A stretch of 64,000 nucleotides of DNA from Candidatus Omnitrophota bacterium (lineage in GTDB: Bacteria; Omnitrophota; Omnitrophia; Omnitrophales; Aquincolibacteriaceae). Each line of letters starts with the position of its first letter. Within the stretch, counting starts at the first letter, position 1. A program made the position numbers and the translations under genes. Positions 1 through 64,000 of this stretch are shown here, piece by piece. The notes beneath the pieces were generated by a model. The model ran no database searches and was not told where the DNA came from. It worked only from the letters and a program-made list of their open reading frames with translations. The stretch is from contig JAYTHE010000002.1 in the NCBI GenBank assembly GCA_043732705.1, positions 127,608 through 191,607 of the forward strand, given 5' to 3'.

Positions 1-299
1 GTGAGTTCCTTAGCAGTTGAGTTGAGCGGGAAAATTTCTTTTTCGAAAACCAGCCAAAGTGCTTTTCTTTCGATTCCACGGCCGTCGCGTTTTTTGGTGT
101 AAACAAAAACTCCATCACCGGTCGGATTCTTGCGGGCTTTTAAATCTTTGGAATGAACATCCATGCTGTGAGTCATAACCTTGGAGGCGACAAGATCAAT
201 TGCATTTTGTTTAACATGCGGTTGCTTGATTTCATATCCGGCAAAAGCAAGTCCTGCAATGATGATCCAAATTGCTAGTTTTTTTAATATCCAAAGCAT
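1..299 (-). CDS. hypothetical membrane-anchored protein, N-terminal portion (gene continues beyond window start)
   Basis: Minus-strand ATG (complement of 297-299), open to coordinate 1. N-terminal hydrophobic anchor MLWILKKLAIWIIIAGLAFAG. Absent from ORF track because partial. Track ORFs 181-465(+) and 284-544(-) overlap it and are judged spurious. Confidence 0.4.
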   Translation of the reverse strand, partial: MLWILKKLAIWIIIAGLAFAGYEIKQPHVKQNAIDLVASKVMTHSMDVHSKDLKARKNPTGDGVFVYTKKRDGRGIERKALWLVFEKEIFPLNSTAKEL

Positions 300-504
300 C
301 TCAATCGTCCTTTTTTTAGTCCTAAAAGTAAGGATAACATATGGATCTGAATTGGGAAGAGTGGCGGGGCTATTTTTTTCAAAAAGCTTTGGAGCCATAA
401 CCTGTCCACCTCCCGGAGGTGGACAGGTTCCGGTAAGGAGCTGCCTGTATAAGATAAATAATTAATATATTGCATAAATAATATAATTAAAATACAATTA
501 CAGC

Positions 505-1635
505 ATGGATTCCGTACAAGTTCTACAAGAAACCAGGGCCGCACTAATTTTTAGTCAGCTTGACCTTTCGAGCCGCCGCGAGGTTTGGGGCGATTTTTCC
601 AAGGGGCAAACGCTTGCGCATATCTTTAGGATTTGGACTGAACAAGGCCGTTCGGAGCTTAAGATCCTGCTTGAAAAATTTAATCCCGACCAAGAAATTT
701 TGGAATGTATTTCAAAAAAAATTGAAATTATTTCTCTGTCCGATTTGATTTACCCGGAATTATTGCGCGCCATTTCTGATCCGCCATTTGTCTTATATGC
801 CCGCGGGCAAACAAGTTTTTTGAACGATTTGTCGATTGCAGTTGTCGGTTCGCGGCAAGCGAGCTTTTACGGAACGGAGCAGGCGTATCGCTTTTCCCGT
901 GTTTTGTCCGATGCCGGGCTGACAATTGTTTCGGGGCTTGCGCTTGGAATTGATCAAGCCGCGCACGAATCTGCTCTGAATGCCGGAGGCCATACCATCG
1001 CGGTTTTGGGATGCGGGATAGATGTGGTTTATCCCGCAGAAAACAGCCGGCTTTTTGAACGCGTTGCGGAGCACGGTTTAATTTTAAGCGAGTATCCTTT
1101 GGGCGCCGAGCCGCGTGCTTATCATTTTCCGCGCCGCAATCGAATCCTATCCGGTCTTTCATTGGGCGTGCTTGTTGTAGAAGCGCATGAGCGCAGCGGC
1201 TCTTTAATTACAGCTTATCAAGCTCTTGAGCAGGGGCGTGAAGTCTATGCTATACCGGGGCCGGTCCATCACATTACCTCTCGCGGAACACATCAATTGA
1301 TTCGTGAAGGCGCCGCGCTTGTGGAAGCGCCTGAAGAAATTATTTTGTCGGTTGCGGAGCATTCGGGCATGCTTCAGTTTCCATCAAAAAAAGAATTCTC
1401 GGAAGGCTGCTTTGCGCCTGCGGTGTCAGCCGCAGGGGCCGAGTCTGTTTCAGTCAGCATTGAGGCTGAGGAGAGCCATCCTATTTTGAAACTTCTCAAA
1501 CAACAAAGCCGGGATTACGAAGGGCTGTTTGAATTGTCAAAAATGGAGCCGCAAGACTTTGCGCGTGCATTAACCGAGCTGGAGATCGAAGGCAAGGTTC
1601 GAAAAAATTCTTCCGGGTACTTCGAATTAAGTTAG
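505..1635 (+). CDS. dprA: DNA processing protein DprA (Smf)
   Basis: Rossmann-like DprA core (VVGSRQASFYGTEQAYRFSRVLSDAGLTIVSGLALGIDQAAHESAL...HTIAVLGCGIDVVYPAEN) with C-terminal winged-helix-like extension. Confidence 0.85.
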   Translation: MDSVQVLQETRAALIFSQLDLSSRREVWGDFSKGQTLAHIFRIWTEQGRSELKILLEKFNPDQEILECISKKIEIISLSDLIYPELLRAISDPPFVLYARGQTSFLNDLSIAVVGSRQASFYGTEQAYRFSRVLSDAGLTIVSGLALGIDQAAHESALNAGGHTIAVLGCGIDVVYPAENSRLFERVAEHGLILSEYPLGAEPRAYHFPRRNRILSGLSLGVLVVEAHERSGSLITAYQALEQGREVYAIPGPVHHITSRGTHQLIREGAALVEAPEEIILSVAEHSGMLQFPSKKEFSEGCFAPAVSAAGAESVSVSIEAEESHPILKLLKQQSRDYEGLFELSKMEPQDFARALTELEIEGKVRKNSSGYFELS

Positions 1636-1972
1636 CCCACCCTTCTCTTCGATTTTCTGCTGCATCAATGTATATCTCTGCGCCTGCTGCGTTATGCTAA
1701 CGAAGATTTCTTCAACGTACTGCTGAGAGTACGTCTGCGGAATCTTCGCTCGCATGCCTTGCATTCACAGCGATCTACACTGAGTCGCGACGAAAACCGA
1801 AAAGAAGTGTGGGCTTAAACTTGCCATGGAATGATAGTTGCCTTTTGAAGGAAGGGGGCGCTTCATAAAAAACTTATAATATTTGACCAAAAGGGTTTTC
1901 AGCTGTACTCTTTCAATAGAAACTCAAGGGTTTCTGCCATCTTAGTTTAAAAATTGATTGAAAGGAGCGCAT

Positions 1973-2371
1973 ATGACAGGAACAGCTGCACCGGTAGGAA
2001 AAAGAATTGTCGCAGGTCTAATCGATTTTATTGTTGCGCCAATTGTCATCGGAATTGTGCTCGGACTTCTTTTTGTTTTGCTTGGTAACGCACTCCCTGA
2101 AGCTGCGCGTTCGATTATCTTGATTGCGGCGAATATCGCGTGGCTGCTTGTGCGTGATACGCTTTTTGCTCCGGGCCGTTTGATCATGAAATTGAAGCTC
2201 GTGAGTTTAACTTCAGGCAAGGTGACATTTATGCAGGCGTTTCTGCGTAATATTCTGCTCGTGATTCCAGTGGTTTTGATTGTCGGATACATTCTTGAGC
2301 TTGTTTGGGTTTGTGTTAAAGGTCATCGCCTGGCGGATGATTGGGCGAAGACACAGGTGGTTGAAGCTTAA
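1973..2371 (+). CDS. RDD family membrane protein
   Basis: GKRIVAGLIDFIVAPIVIGIV... pattern with two TM helices. AGGAG RBS at 1961-1965 points to the ATG at 1973 rather than the track start at 1958. Confidence 0.55.
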   Translation: MTGTAAPVGKRIVAGLIDFIVAPIVIGIVLGLLFVLLGNALPEAARSIILIAANIAWLLVRDTLFAPGRLIMKLKLVSLTSGKVTFMQAFLRNILLVIPVVLIVGYILELVWVCVKGHRLADDWAKTQVVEA

Positions 2372-2380
2372 TGAGGTCGC

Positions 2381-2403
2381 AAGTTACGAGGCGTAACTTG
2401 CAT
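2381..2403 (+). other. 9-bp stem-loop immediately after the RDD gene stop
   Basis: gcaagttac-gaggc-gtaacttgc perfect inverted repeat. Confidence 0.5.
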
Positions 2404-2414
2404 GACCGAATTAA

Positions 2415-2470
2415 GTCCCAGCGAAGGCGGGGACCTAGCGCTGGATTCCCGCCTACGCGGGAATGACAAA
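2415..2470. repeat. nested palindromic intergenic repeat, family A copy 1 (gtccc..ggggac hairpin plus ctggattcccgcctacgcgggaatgacaaa)
   Basis: The 30-mer ctggattcccgcctRcgcgggaatgacaaa recurs at 19311-19340 with one mismatch. Internal 8-bp stem attcccgc/gcgggaat. Confidence 0.75.
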
Positions 2471-2480
2471 TATAAGAAGA

Positions 2481-2518
2481 CCGCAGATTTCAAAAGAATC
2501 TGCGGCTTTTTCTTTTTC
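2481..2518 (+). terminator. rho-independent terminator
   Basis: ccgcagatt-tcaaaag-aatctgcgg followed by ctttttctttttc. Confidence 0.7.
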
Positions 2519-2601
2519 TGTTTAGTTTTTGCTCTGCGCTAAGCGCAACCGCAGTGCCGGCAAACGATTTGTTATATGCTATCTTTTTAGAGAGGTAATG
2601 C

Positions 2602-2997
2602 ATGGCGAAAAAATCAGTTAAATCAAAAGTATCCCAGAAAAAAAATTCTTCTTCCGAAAATCCGCTTCCGGTTTATACGGAAATTGCAAAGCTCAAAAAA
2701 GTGATCTTTGATTTAGGCAAAGACAAAGAATCGCTTGAGACGCGTACGCAAGAACTCGAAATTCACATGAGTCTGATGATTCGTTTGCTCACAACGCTTT
2801 GCATTGAAAAATTTGGCATGCGGGTCGGTGTGTTAAAGCGGCTGATTAAGCAAGCCGAGGAAGAGGCGATTCGCGATTCCCAAATTATTCAGCTCGAAAA
2901 CTGGTTTCAAATGCAGCCGCGCGCCAAAAAAGATAAGCCGCAAAATCCGCCTCAGCCTCCGGAAACTCCCGGCGATCCATGGGAAAACATAAGCTAG
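2602..2997 (+). CDS. hypothetical protein (predicted coiled-coil, Lys/Pro-rich C-terminus)
   Basis: ORF with upstream GAGAGG RBS. No recognisable domain. Confidence 0.45.
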   Translation: MAKKSVKSKVSQKKNSSSENPLPVYTEIAKLKKVIFDLGKDKESLETRTQELEIHMSLMIRLLTTLCIEKFGMRVGVLKRLIKQAEEEAIRDSQIIQLENWFQMQPRAKKDKPQNPPQPPETPGDPWENIS

Positions 2998-3000
2998 GTT

Positions 3001-3075
3001 TAAGGTTAAATCTAAAAGGTTAAAACCTTAATGTTTTGGCCTTTAACCTATCAGTTTTAACCTTTCTAGGTCCGA
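3001..3075. repeat. AT-rich ggttaaa/tttaacc intergenic repeat block (family C), shares the 15-mer ggttaaatctaaaag with 44184-44198
   Basis: aaggttaaatctaaaaggttaaaacctt...cctttaacc...ttttaacc. Also contains the small hairpin aaggtt-aa-aacctt. Confidence 0.35.
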
Positions 3076-3160
3076 TAAACTTCTATTTACAATTCCTCCG
3101 ACCTGCCGATACAATACCCTGACTTAAATAGTGTAAAGCTGTTGTGCGGGAGCAATTACG

Positions 3161-3361
3161 GTGGAAATTCTTTTAAACGGTGAAAAACGCAAGGTCGATT
3201 CCGGCCTCACGCTTGCCAAACTGCTTGAAAGTCTTGAAATCCGTTCTGGCTCGGTGGCGGTTGAACACAATGAAAAAGTCATTCCCCGGCGGGATTTAGA
3301 GCATTTCGCTTTAAATTCCGGCGATAAGGTGGAAATCGTTCGGTTTGTCGGTGGCGGCTAA
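3161..3361 (+). CDS. thiS: ThiS/MoaD-family sulfur-carrier protein (ubiquitin-like, C-terminal GG)
   Basis: 66 aa, ILLNGE...LTLAKLLESLEI...VAVEHNEKVIPR...GDKVEIVRFVGGG, GTG start. No thiG or thiF adjacent. Confidence 0.6.
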   Translation: MEILLNGEKRKVDSGLTLAKLLESLEIRSGSVAVEHNEKVIPRRDLEHFALNSGDKVEIVRFVGGG

Positions 3362-3405
3362 AGATCGGTACGGGGTACATTTAGCTTCCTTAAATAACGG
3401 AAAAT

Positions 3406-4284
3406 ATGGATCCAAGAGCGCAATCGTTTCTCCAGTTTCTCAAAACGGAAAAGGGCTACTCCGAGCATACGCTGAAAAATTACGCGATTGATTTGCGTGA
3501 GTTTTTCGGGTTTCTAGGCGCAAAAACGCTTGAAACCGTGACGTATCTGGAAGTACGCGCCTATCTCGCAGTTTTGAAAGATAAAAACTTCAGTAAGAGC
3601 TCAATAGCAAGAAAGCTTGCCTGCATTCGCTCCTGCTTTAAGTATCTCGCGCGCGAAAAAGTGATTCAGCATAATCCGGCGGCCGGCATCCAAACTCCAA
3701 AACGGGATAAAAAACTTCCTGATTTTTTAAATCAGGAAGAAATGGCTAATCTTCTCGACGCGCCTTCAAGCGGGTCTTGGGAAGAGAAGCGCGACAAAGC
3801 GATTCTGGAAATGCTCTATAGCTCCGGCCTGCGTGTCAGCGAGCTTGTCAGCCTTGACCACAGTGCCGTCGATTTAAGCGGCGGCTTATTGCGTGTGCGG
3901 GGCAAAGGCAAGAAAGAGCGTATCGTTCCGGTCGGGCGCGTCGCGATTCAAGCCATGAAAGATTATTTCGCTATTAAACCTCCGAGGGATACCGGGGCTT
4001 CATTGGAAAAACCGGTTTTTAAAAACAGATTGGGTGGGAGACTAACTGACCGCAGCGTCCGGCGTATGATTTTGAAATACACGCGCCGCATCGCTTTGGC
4101 TAAAGACGTCTCGCCGCATATGCTTCGTCATTCGTTTGCGACTCACATGCTTGACCGCGGCGCGGATTTGCGCAGTGTTCAGGAACTTCTCGGTCATGAA
4201 AATCTTTCCACGACCCAGATTTATACCCATGTGACCACGAAGAGATTGAAAGAGGCCTATGCCGCTGCCCACCCCCGAGCTTAG
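3406..4284 (+). CDS. xerC: tyrosine site-specific recombinase XerC/XerD family
   Basis: N-terminal SAM-like core-binding domain (LKNYAIDLREFFGFL). Catalytic C-terminal motifs LRHSFATHMLDRGADLRSVQELLGHENLSTTQIYTHV. Confidence 0.8.
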   Translation: MDPRAQSFLQFLKTEKGYSEHTLKNYAIDLREFFGFLGAKTLETVTYLEVRAYLAVLKDKNFSKSSIARKLACIRSCFKYLAREKVIQHNPAAGIQTPKRDKKLPDFLNQEEMANLLDAPSSGSWEEKRDKAILEMLYSSGLRVSELVSLDHSAVDLSGGLLRVRGKGKKERIVPVGRVAIQAMKDYFAIKPPRDTGASLEKPVFKNRLGGRLTDRSVRRMILKYTRRIALAKDVSPHMLRHSFATHMLDRGADLRSVQELLGHENLSTTQIYTHVTTKRLKEAYAAAHPRA

Positions 4285-4425
4285 CAATTAGTTGAAAAGG
4301 TCTCGTCTGCTTCGTTGCGCGTTCCGCTTCTTTGTGCGGCGTAGGTTTTACTACGCCTCCGCAGATGCTCACGCGTGCCTTGCATCCAAAACCTTTTGAA
4401 CAAATTGCAGTAAAAGGACCGAATT

Positions 4426-5772
4426 TTGGTTTCATTACTGTTTGATTTGATTTATGTTTTGCCGGCGTTGATTTACGCCCCCGTTTTTTTTGTGAAGAGC
4501 CGCCGTGCGGATGAAAATCCAGGGCTTCTTTTCTCCGAGCGCTGGGGTTGTATTGCCCGGAAAAAACTTGCGCGTTTTCAAGGCAAGCGCGTTTTTTGGA
4601 TTCATGCCGTGAGCGTGGGCGAAGTCATGGTCGCGCGACAGTTTATTCATGCGCTGCGCGCGGAATTAATGTCCGCCACTGCGCCTGAAGCGCAACCGGC
4701 ACATACCGGCAAAAGCCCTTATCACTTTATATTAACCACAGTGACTCCCACGGGTCAAAAGCTTGCCCGCCAATCCGAAGCTGATGATCTCACCGCAATT
4801 TATGTACCTTTTGATTTTTCATTCTGTGTTTCCTCTTTTTTAAATCAAGTTAAACCCGAGGTTTTGGTTTTAGTCGAAACCGAAATTTGGCCCAATTTGA
4901 TTTTACTTTCAGCACAAAAAAAACTGCCTGTCTTTTTAATTAACGCGCGGCTCTCGCAAAAGTCACTCGATGGTTACAGCCGTGCCGCTTTTCTTTTTAA
5001 ATCCGTTTTTTCCGGCATCAAGCGTGTTTTTGCGCAAGACAAAGCCGATGCCGGGCGGTTTGAACGATTGGGGATTCCCCAATCACATATTGAGGTCTCG
5101 GGCAATATTAAGTTTGACGCCGCGGAGCCGCAAAAAAATGATGATACTTACACGCACAAAAATTTTGCATTAACGGAAACGGATAAAGTTTGGATCGCGG
5201 GGAGCACCCATCCGGGAGAAGAAAAGAAAATTCTCGAAGTCTTTTCGCGTTTGCGTCAAAAAAATAAAAATTTAAAACTGATTCTCGCGCCGCGGCATGT
5301 TGAGCGGGCCGAAAGTGTCGCACGTGAAATCGCGGAGACGCCGTTCTCTTTCCGGCGCTGGGGCGAATGCAATGCTTCTTTGGCGTGGGATGTTTTGTTG
5401 GTGGACCAGCTCGGAGTTCTTAAAAACATTTACGCTTTAGGCGACTTTGTTTTTACCGGCGGGAGCTGGATCGAGCATGGCGGACAAAATCCAATTGAAC
5501 CGGCCGCGCATCATTTACCTGTTTTACATGGACCGCATGTTTTTAACTTTAAGCAAGTTTACGAAATTTTGGATTCGGCAGGAGCCGCTCTTTGTGTCGA
5601 CGATACGGAAGTTTGTTTTCAGAAAATGGAGTTTTTTTTAAATCACCCGGAACAAGCGACCGAAATGGGCCGGGTTGCGAGTGAGACCGTGGGGCAATAC
5701 CGCGGCGCGAGCGCGCGCCAGGCCAAACGGATTTTGGAATGTCTTAATATCAAGGAAAGGATAAAAATATGA
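4426..5772 (+). CDS. waaA: 3-deoxy-D-manno-octulosonic acid (Kdo) transferase
   Basis: FWIHAVSVGEV motif at N-terminus of a GT-B fold. Size is typical of KdtA/WaaA (448 aa). Confidence 0.8.
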   Translation: MVSLLFDLIYVLPALIYAPVFFVKSRRADENPGLLFSERWGCIARKKLARFQGKRVFWIHAVSVGEVMVARQFIHALRAELMSATAPEAQPAHTGKSPYHFILTTVTPTGQKLARQSEADDLTAIYVPFDFSFCVSSFLNQVKPEVLVLVETEIWPNLILLSAQKKLPVFLINARLSQKSLDGYSRAAFLFKSVFSGIKRVFAQDKADAGRFERLGIPQSHIEVSGNIKFDAAEPQKNDDTYTHKNFALTETDKVWIAGSTHPGEEKKILEVFSRLRQKNKNLKLILAPRHVERAESVAREIAETPFSFRRWGECNASLAWDVLLVDQLGVLKNIYALGDFVFTGGSWIEHGGQNPIEPAAHHLPVLHGPHVFNFKQVYEILDSAGAALCVDDTEVCFQKMEFFLNHPEQATEMGRVASETVGQYRGASARQAKRILECLNIKERIKI

Positions 5773-6818
5773 ATTTAAAAGGAATGATTAAAGATACGAT
5801 GGAGGAAATGGCGCCGTCTTGCGCAACTTCCAAAGCATTAAACCCATTGCTCGCGATTGGCGGGATTTTTTACCGCCGCGGCTATGAAGCGCAGCGCGAT
5901 AAATATTTAAAAAATCCCAAACTCCGCACGCGGCTTGCCTTTCCGGTGGTCAGTGTTGGAAATTTAACTTGGGGCGGGACGGGAAAAACACCGCTTGTCG
6001 AAGCCATTGTTCGAAAAGTACTTTCGGTCAAGAAGACGCCGCTTGTTTTGACGCGCGGTTACAGCCACGATGAGACGGAGCAAATGAAAAGTCATTTGGA
6101 AGGAGCCATGGTCGCTTCCGGTAAGGATCGTGTTGCGGCCGCCAAGGAAGTATTGAAAGATTATCATGTGGATTTGGGCGTTCTTGACGACGGCATGCAG
6201 CATTGGCCGATCGAACGCGATTTGGAGATTGTCACGATTAACGCGCTTAATCCGTTCGGAAACGGTAAATTGATTCCGCAGGGAATTTTGCGTGAGCCTA
6301 TCTCGGCTTTGGAGCGCGCGCATATCGTTGTGTTGATGCACGTAAATCTTTTGAAAACTCAGGAATTACGCGACTTGCGTAAAAAAGTTGCAGATCTTGC
6401 TCCGCAAGCCAAGCTGGTTCAGGCTTATGTAGAGCCGCTCTTTTTTTATCGCGGACGTGATCATGCGCGAATTTCCTTGGAAAAAATGCGCGGAAAACGC
6501 GTGGCTTCTTTTTCAGGAATTGGCGCACCGCGTTCTTTCCAGCTGGTTTTACAGCGGTCGAAAGTGAAACCTGTCCGTAATTTTGAATACATGGATCATT
6601 ACGATTTCAAAAAGAAGGACATGGAAGAAATTAAGCGCGTCAGCGATTTGGCCGGTGCGGAAGACATCGTGACGACTGAAAAAGATTTTTACCGCTGCAG
6701 AAAACTTTTAAGCGAAACTTTGGATCCGCTTGTGCTCGCGACACGGGTTCAGTTTTTATCGGGTGAAGATATTTTGGAAGATTCTTTAATGCGTCTTTTA
6801 GGAGTTAAACGCGAGTGA
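5769..6818 (+). CDS. lpxK: tetraacyldisaccharide 4'-kinase
   Basis: P-loop VVSVGNLTWGGTGKTPLVEAIV. ATGA overlap with waaA. Confidence 0.8.
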   Translation: MNLKGMIKDTMEEMAPSCATSKALNPLLAIGGIFYRRGYEAQRDKYLKNPKLRTRLAFPVVSVGNLTWGGTGKTPLVEAIVRKVLSVKKTPLVLTRGYSHDETEQMKSHLEGAMVASGKDRVAAAKEVLKDYHVDLGVLDDGMQHWPIERDLEIVTINALNPFGNGKLIPQGILREPISALERAHIVVLMHVNLLKTQELRDLRKKVADLAPQAKLVQAYVEPLFFYRGRDHARISLEKMRGKRVASFSGIGAPRSFQLVLQRSKVKPVRNFEYMDHYDFKKKDMEEIKRVSDLAGAEDIVTTEKDFYRCRKLLSETLDPLVLATRVQFLSGEDILEDSLMRLLGVKRE

Positions 6819-6819
6819 G

Positions 6820-6925
6820 TCCCGTTAGAGGCTTAACCGAATGAATGACTTGAGATGGAACAAAGATGAAGTTTAAAGAATCGCATTTATCAAAAGATGT
6901 AATTGGCGGGGCCTCTAACGGGGGG
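6820..6925 (+). repeat. ~105-bp inverted-repeat element (family E copy 1) with arms cccgttagagg / cctctaacggg and a conserved internal ATG
   Basis: Starts 2 nt after the lpxK stop. 5' arm cccgttagaggcttaac, core atgaagtttaaagaatcgcatttatcaaaagatgtaat, 3' arm gcctctaacgggggg. Second copy at 11027-11128. Confidence 0.8.
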
Positions 6926-6970
6926 AACGAAAAAAGTCCGGCTCGCAGCGCGCCTCCCGGAGAGAAGCGT

Positions 6971-8929
6971 GTGAGTCAAAACGAGGAAGAAAAGGATAAA
7001 ATTGCAGCCGTTCTGGTGCGCGGCTTAATCGCTTTGTTTTCAAAAATGCCACTGAGTGCGTCGGGGCACATCGGTGATTTTTGCGGACGGCTCGCTTATT
7101 TTTTACTTTTCAAAAAAAGGCGGACAGCGTATTGGAATATCCGCGCTGCGCTAGGCCTCCGGCTAAGTGAAACGCAAAGAAAGCAGGAATTGCTTGAGCA
7201 GTTTCGTCATTTGGGCCGCAACTTTACCGAAGTGCTCACTTTTGAAAAGCTGACTAACCAGGAAATTAATTCCGCAGTCACGATTCACGGCTTGGAGCGT
7301 TTCGAAAAAATAGTTGCGGGCGGTAAAGGCGCGGTTTTAATCACGGGACATTATGGAAATTGGGAGTTACTGCAGGTTGTCGCGGGTATTCGCGGAACAC
7401 CGATTCATGTTTTAGCGCGTGATCAGCGGCATCCGCGGTTAAATGAAATTTTAATGCGTCAACGTGAAGCGCATGGTTCGGTTGCCGTGAGCCGCGGCAT
7501 GAATGTGCGCTTTCTTTTGAAAGCCCTGAAAGAAGGCAAGCTTGTAGGTGTGCTTGGTGATCAATCGGCGGGACGCAGCGGAGGGATTTTGCTGCCTTTT
7601 TTCGGGCGCGTTACCACCATTCCGACGGGAGCTTTTGAGCTTGCGCGGCGCATGGGCGCAGACGTTCTGCCTTGTTTTATGGCGCGGGATGCCGGCGGAA
7701 AGCATACGATTTATGTCGAAGAGCCGCTTCAGGCGGAGGGTCAGGATGACGCCGAGGTCGTTCAAAATCAGGCGGCGGCTTATTTGCGTTTACTTGAAAG
7801 TCACATTGAACGTTCACCGCGCCAATGGCTTTGGCAAAATAAACGCTGGAAATATTCGTGGACGCGCCGCATCGTGGTTCTTTCAGACAAAAAGCCCGGG
7901 CATTTTAAACAGACCCAAGCCGCTGCGGCGCTTTTTGAAAAAACACAGGCTTATCATGGCCGCTCTGGGCTGAAATTTGAAACTCAAACAGTTGCAATCG
8001 AATACCGATCTGATTTTGCCGCGAGATGCTTGAGTGTTTTCGGCTGGCTATTATTACCGGTCATTCGCGGACGGTTTAAAATTTTAAATTTCTTTCTGAC
8101 AAAAGATTCCGCACAGGCTTTGGCGGGTGCGCAAGCGGATTTTATTTTTGCTGCGGGTTCCTCCATGGCACCCGTACAGCATCTTTTTGCCGCTGAAACC
8201 GGAGCAAAAAAAATTGTACTGATGAAGCCGCCCTTTCCTTATAGTCTTTTGAAATATGATTTGGCGGTTGTGCCGGCGCATGATGAGGGGTTTATTCCCA
8301 AGTCCAATTTCAGAACTTTAATTTCACCGAGTGGTTATTTATCGGGTAGTTTTGAAGAAGAAGCCATGCAGTTAAAATCGGAAATAAAAGGCGATGAGCG
8401 GCCCTATGCTGCGGTATTTGTCGGCGGCAAAACGCATGAATTTGACTGGACGGTCGCGGACGCGGAAAAACTTTTAAGTGTTTTAGAACGCGCGACTTCC
8501 AAAACGGGCGGATTTATGCTGACGACTTCACGCCGAACATCGGTTGGCGTCGAAAGATTTTTTAAACATCAAATGGGACCCACTTCCGTATGCAGAAAGC
8601 TTGTGATTGCGAATGAAGATTCGCGCGCGTTTGTCGCGAAGGGCATGTTGGGATTGGCGCAGCGCATGATTGTGACAGAAGACAGTTTGGCGATGATTTC
8701 CGAAGCTGTCGCTTCGGGCAAGCCCGTGATTGTGATTCGCAATACTTCGAGCCGGCTTCCGGAAAAACACCGCCGCTTTTTGGACAAACTAGTGGAAAAA
8801 AATTGGATTACCGTCGCAAGTTTACAGGAGCTAAGTAAAGTGATTACTTCCGAAAGCGTGGCTTCATCGATTGCCGCGGTCAATCAGGAAAAAGAGGCGC
8901 TGGCTCAGGCGCTGGAGCGGTTATTATGA
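6971..8929 (+). CDS. lpxL: fusion protein: LpxL/HtrB-family lipid A acyltransferase (N) + ELM1/GtrOC1-family putative glycosyltransferase (C)
   Basis: N-domain ITGHYGNWELL (HX4E acyltransferase motif). C-domain RIVVLSDKKPGHFKQTQAAAALFE typical of ELM1/COG3660. Start set at the in-frame GTG 6971 with GGAGAG RBS at 6958-6963. Track start 6866 lies inside repeat E. Confidence 0.7.
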   Translation: MSQNEEEKDKIAAVLVRGLIALFSKMPLSASGHIGDFCGRLAYFLLFKKRRTAYWNIRAALGLRLSETQRKQELLEQFRHLGRNFTEVLTFEKLTNQEINSAVTIHGLERFEKIVAGGKGAVLITGHYGNWELLQVVAGIRGTPIHVLARDQRHPRLNEILMRQREAHGSVAVSRGMNVRFLLKALKEGKLVGVLGDQSAGRSGGILLPFFGRVTTIPTGAFELARRMGADVLPCFMARDAGGKHTIYVEEPLQAEGQDDAEVVQNQAAAYLRLLESHIERSPRQWLWQNKRWKYSWTRRIVVLSDKKPGHFKQTQAAAALFEKTQAYHGRSGLKFETQTVAIEYRSDFAARCLSVFGWLLLPVIRGRFKILNFFLTKDSAQALAGAQADFIFAAGSSMAPVQHLFAAETGAKKIVLMKPPFPYSLLKYDLAVVPAHDEGFIPKSNFRTLISPSGYLSGSFEEEAMQLKSEIKGDERPYAAVFVGGKTHEFDWTVADAEKLLSVLERATSKTGGFMLTTSRRTSVGVERFFKHQMGPTSVCRKLVIANEDSRAFVAKGMLGLAQRMIVTEDSLAMISEAVASGKPVIVIRNTSSRLPEKHRRFLDKLVEKNWITVASLQELSKVITSESVASSIAAVNQEKEALAQALERLL

Positions 8930-17456: not shown

Positions 17457-18611
17457 GTGAATCAAACCGTTTCACAATCTGCGGCAATCTCCCGCGGTCT
17501 CTACGTTCATATCCCATTTTGTCTTAAGAAATGCCATTACTGCGACTTTGTTATTACAACTCAACGTGCTCCCGCGGATCGTGCCAAGTTTTTAGACACG
17601 CTTCAAGCTGAAATTGAGCATGCTGCCCAAAAGTACGGCCGCTTAAAATTTAATACACTTTATCTCGGCGGGGGGACTCCTTCTTCGCTTGAACCGGAAG
17701 AATTTATTGCTGTTTTCATGATGCTTCAAAAAAGTTTTGATTTTGAGGATGGTTTTGAGTTTACGGTTGAAGTCAATCCGGGTGATATCAATGACGAAAA
17801 AATACAAGCTTACAGGCAGGCGGGGGTGAACCGCGTCAGCTTAGGTGTGCAGGCCTTTCAGGCGCATCTTTTAAAGGATATGAACCGGCCGCATGGGACG
17901 CATGAGGTTGTGCAAACGGTTCAGAAACTGCGCCAGGCCGGCCTTACAAATATCAGCATGGACATGATTGTCTATTTACCCGGCCAAACCGTGAAAGATG
18001 TCGCGGAAACACTGCAAAAGCTTTTGGAACTTGAACCCAATCAAATTTCAGTCTATGACCTGGATGTGCATGAAAAGACGGCTTATGGGCAGCGCCGCAG
18101 GGAAGGCAGGCTGCATTTGCCGTCGGAAGAAGAGCATGCCCAAATGTCAGAAATGCTGATCCGTGTTTTGGAAAGCGCCGGTTTAAGCCACTATGAATTG
18201 TCTAATTTTGCCAAGCCGGGCTGGGAATCTAGGCATAATCTCATTTATTGGCATAATCAGCCTTATTTGGGGCTGGGGCCAGGAGCTTTCTCTTATTTAG
18301 ACGGTATGCGCTATCAGTTTGCAAATTCCGTTGAAAGTTATATCCGCAAAGCGCTTGCCGGCGATTGGCAAAATGAAACGGAAGACCTTCTGACGCCCTT
18401 TGAAGTTGAAAAAGAAAATTTGCTAACCGGTTTACGGCTGAAAGAAGGCTTTGATTTGCGGCGGCTGCGAATTTCAAAAGAGGCTTTTGAAAAAACAGCT
18501 GAAATTTATATCCAAGAAGGTTTCTTGGAAAAGGATGGTTTTCGGTTAAAATTAACTCCGAAAGGCAAGCCGGTCGCGGAAATTATTTTAAAAAATATGG
18601 CGCAGGTCTGA
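17457..18611 (+). CDS. hemW: radical SAM family heme chaperone HemW / HemN-like
   Basis: LYVHIPFCLKKCHYCDF (CX3CX2C) radical-SAM motif and HemN C-terminal domain. Start placed at in-frame GTG 17457, after the upstream stop at 17440. Track start 17382 overlaps the upstream gene. Confidence 0.65.
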   Translation: MNQTVSQSAAISRGLYVHIPFCLKKCHYCDFVITTQRAPADRAKFLDTLQAEIEHAAQKYGRLKFNTLYLGGGTPSSLEPEEFIAVFMMLQKSFDFEDGFEFTVEVNPGDINDEKIQAYRQAGVNRVSLGVQAFQAHLLKDMNRPHGTHEVVQTVQKLRQAGLTNISMDMIVYLPGQTVKDVAETLQKLLELEPNQISVYDLDVHEKTAYGQRRREGRLHLPSEEEHAQMSEMLIRVLESAGLSHYELSNFAKPGWESRHNLIYWHNQPYLGLGPGAFSYLDGMRYQFANSVESYIRKALAGDWQNETEDLLTPFEVEKENLLTGLRLKEGFDLRRLRISKEAFEKTAEIYIQEGFLEKDGFRLKLTPKGKPVAEIILKNMAQV

Positions 18612-18693
18612 TTTAATTTTTCAGTGCTCGAACAGTTAAATTTGCGATGCTTGATAAAACTCGCATCGCGAGTGCGGCAAGTAAGGAGGCAAT

Positions 18694-19272
18694 ATGACAG
18701 TTAAAATTTTAACTTTCGCGGGAAGTTCCCGTAAAGATTCCTGGAATAAAAAGATTGGCCACATTGCCGCCGACGGCGCGCGCGAAAAAGGTGCGGAAGT
18801 AACCTGGATTGATTTGAAAGATTATCCGATGCCGATTATGGACCAGGATTTAGAAGCGGCTTCAGGACTGCCTGAGAATGCCAAAAAACTCAAAAAGCTT
18901 TTCATCCAGCATGATGGGCTTTTGCTGGCTTGTCCGGAATATAACAGTTCGATTACGCCGCTGCTCAAAAATACTTTGGATTGGATTTCGCGCGCTGAAA
19001 GCAAAGAGGAAGCGCCGCTCGCGGCATACAATGGCAAGGTTGCGGCCTTGCTTGCCGCTTCCCCGGGAGCTTTAGGGGGTTTGCGCGGGCTTGTGACTGT
19101 ACGCAGTATTCTTGGCAATATCGGCGTTATCGTGCTGCCCGGGCAAATGGCAGTTTCAAAAGTTCATGAGGCTTTGGACCCTTCCGGTAAATTGAAAGAT
19201 GCCAAACAGGAAGCCTCCGTGAAAAAAATCGGCGCAGATTTGGCTGATTTTTTGGCAAATTTTAAAAAGTGA
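18694..19272 (+). CDS. NAD(P)H-dependent FMN reductase family (flavodoxin-like)
   Basis: ILTFAGSSRKDSWNKKIG ... LLLACPEYNSSITPLLKNTLDWISR. Confidence 0.7.
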   Translation: MTVKILTFAGSSRKDSWNKKIGHIAADGAREKGAEVTWIDLKDYPMPIMDQDLEAASGLPENAKKLKKLFIQHDGLLLACPEYNSSITPLLKNTLDWISRAESKEEAPLAAYNGKVAALLAASPGALGGLRGLVTVRSILGNIGVIVLPGQMAVSKVHEALDPSGKLKDAKQEASVKKIGADLADFLANFKK

Positions 19273-19340
19273 CACTAAGTGTCATCCCCGACTTGATCGG
19301 GGATCCAGCTCTGGATTCCCGCCTGCGCGGGAATGACAAA
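19270..19340. repeat. nested palindromic intergenic repeat, family A copy 2 (three tandem hairpins)
   Basis: gtgacactaagtgtcat / atccccgacttgatcggggat / ctggattcccgcctgcgcgggaatgacaaa. Creates the spurious minus ORF 19262-19477 (..SFPRRRESRAGSP..). Confidence 0.75.
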
Positions 19341-19354
19341 ACAAGGAATGAATA

Positions 19355-22003
19355 ATGAACGCAGAAAAACCTAAAACAATTTATCTCAAGGACTATCGCA
19401 AGCCGGATTATAAAATCGAAAAAATCGATTTGGATTTCCGGATTTTTAGCGCAGAACGCGTTGAAGTTCGCGCGCATATTCTTATTTCACGCAGCGATGT
19501 GAATCAAGACGGCAAAGCCTCGCTTGTTTTAAATGGAACGCATTTGAAGCTTCTCGAGGTCCGTCTTAATGATCAGGTATTGAGCGCGAAAGACTATCAA
19601 GTGACCGACCGAGATTTAACTTTAACCTCCACTCCGGCGAGTTTTAAGCTGGGAACGACCGTTGAGATTAACCCGAAGGCAAATCTAGCTTTAGAAGGCG
19701 TTTATGCTGCGGGCAGCGTGCTTTGCACGCAATGTGAAGCCGAAGGCTTCCGGCGCATTACTTATTTTTTAGACCGTCCGGATGTCATGGCGAAATACCG
19801 CGTCAGCTTAACCGCGGACGCGAAAGAATATCCCGTATTGCTTTCTAACGGTAACTTAGTCGATGAAAAAAACTTGTCTGGTGGCTTACGCCAGGTTACC
19901 TTCGAAGACCCTTTTCCGAAACCCAGTTATCTGTTTGCGCTTGTTGCCGGAAATTTAAAATCAATTCGCGATACTTTTAAAACGAAGTCGGGACGGAATG
20001 TGCGGCTTGAGATTTATGCCGAGCTCGGCAGTGAATCCAAATGCCAGCATGCGATGCATTCGCTTAAAAATTCCATGAAATGGGATGAAGACACGTTCGG
20101 ATTGGAGTGTGATTTGGATGATTATAAAGTTGTCGCGGTGGATGCGTTCAACTCAGGCGCCATGGAAAATAAAGGTCTGAATATTTTTAATTCGCAATAC
20201 GTGCTGGCAAAACCTGAAACCGCGACCGATATGGATTATCAAAACATTGAGGGTGTGATCGGGCATGAATATTTTCATAATTGGACGGGGAACCGCGTGA
20301 CTTGCCGCGATTGGTTTCAGCTTACATTAAAAGAGGGACTGACTGTTTTTCGGGATGAAGAATTTTCATCGGACATGGCAGATCGTTCCGTGAAGCGCAT
20401 CTCAGATGTCCGCGGGTTGCGTGACTTTCAATTTTCAGAAGATGCCGGCCCCAATGCGCATCCCGTCCGCCCCGCTTCCTATATTCAAATTCGTAATTTT
20501 TATACTTCGACGGTTTATAGTAAAGGCGCCGAAGTGATCCGCATGATTCAAACTTTTATCGGTAAAGAAAACTTCTGCAAAGGAATTACAAAATATTTTG
20601 AGCTTTATGACGGACAAGCTGTGACAACCGAAGATTTTGTGCATGCAATGGAGATTGCAAGCGGGAAAGATCTGACACAGTTTAAAACAAGCTGGTACGC
20701 GCAGGCCGGAACTCCGACGCTTAAAATTCATGGAAATTATGACGCCGCCAAACAAACCTATGTGCTTGAGGTGGAACAGATTCCCGCGAAAAATGTAAAA
20801 GTTGAGAAGCCGCAGCCGTTTATGCTGCCGCTGGCGGTGGGCCTTTTGGATGAAAGCGGGCGTGAGATTCACGCGACTCAAATTTGTGAAATCAAAGAAT
20901 GGAAACAATCTTTTCAATTTAAAAATATCCCGTCCAAACCGTTGCCGTCGCTTTTGAGAAACTTTTCCGCTCCGGTTCATTTGGATTACGCATATTCCGA
21001 GGAAGACCTTGCGCGGCTCATGGCCTATGACAAAGATGATTTTGTGCGTTATGACGCTGGACAGCGCTTAGCCGAAATTGTGCTAAGAAAAAGAATCATG
21101 CAAAACCAGCAACGGGGACAGAGCGCTGGTCTCAGCTCTGTCCCCAATGATTCTGAAAATATTTTTTTCGACGCGTTTTCAAAATTGCTTAACGACGCCT
21201 CATTGCGCCCCGCGTTTAAAGCGGAAGCTTTACTTTTGCCCGGTCTTTCCACATTGATTGAGAAAATGGACATTTGCGATTTTGACGCGGCTTTTGCGGC
21301 GAGAGAAAGCTTGCTGACGGATTTAGCCGTCCGAAATGAATCCGCGTGGCTGGCGCTTTATGAGCGGCTCGCGGTTGTAAAAAAATATGAAATTACTTCT
21401 CAGGCTATCGGAGAACGATCGCTCAAAAACCGGTCTTTGGCGGTATTAGTGCAGCTTGAAAAACCGGTTTACTATGAGCTTGCTGCGAAACAGGCGGGCT
21501 CTGCGACAAACATGACGGATGAAATTGCCGCTTTGAGCGTGATTGTCAATTCCAAATCCGTGCTGAAGGAGCAAGTCATTGAAAGCTTCTATAAAAAATG
21601 GAAAATGGAATTTCTGGTGCTTAATAAGTGGCTCGCGGTTCAAGCCGGGTCGAAAGAGGAACGGGTGATTGAGCGCGTTAAAAAGCTTTCCGCGCATGAA
21701 TGTTATCAGTCAAAAAATCCGAATATGCTTCGCGCGCTTTACGGCGTATTCGCGCGGAACTTTTCGCGTTTTCATGCCGCGAACGGTGAAGGCTATCAAC
21801 TCATCGCGGATCAAATCATTGTGATCGACGGATTTAACTCGCAAATTGCGGGGCGCATGATTCCTGTTTTTAATCATTACAAAAAATTGGATGCCGGACG
21901 CAAGGCGCTCATGAAAAATGCCCTGGAGAAAATTTTAAATCGGAAAGAATGTTCGCCGGATGTTTACGAAATGGTTTCAAAAACATTGGCCGATGGGAAA
22001 TAA
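19355..22003 (+). CDS. pepN: aminopeptidase N (M1 family)
   Basis: GAMENKGLNIF exopeptidase motif. Zinc site HEYFHNWTGNRVTCRDWFQLTLKEGLTVFRDEEF. 882 aa. Confidence 0.9.
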   Translation: MNAEKPKTIYLKDYRKPDYKIEKIDLDFRIFSAERVEVRAHILISRSDVNQDGKASLVLNGTHLKLLEVRLNDQVLSAKDYQVTDRDLTLTSTPASFKLGTTVEINPKANLALEGVYAAGSVLCTQCEAEGFRRITYFLDRPDVMAKYRVSLTADAKEYPVLLSNGNLVDEKNLSGGLRQVTFEDPFPKPSYLFALVAGNLKSIRDTFKTKSGRNVRLEIYAELGSESKCQHAMHSLKNSMKWDEDTFGLECDLDDYKVVAVDAFNSGAMENKGLNIFNSQYVLAKPETATDMDYQNIEGVIGHEYFHNWTGNRVTCRDWFQLTLKEGLTVFRDEEFSSDMADRSVKRISDVRGLRDFQFSEDAGPNAHPVRPASYIQIRNFYTSTVYSKGAEVIRMIQTFIGKENFCKGITKYFELYDGQAVTTEDFVHAMEIASGKDLTQFKTSWYAQAGTPTLKIHGNYDAAKQTYVLEVEQIPAKNVKVEKPQPFMLPLAVGLLDESGREIHATQICEIKEWKQSFQFKNIPSKPLPSLLRNFSAPVHLDYAYSEEDLARLMAYDKDDFVRYDAGQRLAEIVLRKRIMQNQQRGQSAGLSSVPNDSENIFFDAFSKLLNDASLRPAFKAEALLLPGLSTLIEKMDICDFDAAFAARESLLTDLAVRNESAWLALYERLAVVKKYEITSQAIGERSLKNRSLAVLVQLEKPVYYELAAKQAGSATNMTDEIAALSVIVNSKSVLKEQVIESFYKKWKMEFLVLNKWLAVQAGSKEERVIERVKKLSAHECYQSKNPNMLRALYGVFARNFSRFHAANGEGYQLIADQIIVIDGFNSQIAGRMIPVFNHYKKLDAGRKALMKNALEKILNRKECSPDVYEMVSKTLADGK

Positions 22004-22013
22004 AGAGGTAGTT

Positions 22014-22796
22014 ATGAAAAAAATTCTGGTTTTGTTTTTAGTCATTTTTTCTTTTGTTCCAGCGGCTTTTTCAAAAGTTGTTTCGGAGCCGGTGAACTAC
22101 ATTGAAAATGGCGAAGCCCTTCAGGGGTTCATTTATTATGATGATGGGGCGAAAAAGAAATTGCCCGGGATTATCGTGATCCATGAATGGAAAGGTTTGG
22201 GGGAATATGCTAAAAAGCGCGCTGAAATGCTGGCGGGTTTGGGTTATGCCGCTTTCGCGGCGGATATGTATGGTAAAGGTATATTCGCCAAGGACCATGA
22301 AGAGGCGGGGCAACTCTCCGGAGCTTTCTTTAAAGACCGCAAACGCATGCGTGCCCGTGCCGCCGCCGCTTATGACGCTTTTCTCGCTACGGGAAAAGTG
22401 GATGAAACCAAAGTTGCTGCGATTGGCTATTGCTTTGGCGGAACCACAGTTTTAGAAATGGCGCGCAGCGGTATGCCTCTGAAAGGCGTGGCCAGCTTTC
22501 ACGGAATTTTAGCAACGCCGGCGGTGGCCGAAGCGGGACAGGTTAAAGCGAAAATTTTAGTCCTGACAGGCGCGGAAGACAAGATGGTTATGCCGGGAGA
22601 TATTTTGAGCTTCGAAAATGAAATGCGCACCGCAAAAATCGATTGGCAGCTTGTCCGTTTTGGCGGGGCCAAGCATAGTTTTACGGTTTGGGACGCCAAT
22701 TTGCCCGAGCAGGGAATTCAATACAACGCCAAGGCCGATAAACGTTCTTGGGCGATGCTGCAGGACTTTCTTAAAGAAATTTTTAATATTAAATAA
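22014..22796 (+). CDS. dienelactone hydrolase family protein (secreted)
   Basis: IIVIHEWKGLGEYAK...GYCFGG nucleophile elbow. Signal peptide MKKILVLFLVIFSFVPAAFS. AGAGG RBS before ATG 22014. Confidence 0.7.
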   Translation: MKKILVLFLVIFSFVPAAFSKVVSEPVNYIENGEALQGFIYYDDGAKKKLPGIIVIHEWKGLGEYAKKRAEMLAGLGYAAFAADMYGKGIFAKDHEEAGQLSGAFFKDRKRMRARAAAAYDAFLATGKVDETKVAAIGYCFGGTTVLEMARSGMPLKGVASFHGILATPAVAEAGQVKAKILVLTGAEDKMVMPGDILSFENEMRTAKIDWQLVRFGGAKHSFTVWDANLPEQGIQYNAKADKRSWAMLQDFLKEIFNIK

Positions 22797-22798
22797 TA

Positions 22799-23461
22799 AT
22801 GCTCGATTTTATTACGCTTGAAACATCTCCGCAGCCGGATGCCGCGATTATTTGGCTGCATGGCCTCGGAGCGGACGGACATGATTTTGAATCAATTGTT
22901 CCTGAATTAAAACTTCCAGAAAATTTACATATTCGTTTTATTTTTCCGCATGCGCCCACTATGCCCGTTACAGTGAATGGCGGTTATGTCATGCCGGCCT
23001 GGTACGATATTTACGGCGGCGGTGTCCTCAGCGGCGAAGATGAAAACGGTTTGCGTCGTTCGCAAAAACAAATCATTGAACTCATTGAGAGCGAAATCAA
23101 AAAAGGAATTCAGCCGAATCGAATTGTGCTTGCTGGTTTTTCACAAGGCGGTGCCATGACTTTGTTTACGGGATTGCGTTATCCGAAAAGATTAGCGGGA
23201 TTGATGGTGCTCTCGGGGTATTTGCCGATGGGCGAGGCTTTAACCGCTGAAATGAGCGAAACAAACTCAAAGACACAGGTTTTTATGGCTCATGGCAAGC
23301 AGGACAGCGTGGTTCCTTATGAAGGCGCGCGGATCTCAAAAGAGTTTCTTTTGAAACGCGGAATTCCGGTTGAATGGCATGAATATTCCATGGCGCACTC
23401 GCTTCATCCACAAGAAATTAAAGACATCTCCTCCTGGATTCAAAAGATTCTTGTTGGCTGA
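22799..23461 (+). CDS. phospholipase/carboxylesterase family alpha/beta hydrolase
   Basis: GFSQGGAM nucleophile elbow, HG oxyanion region. 220 aa. Confidence 0.7.
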   Translation: MLDFITLETSPQPDAAIIWLHGLGADGHDFESIVPELKLPENLHIRFIFPHAPTMPVTVNGGYVMPAWYDIYGGGVLSGEDENGLRRSQKQIIELIESEIKKGIQPNRIVLAGFSQGGAMTLFTGLRYPKRLAGLMVLSGYLPMGEALTAEMSETNSKTQVFMAHGKQDSVVPYEGARISKEFLLKRGIPVEWHEYSMAHSLHPQEIKDISSWIQKILVG

Positions 23462-23482
23462 AAAAATAATTAGTTTGGTCTT

Positions 23483-23553
23483 TTGAGATAGGATTCAAAT
23501 TGCTCAAACAGTTGCCTCTTCGGGCAAAACTCGCAATTTGAATCCTATCTCAA
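23483..23553. repeat. perfect 21-bp inverted repeat enclosing a 29-nt loop that itself forms a ttgcc/ggcaa stem capped by a cUUCGg-like loop
   Basis: ttgagataggattcaaattgc ... gcaatttgaatcctatctcaa. No flanking T-run on either strand. Confidence 0.8.
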
Positions 23554-23883
23554 AGACATTCGCGCGATGTTGGGGTGGGGGCAATCATCAGAGAAGCAAC
23601 ACTTAGAAGTCTCAATCCTTCGAAGGCTCTTTTAGTAATTTTGCCACTTCCTTGCTCAACCTCAGCAACCTAGCTTCCCATCATATCTTCACATGGTTCT
23701 GCAAAGCAGGACCATGTGAAACGTTTTTTTGTCTCAGCTGTGTTGAGACAAAAAAAGATGTGACGGGAAACTGCTTAAAAGTGCGAGGCAGGGAATAGGG
23801 AAAATTAAGGGCGCGTCTCTACTAAGTTTGAATGGGAAGCCTTGTTTCTCCGCTTTATGCTCACACCCACACTGCGTAGAAAA

Positions 23884-23958
23884 TAAAAAAAGGCAATTCA
23901 ATTTACGAGTTCTGCCCGCAGAGGCAGCTGTCTGAGTAAAGTGAATTGCCTTTTTTAG
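23884..23958 (-). terminator. long bidirectional intrinsic terminator hairpin downstream of the acidic-protein gene
   Basis: aaggcaattca ... tgaattgcctt 11-bp stem with an internal ctgcc/ggcag sub-stem, flanked by A-run (23881-23889) and T-run (23951-23956). Confidence 0.6.
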
Positions 23959-23990
23959 TTCAATGCCGGATACTTTTCAACAGGAAACAC

Positions 23991-24233
23991 TTACCAAAGG
24001 TTATCTTTTTTTGAGCCTTTGGTTTTATTCATGCGCACTTGCTTTTCCCAGGGGTCATCTTCAAGCGCGTCTTCATCCTTGAGCTCTTCGTCATCGTCGG
24101 AAGACTCTTCTTCGTCAAGATGGTCATCAAGCTGTTCTAAATCTTCTTCATCGTCAAGATCGTCGTCCTTAAGGTCCTTCGGATCCTCCAAGTCGTCATC
24201 GAGATCATCATCATTAGGCTCACGGTCAAACAT
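23991..24233 (-). CDS. highly acidic small protein (80 aa, about half Asp/Glu)
   Basis: MFDREPNDDDLDDDLEDPKDLKDDDLDDEEDLEQLDDHLDEEESSDDDEELKDEDALEDDPWEK... AGGAGAAG RBS 5 nt upstream and own terminator downstream. The antisense Ser-rich ORF 24019-24318 is a mirror artefact. Confidence 0.55.
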   Translation of the reverse strand: MFDREPNDDDLDDDLEDPKDLKDDDLDDEEDLEQLDDHLDEEESSDDDEELKDEDALEDDPWEKQVRMNKTKGSKKDNLW

Positions 24234-24332
24234 CTTTCTCTTCTCCTATAAAAATGTAAAAGGGCATTGGGTATTAAGTATTTTATTCCCGCATTGTTTT
24301 GAGTCCACAAAAAAATGACACAAAATGAAATA

Positions 24333-24361
24333 CTCAAAAAATGATAGCACAAAGCGTGCTA
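24333..24361 (-). terminator. intrinsic terminator of the cox operon
   Basis: Minus strand: tagcacgctttgtgcta hairpin followed by TCATTTTTTGAG. Confidence 0.6.
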
Positions 24362-24401
24362 ATTAAAAGGGATTGGGAAAGTTTTTTTCAGGCGGAAGAA
24401 T

Positions 24402-24779
24402 CTAGCCCTGATGCTCGGAAACAGCAGGAGTTTCGCTGAATTGATGTGCAGAACGGGTCACCCATGTTTTGGGAGCCAATTTATTGGCGACAAAATCGCG
24501 TGAGAGGAAGTCATTGAGGGTCATGGCGAACATGACTCCGACCCACAAAAATGCGCCGAAAATGAACAGTTTGATAAAGCCGGAGGACTCTTTTAAATGC
24601 ATGAAAAAAATTAAAATTAAAGCTGTTATGATGAAAGCATTGGTTAAAAGGATGACAGTGTTGAACAAACCCCAATTGACGAAAGAGGAAGCAACGCTCG
24701 CCGCGCTCAAAAGAAGTATGAGGCAGAAGATTCCGATTTCCGTGCCCAATCCGTCTTTATAGGAAGATTCGCCGCTCAT
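24402..24779 (-). CDS. coxD: cytochrome c oxidase subunit IV (prokaryotic caa3-type)
   Basis: ~125-aa, 3-TM protein directly downstream of coxC with ATGA overlap. Start moved to the internal Met (MSGESSYK). Confidence 0.55.
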   Translation of the reverse strand: MSGESSYKDGLGTEIGIFCLILLLSAASVASSFVNWGLFNTVILLTNAFIITALILIFFMHLKESSGFIKLFIFGAFLWVGVMFAMTLNDFLSRDFVANKLAPKTWVTRSAHQFSETPAVSEHQG

Positions 24780-25438
24780 GCATGCCTCCCGATCAAATAA
24801 AGCAGGGGAAAAAGAAAAGTCCAAACGATATCGATAAAATGCCAATAAAGCCCAAAGATTGTAACCGGAGTGCTGTATTCCGTTGTGTAACAGCCTTTTT
24901 TGTTCTGCCAAAGGATGATGGCGAGGATAATCACGCCGACAATCATATGCAGCGCATGAATGCCCGTTAAAACGAAATAAAGTGAATAAAAAATCCGGAT
25001 ACCGGGACCTTCAAAACCATGAAAATGAAAGGTGTCAGTAGGCACTAAATGATGTAAGAACTTATCATGATATTCAATGCTTTTAATTCCAAGGAAAAGC
25101 AGGCCAAGCACAAGCGTTATTGATAGGAAGATCGAAGTCAGATCTTTTTTACCGAATCTCGCGGTACGGACTGCGAGACCCATGGTAAAAGAGCTGACCA
25201 AAAGGACAATCGTGTTTGTCCCGCCGAGCCAAAGGTTTAAATGGCGGCTGCCTGCGGCAAAAGCGGCATAATAAAAGCCGCGGTTAACCGTATAGGCCAT
25301 GAAAAGAGCGCCGAAAGTAAGAATTTCCGTGACAAGGAAAGTCCACATACCCAATGAAACAGCTTCATATTGCTGTTTCAGATTGGTGAAATGATGCTGA
25401 AGCGGGCCATGACCCGATGAAGTGTGGCCGCTCATCAA
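24776..25438 (-). CDS. coxC: cytochrome c oxidase subunit III
   Basis: COX3 fold, [28 protein letters not shown]. Confidence 0.85.
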
Positions 25439-27060
25439 TGGCCTCCCTTATGCGCAGCATTGGAACTAACACTGTGATGCGGCGCGAAATCATAAGCTTC
25501 TTCGGTGACTGTCGGTGTTTCATCAAAATTATGCGTTGTCGGAGGCGAAGGAATGGTCCATTCCAATCCTTTGGCGCCCCACGGATTCATGGTCGCGTCT
25601 TTGCCGTTTTTTAGCGACCAAAGTAAATTGACGATCGGAATTAAAAAGGAAAAGCCAAGCAGGATTGCACCCGAAGTCGAAAGCACGTTGAAGATTTGGA
25701 ATTCAGGAGCATACACGTGATAACGGCGCGGCATTCCCAGATAACCCGCGATAAACTGCGGAAAGAAAGTTAAATTGAATCCGACGAAAATCATAGTGGC
25801 TGCAATCCGCCCCAGCATTTCGTTGTACATTTTTCCAGTCATTTTAGGCCACCAATAATGCAATGCGCCGAGATAGCCCATCAAAGCCGCTCCGACCATG
25901 ATGTAATGAAAATGCGCGACGACAAAATAAGTATCGTGAATGTGAATATCAATCGCGAGTGTCGCGCAGAAAAGACCGGTTAAACCGCCGATCATGAAAA
26001 CACCGAAAAATCCAAATACATAAAAGAGGGGAGTATCAAAAGTAATCGAAGCTTTATACAGCGTCGCGACCCAGTTAAAAACTTTGATTGCCGAAGGAAT
26101 TCCGATCAAGAAAGTGAGGGCTGAAAAGACAACGCTTGAATAAATCGATTGGCTGGAAACAAACATATGATGGCCCCAAATAAAAAAACCGAGCAGCGCA
26201 ATTGCCATACTCGAACCCGCGATAAATTCATATCCGAACGGACGCTTTTTCGAAAAGGTCGCGACAATTTCGCTGATCACGCCCATGGAAGGCAAAATCA
26301 TAATGTAAACCGCAGGGTGAGAATAAAACCAGAATAAATGCTGAAATAAAACAGGATCGCCGCCGAGACGCGGGTCAAAGAAACCAAAGTGGAAAGTGCG
26401 TTCCAGGAAAACCAGTAAAATGGTCATGGCAATGACTGGTGTTCCAAGCACCATGATGATACCGGTCGCATAATTAGCCCAGACGAAAAGCGGCAGGCGG
26501 AACCAGGTCATGCCCGGCGCGCGCATCTTGTGCACGGTCACGATAAAGTTAATCCCGGTCATAACGGACGAAATACCGCTAATCAAAACGCCTAGGGCGG
26601 CAGCGGTGACGGCGGAATTCGAGTAAGTACTGCTATAGGGCGTATAAAAAGTCCAGCCTGTATCAACACCGCCCATGAGGATGCTGGTAAGCGCGATGGT
26701 CGCGCCCGCCATATAAACGTACCAGCTGAGAAGATTCATGCGCGGGAAAGCCATATCCTTGGCGCCGATCATAATCGGCAGAATAAAATTACCGATGACA
26801 CCGGGAATGGACGGAATCAGAAAGAAGAAAACCATCGTAATTCCATGCATCGTAAAGATACGGTTATAGATATCGGACTGAAAAAGATCGCCGCGTGGCG
26901 TGAGCAATTCCAAGCGCATTAAAAGCGCGAAAAAACCGCCGAGAAAAAAGAAAGCGGTGACTGAAATAAGATAAAGAATTCCGATGCGCTTGTGGTCCAC
27001 GGTCGTAAGCCACGAACGGATACTGTGATCTGCCGTTAAATAATTTTTTGTGGAAGTCAT
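25435..27060 (-). CDS. coxA: cytochrome c oxidase subunit I (heme-copper oxidase catalytic subunit)
   Basis: [17 protein letters not shown] and WAHHMF-type motifs. 12+ TM. 541 aa. Confidence 0.9.
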
Positions 27061-27073
27061 TTTGTTTAAGCTC

Positions 27074-28129
27074 TTATTTTGTTAATGAATGCGAACTGTC
27101 GGAATCGCTCTTAAGACCCTTGATGTAAGTTACTAAAGCCAAAATTTGTTCTTCATCAACCTGACCTTTATAAGTTGGCATTAATGCGTTATATCCCTGC
27201 ACCATTTTTTCGGAAGGGGTCAAAATGGATTCACGAATATAAGTTTCATTCGCGAGAGTCGTCTGGCCGTTATCTAAAATAACTTTTTTTCCGAACAGTC
27301 CGGCAAGATCAGGGCCCATGGAACCGGAAGTTGCGCTGTGGCATGAGTTGCACTTTAATTCGCTAAAGAGTTTCTTGCCATGCTCTTCTAATGTACCGTC
27401 ATTTGAAAGAGTCACGATATTTTGAGTCACCGTTGAATTTAGAGCGACTTGAGCGTTTTGATGGGTATTGGCATCCGCAAGGACCACCGCCGCAGTCGGA
27501 TTTTTGATGCGTTCAGCCAGCCAGTTTTTATATTTGGCTTCTTCCATGACCACAATCGATCCGATCATTTCAGAGTGCTTGGTCCCGCAAAATTCAGCGC
27601 AAAATAAATGAAAAGTGCCCGTCTTAGTAGCTTGAAACCATGCGAAAGTATATTTACCCGGAACCGCGTCAGATTTGATACGGAAAGCCGGCATAAAGAA
27701 GCTATGAATGACGTCTTCGGATGTAATCGTGAGTTTGATGGGGGTATTGATAGGTACATGCAATTCATTCATTTCACGCGGGCCTTCGCCGTGCTGAATT
27801 TTCCACATCCACTGTTTGCCGACTACGAAGATATCCATCGCGTTGTCAGGAATACGCATTTCTTTAAAATAAACCGAAACGCCCCACCCGAACATGAAGA
27901 CGGTGATTAAGAGCGGAATTCCGGACCAAACGATTTCTAAAAGCAAATTACCATGAACCGCTTCAGGCATGCGTTCATCGCGTTTGCGGTATTTAATCGA
28001 AAAGTAAATAACCAGACCCACAACGAGAACGGTAAAGAAAAGGCTGACAGCCAACATAAAAATATAAATGTTGTCGACCTCAGGCGCGAATGTGCTGGCT
28101 TGTACGGGTAATCCCGGGAAATGACTCAT
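27074..28129 (-). CDS. coxB: cytochrome c oxidase subunit II with C-terminal cytochrome c domain (caa3 type)
   Basis: CuA site [17 protein letters not shown]-terminal CNSCHS heme c motif. Confidence 0.85.
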
Positions 28130-28214
28130 AATTTTTTAGCCCAATGACCTTATTTTATTCTAATTAAAAATACCCAATTGTATTTCAAGCTGTTCGAAAC
28201 AAAAGTATTCCGGC

Positions 28215-29066
28215 TCAGCGCGGAACCGAACTGCGCCGGCCGATTTTTTCGTTTTTTAAACTTCCAATAATAAACCAGGCAAGCAAAAGGACGGTTAAGC
28301 CTCCGCCCACGCGCAAAATTTCATCGACGGCCATACTGTATTTACCCTTAGTCGGGTTGTAGTGATAGCAAATCAAAAGAATCTGGTCCCAAAAAGAACC
28401 GACTTTGCCGTTAGCGGCTTCAATCAGCGCAAGTTTGACGCTGCGCGGATCGAAGTCAATCCCGCCCATATAACGCATAATTTTTCCTTCCGGGCTCAAA
28501 AAAAGTAAAACCGCGGAATGAACATATTCGCCCGAGGCTGGGTCTTTTTCATATTTAAAACCCACGCTTTTGGATAAAGAACGGATGGCTTTTTCATCAC
28601 CCGTAAGAAAGGTAACCAGGCGCGCGTGCTGGCGCGTAGTGTAATCCTTAAGAAACTCAGCTTTTTTTGCGGCGGCATTGGCAGTTGTATCATTCGGATT
28701 AATGGAATAAACAATCAGGTCAAAATCACCATTCGTTAAAAGATCCATTTTGCTTAAGCCTTTCGCGAGCCCTTTGAGAACAAGCTGGCAAAGCATCGGA
28801 CAGGTGTAATAAACCGGCACAAGAATAACCGGCTTATCGGTGAAAAGGGTGTTGAGCAAGATGGGTTTGCCCGTATCCGTTGTCCACGGAGTGTCGAGTG
28901 CGGCCATGGCATCCAGGCGATGTTCAATGCCTGTTTTTTTCAACATCTCTTCCTGCGGTCCGGCATTTGCGGACGCAACTAAGAACAACGGGCAAAGGGC
29001 AAGAGACAAAGCGGCTGCTTTTAACCACTTTGTTCCTTGTTCTTTATTCGTTGAGCTAATCTTCAT
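28215..29066 (-). CDS. SCO1/SenC family copper chaperone (thioredoxin-like)
   Basis: PVYYTCPMLC CxxxC motif. Signal peptide and C-terminal TM. Confidence 0.65.
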   Translation of the reverse strand: MKISSTNKEQGTKWLKAAALSLALCPLFLVASANAGPQEEMLKKTGIEHRLDAMAALDTPWTTDTGKPILLNTLFTDKPVILVPVYYTCPMLCQLVLKGLAKGLSKMDLLTNGDFDLIVYSINPNDTTANAAAKKAEFLKDYTTRQHARLVTFLTGDEKAIRSLSKSVGFKYEKDPASGEYVHSAVLLFLSPEGKIMRYMGGIDFDPRSVKLALIEAANGKVGSFWDQILLICYHYNPTKGKYSMAVDEILRVGGGLTVLLLAWFIIGSLKNEKIGRRSSVPR

Positions 29067-29455
29067 GACTTCCTTACAGAAAAACCTTGCTTGAGAGCGT
29101 CTTGAATAGCTGCATCAATTTTTTTATTTGCATCAAATGCATTCATTTCCTGGTGGAATTTTTCTAATTCACCGCCGGGATGAACTTCAACCAAAATTTC
29201 CGGCACCATGGTTTGAGTTTGGGCAACGGTGGCGCCGTTGCCGCTGTCGGCTTTATTCCACATATATTTAGTGAAAGGTATCATGGATAAACTAATACTG
29301 AAAAGAATGGCAAGCACAATCAGCCCCATAACCACAATCGCGCGGTTATCAGTGTCGCTCTTTTCGTAACGGATAGTATCGTTTTCGCGGCTGTCGTGGT
29401 GCATCTCGTTAGAAGCGGCCTTGTTCCCGTGTTGTGGTTCAAAGTTATTATTCAT
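29063..29455 (-). CDS. hypothetical single-TM protein between act and cox operons
   Basis: One TM helix (AIVVMGLIVLAILFSISLSMIPF). No recognisable domain. Possibly an accessory subunit. Confidence 0.4.
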   Translation of the reverse strand: MNNNFEPQHGNKAASNEMHHDSRENDTIRYEKSDTDNRAIVVMGLIVLAILFSISLSMIPFTKYMWNKADSGNGATVAQTQTMVPEILVEVHPGGELEKFHQEMNAFDANKKIDAAIQDALKQGFSVRKS

Positions 29456-29510
29456 AAAAATTTTCTTAAGTTACAAAGCGCTTTGTTGGTTCCGCTTCTA
29501 ACGGGACTCA

Positions 29511-30659
29511 TCAGTGATGCTCCTCGGCAGTCCAAATCGGATCCTGTTTAAACGTTAAAGGTGTGCGCGCTAATTGGCGCATCACAAAACCCAGCCAGAT
29601 TGAACCTAACGTGATCCAGCAGGCAAAGTCGAGCCAAGACATTGTAAAATGGGGATAATGCGTCGGCTTAACCTGCCAGATTAAATCCAGCCAGCGGATA
29701 ACAAGAATTAAACAGGCAACTTTGACAAGTCTCTCGGTTTTTCGTTTTACAAAGCGCATCAGCAGCAAAAAGAAAGGCGTAACAAATTGGAAAAGGAAAA
29801 CAAAAGTAATTAAATATTCCCAGCCGCCGCGTGAGCGGTGAATGTACCAAGCCGCTTCGGAGGGTTGATTAGCTGACCAGATAATAATGAACTGTGAAAC
29901 TGAAGTATAGGCCCAGAGCATGACCGTTGCGAAAAGCAAAGTTCCAAGGTCGTGCAGGCGGTCAATTGATAAAACAGTTTGCATTGAGTTATTATTTTCT
30001 TTGCGCAGGAAAACCGTCACGATGATTGCAAAAGCTAAAGCGGACATCGCAAAGTGCACGCCGAAGATCGCGCCATAAATCGTCGAAAACCAGTTGGGTT
30101 CAAGCGACATACCCCAATCAAAAGCGCCGAAGGTCACAGTTAAAGCATACAAAACCATTCCGACGCCGCCGTAACCGGTCAGTCGGTGCAATGTTTTCGG
30201 ATTGGGTGTTTCATCCTGAATAGCAGAGTGTTTGCGAAGCTTACACGCAAGAAAAATCCAAACTGCAAAGTAAATTGCAAAACGCGCTAAAAAGAAAGGT
30301 GTGTTCAAATAAAGTTTTTGCACATCATGATGGGTGCCGTTGGGCTGAAGCCAAACATATAAAGTTTTTAAATTGAGGGCGATGGGAATAAAAAGCAATG
30401 CACAAAGCGGCAATGCTTTCAAAACAGTTTCTTGTGTGCGGCGAATAACAAAGCCCCAGCCGCCCCAAGTTAAATGCTGGATCATGGTCAGCGGGAAGCA
30501 GCCGACAGTCAGTCCCAAAATATAAATCCAAGCAACCAAATAAGCATTTGCGAAAGCTTCAGGCTGTTTCCACCAGCCGAAAGCGCAAAGCAGAATACCG
30601 ATCCCACCGGTGATAAAGGCCTTATTTGAAAGCTGTTCGAATTTTTTTGCTGTTTCCAT
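29511..30659 (-). CDS. actF: alternative complex III subunit ActF (NrfD/PsrC-like membrane protein)
   Basis: Polytopic membrane protein paralogous to the ActC ORF. Position after actE. Confidence 0.65.
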   Translation of the reverse strand: METAKKFEQLSNKAFITGGIGILLCAFGWWKQPEAFANAYLVAWIYILGLTVGCFPLTMIQHLTWGGWGFVIRRTQETVLKALPLCALLFIPIALNLKTLYVWLQPNGTHHDVQKLYLNTPFFLARFAIYFAVWIFLACKLRKHSAIQDETPNPKTLHRLTGYGGVGMVLYALTVTFGAFDWGMSLEPNWFSTIYGAIFGVHFAMSALAFAIIVTVFLRKENNNSMQTVLSIDRLHDLGTLLFATVMLWAYTSVSQFIIIWSANQPSEAAWYIHRSRGGWEYLITFVFLFQFVTPFFLLLMRFVKRKTERLVKVACLILVIRWLDLIWQVKPTHYPHFTMSWLDFACWITLGSIWLGFVMRQLARTPLTFKQDPIWTAEEHH

Positions 30660-30663
30660 AAAG

Positions 30664-31215
30664 TTAAGCCGTCTTCTTTTCTGACGAGGTATCGATTCGT
30701 CCTAAGGTTTGAACGTAAGCCGCGACATTCCAACGGTCTTCCGGGCTTAGTTCAGATTTAAATCCTGCCATGACATTGTAACCGTTGGTGATGACATCAA
30801 AGATTGAGCCGGGAGTGCGCGCTTTCACGTTCGCATGACTAAAAGGCAAAGGCTTTTTATAACCGCGGCGCACAACCATTCCATCTCCGGCGCCTGTCAC
30901 TCCGTGACAAACCAGACAGTAAATATTGTAACGGTCACGGCCGCGTTCAAGTGATGCGGCCGTGATCGGAAAAGGGAAATCTTTAGCGAATGAACCATCT
31001 TCAGTCTTACCGCGATAAAGATGGTTGTCTTCGCGCAAAAATCCTCGTGGAACTGTGCCGTCAATCAAATTGCGCGCTGTACTATTGTTTTCAAAGAAAG
31101 GTGTTTCTTCGTAAGGCTTGTAGCGATTACCGTCGCGCATGTTGTCACATGCTGACAACGTGACCATTGCAAGCAAACATGATAGCAACCAGATTGTATT
31201 TTTTTTCAAATGCAT
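30664..31215 (-). CDS. actE: alternative complex III subunit ActE (monoheme cytochrome c lipoprotein)
   Basis: Lipobox LSAC. Single CLVCHG heme-binding motif. Confidence 0.7.
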   Translation of the reverse strand: MHLKKNTIWLLSCLLAMVTLSACDNMRDGNRYKPYEETPFFENNSTARNLIDGTVPRGFLREDNHLYRGKTEDGSFAKDFPFPITAASLERGRDRYNIYCLVCHGVTGAGDGMVVRRGYKKPLPFSHANVKARTPGSIFDVITNGYNVMAGFKSELSPEDRWNVAAYVQTLGRIDTSSEKKTA

Positions 31216-31348
31216 AAATTTATTTAGCCCAAGACTTATAGCTTAAAGCTCAAAACCACAACCCAAAGTCCAAAACTGCTCGAACAGCTATTAGTTCTAA
31301 GCTGTGGTTTTAAGCTTTGACCTTTAAGTTTTAACCTCGAAGTTTATC

Positions 31349-31915
31349 TCAAGGATAAACTTCGCTGACTGCTTTCGGACTCAAACCCTGTAAAAAAGAT
31401 TTTGTTTGCTCTGTTTCAAATTTTTTATCAATTGAAGCAATAATCAAAAAGAAACCATCCGATGTGGCGCGTTCAAAATTCTGGGAATTAAAAACAGGAT
31501 GATAAGGGCGCGGCAAACCGCTGGAGCGCAATAAACTGATAAAACAGGTGAAGGCCGCAAAAAGCACGGTCATTTCAAAAGTAATGGGCAAAAACATCGG
31601 CCAGCTAAAAAGCTGACGGCCGCCGATATTCAGCGGGTAATTAAAAACGTGGCAAAAGGTAAGCATGCCAAAACCAAGGGATCCGCCCGTTATGCCGCCG
31701 ATTAATGTCGCGAGAGGAACGCGTGTTTTAGTGACACCCATATCTTCCGCGAGATTATGACTCGGAAAAGGGCTGTAAGCTTCCACATCTTGAAAACCGG
31801 CCTCGTACGTTTTTTTCGCGGCTTTGCGCAAAGCGCTTGGGCTGTCAAACTCGGCAATGAGGCCGTAGATTTTTCTTTCGTCCAGAATTGAGGGAACGTA
31901 ATTGAGTTCACCCAT
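31349..31915 (-). CDS. actD: alternative complex III subunit ActD (DUF3341)
   Basis: MGELNYVPSILDERKIYGLIAEFDSPSALRKAAKKTYEAGF. Start moved to the internal Met overlapping the actC stop. Confidence 0.65.
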   Translation of the reverse strand: MGELNYVPSILDERKIYGLIAEFDSPSALRKAAKKTYEAGFQDVEAYSPFPSHNLAEDMGVTKTRVPLATLIGGITGGSLGFGMLTFCHVFNYPLNIGGRQLFSWPMFLPITFEMTVLFAAFTCFISLLRSSGLPRPYHPVFNSQNFERATSDGFFLIIASIDKKFETEQTKSFLQGLSPKAVSEVYP

Positions 31916-33287
31916 GATGCGAAACTTCCTTTTTCTTTTCTTTGACAAGAGTTTGCATTTCAAAAATAGAAATCATCGGTAAAGAGCGGATAAACAAAAA
32001 CAAAAGAGTGAAGAAAAGTCCGATCGAACCGACAAAAGTCGCGATATCCCAAAACTTGGGATAATACATTCCCCAGGATGACGGCATAAAATCACGGTGA
32101 AGACCCATAACAATAATGACAAAACGTTCAAGCCACATTCCAATGTTAACAACGATAGTAATGATCCAAAGAATCTTGAGATTTTTACGGATAGCATCAA
32201 TCCAAAGCATTTGGGGGATAATGACGTTGCAGACAATGAGCGCCCAGTAGAAACCGGCATAAGGGCCGTAAAAGCGGTTCAGCATCATGAAGCGTTCATA
32301 TTTTTCGCCGCTGTACCAGGCAATAAAAGTTTCCAGAAAATAACCGTAAGCGACAATCAGTCCTGTCGTAATAATAACTTTGGCCATGTTATCGATATGC
32401 TTTTCGGTAATAAAGCCTTCCATGCCGAAAGCTTTGCGCAACGGAATGCAAATGGTAAGTACCATCGCGAAACCCGAGAATACCGCACCCGCAACGAAGT
32501 AGGGCGGGAAAACAGTTGTGTGCCAGCCGGGAATCATCGAAACAGCGAAGTCGAAACTTACAGTCGTATGAACTGAAAGAACGAGCGGTGCCGCGAGACC
32601 CGCGAGCAAAGTGCAGGCGGTTTCATAACGAAACCAATGGCGGGCCGATCCGCGCCATCCGAGCGCGAAGAAACCATAAATTCTTTTCAGCCAAAGCGGT
32701 TTCGCACGGTCGCGCATCGCACCTAAGTCGGGAATCAAACCTGTGTACCAGAAAAGTACAGATACCGAAGCATAAGTTGAAACCGCGAACACATCCCACA
32801 TCAGCGGACTGCGGAATTGCGGCCAAAGCCACATCGTATTCGGCAAAGGGAAAAGCCAGTACATACGGTCAGGACGGCCCAAATGAATTAAAGGGAACAT
32901 GCCGGCACAAGCAACGGAGAAAAGCGTCATCGCTTCGGAGAAACGGCTGATGGACATGCGCCATTTTTGTTTACAAAGCAAAAGGATCGCTGAAATAAAA
33001 GTTCCGGCATGGGCGATACCCACCCACCAAACGAAGTTGATAATATCAAATGCCCAACCGACGGGATTGTTGTTTCCCCAAATACCGATACCGCGATAAA
33101 AAAGCCAGCCTACCGAAACCATCAACAAACAAAGCAAAGTCATAGAAATCGCAAGGCCTGTGCCCCAGCCTTTTACAGCGGGACCAAGGACTGCACCCGT
33201 GATTTTTTGATTGATCGAGTCGTAGTTTAACTGCGGATCAAGTATTTTTTCTTCTGGATACGCAATTGTTCCGTCTTTGTCACTCAT
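31908..33287 (-). CDS. actC: alternative complex III subunit ActC (NrfD-family quinol-interacting membrane subunit)
   Basis: 459-aa polytopic membrane protein in the NrfD/PsrC polysulfide reductase family. Confidence 0.75.
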   Translation of the reverse strand: MSDKDGTIAYPEEKILDPQLNYDSINQKITGAVLGPAVKGWGTGLAISMTLLCLLMVSVGWLFYRGIGIWGNNNPVGWAFDIINFVWWVGIAHAGTFISAILLLCKQKWRMSISRFSEAMTLFSVACAGMFPLIHLGRPDRMYWLFPLPNTMWLWPQFRSPLMWDVFAVSTYASVSVLFWYTGLIPDLGAMRDRAKPLWLKRIYGFFALGWRGSARHWFRYETACTLLAGLAAPLVLSVHTTVSFDFAVSMIPGWHTTVFPPYFVAGAVFSGFAMVLTICIPLRKAFGMEGFITEKHIDNMAKVIITTGLIVAYGYFLETFIAWYSGEKYERFMMLNRFYGPYAGFYWALIVCNVIIPQMLWIDAIRKNLKILWIITIVVNIGMWLERFVIIVMGLHRDFMPSSWGMYYPKFWDIATFVGSIGLFFTLLFLFIRSLPMISIFEMQTLVKEKKKEVSHHG

Positions 33288-33335
33288 AAATGCCCCTGTC
33301 GGCGGTTGAGCTTTGCTCAGAGCCCAAAATTAACT

Positions 33336-36300
33336 TCATGCTGGCGATCCTGATTTAAATACGTCCGGGCTCAATGACGGTACTTCCGGGCCAGTCTCAA
33401 AGTTGAGCGCCGGATTCGGATTTTTAATTTTTGCTAAATAATTAACGCGCGGAAAAGTCGCGAGATCGGTCAAGATGCGATAGCTGACCGGTAGTGCGCG
33501 CAATTTTGAAAGCGCGCTTTCCGGATCTTTAAGATTACCAAAAGTAATGGCTTCAGTCGGACAAGCTGTTTGGCAGGCGGTTTTGATTTCGCCGTCCCGG
33601 ATGAGGCGGTTTTCTTTTTCCGATGTAATTCGCGCCTGATTAATTTTCTGAACACAGAACGTGCATTTTTCCATCACGCCGCGATTGCGTACCGTAACAT
33701 CAGGATTATGCATCAGCTTCAAAGCTTCACTGTGCTTATCGCGGTTGGTATACGCTAAGAAATTAAAGCGGCGAACCTTATAAGGGCAGTTATTAGCACA
33801 ATAACGTGTGCCGACGCAGCGGTTGTAAGCCATTTCATTTAAACCTTCGGGGCTATGCGTGGTCGCGCCGACGGGGCAAACCGTTTCGCAGGGCGCATTT
33901 TCACAATGCTGACACATCACAGGCTGCATGAGTGATTTTGCATCGTCCATATTACCTTCATAATAATGGTCAATGCGGATCCAATGCATTTCACGGCCGT
34001 TCGCGACTTCTGTTTTTCCGACAATAGGAATATTGTTTTCAGAGTTGCAGGAAATCACGCAGGCATTACAGCCAATGCAGGCATTTAAGTTAACCGCCAT
34101 ACCCCAAGCATAGTTGGGAGACGTTTCGCGTTTGGCTCCGGCATAAAAACTATTTTTCGCGACGGTGGAATTTTCTTCTTCTTCCACTTGTGCGAATTCG
34201 GGATTTTTTAAGAATGTTTCAAGCGTTGCAGTGCGTACAAGCTCGCGGTCTTCCATGCTTTGATGCAGCTGCGTGGAAGCGAGTTTCATATGCTTACCGG
34301 TTTTACGGACTTCAATTTGAGCTAGCCAAAAAGGCGAAGCTAAAGTTTGAAGGGCATAAACATTGGAGCCGGAACCCAAACCAATTTGTCCGCCGCGTGT
34401 GCGTCCATAACCAAGTGAAAGCGCGATGTTACCCGAAGTTTGTCCGGGCACAATATAAATAGGTGTTTCAATTTTATTGATACCGTTATCAATTTCAATG
34501 ATGTCGCCGTTGTGGACATTTAACTTTTCAGCCGAAGATGGGCTTAAAAGCGCCGCATTGTCCCAAGTTAACTTGGTGAAAGGCTTCGGCAACTCCTGAA
34601 GCCATGCATTGTTTGAAAACTGTCCGTCCCAAACACTTTCATCGGGGCGAATTGTCGCTTCCCATTCATTTTCGGGGAAGGGGCCGCTGAGTTCATCGGC
34701 GGTCCATTCTGATTTGGATGTTAAATTTTTGGCGGGGAAAGCGCTGTCTGCGATAAATCCGTCATGCAATGCGCGATGCCAGGCCTTGTCAAAACTTAAA
34801 CCTAATTTATCTTTCCAATAAGCCTTAACAGATTGTTCCGACGTTTTTCCTGATTCGCCTGCAAGCACTGCGAGCAATTCATGTTCGGAAATACCGTCAT
34901 AAAGCGGCAGGATGAGCGGTTGAATCATGGTCACGGTGCCGTCTGATGCGCGGCCATCCGAAAAATGTTCAAGAAAATGAGTTGCAGGAATATGCCACTG
35001 ACTGACTGCTGCAGTTTCATCCGCGTGCAAACCATGATGCGCAATGAAAGGTACTGAACCAAGGAGCTGTCCGAAAGGCAAATCTCCGGGAGCGGCATAA
35101 ACCGGGTTCACTCCGAGAATGAAAAGCGAAGAAACTTTTTTATCACGAATATCGGTTGCAAGCTGGGTTAAAGAAACTCCGTGTAAAACAGGGTCTTGTT
35201 CAATCGGTTCAACCCATTTGATTGTTTTGCCGGTATTACCGAGTTGATCATTGATTGCAAAAACCAAAGCCTGAATGCGGGCGGGCAATGTTTCACCGGC
35301 AAGCACAAGTGATTTTCCGGCTGCTCCGCGCAAATCTTTGGCTGCGATATCAAGCCAATGCTGTTCTTCGGTTGTGAGCTTCACGCTTGAAACCGGCTGG
35401 ATATTATTGACACCGACACGCTGCGCAAGGCTTTCAGCAACCGCGATCATTCTCGAAACTTTAGAGTGTAAAACATGGTCGGCCGCGGCGCCGGTTAAGG
35501 TGGGATCAGCTTCAACCACATAAAGACGGTTCATGTTTTTCTTTTCATATGCTTTGCGTTCGTGCGCGAACTCGCGCGCGTAACGCAAACTGCCGGGAAG
35601 ATTAATTAAAAAATTAGAGCCGATTGAAAAAATAACATCGGCTTTTTTAAAATCATAAACCGGATCGGCATATTCTTTAAAAGCCACTTTTTGCGCACGG
35701 CGCGATTCGTCGATATTTACGGGGTCATAACGATGCCATTTTGCTTTTGGAAAACGCGCGAGCACTTGTTTGATTTGAGCGCCGAGAGTCGGGGAAGTGA
35801 TCGTGCTCGTTAAAATGCGGAGACCTTCGCCGCCGTTTGCATCCCATTCTTTTAATTTCTTTTCAACTTCGGAAGTAAAAGATTTCCAGCTCGCGTTTTG
35901 GCCGGATTTTAAAACGACCTTGGAACGGTCTGGATCATAAAGCCCGAGTACTGCGGCTTGGTGGAAAAGGCTGGTTGCGCCTAAACTGTCGGCATGTTCA
36001 GGGTTACCATCAATTTTTGTCGGACGGCCCATGTGGGATTCGACAAGTAATCCTGTGGTATGGCGGTTGAACGGCATTCCGGTCGCGTAATAAAGCGGTT
36101 TCCCGGGAATAATTTCTTCCGGCATTTTCACGTACGGCACGATTTTTTCGCGCGGCGGGGAACAGCCGGGCATGGCGGCAAGTAAAAGCGAAGCGCCCAT
36201 CAATTTCAAAAATTCGCGGCGGCTTGAAGGATCATTATCTTGCGCGGAACCATTCGGAAACTCTTCTTTCATGTAAGACATGAATTCCGGTGTTTCAGCA

Positions 36301-36389
36301 ACTTCTTCTAGCGAACGCCAAAGATTCTTGCCGGTTTTTTGTCCCATCTTTTCGCGCAGCCAATTTAAATTAAATCTTGAATCATTCAT
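33336..36389 (-). CDS. actB: alternative complex III subunit ActB (molybdopterin-oxidoreductase-like domain fused to 4Fe-4S ferredoxin domain), Tat signal
   Basis: Twin-arginine signal SRREFLKLMGASLL. Cys clusters CIGCNACVISC, CQHCENAPCETVCP, CVGTRYCANNCP. Track start 36464 (TTG) lies inside repeat B. A likely true start is near 36389 (MNDSRF..) or 36347. Confidence 0.8.
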   Translation of the reverse strand: MNDSRFNLNWLREKMGQKTGKNLWRSLEEVAETPEFMSYMKEEFPNGSAQDNDPSSRREFLKLMGASLLLAAMPGCSPPREKIVPYVKMPEEIIPGKPLYYATGMPFNRHTTGLLVESHMGRPTKIDGNPEHADSLGATSLFHQAAVLGLYDPDRSKVVLKSGQNASWKSFTSEVEKKLKEWDANGGEGLRILTSTITSPTLGAQIKQVLARFPKAKWHRYDPVNIDESRRAQKVAFKEYADPVYDFKKADVIFSIGSNFLINLPGSLRYAREFAHERKAYEKKNMNRLYVVEADPTLTGAAADHVLHSKVSRMIAVAESLAQRVGVNNIQPVSSVKLTTEEQHWLDIAAKDLRGAAGKSLVLAGETLPARIQALVFAINDQLGNTGKTIKWVEPIEQDPVLHGVSLTQLATDIRDKKVSSLFILGVNPVYAAPGDLPFGQLLGSVPFIAHHGLHADETAAVSQWHIPATHFLEHFSDGRASDGTVTMIQPLILPLYDGISEHELLAVLAGESGKTSEQSVKAYWKDKLGLSFDKAWHRALHDGFIADSAFPAKNLTSKSEWTADELSGPFPENEWEATIRPDESVWDGQFSNNAWLQELPKPFTKLTWDNAALLSPSSAEKLNVHNGDIIEIDNGINKIETPIYIVPGQTSGNIALSLGYGRTRGGQIGLGSGSNVYALQTLASPFWLAQIEVRKTGKHMKLASTQLHQSMEDRELVRTATLETFLKNPEFAQVEEEENSTVAKNSFYAGAKRETSPNYAWGMAVNLNACIGCNACVISCNSENNIPIVGKTEVANGREMHWIRIDHYYEGNMDDAKSLMQPVMCQHCENAPCETVCPVGATTHSPEGLNEMAYNRCVGTRYCANNCPYKVRRFNFLAYTNRDKHSEALKLMHNPDVTVRNRGVMEKCTFCVQKINQARITSEKENRLIRDGEIKTACQTACPTEAITFGNLKDPESALSKLRALPVSYRILTDLATFPRVNYLAKIKNPNPALNFETGPEVPSLSPDVFKSGSPA

Positions 36390-36437
36390 TTTTTTCCTTA
36401 AAACCCTGTCATGGCGAGGAGCTTGCGACGAAGCCAT

Positions 36438-36470
36438 CTCTAGATTGCTTCGCTTTGCTCGCAATGACAG
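36438..36470. repeat. palindromic intergenic repeat family B copy 1 (tgtcattgcgagcaaagcgaagcaatctag, minus orientation)
   Basis: 31/33 identical to 41452-41483 in inverted orientation. Generates the LRFARNDS peptide in spurious ORF 36280-36594. Confidence 0.75.
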
Positions 36471-36487
36471 CGATACTACTTTATCTG

Positions 36488-37138
36488 TTACCTATGGCAA
36501 GCACTGCAGTTTTGAACACTGCGCACTTTACCTTTTTGCATCAATTCGTGTTGAACTGCCGCGATATTTTCCGGTTTCTGCCAATGCATATTAAAGACCT
36601 GGTCTGTGGGTCTTAAATTTCCCTCAGGGTGACGATGGCATTCTAAGCACCAGCTCATTTGCAGCGTATTTTTTTTACGCATCAAAGGCATTTCATCTAC
36701 TTGTCCGTGGCAGGTTACACAGCTGACACCTTTTGATATATGGATACTGTGATTGAAATAAACGTGATCGGGAAGATCGTGCACGCGCCACCAATTCAGC
36801 GGTTTGCCGGTGCGCCAGCTTTCGCGGACAGGCGCAAGCGAGGGTGATTCTTTCCAAATAACATTGTGGCATTTCATACAAGTTGCGGTGGGTGGGATGC
36901 CGGCAAAAGATGATTTTTCAACGGAAGTGTGGCAAAAGCGGCAGTCAATGCCCACGTCTTTGACGTGATGTTTATGGCTAAAAGGGACAGGCTGCTCAAT
37001 CGAAACGCCTACCTTAGTAATATAGTTGGAGCGCATCCAGTAAAATAGGAAAGTTCCGATTCCGACAACAAAAAGAAGCGCCCCAATGATAGTGGCGCGC
37101 GCAATCGTGTTATCTCTCGGCGAAAATATTTGTTTCAT
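36488..37138 (-). CDS. actA: alternative complex III subunit ActA (pentaheme cytochrome c)
   Basis: Five CxxCH motifs (CRFCH, CMKCH, CVTCH, CLECH, CSACH) after an N-terminal TM anchor. Confidence 0.8.
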   Translation of the reverse strand: MKQIFSPRDNTIARATIIGALLFVVGIGTFLFYWMRSNYITKVGVSIEQPVPFSHKHHVKDVGIDCRFCHTSVEKSSFAGIPPTATCMKCHNVIWKESPSLAPVRESWRTGKPLNWWRVHDLPDHVYFNHSIHISKGVSCVTCHGQVDEMPLMRKKNTLQMSWCLECHRHPEGNLRPTDQVFNMHWQKPENIAAVQHELMQKGKVRSVQNCSACHR

Positions 37139-37348
37139 CTAGAATAAAAAAAAATGTTATGATTTCTATCTCGCCGGCGCAGAGCTTTGCGGCGGGTAAA
37201 TAGATTTAGGAAAGGGTGCATTGTACACAATTTCCTATTTTTTTCGAATACAAAATACAAATTTTTTTCAAATTCAATCAGATTGAATCTTAGCGCAACG
37301 CAATTTGAATTTGATGCGAAATAATTCAGTTTTTCAGGAGGAGAATTT

Positions 37349-37582
37349 ATGAGTATGCCGGGTCCCATGGAGTTAGTGCTGATCTTTCTCGTTATTTTGT
37401 TGCTGTTCGGTGCGAAACGTATTCCTGAAATTTTGAGATCTTTCGGCGAAGGCGTCAAAGAGTTCAAAAAGGGTATGTCGAACCTGAACGACAACAGTAA
37501 TAATCAGCAAAACAATCAGGGAAATTCGAATCAGTCGAATTCCTCCCAGAATAGCCAGCAGAATACACAGAATAAACAGTAA
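37349..37582 (+). CDS. tatA: twin-arginine translocase TatA/E family protein
   Basis: PMELVLIFLVILLLFGAKRIPEILRSFGEGVKEFKKG followed by an Asn/Gln-rich tail. AGGAGG RBS. Confidence 0.8.
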   Translation: MSMPGPMELVLIFLVILLLFGAKRIPEILRSFGEGVKEFKKGMSNLNDNSNNQQNNQGNSNQSNSSQNSQQNTQNKQ

Positions 37583-37611
37583 TTCTGCAATTTGGGCTGA
37601 AATTGTCGTAG

Positions 37612-37650
37612 AGAAAGGTGAGAATTTTACATTCCCACCTTTTTCTATTT
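37612..37650 (+). terminator. intrinsic terminator after tatA
   Basis: aaaggtg ... cacctttt stem followed by TCTATTTTT. Confidence 0.55.
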
Positions 37651-37701
37651 TTAAAGCTATTTTGATGTATTTCATCCCAAAAATTGGCGTATATACAGGT
37701 T

Positions 37702-40700
37702 AAAGTGGATCAAAAAGTCCTAAAAGCAATAAAAGAGCGTATTCTCATCCTCGACGGAGCGATGGGAACCATGATTCAGCGTTATAAGCTCGGTGAATCC
37801 GACTATCGCGGCAGTACCTACAAAAACCATGCCCACCCACTGAAGGGCAACAATGATGCACTGAGTGTGTCCCAGCCGCAAATCATTGAGGAGATTCATC
37901 TTAAGTACCTTGAAGCGGGTGCAGATATCATCGAAACGAACACTTTTAATGCCACCCGTATTTCGATGGCAGATTACCATTTTGAAGCAGAAGTCAGAAA
38001 ATTGAATCTTGAAAGCGCGCGGGTTGCCCGTCTTGCGGCCGATAAAATGACGGCCAAAACACCGCATAAACCCCGTTTTGTTGCTGGAGCTGTTGGGCCA
38101 ACCAGCAAAACCGCGTCACTTTCACCCAAAGTCAGTGACCCCGGCTATCGCGCCGTCACTTTTGATGACCTTGTTGCCTCCTATGCCGAGCAAATCGAGG
38201 CTTTGATCGAAGGCGGTGTCGACATGCTTTTGATCGAAACCGTTTTTGATACTTTGAATTCCAAAGCCGCAATTTTTGCCGCGCAGCAAACTTTTCAAAA
38301 AGCAGGTAAGACCTTGCCGTTGCTTGTGAGCGGCACAATCACAGATAAAAGCGGACGCACACTTTCCGGACAAACCACCGAAGCTTTTTGGAATTCGATT
38401 TCACATGGCAATTTGCTTTGCGCCGGTTTGAATTGCGCCTTGGGAGCGCAAGAGCTCGAACCTTATATTAAAGAAATGGCGCGCGTCGCAACTTGTTACG
38501 TTTCAGTTTATCCCAACGCGGGATTGCCGAATCAATTTGGCGAATATGATGAAACACCGGAGCAAACCGCGGCCTTCATCAAACCATGGGCGCAAAAAGG
38601 CTATATCAATTTAATCGGCGGATGCTGCGGCACTACGCCCGAACATATCGCGGCAATGGCTAAAGCGGTTGAAGGCTGTAAGCCGCGCCAGCTTCCGAAC
38701 TCCGATCATCTCACGCATCTCAGCGGACTTGAGCCCGTCACTTTGCGCCCTGAAATCGCATTTGTGAATATTGGTGAACGTACGAATGTAACCGGTTCGC
38801 CAAAGTTCATGAAATTTATCAAAGAAGGTAATTGGGAAGAAGCGCTGAAGATTGCAAAACAGCAGGTTGAGTCCGGCGCGATGATTATTGATATCAATAT
38901 GGATGAAGGCTTGCTGGATTCTGAAGCGTTGATGACGCAATTCATGAATCTTGTTGCCTCCGAGCCGGAAATTTCAAAAGTTCCGATCATGGTTGACAGT
39001 TCCAAATGGTCCGTGATTGAAGCCGGCCTCAAATGTATGCAGGGCCGCGGCATCGTTAATTCGATTTCTTTGAAAGAAGGCGAAGCGGAATTGATTCGCC
39101 GCGCGAAACTCATTCGTAGCTATGGCGCCGCGATGGTGCTGATGGCGTTTAATGAGCAGGGACAAGCGGATACTTATGAAAAGCGCACGAGTATTTTGAC
39201 GCGTTCATTTAAAATTTTGACTGAGCAGGCGAATATTGCACCCGAAGATATTTTCTTTGACCCGAACGTTTTACCGATTGGTACGGGATTGGAAGAGCAT
39301 GCAAATTATGCCGTCGATTTTATCGAAACCTGTAAGTACTTAAAAAATCTTTCGCCCCGCAGTCATATTACGGGCGGCATCAGTAATTTGTCTTTTGGTT
39401 TTCGCGGTAAAAATGAAATTCGCGAAGCGATTCACGCCGTTTTTCTTTATCATGCGATTAAAGCGGGACTCGACTCAGGCATTGTGAATCCGGGATTGCT
39501 GCGCGTTTACAGTGATGTTCCGAAAGACCTGCTCGACCTTTCCGAAGACTTGGTTTTAAACCGCAACCCGAATGCCACCGAAGCGCTTTTAAAATACGCC
39601 GAAACGCATTCCGAGGAAAAGAAAGATCCTGCCAAAGTTTTGGAGTGGCGTACCAAGCCCGTGCGCGAACGTTTAACGCATGCACTCGTGAACGGCATTG
39701 CCGACTTTGTTGAGCCTGATTTAGATGAGGTGATTCCGCTTTATCCCGCGGCGCTTGAAATTATCGAAGGCCCGCTGATGGACGGAATGAAGATCGTGGG
39801 CGATTTATTTGGCGAAGGAAAAATGTTTTTGCCTCAGGTTGTGAAAAGCGCGCGTGTCATGAAAAAAGCTGTGGCGCATTTAACGCCATTGATTGAAGCG
39901 CAAAAGAAAAAAGGTTCGACAATCGGCAAAGTGATTATGGCGACGGTGAAAGGCGATGTGCATGATATCGGTAAAAATATCGTCGGCGTTGTGCTCGGTT
40001 GCAATGGTTATGACATTGTTGACCTCGGCGTAATGGTGCCGCTTGAAAAAATCCTGGAAGAAGCCGCGAAACAAAAAGCGGATATTATCGGTTTGTCGGG
40101 GTTGATTACGCCTTCGCTCGATGAAATGGTCTATGTCGCGCAGGAAATGGAATCGCGTAAACTCAAAACACCGTTATTGATTGGCGGAGCGACAACTTCA
40201 GAACGCCACACGGCTGTAAAGATTGATCCAATGTATTCAGGCCCTGTGATTCACGTGACGGATGCATCCAGAAGCGTGGGTGTTTGCCAGGAATTACTCA
40301 GCGAAAGCCGACGTGACGCGTATTCCGCGACATTCAAAACTAAATACGCGAAACTGCGTTCTGATTTCGAAAAAAATAGAGGTAAGATCCAACTCCGTAC
40401 GCTAGAAGACGCGCGCGCGAACGGTTGGAAAGGCGATTGGTTGCATGCCGAAGCGGGGCATACCTGTGATATTCATAAATCGCCGCTCATTACAAAACCA
40501 AGCTGGCTTGGCGTGAAAGCATTTCATGACTGGGATTTAAAAGAAATCCGAAAATATATTGATTGGACGCCATTTTTTCAAACCTGGGAATTGATGGGGA
40601 AATATCCGGCCATTTTCGAAGATAAAGTCATCGGAGTTGAAGCTAAAAAACTTTTTGACGACGCGCAGGAAATGCTCGAGATCATGGTTGAAGAAAAATG

Positions 40701-41400
40701 GGTGAGCGCACATGCCGCGATTGGATTTTTCCCCGCTGCGCGCGAAGGCGACGACATCGAGCTGTTCGAGGACGATACGCATAAAAAGATCGTCGAAACT
40801 TTTTGCACTTTGCGCCAACAGGGCGTGGTGAATGGCATTCCGAATTTTGCGCTTGCGGACTTCATTGCACCGAAAGAAACAGGCGTAAAAGATTACATGG
40901 GATTTTTTGTTTCAACTGCGGGTGTGGGACTTGAAAAACACGTTGAGCGTTTTGAAAAAGATCATGACGATTACAAATCAATTCTCGTCAAAGCCTTGAC
41001 TGACCGCTTTGCTGAAGCGTTTGCGGAAGTGTTGCATGAGAAAGTCCGTCGCGAATGGTGGGGCTATGCCAAGAATGAGAGATTCACAACCGAACAGCTG
41101 ATTAAAGAAGAATATGACGGCATCCGTCCCGCGCCCGGTTATCCCGCCTGCCCTGAACATACCGAAAAAGCCAAGCTCTTCAAACTTCTTGACGGAGAAA
41201 AAAACACCGGCGTGAAATTGACCGAGAATTTCGCGATGTGGCCCGCGTCTTCAGTTTCTGGTTTTTATTTCGCTCATCCTGAATCGAAATATTTCGCGGT
41301 GGGTAAAATAAACAAAGACCAAATCGAAGATTATGCCCGTCGTAAAGGTATGCCGGTTAAAGAAGTTGAGCGTTGGCTTAGTCCGTATTTAGCGTATTAA
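37702..41400 (+). CDS. metH: cobalamin-dependent methionine synthase
   Basis: All four modules present: Hcy-binding ([13 protein letters not shown]), pterin-binding, B12-binding ([15 protein letters not shown]) and AdoMet reactivation domain. Start probably GTG 37702, as the track start 37684 is TTG. Confidence 0.9.
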
Positions 41401-41451
41401 GAAACTCCCGGAGGTCGGCGAGCTGATCTCCGGGAGTTGATATGGTTGGTT

Positions 41452-41483
41452 CTGTCATTGCGAGCGTAGCGAAGCAATCTAGG
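41452..41483. repeat. palindromic intergenic repeat family B copy 2
   Basis: ctgtcattgcgagcgtagcgaagcaatctagg. Preceded by an 11-bp hairpin aactcccggag/ctccgggagtt directly after the metH stop. Confidence 0.75.
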
Positions 41484-41648
41484 TTCGGCTCAATTAATTT
41501 ATTGGTTCTCTCAAATTAAAAAGCTTAGTCTACTCAGGCAGCTGCGTCCTGACGGCGCAGAACTCGCATCCTAAGAATTTTAATTTGAGTCATTGCGCAA
41601 AGAGGAGTGGAGGCTTTGCGATATGGCCTCTGGCCAATCGCCTCTCTG

Positions 41649-41677
41649 AATCGGCTGAAGCCGATCTGATTTTTTTA
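41649..41677 (+). terminator. intrinsic terminator (atcggc-tgaa-gccgat + T7) ending a ~250-nt structured ORF-free stretch after metH
   Basis: Hairpin plus TTTTTTT at 41671-41677. Confidence 0.55.
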
Positions 41678-41787
41678 CTCTTCTATAAGTGCGTGGTTGA
41701 GTAATACATTTCACAAAGTGCTTTTAGAATGCTTCGGATTTGACATTGAACTTAAATGCGATCTTCATTGATATTGGAGTGAACAAA

Positions 41788-42219
41788 ATGAAAAAAATAG
41801 TATATTTAGTAGGTTTTGTTGCCGTCATTTCATCGTTTGCGTGGGCCTCGCAGGAAGGCGCCTTGGCATTATCAACATTCTCGCTTGAGTCTAATGGAAT
41901 TGGAGAATCAGGCGCCGTTGAAGTGAAAGGGACTATCTCCGAAAACAAAGAGGTAACTGCTCTTTCCGTAAATGCGTTTGGAAAAACATACATTGTCCCT
42001 GCTGAAAAATTATCAAAAATTCAAAATGGATTTTATAACGGTATCCAATTGTCTTATGAAGCAGGATATAAGGAGCTTGGCGGCAAAACTATTTATATTG
42101 TTTTGCAATCTGGATTCACTTCGGGAGTTACCCAGAGAATTATGATTTCATTAACTGAAAGCGGCACAATCGAAATAGAAAGTCTGACGCCGCTAGACCG
42201 GAAATCGGAGCATTTATAA
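41788..42219 (+). CDS. hypothetical secreted protein
   Basis: Signal peptide MKKIVYLVGFVAVISSFAWA after a GGAGTG RBS. Track start 41740 is upstream of the RBS. Confidence 0.45.
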   Translation: MKKIVYLVGFVAVISSFAWASQEGALALSTFSLESNGIGESGAVEVKGTISENKEVTALSVNAFGKTYIVPAEKLSKIQNGFYNGIQLSYEAGYKELGGKTIYIVLQSGFTSGVTQRIMISLTESGTIEIESLTPLDRKSEHL

Positions 42220-42281
42220 AAGTGCCGGGCCAAAAAAGAAAACGGAAACCGGACGCCGTCCGGCGGGGAGGGGTTAGGTAA

Positions 42282-42674
42282 ATGAATTCAAAAATTGCTC
42301 ACGAAACGACGGTGTTGGCATTCGAAGGCAAAATCAGTTTCGGCGAAGTGGTGATGAAGCTGATCGAAATTGGTGTTGAGCGTTATCATGCGGATTTGGT
42401 GACGCTTCAAAAAACTTTTTACGGGAAAGACGGCGGTATTCATATTGAAAAGCTTACTTTGAAGGATGTGCCGCAAGTTGCGAGTGAGTTTGATGCGGAG
42501 ACGGTGCGCGGGACAATCAAAATGGCTCAGCAGGGGAAAATTCATTATCCCGAATTTTTAGAAAAAGTGATGAAAGCCGGATGCTCACATTATGATGTGT
42601 ATATCGACGGCAAGCAGGTGATTTATTCCGGCCGCAAAGGCAATTTTCATATCGAAAAGTTTCCACAAAAATAA
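42282..42674 (+). CDS. hypothetical protein, possibly DUF1398 family
   Basis: 130 aa with a HYPEFLEKVMKAGCSHYDVYIDGKQVIYSGRKG C-terminal pattern. Family assignment is from memory only. Confidence 0.35.
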   Translation: MNSKIAHETTVLAFEGKISFGEVVMKLIEIGVERYHADLVTLQKTFYGKDGGIHIEKLTLKDVPQVASEFDAETVRGTIKMAQQGKIHYPEFLEKVMKAGCSHYDVYIDGKQVIYSGRKGNFHIEKFPQK

Positions 42675-42716
42675 AAAATCAGAACACTTCTAAAAACACC
42701 GAAGTGAATTAATAAA

Positions 42717-44102
42717 ATGACAGCTAATAGTTCTCAAAATCCGGCGGCGGCGAACTTCAACGAGGCGTTTGTCCGCAAGCTGGCGGTTTTTCAAAAAGCC
42801 GTAGGAATTGGCATGATTATGGTTCCCGGCGGTGTTTTGTGGGGTTGGCAGACTGATAATTCTGCGCTTAAAAGTATTTTGCCGAATATTGTTGTCATGA
42901 ATCCGGTATCGGCTGTTAATTTTATTCTAGCGGCTTTTTCACTTTTGCTGCTTCAGCCTTCCGTTTCATTGCAATGGCGCAGAGCGGGAAAATTTCTGGC
43001 TTCCGTCGTTGCTTTTGTCGGTTTAACCCGGCTTATCAGTTATATTTTCAGTTTTGAAACCGGCATCGATCAGATTTTTTTTAAAGCCAAGCTGCTCGGT
43101 AACCATATGGCTCCCAATTCAGCGGCAAATTTTTGCATGCTCGGGTTATCGTTATTCTTTGCGGATTTTGAAACCCGGCACAAGCTCAGACCCAGCCAGA
43201 TCTTAATTTTATTCGTGCTTTTTTCTTCACTGCTGGCCTTCTTGGGATATGTCTATGGCGTGAAAACTTTTTATGAGTTCAGTTCATTTATTCCTATGGC
43301 GCTTAACACCAGCATTTGCTTCATTCTTTTTTCCTTGGCGGTATTTAGTTTGCGGCCCACTGATGGAAATATGCAGATTATTGCAAGTAACAGCATGGGC
43401 GGTCTGCTGAGCCGGAAATTGCTTCCGGCCTGTATTTTAGTTCCGGCACTTTTGGGGCTTTTTGGTCTTTTGGGGCAGCGGTATGGATTTTATGACAAAG
43501 AATTCAGGCTGGTTGTCGTCGTTGTCGGCAATGTCATTATTTTTACCGTGCTCGTTTGGTGGCTTGCGAACGCGCTGCATCGTACCGACTTGAAACGCAA
43601 AGAGGCGGAAGAGCTGATTCATAAGCTTTCTTTGACGGATGAATTGACCGGGCTTTTTAATCGCCGTGGTTTTCAAACGCTTGCTGAACAGCAATTAAAA
43701 GTCGCAAAGCGGGAGAAGACAGGCTTTGCGATTATTTTCGCGGATTTGGACGGCCTTAAAAGTATTAACGATACGTACGGACACGCGGAAGGTGACCGGG
43801 CGCTTGTTGCGGTTGGCTCGATTTTGAAAAAATTATTCCGCAGATCCGACATTCTCGCGCGTTTTGCCGGCGATGAATTTGCAGTGCTCGAGATTGGGAC
43901 GGATCTTAAACAGACGGAAGTTTTTATTGAAAAGCTCAATCAAAGTGTTGCAGCTTTTAACGAAAGAAAAGAATTGTCTTATTCGTTGTCAATCAGTGCG
44001 GGTGTCAGTTATTTCCGCGGAGAAAATACGACAATTGATGCGCTTATGGCGGAAGCTGACCGTCAACTGTATTCCATTAAATATGCCAAGCGCGGGAAAT
44101 AA
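42717..44102 (+). CDS. membrane sensor diguanylate cyclase (GGDEF domain, AGDEF variant) with ~8-TM N-terminal domain
   Basis: LTGLFNRRGFQ ... FADLDGLKSINDTYGHAEGDRAL ... RFAGDEFAVLE. Confidence 0.75.
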   Translation: MTANSSQNPAAANFNEAFVRKLAVFQKAVGIGMIMVPGGVLWGWQTDNSALKSILPNIVVMNPVSAVNFILAAFSLLLLQPSVSLQWRRAGKFLASVVAFVGLTRLISYIFSFETGIDQIFFKAKLLGNHMAPNSAANFCMLGLSLFFADFETRHKLRPSQILILFVLFSSLLAFLGYVYGVKTFYEFSSFIPMALNTSICFILFSLAVFSLRPTDGNMQIIASNSMGGLLSRKLLPACILVPALLGLFGLLGQRYGFYDKEFRLVVVVVGNVIIFTVLVWWLANALHRTDLKRKEAEELIHKLSLTDELTGLFNRRGFQTLAEQQLKVAKREKTGFAIIFADLDGLKSINDTYGHAEGDRALVAVGSILKKLFRRSDILARFAGDEFAVLEIGTDLKQTEVFIEKLNQSVAAFNERKELSYSLSISAGVSYFRGENTTIDALMAEADRQLYSIKYAKRGK

Positions 44103-44183
44103 TTTTCTGATAAATATCACAGCAGTTTGAGTGTTTCTAAAAAGCAGAAATCAGAACCTTCCTAAAGGTGCCGGGTCTGAAAA

Positions 44184-44260
44184 GGTGAGAGGTTAAATCT
44201 AAAAGCTTAAAGGTTAGCTAATAGGTTTTGGGTTATGCCTGCCTGCCGGCAGGCAGGGTT
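44184..44260. repeat. family C repeat copy (ggttaaatctaaaagcttaaaggtta) followed by a perfect 20-bp palindrome cctgcctgccggcaggcagg
   Basis: 15-mer identical to 3004-3018. The palindrome is followed by gtttt (weak terminator). Confidence 0.4.
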
Positions 44261-44479
44261 TTGACCTTTAACCGTTAAGATTTGGGCTAAATTGGTTTCC
44301 GCTAGAAAAAAAGTTAAGAAAAGTTTTTTGCGAAGTAGGTTAGTCAGGCAAACCCTGAATCTGCGCAAAAAGCTAGCCGTGCGTTGATCTCCCAGGTCAA
44401 CGGGTCTATGATGAATCTGTTAGCCCCCGCACACAATACCGCGGTGTTTTGATCGGTCATTTATCACCGAAGGTCTTAT

Positions 44480-46228
44480 ATGAAAACCATCTTGCGGATT
44501 ATGCTCGCGCTATTTTTATCAGTTGTTTTGACTTTCAATCCCGCTTTTGCGCAGGAAAGAACCTGTGACCGGACAAATGCTCCGGTAATCAGTTTTGAGG
44601 CCTTAGAAAATAAACCAGCTGCGAAATTGCCGGCCGAACCTGTTGATTTTCTAGCGGAGTCTTCACCGCTTTCTCAACCTCGTTCCGCTGCTTCGGGCAG
44701 CATCGATGTTTTAGAAACGGCGCAAGCGGGAAGCTCAAATTTAACGGCTGGCGCAACGGCAACGGTCTCCGCGATTCCGACTTATAGTAAATGGCTCACG
44801 GATACGGTGACCTGGGGCATTGATTACGCCAGCATTGATCAGTACTACCAAACCGCGACGGCGACAACCGCAGAACATAAAGAAGCCGGTTTTTTTCAAA
44901 CGATCAAACAGGCCTTTACGGAGTGGGCAAAATATATTCCGCTGACTTTTCAGGAAGTCGCGGTGAATACCGCTCAAATCATGTTCACCGTTTTAAGCGC
45001 ACAACAGTTTGACGTTAATTTGGGCACGCCGAATAACGCTATTGCTTACGCGTACTATCCGCTCGGCGGCGATGTTTATCTCGACGGAGACCGCCAATAT
45101 AGCTTGCCGGCTGTTGTAACGGGCGGTGTGAGTTACAGTGCGATGACGGCCGGGATTGATATTTTGACAGTTTTCGTACATGAAATCGGGCACTCCTTGG
45201 GTATTGGACATGCAGAGACAGACAGCACTTCCGTCATGTATCCCTATATCAGCGGCCCAAAAACGACAATCGTTTCCACTGATCCCGCTGTTGCCGCAGT
45301 TCAGTCCTTATATGGTGCCGGAGTGGGTAGTGTAAAAACAATTGGTCCGCCACCGTCTGATTTTACAGGGATTGCCGCGGGTTTAACTTTGAGTGGTACA
45401 GTGAATGTCGGTCCAAATCTGACTCTGCATCCGGACATCAAAAAAGTGGCTTACTATTTGGATGGTGCCAGATCCGGCAAAGTTTATTTTGCGCCATTTT
45501 ATTGGGGGGGTGTGAACGGAACGGGGACAGGCGGATTTGATACGCGGACGCTAGCAAATGGCAGTTACAAGCTCGGCATCACTTATACCGACAGTACCGG
45601 TGATCACACGACGGAAATTAATTTTAACGTGAATAATCCGATCGCAACGGTACAGCCCAAATTAATCGGGATCGCGGCGGATGGTGTCGTTAGCGGAAAT
45701 ATCCTTGTAAGCCCCGATCCGGTGACATTCGGAACGATTCAAAAAGCGGAATATTTTGTGGACGGAGTCAGTAAAGGAATTTCAACGGTTTCGCCTTTTA
45801 CATGGAACGGCGCGCAGGGATTTGATACGAAAACAATCACGAATGGAGCGCATACTTTGCGGTCGGTGATTACCGACAATAACGGCGTGCATGAAATCAG
45901 CTTGAATTTCAGCGTTAGTAATTTAGTCGTGCCACCGACGGGAACAGATTTTGTGGGCGTTATTGACGCTGCGGTTTTAAACGGAATAGTCAGTATCGGC
46001 CCGAATCTTAGCCTGCACCCGGGTGTGAAAAAAGCGGCATACTATTTAAACGGAACCAAATCCGGCAAAGTTTATTCCGCGCCATTTTATTGGGGCGGTG
46101 TGAATGGAACGGGGATAGGTGGGTTTGATACACGAACCCTTGCAAACGGAAATTATACGTTCAGCATGACTTACACCGATAGTGCCGGGGATCACACCGC
46201 GACCGTATCCTTTACAGTCAATAATTAG
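44480..46228 (+). CDS. secreted metzincin (matrixin/M10-like) zinc metalloprotease with three C-terminal tandem ~95-aa repeat domains
   Basis: Signal peptide. VFVHEIGHSLGIGH (HExxHxxGxxH) plus Met-turn SVMYP. Repeats GPNLTLHP[DG][IV]KK[VA]AYYL[DN]G..SGKVY.APFYWGGVNGTG.GGFDTRTLANG.Y appear three times. Confidence 0.75.
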   Translation: MKTILRIMLALFLSVVLTFNPAFAQERTCDRTNAPVISFEALENKPAAKLPAEPVDFLAESSPLSQPRSAASGSIDVLETAQAGSSNLTAGATATVSAIPTYSKWLTDTVTWGIDYASIDQYYQTATATTAEHKEAGFFQTIKQAFTEWAKYIPLTFQEVAVNTAQIMFTVLSAQQFDVNLGTPNNAIAYAYYPLGGDVYLDGDRQYSLPAVVTGGVSYSAMTAGIDILTVFVHEIGHSLGIGHAETDSTSVMYPYISGPKTTIVSTDPAVAAVQSLYGAGVGSVKTIGPPPSDFTGIAAGLTLSGTVNVGPNLTLHPDIKKVAYYLDGARSGKVYFAPFYWGGVNGTGTGGFDTRTLANGSYKLGITYTDSTGDHTTEINFNVNNPIATVQPKLIGIAADGVVSGNILVSPDPVTFGTIQKAEYFVDGVSKGISTVSPFTWNGAQGFDTKTITNGAHTLRSVITDNNGVHEISLNFSVSNLVVPPTGTDFVGVIDAAVLNGIVSIGPNLSLHPGVKKAAYYLNGTKSGKVYSAPFYWGGVNGTGIGGFDTRTLANGNYTFSMTYTDSAGDHTATVSFTVNN

Positions 46229-46363
46229 TCGTCTCCGCCCCGCCGCGTCACTAAGGAATTATTTCTTTTTTAAAAGAGGCGTTTTCTGGCATATTATTCT
46301 TCTAATGAAGTTGCCAATTATATTTCGACAAGCGCCCGGTATAACCAAAAAGGCAGGTATCAA

Positions 46364-46957
46364 ATGAAATTAATTAAAGCAGTTTTGGTTTTTGTAGTTA
46401 GTTTTGGATTGTTGGTTAGTTCCGCTTTAGCACGTCCGGCGTGGCTGGACAGAAGGCCTAATGAAAAGCAAAGGCAAGAAGCTTTGGAGAATTCGGCGAA
46501 AATTTTAACGAAGTTGTATGAGTCCGAACCTAATGCAAAAACTGCGGTTGAAAAAGCTTATGGGTACGCGACATTCAGCAACTTTGCTACGAAAATAGTT
46601 TTCGTCGGTAGCGGCGGTGGCCGCGGGGTTGCGGTGAATAATAAAACCCAGCAAAAAACTTTTATGAATATGGCGGAAGTTCAAGCGGGTCTTGGGCTTG
46701 GCGTGAAGAGTTATATGCTCATCTGGGTTTTCGAGAATGAGAAGGTCTTTAATGACTTTGTGAATTCCGGTTGGGAATTAGGCGGCCAGGCTTCTGCGGC
46801 CGCAAAAGCGGGCAGCACCGGCGGTGCTTTGCAAGGCGCGATTCAAATCGCTTCGGGTATTTATGTTTATCAGCTGACCAGCTCGGGATTGGCCGTAGAA
46901 TTGACTGCGACAGGCACGAAGTATTACAAAGACAACGACCTTAATAATAAAAAATAA
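46364..46957 (+). CDS. SYLF (Ysc84/DUF500) domain secreted protein
   Basis: Signal peptide. GYATFSNFATKIVFVGSGGGRGVAV...AGLGLGVKSYMLIWVFEN...GGQASAAAKAGSTGGAL pattern typical of SYLF. Confidence 0.5.
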   Translation: MKLIKAVLVFVVSFGLLVSSALARPAWLDRRPNEKQRQEALENSAKILTKLYESEPNAKTAVEKAYGYATFSNFATKIVFVGSGGGRGVAVNNKTQQKTFMNMAEVQAGLGLGVKSYMLIWVFENEKVFNDFVNSGWELGGQASAAAKAGSTGGALQGAIQIASGIYVYQLTSSGLAVELTATGTKYYKDNDLNNKK

Positions 46958-47015
46958 AAACTGAAAAGACTTCGCTTAACTTCGTTCGCCACAGGTCGAA
47001 TGGGCGGGTAATTAA

Positions 47016-47990
47016 ATGCAATATAAAATCAAATTAGACGCGCTCAACGGCGAAGAGATCGAAATTATCACCGGCTTTTGGAGCGGTAAGAAGCAGGTTT
47101 TCTTCAGGGGCATGCCGCTAGTGCGGGCCAAAGAAAAAAATAAACCGTTTCTCCTAGATTGGAATGGCGGGCAAAAGAAAATTTACCTGCGCATGCTCTA
47201 TCCGGACATGATTCGTAAAATAAAAATCGATGATCAGGAAATCTCCGTGGATAACGGTTTTAGTACAGCCGAGTATGTTGTGGCCTGTTTGCCTCTGTTG
47301 CTTATTTCGTTTGGTGGTGCATTGGGCGGTTTAATCGGAGGCGTCGCGTCTGCGCTGAATATGAAATTACTGAGAGTGATACGGCCTGTTTTTCTGCGTG
47401 TTGTGGCATCATTAGCCGTGACGATAATGGCTCTGATTTTATTTTTATTTTGCGCTGGGGCTTTTCGAGCGGGATTGAATAAAACAGAAGTAAGCTCTTT
47501 GGAGAAAAAAGCCGTCGCAAATCCGCAAAGCCTTGAAACTCAAATTGAATTAATGAAGCGATATTATGCTTCAAGAATGTTTGATAAGCAGCTTGAACAG
47601 TCAAAAAAAATACTCAAAACCCATCCGGAAGAACTCACCGCCTTGGCATTTGAAGCCATGGCTTATTTGGAGACCGGTCAATACACCTTGGCGGTCATGG
47701 GCGCAGAGAAACTTGCGCGGTTGCGTTCGGAAGATTATGCGAGTTTAGTCTTGCTGGGGCAATCTTATGGCGGCGCCGGCCAATATGATCAAGCCGAAGC
47801 GGCTTTGAATAAAGCGATTCAGGTTAATCCTCAGGATTTTCAGGCACATTTTGTTTTAGCGATGCTTTATGTAAGCATGCAACAAAAAGACAAAGCCATG
47901 CAGCAATATGAGGAACTCAAACGTCTTGGAAAAAAATCCGAAGCGGCACAAATCCTCGGCGTTATTAAGCGCGGCAAGCTAGATCCTTAA
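47016..47990 (+). CDS. TPR-repeat protein with central TM segment
   Basis: TM helices around aa 95-150, followed by multiple TPR-like repeats (AYLETGQYTLAV, YGGAGQYDQAEAALNKAIQVNPQDFQAHFVLAMLY). Confidence 0.5.
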   Translation: MQYKIKLDALNGEEIEIITGFWSGKKQVFFRGMPLVRAKEKNKPFLLDWNGGQKKIYLRMLYPDMIRKIKIDDQEISVDNGFSTAEYVVACLPLLLISFGGALGGLIGGVASALNMKLLRVIRPVFLRVVASLAVTIMALILFLFCAGAFRAGLNKTEVSSLEKKAVANPQSLETQIELMKRYYASRMFDKQLEQSKKILKTHPEELTALAFEAMAYLETGQYTLAVMGAEKLARLRSEDYASLVLLGQSYGGAGQYDQAEAALNKAIQVNPQDFQAHFVLAMLYVSMQQKDKAMQQYEELKRLGKKSEAAQILGVIKRGKLDP

Positions 47991-48032
47991 ATAGACCGCA
48001 AAATGATACCAGTACCGGAAGTATCAAATTAA

Positions 48033-48545
48033 ATGATGCGTTTAATTCCCGCCGTTAAAATTTTATTTGCCACGGCGTTTGGAATTTATGCTTTGCGCGG
48101 CGCGTTTTTTCCTCAATCGACTTGGATGCTTGATGGCGCGAATCTTCTTTTCCATGAAGCCGGCCACCCGTTTTTCTTTCTTTTCGGCCGAACAATCGGC
48201 ATGGCTGGCGGAACGATCATGCAGCTTTTAATTCCCGCAGGTTTAGTGATTGCCTTTTTGTATCAGCGCCAACTTTATTCCGCGGGTATTATGCTGCTTT
48301 GGTTCGGCCAAAATTTTTTCGGCATCTCAGTTTATATTCGTGACGCGCGCTCGCAAAATCTGCCGCTTGTCGGTGGAGGTGAACATGATTGGACTTATCT
48401 TTTGGGTAAAGCGGGACTTTTACAGCAAGATCAAGCCATCGGCACCTGGATATGGTTTGCAGGGCTGATTATTGTTGTAACTGCAATGATAATAAGCATT
48501 TATCAAGCCTGGAGCGAATCACATAAAACTACCGTATTAAGTTGA
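48033..48545 (+). CDS. hypothetical polytopic membrane protein with HEAGH (HExxH) motif
   Basis: LFHEAGHPFFF inside a 4-5 TM protein. Putative membrane metalloprotease-like. Confidence 0.4.
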   Translation: MMRLIPAVKILFATAFGIYALRGAFFPQSTWMLDGANLLFHEAGHPFFFLFGRTIGMAGGTIMQLLIPAGLVIAFLYQRQLYSAGIMLLWFGQNFFGISVYIRDARSQNLPLVGGGEHDWTYLLGKAGLLQQDQAIGTWIWFAGLIIVVTAMIISIYQAWSESHKTTVLS

Positions 48546-48620
48546 AAAGGTCATGATTCCCCGGGTAATGCCGATCTCCTTATTAGGGTAGATTGGGTTC
48601 ATTAACCAGGGGAGGTAAGC

Positions 48621-48842
48621 ATGACCGGACAAACTTGTATGTTATGCAGGATTTTCGGAGTGGTTGCGATCATAGGGTTACTGAATTTGGGAATTGAAGG
48701 TGTTATGCGGGTTAATTATTTGGAACGCTTTTTGGGAGAGGCGTCCACAATCACACGTATTGTTTACGTTGTGATGGGCTTGGCGGGGTTGGCAGGTTTG
48801 GTGAAAATGTTCACCACATGCCCCGGTTGCTGCAAGAAATAA
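48621..48842 (+). CDS. small membrane protein ending CPGCCKK
   Basis: 73 aa, two TM helices. GGGAGG RBS. Confidence 0.45.
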   Translation: MTGQTCMLCRIFGVVAIIGLLNLGIEGVMRVNYLERFLGEASTITRIVYVVMGLAGLAGLVKMFTTCPGCCKK

Positions 48843-48850
48843 GACGAATA

Positions 48851-48889
48851 AAAAAAGACAGGCTGGTTTTTAGCCTGTCTTTTTATTTT
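48851..48889 (+). terminator. rho-independent terminator
   Basis: agacaggct-ggttttt-agcctgtct followed by TTTTATTTT. Confidence 0.8.
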
Positions 48890-48906
48890 GAGACGAAAAG
48901 GAAATT

Positions 48907-49329
48907 ATGAATAGCTGGAAAATGTACGCGCTTCTCTCGGCATTTTTTGCCGGATTGACTGCCGTCCTCGCGAAAATCGGCGTCAAAGATATTCCTTCCA
49001 ACTTTGCGACTCTTATCCGTACTTTCATCATTATTATTTTTTTAGGAATGCTCGTAATGTTCCGCAATGAGTGGGTGAACCCCTTTGCTTTAAATCGTAA
49101 AAGCCTCATCTTTCTTTTACTTTCGGGTATTGCCACAGGCCTTTCTTGGCTTTGTTACTTTCGGGCCTTGCAGGAGGGTCCGGCCTCAATCGTCGCGCCA
49201 CTTGATAAAATGAGTTTGATTTTTGCAGTTGTCTTATCGGTGCTTTTCCTCGGAGAGCGGTTGAGTTTGCTGCAATGGACGGGCGCCTTGCTGATGGCGT
49301 GCGGCGCGGCACTGATTGCTTTTAAATAG
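48907..49329 (+). CDS. EamA-like (DMT superfamily) small transporter
   Basis: 140 aa, 4 TM helices, LSVLFLGERLSLLQWTGALLMACGAALI. Confidence 0.6.
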   Translation: MNSWKMYALLSAFFAGLTAVLAKIGVKDIPSNFATLIRTFIIIIFLGMLVMFRNEWVNPFALNRKSLIFLLLSGIATGLSWLCYFRALQEGPASIVAPLDKMSLIFAVVLSVLFLGERLSLLQWTGALLMACGAALIAFK

Positions 49330-49391
49330 AAGGAATTGAAATACATCCGCCGCGATATATAAATCAAAACTGAATGGTAGTAAAATAGGGC

Positions 49392-49859
49392 ATGCCATTC
49401 ACACCTTATCACTTTGGCCCCGGGGCTTTGATCAAGTCGGTATTCCCCAAATACTTCAGCTTGGTCGCTTTTGTTTTTGTTCAGATCATTATCGATTGCG
49501 AAACGCTTTATCATCTTTTAAAGCATGAACAGCCGCTGCATCAACTTTTGCATACTTATCTCGGCAGTAATCTCGCGGTAATCGCCGCGGTTTTTATTTA
49601 CCGTCCGCTGCATAATTTTTTTATCGGTGAGCTTACTTTAGAAACGACGATTGTTTCCGCCGCTATCGGGGCTTACAGCCATGTTTTTCTGGACAGCATT
49701 ATGCATGTAGATATGAAGCCGCTTGCGCCTTGGACCCATGCCAATACGATGTGGCATATCATTGATGTCAGCCATTTACATTTACTGTGTGTTTATTGCG
49801 GTTTTACCGGTTTGGCAATTCTGCTTCTGAGGCAAATTCTTTCGAAAATGAAGGCGTGA
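49392..49859 (+). CDS. hypothetical membrane protein, metal-dependent hydrolase-like (His-rich)
   Basis: MPFTPYHFGPG N-terminus with multiple conserved His and TM helices. DUF4184/YdjM-like by pattern only. Confidence 0.35.
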   Translation: MPFTPYHFGPGALIKSVFPKYFSLVAFVFVQIIIDCETLYHLLKHEQPLHQLLHTYLGSNLAVIAAVFIYRPLHNFFIGELTLETTIVSAAIGAYSHVFLDSIMHVDMKPLAPWTHANTMWHIIDVSHLHLLCVYCGFTGLAILLLRQILSKMKA

Positions 49860-49944
49860 TCCAGCTGAGGTTTGTTCAAGATATCCGTATAAACGCCGAA
49901 ACATATGAGTGGTTCAAAGCATCGCGTAACAAAGCAGGTTGAAT

Positions 49945-50322
49945 GTGGAAAAGCCAAGAAAAAAGGTGCTCGTAATTGACGATGAGGCCGAAATTCTCGA
50001 ATCCATACGCGAGAGTTTTGAGGCGGAAGGATATGAAGCTTGCACGGCAATTGACGGAGCTTCAGGTTTTGCGCTCGCGCAAAAATTTAAACCGGATATG
50101 ATTTTTCTCGACATCAGTATGCCACGTATGAACGGCTTTCAATTTTTGGATAAAATGGGCGCGGACCCTGAGATCAGCAAAACCCCGGTGGTGATGATTT
50201 CAGGCTACGGTGACGCCGATAATATTTTTAAAGCTCAGGCATCACGTTATGTTCGTGATTTTGTGATCAAGCCTTTTCAGGTGATTGACTTGATTGACCT
50301 GATGCGTCGGCACGGCAAGTAG
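49945..50322 (+). CDS. single-domain response regulator (CheY-like receiver)
   Basis: KKVLVIDDEAEI...DMIFLDISMPRMNG...K receiver signature. In-frame GTG 49945 preferred over the track TTG 49939. Confidence 0.75.
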   Translation: MEKPRKKVLVIDDEAEILESIRESFEAEGYEACTAIDGASGFALAQKFKPDMIFLDISMPRMNGFQFLDKMGADPEISKTPVVMISGYGDADNIFKAQASRYVRDFVIKPFQVIDLIDLMRRHGK

Positions 50323-50347
50323 CTCTAAGTTTTAAAACAGGTTTGAT

Positions 50348-50809
50348 GTGAAGTTTTTAAAATGGCTTTTTTTTGCGGGGCTTTTTTTTGCGATTTTACT
50401 TCCATTGATTAACTGGATGGTTGATAAGTCTGTGGTGCTAGCTCCGGAAACACTAAAGGGTAAAACGCCTCTTTTTCAAAAAACCGCGCCTGTGATTCAG
50501 GAGAGTTGCTTAAATTGCCACTCAGCGCACACTCAATTGCCTTGGTACGCATCTTTGCCGCCGGCGAAACAAATTATTCAGAACAATATCAAAGAAGCCC
50601 GCAAAGAAGTAGATTTAGAAAAGGAACTTTTTACACCGAACCACGCGCCTTCAAAAAAGACTTTGGTCAAAATGAAGTCGGAAATCAGAGAAGACGCGAT
50701 GCCGCCAATTGAATATAAAGCTTTGCATTGGAAATCATTCTTATCCGCGAAAGAAAAGCAGGCTATTTTAGATTGGATTGCTGAGCAGCAGTCGGTCGCT
50801 GCAAAATAA
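50348..50809 (+). CDS. heme-binding domain protein (single CxxCH), secreted/membrane-anchored
   Basis: CLNCHSAHTQLPWYASLP ... MPPIEYKALHW...KQAILDWI. Paralogue of 62730-63299. Confidence 0.6.
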   Translation: MKFLKWLFFAGLFFAILLPLINWMVDKSVVLAPETLKGKTPLFQKTAPVIQESCLNCHSAHTQLPWYASLPPAKQIIQNNIKEARKEVDLEKELFTPNHAPSKKTLVKMKSEIREDAMPPIEYKALHWKSFLSAKEKQAILDWIAEQQSVAAK

Positions 50810-50812
50810 AAC

Positions 50813-51058
50813 TTAAAGATTCTGCGCGTATTTTTCCGGATCTTTCTTAAAACGTTTCACGCAAGAACGACAGCAAAAATAAACTTCCTGATTATTCCAG
50901 GTTGTGTGAAATTTTTTCTTGATTGTCTCATCCTTCATAATAGGGCACAGAGAGTTTGATGGCTTGCCTTGAGCAAGCCCTGAGCCCGCGAATGCTGCTG
51001 ATAAAATAAAAATGAATAGAATTTTTTGAAACATTTTATTATCCGATTGGAACCCCAA
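50813..51058 (-). CDS. YHS/TRASH-like metal-binding domain secreted protein
   Basis: Signal peptide. CPIMKDE...EVYFCCRSCVKRFKKDPEKY. Confidence 0.55.
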   Translation of the reverse strand: MGFQSDNKMFQKILFIFILSAAFAGSGLAQGKPSNSLCPIMKDETIKKKFHTTWNNQEVYFCCRSCVKRFKKDPEKYAQNL

Positions 51059-51824
51059 TAATGACCCGAGATTCTATATCATTTGCTGCGCGATTGACCC
51101 CAAAAAGCACGCTTCCCGTTGCCCAGAAATATTGACTTGCCCATGAGATTGTAGGGCCAGCAGCAATTTCATTGTGATGGCCTTCGGGATTCCAGTATTG
51201 CCCTTTGGTTTCAACTCCGACATGAAGATCATCTAAGACGGCATAATTAGCACCGAAAGCGAACGCATGCTCTGTGCGGCCACCGCGATTTGCGACGGAT
51301 TCCATGATTTGGTTGTACACAAAATTAAATCGGCCCAAGTCTTTTGAGAGCACAATCTTTTCTTCGAGTGTGACGGGCGCATGTTCTTCGCGTGGGTCAT
51401 GTGCGATTTCTAAATAAACTAAGGGGTCAAGCCAGTATTTGCCTTTTTCGCCAAAGCGATATTTGTTTTCAAACTTAAATCCTGAATATTTTGTAACGTC
51501 TTTCACCGGACGTCCGTCATCATCATAGCCGGCATGGTTCTCGGTTTGCCATGATTCATAATGGGCGAGCGTCCAGTGATCGGTAACGCCCCATTCGATT
51601 TCAGTTTGATATTCGAATGAGTTTTCATTGGACGTATTTTTGTGAGGAACTTTGGAAGTTGTATGCTGCTCAATCTCAAATTGGTTTTTGGGTATTGTTC
51701 GGTATTCCGTGGTGAAAGCGTACTGGCGCTCATGCGTGTAGCCATTGACAGGCGCTAGCATGCATGCGATTAACAGGCCTGTTGCGGTCATTTTAGTTTT
51801 TGGACAGAACTCATTTTTAGACAT
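51039..51824 (-). CDS. hypothetical secreted protein, putative outer-membrane beta-barrel
   Basis: Signal peptide. Alternating amphipathic strands with aromatic-rich turns. AGGA RBS. Confidence 0.4.
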   Translation of the reverse strand: MSKNEFCPKTKMTATGLLIACMLAPVNGYTHERQYAFTTEYRTIPKNQFEIEQHTTSKVPHKNTSNENSFEYQTEIEWGVTDHWTLAHYESWQTENHAGYDDDGRPVKDVTKYSGFKFENKYRFGEKGKYWLDPLVYLEIAHDPREEHAPVTLEEKIVLSKDLGRFNFVYNQIMESVANRGGRTEHAFAFGANYAVLDDLHVGVETKGQYWNPEGHHNEIAAGPTISWASQYFWATGSVLFGVNRAANDIESRVIIGVPIG

Positions 51825-51917
51825 AAAATAGTCATCCTAAATCAGATAGTTTCGTATTAAGATTAATTCTTAACAGGATTATATCCAATAATTTATGGTC
51901 GTCAACTTTTTTATAAT

Positions 51918-52589
51918 ATGAAAAAAAATCTTCTGTTTGCGGCACTCTTTATTTTTTCCGGTTCTTTGTGCTATGCCGACCCGATTTGGGTTAAGCCCGA
52001 CGCCAGTAAAAGCGATTTCGCTCACGATCAGGACGTGTGCATTCGCCGGGCACAGCCGGCCAAATCAAATTCTTTTGGTCCGAAAAGCGCAGATCCCATT
52101 TTATTTTCGGATTGCATGCATCAAAGCGGATGGCATTTGCAAGATGAAAGCAGGGCAACGCAACCGGCTCCCGGACCCATGCAAAAAACTCTGGAAAGCT
52201 TACGGCAGGAAAAAGAAAAGCGTTGCACGAGTGATGAGTTTAGACCTTTCTTTTCCAAAACAGCCTGTGATCCGCAAGATATAACACCTGGACAAATGGC
52301 AGATAAAACAACCATTACAGCCGAAGAAAAAAAGGTGCTTTTGAAATTAAAAAAAGAAATGCAAAAGTCCCAGGACAAAGCCACCACCGCTTATAGAGAA
52401 TATGGTGAGGAGCAGGGTGATAAAATCGCGCGTCTCTTGGAAAGCTGGCAAGTTTTTAGTGATAAAAATGTCTCGGACCTTCTCCAGAAGAAACAAAGCT
52501 GGGGGAATTATAACCGCTACAGAAAAGACCTTTATTCCCAGCTCAATGCTGAATTGCAGAAGATAAGCCGCCCTCATTCCGATGCTTAA
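51918..52589 (+). CDS. hypothetical secreted protein
   Basis: Signal peptide MKKNLLFAALFIFSGSLCYA. Lys/Glu-rich C-terminus. Confidence 0.45.
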   Translation: MKKNLLFAALFIFSGSLCYADPIWVKPDASKSDFAHDQDVCIRRAQPAKSNSFGPKSADPILFSDCMHQSGWHLQDESRATQPAPGPMQKTLESLRQEKEKRCTSDEFRPFFSKTACDPQDITPGQMADKTTITAEEKKVLLKLKKEMQKSQDKATTAYREYGEEQGDKIARLLESWQVFSDKNVSDLLQKKQSWGNYNRYRKDLYSQLNAELQKISRPHSDA

Positions 52590-52665
52590 GCGTTAGATTG
52601 TTGTAAGTTAAAATTTAAGTTATGATTTCCACCAAGCAATTCTTAAAAAATAGACAGAGGAGGTT

Positions 52666-53433
52666 TTGATGAATGTTTTTTGGCCGGATGTGGATGATTC
52701 CAAAAGTGCGCATAAAGCTTGCGGTACAGCCGCGGGCATGGCTTTTTTTGTTGCGATTGTCACAGGCGTTGTATCGTGGCTGCAAGCCAACCACAAAATC
52801 AATCTTTTCCCCGGAATTGACAAGACAGCTTATGTTGATGTCGCTCTTTTTATTTTGATAGGTGTTGGTTTATGTTTCAACTCGCGCATCGCGGCTGTTG
52901 CCGGGCTTTTGCTTTACATCGGTGAACGTATTTTTATGATTAAAATGACCGGCTTTCATGCCAGCATGGGAGTATCGGTTGTTATCTTTGGCCTTGCTTT
53001 TGTAAACGGAGTTCGCGGCGCATTTGCTTGGCATGAGCAAAAAAGACTGGCAAAGGGAGAGGTTGCGCTCGAGATTAAAGAAGAAACGACTACGGATAAA
53101 CCCAAAAAAATTTTTCCATGGAGAACTCTTTTCCTTCTGATCGTACTGCTTGCCGCTGGCGCGGCGGCGTATTTTTTTCTGATTCATAAAGGGTCGGTGC
53201 CGACGATGACGTCACTTAAGCAGCACACTCAAACGCTTTCAAATAAAATCATACCCAGAAAATCCGCGGAAGTGCTTGTTGCGCCTAAAGGACCGGCAAT
53301 TAAGCTGAAATTAAAAAGCGGCCGGACTTTTGAAGGTGTTTTGGCCAGAAAAAGCAGCGAAGGTTATTGGGTTTTTATTATAGGCGCAGGAGAAGTTTTT
53401 TTTAGCGTGAATGAAGTTGCTGAAGTTTCGTAA
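52666..53433 (+). CDS. hypothetical membrane protein
   Basis: 4 TM helices plus a C-terminal soluble region. Confidence 0.45.
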   Translation: MMNVFWPDVDDSKSAHKACGTAAGMAFFVAIVTGVVSWLQANHKINLFPGIDKTAYVDVALFILIGVGLCFNSRIAAVAGLLLYIGERIFMIKMTGFHASMGVSVVIFGLAFVNGVRGAFAWHEQKRLAKGEVALEIKEETTTDKPKKIFPWRTLFLLIVLLAAGAAAYFFLIHKGSVPTMTSLKQHTQTLSNKIIPRKSAEVLVAPKGPAIKLKLKSGRTFEGVLARKSSEGYWVFIIGAGEVFFSVNEVAEVS

Positions 53434-53471
53434 TCGACCCTCAAGAGAGCCAACCAAGAAATTTTTTAAAT

Positions 53472-53936
53472 ATGAAAAAGTATCCGCATTTGGAAGTTCG
53501 AATTTCAAAGATCCACCAGCGCGGTGTTTTTGCCGCGCGAGATATTGGAAAAGGTATGAGGGTTATTGAATATACAGGCAGAAGATTGACGGCGGCGCGG
53601 GCTGAAAGCAGCAAGTCGGATTATCTTTTTCAGCTTAATTTCAAAACTTTTATCGACGGGAAAAATACCGCGCGGTATATCAATCATTCGTGCGCCCCGA
53701 ACTGTGAAGTGAATATTGTGAGCGGGCAAATTTGGATTTCAGCGACGCGTGCCATTAGAAAAGGCGAAGAGCTCGTTTATAGTTATAGCTATGATCTCGA
53801 AGAATCAAAAGATTATCCCTGTGTTTGCGGGGCCAGAAAATGCGCAGGTTATATTTTAGACCAATATTATTGGCCGGCTTTGGAAAAGTTAAAAAAGAAA
53901 CAAGCTGCCGGCCGCGGGAAAACACTTAAGCGGTAA
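53472..53936 (+). CDS. SET domain protein (putative lysine methyltransferase) with post-SET Cys cluster
   Basis: RYINHSCAPNCEV ... GEELVYSY ... YPCVCGARKCAGYI. Confidence 0.75.
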   Translation: MKKYPHLEVRISKIHQRGVFAARDIGKGMRVIEYTGRRLTAARAESSKSDYLFQLNFKTFIDGKNTARYINHSCAPNCEVNIVSGQIWISATRAIRKGEELVYSYSYDLEESKDYPCVCGARKCAGYILDQYYWPALEKLKKKQAAGRGKTLKR

Positions 53937-53941
53937 ACGCG

Positions 53942-54274
53942 TCAGATTTTGATTGATTTATTATCGATAAACTTCAGAACGTTTTTTAAAAGCCCCGGAA
54001 ACTTTTCATTTATTTCAGCGAAGCGTACGACATTCCTATTTTCAACTCCGCGTTTGCTTGTTCGGATTAATCCTGCTTCCCGTAGAATGCGGAAATGATG
54101 CGAAAGGGTGGATTTTGCGATGCTGGGACAAGGGGAGGCTTCCGAGCAGGACATGCATCCGTCCTTATTCATCAGACTTTTAAAAATTTTCAAGCGTAAG
54201 GGATCGCCGAGAGCATTTAGGATGCCCGCCAGATTAATATCCTCTTTTGCCGGATGAACAAATTGTGTCATTGC
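53942..54274 (-). CDS. ArsR/SmtB family transcriptional regulator
   Basis: LGDPLRLKIFKSL ... STLSHHFRILREAGLIRTSKRG winged HTH. Start moved to the internal Met (MTQFVHP). Confidence 0.7.
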   Translation of the reverse strand, partial: AMTQFVHPAKEDINLAGILNALGDPLRLKIFKSLMNKDGCMSCSEASPCPSIAKSTLSHHFRILREAGLIRTSKRGVENRNVVRFAEINEKFPGLLKNVLKFIDNKSIKI

Positions 54275-54305
54275 TATTTTCCTCAAACAAACTATATCAG
54301 AAAAG

Positions 54306-54334
54306 TTGACAAGGTTCAATAGTTCAAATATTAT
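54306..54334 (+). promoter_or_regulatory. sigma70 promoter (TTGACA -N17- TATTAT) with GTTCAA-TA-GTTCAA direct repeat in the spacer, divergent from ArsR
   Basis: Perfect -35 at 54306-54311. -10 at 54329-54334. Direct repeat at 54313-54326. Confidence 0.55.
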
Positions 54335-54377
54335 GAATAATAGAACTAATGATCAACGTAAGCAAAGGAGGAAATGC

Positions 54378-55130
54378 ATGAGTAAGAAATTAGAAGGCAA
54401 GGTCGCAGTAGTAACGGGCGCGTCAAAAGGAATCGGGGCGGATATTGCTAGGCATTTGGCGGCTGAAGGAGCGAAGGTGGTTGTGAACTATTCTTCCAGT
54501 AAGGCGGGTGCCGATAAAGTTGTGGCCGAAATTGTGAAAGCGGGCGGGAAAGCGGTTGCGGTGGGAGCCAATTTATCCAAACAGGCGGAAATCAAAAATC
54601 TTTTCGCGGCGGCAAAAAAAGAATTCGGCCGGCTGGATATTTTGGTCAATAATGCCGGAATTTATGAGTTTGCACCGCTTGAGAATGTAACCGAGGAACA
54701 TTTTCACAAGCAGTTTAATACCAATGTGCTTGGGCTTATTTTAAGTACGCAAGAAGCCGTTAAATTATTCGGCGCGGAAGGCGGAAGCATTGTTAATATC
54801 AGTTCAGTTGTCAGCACGAAAGGTGTTCCGAATGGTTCTGTTTACAGCGCCACAAAAGGAGCGGTGGATGCTTTGACAAGGTCTCTCGCACAGGAATTAG
54901 GCGTGCGCAAGATTCGTGTGAATGCCATTAGGCCCGGAATGGTTGAAACCGAAGGAACTCATTCGGCGGGGATTGCAGAAAGCGATATGCGCAAGAACAC
55001 AGAGGCAACGACGCCTCTCGGTAGAATCGGCCAGCCCCAAGATATTGCGCCCGCGGCGGTTTTTTTGGCTTCGTCGGACTCTTCCTGGATTACCGGAGAA
55101 ACATTGCTCATTTCGGGCGGCTGGTATTGA
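54378..55130 (+). CDS. SDR family oxidoreductase (FabG-like)
   Basis: GKVAVVTGASKGIG ... NNAG ... YSATKGAV. AAGGAGG RBS before ATG 54378. Confidence 0.85.
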   Translation: MSKKLEGKVAVVTGASKGIGADIARHLAAEGAKVVVNYSSSKAGADKVVAEIVKAGGKAVAVGANLSKQAEIKNLFAAAKKEFGRLDILVNNAGIYEFAPLENVTEEHFHKQFNTNVLGLILSTQEAVKLFGAEGGSIVNISSVVSTKGVPNGSVYSATKGAVDALTRSLAQELGVRKIRVNAIRPGMVETEGTHSAGIAESDMRKNTEATTPLGRIGQPQDIAPAAVFLASSDSSWITGETLLISGGWY

Positions 55131-55186
55131 TTTTAGATTTTAAGGTAAAATAGAAATAAAAATTTTTGACAACAAAGGAAAAGAAA

Positions 55187-55606
55187 ATGAAAATGATTAC
55201 AACAGGTTCGCGCTTGCTTTTGGGATTGATTTACTTTGTGTTTGGGTTGAATGGATTTTTTCATTTTCTGAAAATGACTCCGCCGCCTATGTCTGAAAAC
55301 GCCATGGCTTTTGTGGGCGGATTGATGAAGAGCGGTTATTTCATGCCGTTTCTCAGCGGAACTCAGGTCTTGGGTGGTTTTCTTCTTTTAACCGGGTTTG
55401 CCGCGCCGCTGGCATTGGTTATTCTTGCGCCGATGACGCTTAACATTGTGTTGTTTCATGTTTTTCTAACTCCGGGATTGCAAAATTTAGGACTCCCGGC
55501 CGTAATGCTCGCTTTGCACCTTGTGGCCGCAGCGGCTTATTGGAAAATTTACTGCCCGCTTTTTTCGAATTGCTGCTCAGGCAAAAAAGAGTGCGCAAAA
55601 AGTTGA
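55187..55606 (+). CDS. DoxX-like small membrane protein
   Basis: 4 TM helices. AAGGAA RBS 6 nt before ATG 55187, as the track start 55166 is TTG. Confidence 0.45.
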   Translation: MKMITTGSRLLLGLIYFVFGLNGFFHFLKMTPPPMSENAMAFVGGLMKSGYFMPFLSGTQVLGGFLLLTGFAAPLALVILAPMTLNIVLFHVFLTPGLQNLGLPAVMLALHLVAAAAYWKIYCPLFSNCCSGKKECAKS

Positions 55607-55656
55607 TTGTCTGCGTTAAGAAAGCGGAAATCGGGAGAAAGAGTTAAAATTACTTT

Positions 55657-56139
55657 ATGGCTGAATCATTCAAATCGAAATGGATGCGCTGGAAGTTTAG
55701 TTTTTTTCCCGCTTACCGGGCAAGCGGGGCAAGGCTGACTTATATTTCTTCCGACTTTCTTGAAATGCATATGAAGCTGCCGTTGATGCGCACAACGCGC
55801 AATTATGTCGGCACCATGTTTGGCGGCAGTATGTATGCCTCAGTTGATCCGATTTATATGATTATTTTGATCAATGCTCTTGGGCCGGAATATGTGGTTT
55901 GGGATAAAGCCGCGACGATTCGGTTTAAAAAACCGGGCAAGGATACGCTTTACGCGCGTTTTGTGATTGATCCGGCTGAACTCGAGGTGATTAAATCCGA
56001 ACTTAAGTCAAAACATTCCGTCGATCGGATTTATAATGTGGACTTGGTTGATCAGGCAGGCGTTGTGCATGCTTCGGTTGAAAAGGTACTTTATATCCGC
56101 CGGAAAGATCACGGAAATCTTCCTAGGCCGCAACGTTAA
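55657..56139 (+). CDS. DUF4442-like (hotdog-fold thioesterase-like) protein
   Basis: [22 protein letters not shown]...ATIRFKKPG pattern. Confidence 0.45.
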
Positions 56140-56150
56140 AAAGAGGTTCT

Positions 56151-57203
56151 ATGATCCCGGTTAAAAGTTACGCCGCAAAAAGCCCCAAATCGAATCTCGC
56201 TCCGTATAATTTTAATCGCCGTGATCCCAAAGATCATGACGTCGTAATTGATATTCATTATTGTGGAATTTGTCATTCCGACATTCATCAGGCGCGCGAT
56301 GAATGGGGCGGCTCCAAGTTTCCGATGGTGCCGGGGCATGAAATTGCCGGCGTTGTAACGCGGGTGGGCAAGAAGGTCAAAAAATTTAAAGCGGGAGACA
56401 GGGTGGGCGTGGGCTGCATGGTAAATTCCTGCCGGACTTGTTCGCCCTGCAAAAATGAGATGCAGCAATTTTGTGAGAACGGCCCCAGCTTCACTTACAA
56501 CAGTACAGAACAAAATAAAAAGACCCCGACGCAGGGCGGCTATTCAACGGGCATTGTCGTCGATGAAAATTTTGTTCTGAATATTCCCAAGAATCTTCCG
56601 CTCGATGCGGCGGCGCCTTTGTTATGCGCGGGCATTACGCTTTATTCGCCGCTCAGACATTGGAATGCGGGTCCCGGAAAAAAAGTAGCCATTATCGGTC
56701 TTGGCGGATTAGGACATATGGGCGTCAAAATCGCGCATGCGCTTGGCGCGGAAGTTACGGTATTGAGCCAATCGCTTAAGAAAAAAGCGGATGGAATGCG
56801 CTTAGGCGCGGACCATTTTTACGCGACGTCCGATCCGAAGACATTCACTAAACTCAAAAAACATTTTGATCTCATTATCAATACGGTTTCGGCGGAAATT
56901 AATTGGAATGATTACATTGAACTTGTCAAAATTGACGGCGCGATGGTTTTAGTCGGAGTGCCTGAAAAGGACATTCCGGTTGGGGCCTTTTCTTTGATCG
57001 GCGGACGCAGAAGTTTGGCGGGTTCTTTGATCGGCGGTATTAAAGAAACGCAGGAAATGTTTAATTTTTGCGGTAAACATAAAATTACAAGTGATATTGA
57101 ATTGATTCCGATTCAAAAAGTGAACGAAGCTTACAAGCGCGTTGTTAAAAGCGATGTACGATACCGCTTCGTCATTGATATGGAATCGCTAAAAAAAAGA
57201 TAA
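56151..57203 (+). CDS. zinc-dependent NAD(P)-alcohol dehydrogenase (cinnamyl-ADH/YahK-like)
   Basis: [37 protein letters not shown]. Confidence 0.85.
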
Positions 57204-57340
57204 TTTGCGGCGAGCTTCTGCGTTGCCGCGTCGAAAAAATGCTCAACGCACCTTTGGTGTGCGCCCCGCTTTTTTCTTCGCCTACGCCGTGAATCTCTCG
57301 CAACTTATCATTTTTTAAAAGCGATTTAGAGAGCAGATAT

Positions 57341-57922
57341 ATGAATAAAAACAGGGTAGAGGCTTTCAGTGACGGAGTCTTGGCAGTAATCATCACAATC
57401 ATGGTGTTCGAAATGAAAGCGCCGCATGAACCGACCATCCAGGCTTTGCGTCAGCTTTGGCCTATTTTTTTAAGCTATATCCTCAGTTTTATTTTCATCG
57501 GAATTTATTGGAATAATCACCATCATTTACTGCAAACTGTGCGGGAAGTCAGCGGCCGTATTCTTTGGGCGAATCTTCATCTGCTTTTTTGGCTCTCGCT
57601 GATTCCTTTTGTAACTGCATGGATGGGTGGGAATCATTTCTCCGCGATTCCCGTGGCCTTTTACGGCGTTGTTTTATTTATGGCTGGCGCGGCTTATTTT
57701 AGGTTGAGCCAAGTCTTAATCATGCATCACGGCAAAGATTCCGCTTTGGCGAAAGCTGTGGGCAAAGACGGTAAAGGGAAACTATCGCTTGTGCTTTATG
57801 CAGCCGCAATTGGTTTTGCCTTTTTTTATCCGGGGGTGTCCTGTTTGCTTTACGTGGTTGTAGCGGCGATTTGGCTCGTTCCTGACCGTCGTATTGAAAA
57901 ATTTTTGTCCGAACATGTTTAA
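57341..57922 (+). CDS. TMEM175/DUF1211 family potassium channel
   Basis: RVEAFSDGVLAVIITIMVFE signature at the N-terminus. 6 TM. Confidence 0.7.
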   Translation: MNKNRVEAFSDGVLAVIITIMVFEMKAPHEPTIQALRQLWPIFLSYILSFIFIGIYWNNHHHLLQTVREVSGRILWANLHLLFWLSLIPFVTAWMGGNHFSAIPVAFYGVVLFMAGAAYFRLSQVLIMHHGKDSALAKAVGKDGKGKLSLVLYAAAIGFAFFYPGVSCLLYVVVAAIWLVPDRRIEKFLSEHV

Positions 57923-58580
57923 TAAAAAACCGTTTCTCGTTTTTGTGCTAGCTGTCTTTTTGGCTGTAAACGGTTTTGCCGCGGAGAGGCCTTTCACGAT
58001 TCTTGCGCTTGGTGATTCGACAACCGCAGGCACGCCCGAATTTCGTTCGCCGGTTGAGGCTCCGCCGAAAGGTGAGGGAAATGAGCAAAGCCAATATGCT
58101 TATTGGATGATGAAAATGCATCCCGAATGGACAGTCTTGAACCGGGGATTAAACGGAGAACGCACGGATCAAATTCTAAAACGTTTTCAGAAATATGCGG
58201 AAACCGAAAAGCCGCAAACGGTAATCGTTCTCGCCGGCGTGAATGATCTTTATCAGGGCTATTCAGAGAAAGAAGTTGAAACAAATCTGGAAAAAATTTA
58301 TATGCTGGCGGTAGATAAAAAAATCCGCGTGGTGGCTTGCACGATTTTGCCTTATAACCGCGCGACATCCGCTGTGATGCTAAAAATGCTGCGAGTCAAT
58401 TTATGGATTCAAGAATTTTCTAAAAAAAATCAATTTCTTTTTTGCGATACTTTCAAGGTTGTGAGTAACCCCGAACACTTTGGAAAACTCAGCGGTTCGC
58501 CGGACGGCCTCCATCCGGATGTGGAAGGATATAAAAAGATGGGCGAGGCGATTACGCAAGTTCTTGTCTCAGGGAGTTGA
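57915..58580 (+). CDS. SGNH/GDSL family hydrolase (secreted)
   Basis: Signal peptide, LALGDSTTAG block I, LAGVNDL, DGLHPD block V. 8-nt overlap with the upstream gene. Confidence 0.7.
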   Translation: MFNKKPFLVFVLAVFLAVNGFAAERPFTILALGDSTTAGTPEFRSPVEAPPKGEGNEQSQYAYWMMKMHPEWTVLNRGLNGERTDQILKRFQKYAETEKPQTVIVLAGVNDLYQGYSEKEVETNLEKIYMLAVDKKIRVVACTILPYNRATSAVMLKMLRVNLWIQEFSKKNQFLFCDTFKVVSNPEHFGKLSGSPDGLHPDVEGYKKMGEAITQVLVSGS

Positions 58581-58581
58581 T

Positions 58582-59226
58582 ATGAAGCCGATAGAATGTC
58601 CGCTTTGCTTAATGGTGGCGCCTTTTTTTATTGTGGCGCATGCGCGGCACTTTTACCGCTGCAATTCTTGCAACCTCATTTTTCTGCTCCCTTCCGAACG
58701 GTTGAGTGCGCAGGATGAGCTGGAGCGCTATCAACTCCATCAAAATAATGATCAGGATCCGGGCTATCGGGCTTTTTTGAATCAACTTGCGAAGCCTTTA
58801 ATGGAAAGGCTTTCCGCTCCAAAGGAAGGGCTTGATTACGGCTGCGGCCCCGGACCCACGCTTTCAAAAATGTTTGAAAAGAAGGGTTTTAAAATGTCCG
58901 TTTATGATCCGTATTTTTTTGCTGACGAAGCGCCCTTAAAACAATTTTATGATTTCATTGTCTGCACCGAAACGGTCGAGCATTTTTATTTTCCGGGAAA
59001 AGAATTTGAAAAGCTCAATCAGCTTTTAAAGCCCGGCGGGTGGCTGGGCGTTTTAACGCAATGGGTGCATGAGGAACGAAATTTTAACCAATGGCATTAT
59101 CCCAAAGATCCCACGCATGTTTCTTTTTATAGTCTCGAGACGATGCGTTGGATTGCAAGACAATATGAATGGAATTTGATTATACCGGCTGAGAATGTGA
59201 CGCTTTTCTATAAGTTGAACGTGTAA
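58582..59226 (+). CDS. class I SAM-dependent methyltransferase with N-terminal Cys4 zinc-ribbon
   Basis: CPLC...CNSC, then LDYGCGPG (motif I). Start at ATG 58582, directly after the upstream stop. Confidence 0.6.
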   Translation: MKPIECPLCLMVAPFFIVAHARHFYRCNSCNLIFLLPSERLSAQDELERYQLHQNNDQDPGYRAFLNQLAKPLMERLSAPKEGLDYGCGPGPTLSKMFEKKGFKMSVYDPYFFADEAPLKQFYDFIVCTETVEHFYFPGKEFEKLNQLLKPGGWLGVLTQWVHEERNFNQWHYPKDPTHVSFYSLETMRWIARQYEWNLIIPAENVTLFYKLNV

Positions 59227-59268
59227 TACAATGCTGCCCTGATTTTATAATTCAAGGATGGAGTTTTT

Positions 59269-59517
59269 ATGTTTGGAAGAATGAAAGACATGGCCGCGCA
59301 AATGCAGATGATTCAAAAGCTGATGAAAGATGAAAACTTCAAGACGCTGATTGCTCATCCTAAAATGCAGGAATTAATGAAAGATCCTGAGTTTTTGGAA
59401 GTGATGAAAAATAACGACATTCAAAAGGCTTCGACCAATCCCAAGCTTGCCGCGCTGAAGAGTGATCCGGAATTAGTGCAGTTAATAGCGAAAGTTCAGT
59501 GGCCGAAGGCCAGTTAG
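59269..59517 (+). CDS. small protein with STI1/Hip-type DP motifs
   Basis: 82 aa. MQELMKDPEFLEVMKN..STNPKLAALKSDPELVQLIAKV resembles the tandem DPEV/NPKV helical motifs of Hop/Hip C-termini. Confidence 0.4.
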   Translation: MFGRMKDMAAQMQMIQKLMKDENFKTLIAHPKMQELMKDPEFLEVMKNNDIQKASTNPKLAALKSDPELVQLIAKVQWPKAS

Positions 59518-59593
59518 GTCAAATCTTAAAAGTTAAAGCTCAAAGCCCATTAACGGATTCGAACATTTCGAGATTTGAGCGAAGGCGTGGTCG

Positions 59594-59920
59594 TTAGCGG
59601 CGAAGCAAGATGTTCTCTGGCGAACCATTTTTTGATTTCCAGATTTGCAGAAGGACATAGGAAGCAATCGCCAGATTACCAAGCAGCATGATCAGCACAA
59701 ACCATAAAATCCGCGTCAGCCATTTCGTTTCTTTGTAAAAAACCCAAACATAAAAAGTCAAAAATGCCAGATAAGTATCTACAAGCGTAGCTTGGAACCA
59801 TTTATCAGGCCAAAGATTTGCGCCCGCATGTAAAACACTGCGATCCAGCGATGCGCGGACGGTTGCCCAAAGAATCAACAAAAAGAAAGCAGAGAAAAGA
59901 ATCTGTAAAAAACGTTTCAT
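59594..59920 (-). CDS. small membrane protein (DUF1475-like)
   Basis: 108 aa, 3 TM helices. Confidence 0.4.
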   Translation of the reverse strand: MKRFLQILFSAFFLLILWATVRASLDRSVLHAGANLWPDKWFQATLVDTYLAFLTFYVWVFYKETKWLTRILWFVLIMLLGNLAIASYVLLQIWKSKNGSPENILLRR

Positions 59921-60507
59921 TTATTTTTTTGGCCCGCGATCAGTTTGTCGCGCAATTTTTTGTTGATGGGCAGGCGCGACAGCCAAATGCCAAAAAAAGC
60001 CCGCTGAAAATCTTCACCGGGGATGGTTGCCTGCAACTTACCGTTTAATATGAGTGAAGTTCCCACGCCGGGTTCATAACTCAATTCATAGCGGTCGCCT
60101 TTTTCCACTTTTTGATATGCGTTATCCAATTGGCGCAATCTTTCTTCCAGCGCGGCTGGATTATTATCAGGATTCTTACTGATACGGTCGCGCGAAGCTT
60201 TAATCATCCATTCTTTTTTGATCATCCGGTGATAATGCAGAACCAAACTTTTGGGAACATTGCCAAGAACCATGTCGATGGTAGTTGCTTCGGGCGGGGC
60301 ATAAAGCGCCGCCGTGTAGAGTTCCAACATTAAATATTTTAAGCTGCCCACTCCCTTGATGGGGAGGGCGGTACCGGATACCTTGAGCGTGGGCTCGAAG
60401 CAAACCAAGTCTTTGCAAGGCATGGTCTGCGCGCGTAGAGGAGAAACAATAAAAATCAGAGTTAGAAGAATCGAAAGAAATTTAGAAAAGGAAAGGGTTC
60501 TTTTCAC
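59917..60507 (-). CDS. chalcone-isomerase-like family periplasmic protein
   Basis: Signal peptide. LPIKGVGSLKYLMLELYTAALYAP matches the bacterial CHI-like pattern. Start placed at GTG 60507 downstream of the terminator hairpin of the preceding gene. Track start 60636 overlaps that gene. Confidence 0.5.
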   Translation of the reverse strand: MKRTLSFSKFLSILLTLIFIVSPLRAQTMPCKDLVCFEPTLKVSGTALPIKGVGSLKYLMLELYTAALYAPPEATTIDMVLGNVPKSLVLHYHRMIKKEWMIKASRDRISKNPDNNPAALEERLRQLDNAYQKVEKGDRYELSYEPGVGTSLILNGKLQATIPGEDFQRAFFGIWLSRLPINKKLRDKLIAGQKNK

Positions 60508-60516
60508 GGGTTTTCG

Positions 60517-60546
60517 AAGAAAATGCCCGAAGCCGTTTCCGGCTCC
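60517..60546 (-). terminator. hairpin terminator after the small lipoprotein gene
   Basis: Minus strand atgcccg-gagccg-gaaa-cggctt-cgggcat followed by TTTCTTCG. Confidence 0.45.
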
Positions 60547-60568
60547 GGGCATTGAATAAGTTGAGAAC

Positions 60569-60799
60569 TTACTTGCTGACGTAACGTGCGTTAGAATTCG
60601 AGCTGTATTTCGACGTTGTGTCGGCGGCCGGAGCACTATAGCTTGGCGCGCTTGACTGCATCGGAGCCGAAGTATAAGACGACGAAGTGCCGTAAGAACC
60701 TGCGCCTAAGCCGCAGCTGGGGCAAGGCGGGCATTTACGTGCACAGCCTGAAGCCAAAATTAACGCGCCGATAAAAAGAACACTAAGTTTAAGTTTCAT
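60569..60799 (-). CDS. small Ser-rich lipoprotein
   Basis: Lipobox LASGC. AGGAGG RBS. Cys-Pro motif CPPCPSCG. Confidence 0.55.
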   Translation of the reverse strand: MKLKLSVLFIGALILASGCARKCPPCPSCGLGAGSYGTSSSYTSAPMQSSAPSYSAPAADTTSKYSSNSNARYVSK

Positions 60800-60919
60800 T
60801 TGATCCTCCTAGATGATAAGAACAGGGCGCGTATCTTACCAAAACTTTCGCAATTCGGCTAATATATATAGATGACTAGTGTGCAAACCATTCTTGCGAA
60901 TTGAGCGACAGGGGGAAAC

Positions 60920-61315
60920 ATGGAAAATTTGGGGAAATTAGTTTTACGTCTTTCTATTGGAGGATTGATGCTTTTTCACGGCATTTACAAGTTGATGCAT
61001 GGATTTAGCATGATCGGTGATTTGCTTGTAAAAAATCATTTGCCCCGTGAACTGATGTGGGGCGTTCCGGCGGGCGAAGTTCTGGCTCCCATCATGTTGA
61101 TTGTTGGATGGAAAGCCCGGCCTGTGGCGGCGCTTGTCGCCTTTACGATGGCTATGTCGGTTTATTTGGTGTTTCGTGAAAGCCTTTTCAAGTTAAATCA
61201 GTATGGCGCGTTGGACTATGAAATGAACCTCCTTTATTTTTTTGGCGCGGTTTCGATTATTTTTCTTGGTGCGGGTAAATATTCCGTTTCCGGCGGACAA
61301 GGAAAGCTTGATTAA
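60920..61315 (+). CDS. DoxX family membrane protein
   Basis: LVLRLSIGGLMLFHGIYKL ... 4 TM. Confidence 0.65.
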   Translation: MENLGKLVLRLSIGGLMLFHGIYKLMHGFSMIGDLLVKNHLPRELMWGVPAGEVLAPIMLIVGWKARPVAALVAFTMAMSVYLVFRESLFKLNQYGALDYEMNLLYFFGAVSIIFLGAGKYSVSGGQGKLD

Positions 61316-61322
61316 TCATCCG

Positions 61323-62678
61323 TTGAGAAAAATCATTTGCTGCGCGGTCTTTTTACTTGCCGTTTCTCAGGCTTGGGCGGTTGAAACAGTTTTACAATAT
61401 TCGCTGACGGAAACGCATATACCCTCCGCAGAGCAGGCAGCGAAAAAAGAAAAAGAAATTCATTTGGCTTCAAAAAAAAAGGTAGTTTTGGGAGACGGAT
61501 TCTTTTCCGTGAAGGAAGGACAGCAAGAACGAATCTACGATTTTAAAAAGCGCAAAATTCATTATTTGGACCATCAGAAGAAAACCCGCGCGGAAATTTC
61601 ACTTTTTGCGGATCCCGCGTTTCGAATCAATGAATTTCAACATCGCATAAGCATGGATGAAGTTGTCGAAAAAGCCGGCGGCAAGGCGCTTGAAGATGTT
61701 TTTAGCTTGGAAAGTATTTTTAGCGTAGAAAGCGGAAGTCAAAAAGTGGAATTAAAAGAAGATGTGTCCCAAAAAGGCAAGACAAGATTTCTGAATTTGG
61801 GGCAAGTTGTTTCTGAAATGACGTGGAGTGAAAAATATCCCGCTCCGCAAGGCAGCATGTTCACACGATTTTTAATTTACGATCATTCTCTGCATCCGAT
61901 TATCCTCAGAAAGATTACCGAAAGCCGGAAAATTCCGAGCGTGATTCGAAGCCAGCTTCAAAGCGCGAACGGAACGGATCAGTTTGTGCTTATTTTGGAT
62001 GATTTAAAAACACGTCCCGACCAGGGGTTCCAAATTCCGGGTTATGCCTTCTCAAAAAAGAAACCGGGAACGGGTCCCTTGACGGATTCTTTGTCGCAAT
62101 TAATTCAGTCCGCGCAATCTCCAAAAAATAAGATTTTGAGGCGGGATAAGGAATGGTTTTTAAATTACATGCGTCGGGCTGAAGAGAAGAAAAACTATTT
62201 AGATGCGGCGCTATCCGTGCTTGAATATGGTTTGCAAACGGGTGATCAACAAACAAGCTCGACGGAAATACAAAAACTCGCGGCGTATCAGAAAAGCGAT
62301 GCGGCACTGGACCGCTTTTTCCGGAGTCTGGGAATTGCTGGTCCGGAACAGGCGAAGCGGGCTATTCTTGAGCTCGAAAAAATAAACCGTAAGAAGCTGG
62401 GTCGGGCGCATGTGATTGATATTATGATTGCCAACCAACAAGCTGTTTTGGGCCGGAATGAGGAGGCGCAAAAGCGTATGATCAAGGCGCTTAAGGTTAA
62501 CCCGTATATTGCAGGTGCTTATAAAGATTTGGGTGATATGTTTTATGCGGATTTTGATATGGTTTCGGCATGGCTTTGCTGGGATTTCGCGCGCAAGCAG
62601 GCGCCCGATCATTTTATGCTGAAACCCATTTCCGATTATGAGGCGGACCTTTTAAAAAATTTTCCCTATTTTTTTTGA
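61323..62678 (+). CDS. hypothetical secreted protein with C-terminal TPR-like helical region
   Basis: Signal peptide (M)RKIICCAVFLLAVSQAWA from in-frame TTG 61323. Track start 61242 overlaps the upstream DoxX gene. Confidence 0.45.
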   Translation: MRKIICCAVFLLAVSQAWAVETVLQYSLTETHIPSAEQAAKKEKEIHLASKKKVVLGDGFFSVKEGQQERIYDFKKRKIHYLDHQKKTRAEISLFADPAFRINEFQHRISMDEVVEKAGGKALEDVFSLESIFSVESGSQKVELKEDVSQKGKTRFLNLGQVVSEMTWSEKYPAPQGSMFTRFLIYDHSLHPIILRKITESRKIPSVIRSQLQSANGTDQFVLILDDLKTRPDQGFQIPGYAFSKKKPGTGPLTDSLSQLIQSAQSPKNKILRRDKEWFLNYMRRAEEKKNYLDAALSVLEYGLQTGDQQTSSTEIQKLAAYQKSDAALDRFFRSLGIAGPEQAKRAILELEKINRKKLGRAHVIDIMIANQQAVLGRNEEAQKRMIKALKVNPYIAGAYKDLGDMFYADFDMVSAWLCWDFARKQAPDHFMLKPISDYEADLLKNFPYFF

Positions 62679-62729
62679 TATTTTAAATAAAATTCGAAGG
62701 CCCCTAAAAGGGGCCTTGAGGTTGAGTCT

Positions 62730-63299
62730 GTGACCAGGAAATTTTTGATCATCATTTTAATGCTGGTCCAATTTTGCGGAATTGGAAGGGCGAAAGAAGA
62801 GTCTGCCATCGAGTTATCAGGCAAAGCGGCTTCTTTCGAAAAGGCGCAACGAGTCCTTCAGACCAGCTGCATGCCCTGTCATTCGGCGCAATTGCCACTG
62901 CCTTGGTATGGACGTTTGCCTTTGATTAAACAGAGAATGAAAGAAGATTATTTAAAAGCCATGGAAGGTTTGAATTTGGATTCACAAGTTTATGTCGTTG
63001 GCCAGCCGCCTTCAGGGGGAGCGCTTAATAAAATAGAACAAGCTTTGGAAAAAGGAACCATGCCGCCGCGCCTGTATGTGATGAGTCATTTAAGCTCACG
63101 AATTTCGCAGCAAGAAAAATGGGCAATTTTGAATTGGATCCGCGATGAGCGCGCGAAAACGCAGCTTTCCGTGCCATTGCCTCCGCAGATATTACCGCCC
63201 TCTTCGCCGCCGCAAGAAGCGGAACCTGTTTCCAAGCCAGCCGCAATCCCGGCTGCACCTGCGAAGCATCTCAATCCATTTAAACCTTTTGACTCATGA
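62730..63299 (+). CDS. heme-binding domain protein (single CxxCH), paralogue of 50348-50809, with Pro-rich C-terminal tail
   Basis: CMPCHSAQLPLPWYGRLP ... MPPRLYVMSHL...KWAILNWI. Confidence 0.6.
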   Translation: MTRKFLIIILMLVQFCGIGRAKEESAIELSGKAASFEKAQRVLQTSCMPCHSAQLPLPWYGRLPLIKQRMKEDYLKAMEGLNLDSQVYVVGQPPSGGALNKIEQALEKGTMPPRLYVMSHLSSRISQQEKWAILNWIRDERAKTQLSVPLPPQILPPSSPPQEAEPVSKPAAIPAAPAKHLNPFKPFDS

Positions 63300-64000
63300 G
63301 CGCTTTAAAAAAGATCATTGAAAAAATCGGGCAATTCTTTGTGATTCCGCGGCTTGCTCTCATTTTGACTTTGGGCTCATGTCTTTGCTTTATTTTTGGA
63401 ATGATTTCGCCGTATTTTTTGCCTTTCATCGCGTTTATTCCCGAGCGCATTTTAGCGGGAGAGTTTTGGCGCGCGTTATCATTTATTTTTTATCCTTTCG
63501 ATCTGCACCCGTTTTTTGCGTTTTTCACTTACTATCTTTTTTTTCTGATGGGTTCGGCGCTTGAGCAAAAATGGGGCGCAGGTAAATTCAACCTCTTTAT
63601 TTTTATCGGGTATCTTGGAACGATGGGCGCGGCTTTTTTGACACCTTCCGCAGTTGCGACAAATTATTATATTTACCTTTCTGTTTATTTGGCTTTTGCC
63701 GCACTTTATCCCGACTTTGAACTTTATTTATTTTTTGTCGTTCCGGTTAAAATTAAATGGCTGGCCTGGATGGTCGCGGGATTGACCGTGCTTGATTTTA
63801 TCGGCTCCGGGTGGGCGGGGCGTTTTGCAATTCTTGTGTCCGCAGTTAATTTCCTTATTTTTTTCGGTCCTGGATTTTTCAAAAATACGCGTGACCGCGT
63901 CCAAACCCTTCAGGTCGAGATCCGCACTTCTCAGGAAGAAGCCAAGCCCTTCCATGCCTGCGCTGTTTGCGGAATCACCGAAAAAACAAACCCGGCCGCA
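63296..64000 (+). CDS. polytopic membrane protein, rhomboid-like, with C-terminal CxxC zinc-ribbon start (partial, runs off window end)
   Basis: Open frame from ATG 63296 to the window end. Not in the ORF track because no stop. LMGSALEQKWGAGKF resembles rhomboid TM2/L1. Ends ..HACAVCGITEK. Confidence 0.4.
   Translation, partial: MSALKKIIEKIGQFFVIPRLALILTLGSCLCFIFGMISPYFLPFIAFIPERILAGEFWRALSFIFYPFDLHPFFAFFTYYLFFLMGSALEQKWGAGKFNLFIFIGYLGTMGAAFLTPSAVATNYYIYLSVYLAFAALYPDFELYLFFVVPVKIKWLAWMVAGLTVLDFIGSGWAGRFAILVSAVNFLIFFGPGFFKNTRDRVQTLQVEIRTSQEEAKPFHACAVCGITEKTNPAA

Follow-up and report, generated by a model that had tools for sequence, protein, structure and literature searches.

The locus is a gene-free spacer of 529 bp, at positions 23462–23990 of the window (the whole 64-kb stretch of DNA that was analysed), between two convergent genes. 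A carboxylesterase gene (Abhydrolase_2; 22799–23461, + strand) flanks it on one side, and a gene for an 80-amino acid, D/E-rich acidic protein (23991–24233, − strand) on the other. The acidic protein has no Pfam match; its gene precedes COX4, COX3, and COX1 on the minus strand and adjoins these genes in all relatives having this junction. The closest homologues of the esterase carry source names that point to Candidatus Omnitrophota, an uncultured and little-studied phylum. A search of genome contigs with the esterase returned matches of ≤55% identity from other phyla, which were of no use for synteny. The 37 ORFs of the window that were scanned against Pfam (~23 lay outside the scan) are ordinary chromosomal genes, among them dprA, an XerC/D-like recombinase, lipid A/LPS core genes, and metH. 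Seven COX/alternative-complex-III genes of the window were named by synteny with Pfam-annotated contigs of relatives.

The spacer has no coding potential, as the original prediction held. Its small ORFs have no Pfam match above threshold, their frames are not kept between the window and the related locus L083 (GCA_043718225.1), where the spacer differs by indels of 1, 2, and 3 nt, and no ORF similarity is kept in the relatives L190 or L227. A decayed-gene origin was considered and rejected: the 149-amino acid and hemP genes found at this junction in L087/88 left no trace in the form of a conserved frame or similarity.

Four strong hairpins (H1–H4) had been proposed for the spacer, and all four exist, although the third had been misplaced and its role misread. 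H1 (23479–23557, + strand) has a perfect 25-bp outer stem and an asymmetric internal loop. The perfect inverted repeat recognized earlier holds, with arms at 23482–23503 and 23533–23554 that are 22 nt in length, 100% complementary, and extendable to 25 bp; these enclose a 29-nt loop with an inner stem of 5–6 bp, and no T-run follows. The internal loop reads CTCAAACAG on its 5' side and AAACTCG on its 3' side, and a CUUC/UCUUCG loop of 4–6 nt closes the inner stem, TTGCC(T)/(G)GGCAA. The U orientation of H1 is the + strand, co-directional with the esterase gene, which ends 17 nt upstream. Downstream of H1 lies a tail (23558–23687, + strand) whose conserved G-rich block, ATTCGCGCGATGTTGGGGTGGGGGC...CAGAGAAGCAAC, is aligned across eight copies with nhmmer and covariance-model matches, and which reads as C-rich and anti-Shine-Dalgarno (SD)-like on the − strand.

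H2, described before as a nested hairpin, was borne out at 23688–23720 as a 15-bp stem with the loop AAA. It is followed by ACG and T7, so that the whole feature spans 23688–23730 on the + strand. With this following sequence (ACGTTTTTTT), which had gone unremarked, the terminator scan calls an intrinsic terminator on the + strand; H2, with its 15-bp stem, 3-nt loop, and U-tract, is a canonical one. H2 is a lineage-specific insertion, adding 34 nt to the left arm of the spacer in the window and L083; the right arm lacks it, as do L190 and L227.

H3 (23724–23756) is the central hairpin and has the form T7-GTCTCA-loop-TGAGAC-A7. Its sequence had been read correctly, but its coordinates (23737–23770) were ~13 nt off, and its assignment as a bidirectional terminator fails because its polarity is reversed: the T-run lies 5' and the A-run 3' of the stem, so that U's follow the stem on neither strand. 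The same polarity occurs in L083, L190, and L227. The structure is kept with different stem sequences in L083 and L190, as seen in alignment, and in L227, as seen in sequence and fold; the stem in L083 is wholly different, yet it is still bordered by the T-run and the A-run. A motif, GAYATnnYGGGAARCT, is found beside H3, which is itself conserved.

The right half of the spacer consists of a tail (23757–23883, − strand) that is the reverse complement of the type following H1 and is CU-rich on the + strand (GATGTGACGGGAAAC...CTTGTTTCTCCGCTTTATGCTCACACCCACACTGCG), and of H4 (23884–23958, − strand), whose 21-bp stem is bordered by an A-run on one side and a T-run on the other. The earlier description of H4 as a long terminator hairpin agrees with its arms (23886–23906 and 23936–23956, 21 nt, 95% complementary) and 29-nt loop. 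Its A-run lies 5' and its T-run 3', giving it the shape of a bidirectional terminator, although the 29-nt loop places it outside the rules of the terminator scanner. H4 is located 32 nt past the stop codon of the acidic-protein gene.

The 29-nt loops of H1 and H4 are reverse-complementary at 25 of 29 positions, a relationship that had been missed. A degenerate pattern of the loop, CAGYTGCCTCTKCGGGCARAACTC, matches only H1 and H4 in the 64 kb, on opposite strands, where 0 matches are expected. Likewise, alignment of 23479–23700 with the reverse complement of 23741–23960 has a score of 131 (39 ± 6.6 for shuffles), and the two halves of the spacer are ~70% alike over ~200 nt. By the loop pattern and the half-to-half alignment, the spacer is therefore an imperfect inverted duplication, with the H3 loop as its axis. 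The sequence comparison shows two copies arranged tail to tail, which we designate alpha (23476–23700, + strand) and beta (23963–23757, − strand). H1 is thus the sister of H4 and not the unique perfect palindrome it had been taken for. The duplicated unit is ~130–220 nt in length and consists of a hairpin of 70–100 nt and a conserved tail with one G-rich and one C-rich strand. The hairpins of the spacer are real and greatly exceed what chance would produce: the spacer contains the three longest short-range inverted repeats found in the 64-kb window, and the minimum free energy of the spacer is −205.8 kcal/mol on the + strand (z = −12.75) and −192.1 kcal/mol on the − strand (z = −9.34), with 0 of 100 shuffles as low in either case.

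A third copy of the hairpin-plus-tail unit stands alone at 41506–41640 (+ strand; nhmmer E = 4e-20 to 4e-22; covariance model 91.4 bits), 108 nt downstream of metH (37684–41400, + strand). In its hairpin (41509–41589) the loop reads CTCAGGCAG...GCAGAACTCG, and the tail GCGCAAAGAGGAGTGGAGGCTTTGCG comes after the hairpin. A small hairpin, ATCGGCTGAAGCCGAT, followed by CTGA and T7, can be read at 41652–41677 (+ strand); this is a + strand terminator downstream of the solo copy, analogous to H2. An nhmmer profile and the covariance model R1, run with filters off, detect three copies in the window and no more, with covariance-model matches at 23476–23615 (+ strand, 135.9 bits) for H1 and 23826–23963 (− strand, 131.1 bits) for H4. 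The same searches find two copies in L083, two in L190, one in L227, and one in L087, the last between purE and a TIR-domain gene. L348 has a weak, hairpin-only match (E = 0.014), with no room for a tail. No copy was found by nhmmer over 2.2 Mb of unrelated loci. A metagenome pattern scan listed at least 120 stretches, nearly all of them chance matches; among the matches listed was one true copy, L190, a paired element set in unrelated, GC-rich surroundings and in the orientation opposite to that of the window. Two pattern scans of viral contigs contained no true copy, and plasmid and phage collections had no match to the element.

The window as a whole has 0 matches in Rfam 15 at the gathering threshold, and around the spacer only sub-threshold hairpins of the eukaryotic miRNA type were seen (≤30 bits, against thresholds of 64–230). 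The solo copy, L190, and L227 likewise have 0 Rfam matches. A full-text search of the literature on Omnitrophota noncoding RNA or inverted repeats returned nothing relevant. The element is a previously undescribed hairpin-plus-tail repeat at gene ends in one Omnitrophota lineage. The guess that H1 might belong to a MITE or other repeat was partly right, in that the hairpin is a member of a dispersed family, present at other loci and in other genomes; nothing supports the suggested recombination site.

The anatomy of the unit and its covariation were determined from an alignment of eight copies. The outer stem is 20–27 bp in length; its 5' arm often contains an A-run and its 3' arm a T-run, and a GCTC/GAGC or CTCA/TGAG clamp is present in four copies. 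The internal loop is invariant across the eight copies, its 5' side having CTC..CAG and its 3' side AACTCG (consensus CTCrrCAG / rAACTCG), and closes onto an inner stem-loop of 5–7 pairs; the element carries the hairpin consensus CTCAGACAG...GAACTCG. The conserved tail, ~50 nt, reads TTCGCGCAAnGnTGGGGTGGrGGC ... GCGGAGAAAC. The outer arms of the three copies in the window, in comparison, are unrelated (GTCTTTTGAGATAGGATTCAAATTGC, AAAAAAGGCAATTCACTTTAC, and CTCAAATTAAAAAGCTTAG). Twenty-four of 26 stem pairs are changed on both sides among the eight copies, and 19 of 20 outer pairs vary with compensation. Paired cells amount to 91.8%, versus 64.7% in shuffles (0/500), and slid controls are 38–49% paired. 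The hairpins were predicted to be noncoding and structured, and compensatory changes among both orthologues and paralogues back structural selection; the suggestion of one or two small structured RNAs is likewise fair for the two units of the spacer. All eight full copies lie 17–108 nt past a stop codon, with the hairpin adjoining that gene; the upstream frame is a called gene in seven of the eight, and in L190 it is a fragment of a Usp-like gene.

The element is conserved in related genomes, being kept in L083, L190, and L227. In L083, whose esterase is 88% identical, the same spacer is 533 bp in length. The esterase and acidic-protein coding sequences of the window and L083 are 81% and 77% identical. 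Within the spacer, H1 is identical at 78 of 79 positions, the alpha tail at 81%, H3 at 58%, the beta tail at 73%, and H4 at 75%, the H4 loop at 27 of 29. At least six stem pairs of H4 are changed on both sides relative to L083 and are still paired. H1 is thus near-identical across two genomes whose neighbouring genes are ~80% identical. In more distant relatives the junction is hypervariable. The spacer is only 31 bp in L084–86, an empty site; hemP and another gene occupy the junction in L087/88 and L221, AbiEii in L223/224, and an 8-kb transporter cluster in L089/90, and in L348 the junction is 252 bp in length with diverged hairpins. L227 (esterase 83% identical) has a diverged element that aligns better when flipped; beside this full copy, right after the stop codon, it retains part of an orthologous H1, namely a remnant of the 5' arm and the beginning of the loop. 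Filled sites in unrelated contexts are those of L190 and of the solo copies after metH and after purE.

With its strong covariation, its invariant internal loop, and its conserved SD/anti-SD-like tail, the repeated element is a concrete candidate, and its most likely role is that of an RNA terminator or a small RNA gene. Read in the direction of the upstream gene, the outer stems have seven A·C mismatches and no G·U pairs (seven positions only, in four copies), and the hairpin therefore appears to be adapted to the other strand. In five of seven copies the hairpin is 3–7 kcal/mol more stable on the strand opposite the upstream gene, and in L087, L227, and L190 an uninterrupted U5 occurs in the 3' arm only on that strand. 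The best-pairing strand has CU-rich blocks, UUUCUCCGC and CCACCCC/CCUCC, upstream of the hairpin, and these are kept in all copies; in the solo copy a small hairpin immediately before the terminator hairpin holds the block CCUCCACUCCU in its loop. In four of six paired units a −10-like TATNAT with GGGAA after it is conserved ~115 nt upstream of the hairpin.

We tentatively favor a model, to which we give somewhat less than even confidence, in which the units encode putative small RNAs read outward, with hairpin ends that also terminate the neighboring genes. Each unit would be a small transcription unit read toward its hairpin, outward from the center of the spacer, alpha on the − strand and beta on the + strand. 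The predicted RNA would carry the CU-rich, anti-SD-like segments UUUCUCCGC and CCACCCC/CCUCC and would end at the hairpin, which would serve as both its terminator and its 3' structure. Since the convergent protein gene has its stop codon right beside the hairpin, the mRNA of that gene would also be ended or shielded by it, and the small RNA would lie antisense to any 3' UTR produced by read-through. A role as a protein-binding site is proposed for the conserved internal loop. This layout resembles the one usual for a base-pairing small RNA aimed at ribosome-binding sites. The element could be viewed, with caution, as a lineage-specific termination or riboregulation system with a putative protein partner.

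Several observations weigh against outward-read small RNAs. H1 has no U-tract on the − strand, prediction of sigma-70-type promoters found none on either strand of the spacer, and the −10-like motif has no −35 element. Template-switch "palindrome correction" could mimic compensatory change in DNA hairpins in the absence of an RNA function, and the copy in L348 is a hairpin only, with no room for a tail. In addition, the terminators H2+T7 and 41652–41677+T7 lie downstream of the unit in the other orientation, and transcription from the upstream gene therefore probably crosses the unit. A CsrB/RsmY-like sponge was also considered and rejected, as the spacer shows no enrichment of GGA motifs: it has 8 and 5, where 8.6 and 6.2 would be expected in 529 bp.

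The multicopy small RNAs LhrC1-5 of Listeria (PMC4132741) and RsaE/RoxS (PMC8216469) have C-rich, anti-SD-like seeds. The element is like these in architecture only: it has several paralogous copies per genome, a conserved C/U-rich motif, in a single strand or a loop, upstream of a predicted intrinsic terminator, and no ORFs. It has no homology to them, however, and it differs in that its copies sit at the stop codon of a convergent gene and in that its putative terminator hairpin is unusually long and has a conserved internal loop.

The element could instead be a cis-acting module of the 3' UTR of the upstream mRNA, made up of the hairpin, a G-rich, SD-like tail, and a terminator in that order, with no separate small RNA. 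Such a module would lend stability to the mRNA 3' end or offer a binding site to a protein or to the ribosome. We consider this less likely, though still a serious rival, and several features agree with it. All eight full copies are co-directional with the gene whose stop codon they follow, + strand-specific terminators come after the unit in alpha and in the solo copy, a T-run follows the tail in all paired units, and no internal promoter is predicted. Set against these are the A·C mismatches of the outer stems, the absence of G·U in this orientation, and the weaker fold in five of seven copies. Furthermore, the full U-tract right after the hairpins of beta and of its L083 counterpart would halt transcription before the tail was reached.

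The nearest known kind of element is a lineage-specific, sequence-conserved terminator-type repeat such as TRIT, with REP/BIME next. In Mycobacterium, 147 copies of TRIT, the Tuberculosis Rho-independent terminator motif, occur at the ends of genes; most are bidirectional, and the motif is suggested to require a further factor that would bind its conserved part (PMC3152330). Like the element, it is a lineage-restricted palindromic motif, conserved in sequence and structure and repeated at gene termini. The two have no sequence relationship, however. TRIT conserves its stem sequence, whereas the stems of the Omnitrophota element covary and its internal loop and 50-nt tail are fixed, and TRIT overlaps the stop codon at about −8, whereas the element is located 17–108 nt past it. 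The copy number of the Omnitrophota element was counted over 64 kb only.

Also less likely, though again a serious rival, is that the element is simply a non-autonomous mobile DNA element, either a foldback/MITE-like pair of ~520 bp or a REP-like unit, with no RNA function of its own. Such an element would have spread to gene 3' ends or to hairpins, and its hairpins would be kept at the level of DNA or single-stranded DNA. The patchy occupancy of the same junction agrees with this reading, as the element is present in the window, L083, and L227 and absent from L084–90 and L221–225, as does the occurrence of the same paired element in an unrelated context in L190. The orientation is flipped in L190 and L227 relative to the window and L083, the half-hairpin of L227 is a remnant of an older copy beside a full one, and the identity of H1 at 78 of 79 positions between genomes with ~80% identical genes fits recent copying. 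The outer stem ends GCTCAAAAAG...CTTTTTGAGC are also common to L087, L227, and L190. On the other hand, the stems differ almost completely within one genome while pairing is kept, which is the opposite of what is seen in young MITEs and RAYT-recognized REPs. There is no clear target-site duplication: TTAGTT in the window and TGGTT in L083 are weak, AT-rich, and not beyond chance. As to terminal inverted repeats, the two halves of the spacer are alike over ~200 nt, the outermost stem bases differ between H1 and H4, and the 20-nt outer flanks are, by eye, weakly similar. No transposase or RAYT is present among the 37 ORFs of the window scanned against Pfam (~23 outside the scan), copy number is low (three in 64 kb), and the plasmid and phage collections again yielded no match.

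REP, BIME, and REPIN elements of Proteobacteria are dispersed extragenic palindromes at gene 3' ends, often in linker-separated inverted pairs. Transcription makes them part of the 3' ends of mRNAs, some of them are mobile, and their arms, only ~20–35 nt in length, are conserved and recognized by RAYT. In the element, in contrast, conservation lies in the loop and tail and the arms vary, and the scan of 37 ORFs detected no RAYT gene. A REP/REPIN assignment was rejected, as the arm sequences are not conserved among the three copies of the window. The foldback MITEs Correia, ERIC, and RUP have conserved terminal inverted repeats and target-site duplications. Like these, the element is ORF-free, imperfectly palindromic, intergenic, patchy among relatives, and probably co-transcribed with its neighbors; it differs in having no demonstrable terminal inverted repeats or target-site duplications and in stems that compensate rather than decay.

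The outward-read small RNA and mobility might be combined in an Omnitrophota-specific, mobile "terminator plus riboregulator" cassette, although we regard this as distinctly improbable. Such a cassette would propagate itself, homing to gene 3' ends or to its own hairpin loops, and would install a convergent anti-SD small RNA antisense to the 3' UTR of its host. Homing to its own hairpin loops is suggested because the half-hairpin remnant of L227 lies beside a full copy.

We think it very unlikely that the spacer encodes one large structured noncoding RNA of ~480 nt spanning H1–H4, with a helix between ~23566–23601 and 23846–23882 and H3 at its tip. RNAalifold predicts this long-range helix in the window, L083, and L190, with a few compensated pairs; L190 folds alike, and the z-score of −12.75 would fit a large structure. 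However, the solo copies in the window and in L087 have the hairpin and tail with no partner, and long-range pairing therefore follows automatically from two inverted copies. H2+T7 would terminate such a transcript midway, the element is found in either orientation with respect to the flanking genes, and the long helix has 9 G·U against 5 A·C, a difference that is not decisive. The fold energy of the whole spacer is a by-product and no evidence for one large RNA, because both it and the long-range pairing come from the two inverted copies lying side by side. In the scanning of genomes, an extreme folding z-score can similarly stem from inverted repeat copies and not from one large RNA.

The least probable reading, an invertible DNA segment or site-specific recombination site with its crossover at the 29-nt loops of H1 and H4, would draw on their inverted 25/29 repeats 403 bp apart, the flipped element of L227 and L190, and five short-read contigs that end inside or at the edge of hairpin loops, but the flanking genes both point inward, leaving a switchable promoter with no target, the sole recombinase found in the window, XerC/D-like (3406–4284), is 20 kb away beside dprA, solo copies exist, and a crossover in the loops would leave mismatched arms. 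The recombination site proposed originally finds no adjacent recombinase here and no attC or dif features. Integron attC sites are marked by R''/R' core boxes (RYYYAAC ... GTTRRRY), extrahelical bases, and an adjacent cassette array with intI. The stem bases of the element (GTCTTT.../...AAAGAC, AAAAAAGG.../...CCTTTTTT, and GCTCAAAAAG.../...CTTTTTGAGC) have no such core boxes, the H1 stem is perfect, and the neighbors are housekeeping genes and not cassettes. The defining motifs of attC, dif, K-turns, loop E, and ribozyme cores are, by eye, missing from the internal loop.

A possible cause of the contig ends is that fragments containing the two arms of a long hairpin are poorly recovered. For the contig breaks at 23532 and 23507, a repeat, a loop flip, and an inversion in the assembly graph were each considered, and each mispredicts the exact points. 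Long hairpins such as those of the spacer appear to break short-read assemblies.

H1, the hairpin of the left (alpha) copy of the hairpin element in the spacer (window 23479–23557), is identical to its counterpart in the closest relative, L083 (GCA_043718225.1, positions 2049–2127), at 78 of 79 nucleotides, even though the flanking coding sequences are only 77–81% identical. The sister hairpins of H1, by contrast, change freely with compensation. Taken together, these sequence comparisons suggest either a recent conversion or transfer of H1, or a constraint specific to it.

Five independent short-read contigs end within, or at the edge of, the long-hairpin loops of the hairpin element: L001 (its end corresponding to window 23532), L082 (its start corresponding to window 23507), L190, L226, and L227. 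The two Logan contigs from SRR23617244 share just 26 nt, located within the 29-nt loop of H1. Such contig ends may reflect poor recovery of fragments containing both hairpin arms, or real heterogeneity.

Among close relatives, the junction between the esterase gene (22799–23461, + strand) and the acidic-protein gene is a hot spot where gene content changes. Across L084–L090, L221–L227, and L348, what follows the esterase gene differs by relative: a spacer of 31 bp in some, and in others hemP cassettes that have a Fur-box-like promoter, the toxin AbiEii, or a P-type ATPase/TonB cluster of 8 kb. In L221 (4500–4600) and L222 (7340–7440), an inserted segment (CACGAGGAGAATAGAAATAAGCTCGTCCCCGA..CTAGGGGATCC) seems to interrupt the esterase gene at its 3' end, and the last codons of this gene are present as a second copy after the segment. 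The acidic-protein gene (window 23991–24233, - strand), which lies directly downstream of COX4/COX3/COX1, is kept in all relatives having this junction. Its 80-amino acid product is more than 50% D/E, has a basic C-terminus, and matches no Pfam family.

The solo copy of the hairpin element in L087 adjoins a Thoeris-like defence pair (L087 1225–3365), made up of one TIR-domain and one SIR2-like gene, that is inserted between purE and the SIMPL gene. L084 is without these two genes at the corresponding place.

Besides the hairpin element there is a separate repeat, small and palindromic, that reads (G)TCATTCCCGCGnAGGCGGGAATCCAG or CATTGCGAGCGnAGCGAAGCAATCTAG. It occurs in the window at 2465, 19335, and 36466 (- strand) and at 41456 (+ strand), as well as in L087 (840 and 1087) and L227 (~1887). 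The repeat is REP-like, and its stems covary between copies. Three copies of the hairpin element have this repeat 8–50 nt upstream, and the copy in L087 has one on either side.

A second family of long-loop hairpins is found at two intergenic or gene-junction sites in the window (11026–11129 and 29397–29513), with arms CCCGTTAGARGC / GCYTCTAACGGG surrounding an AT-rich loop of ~74 nt.
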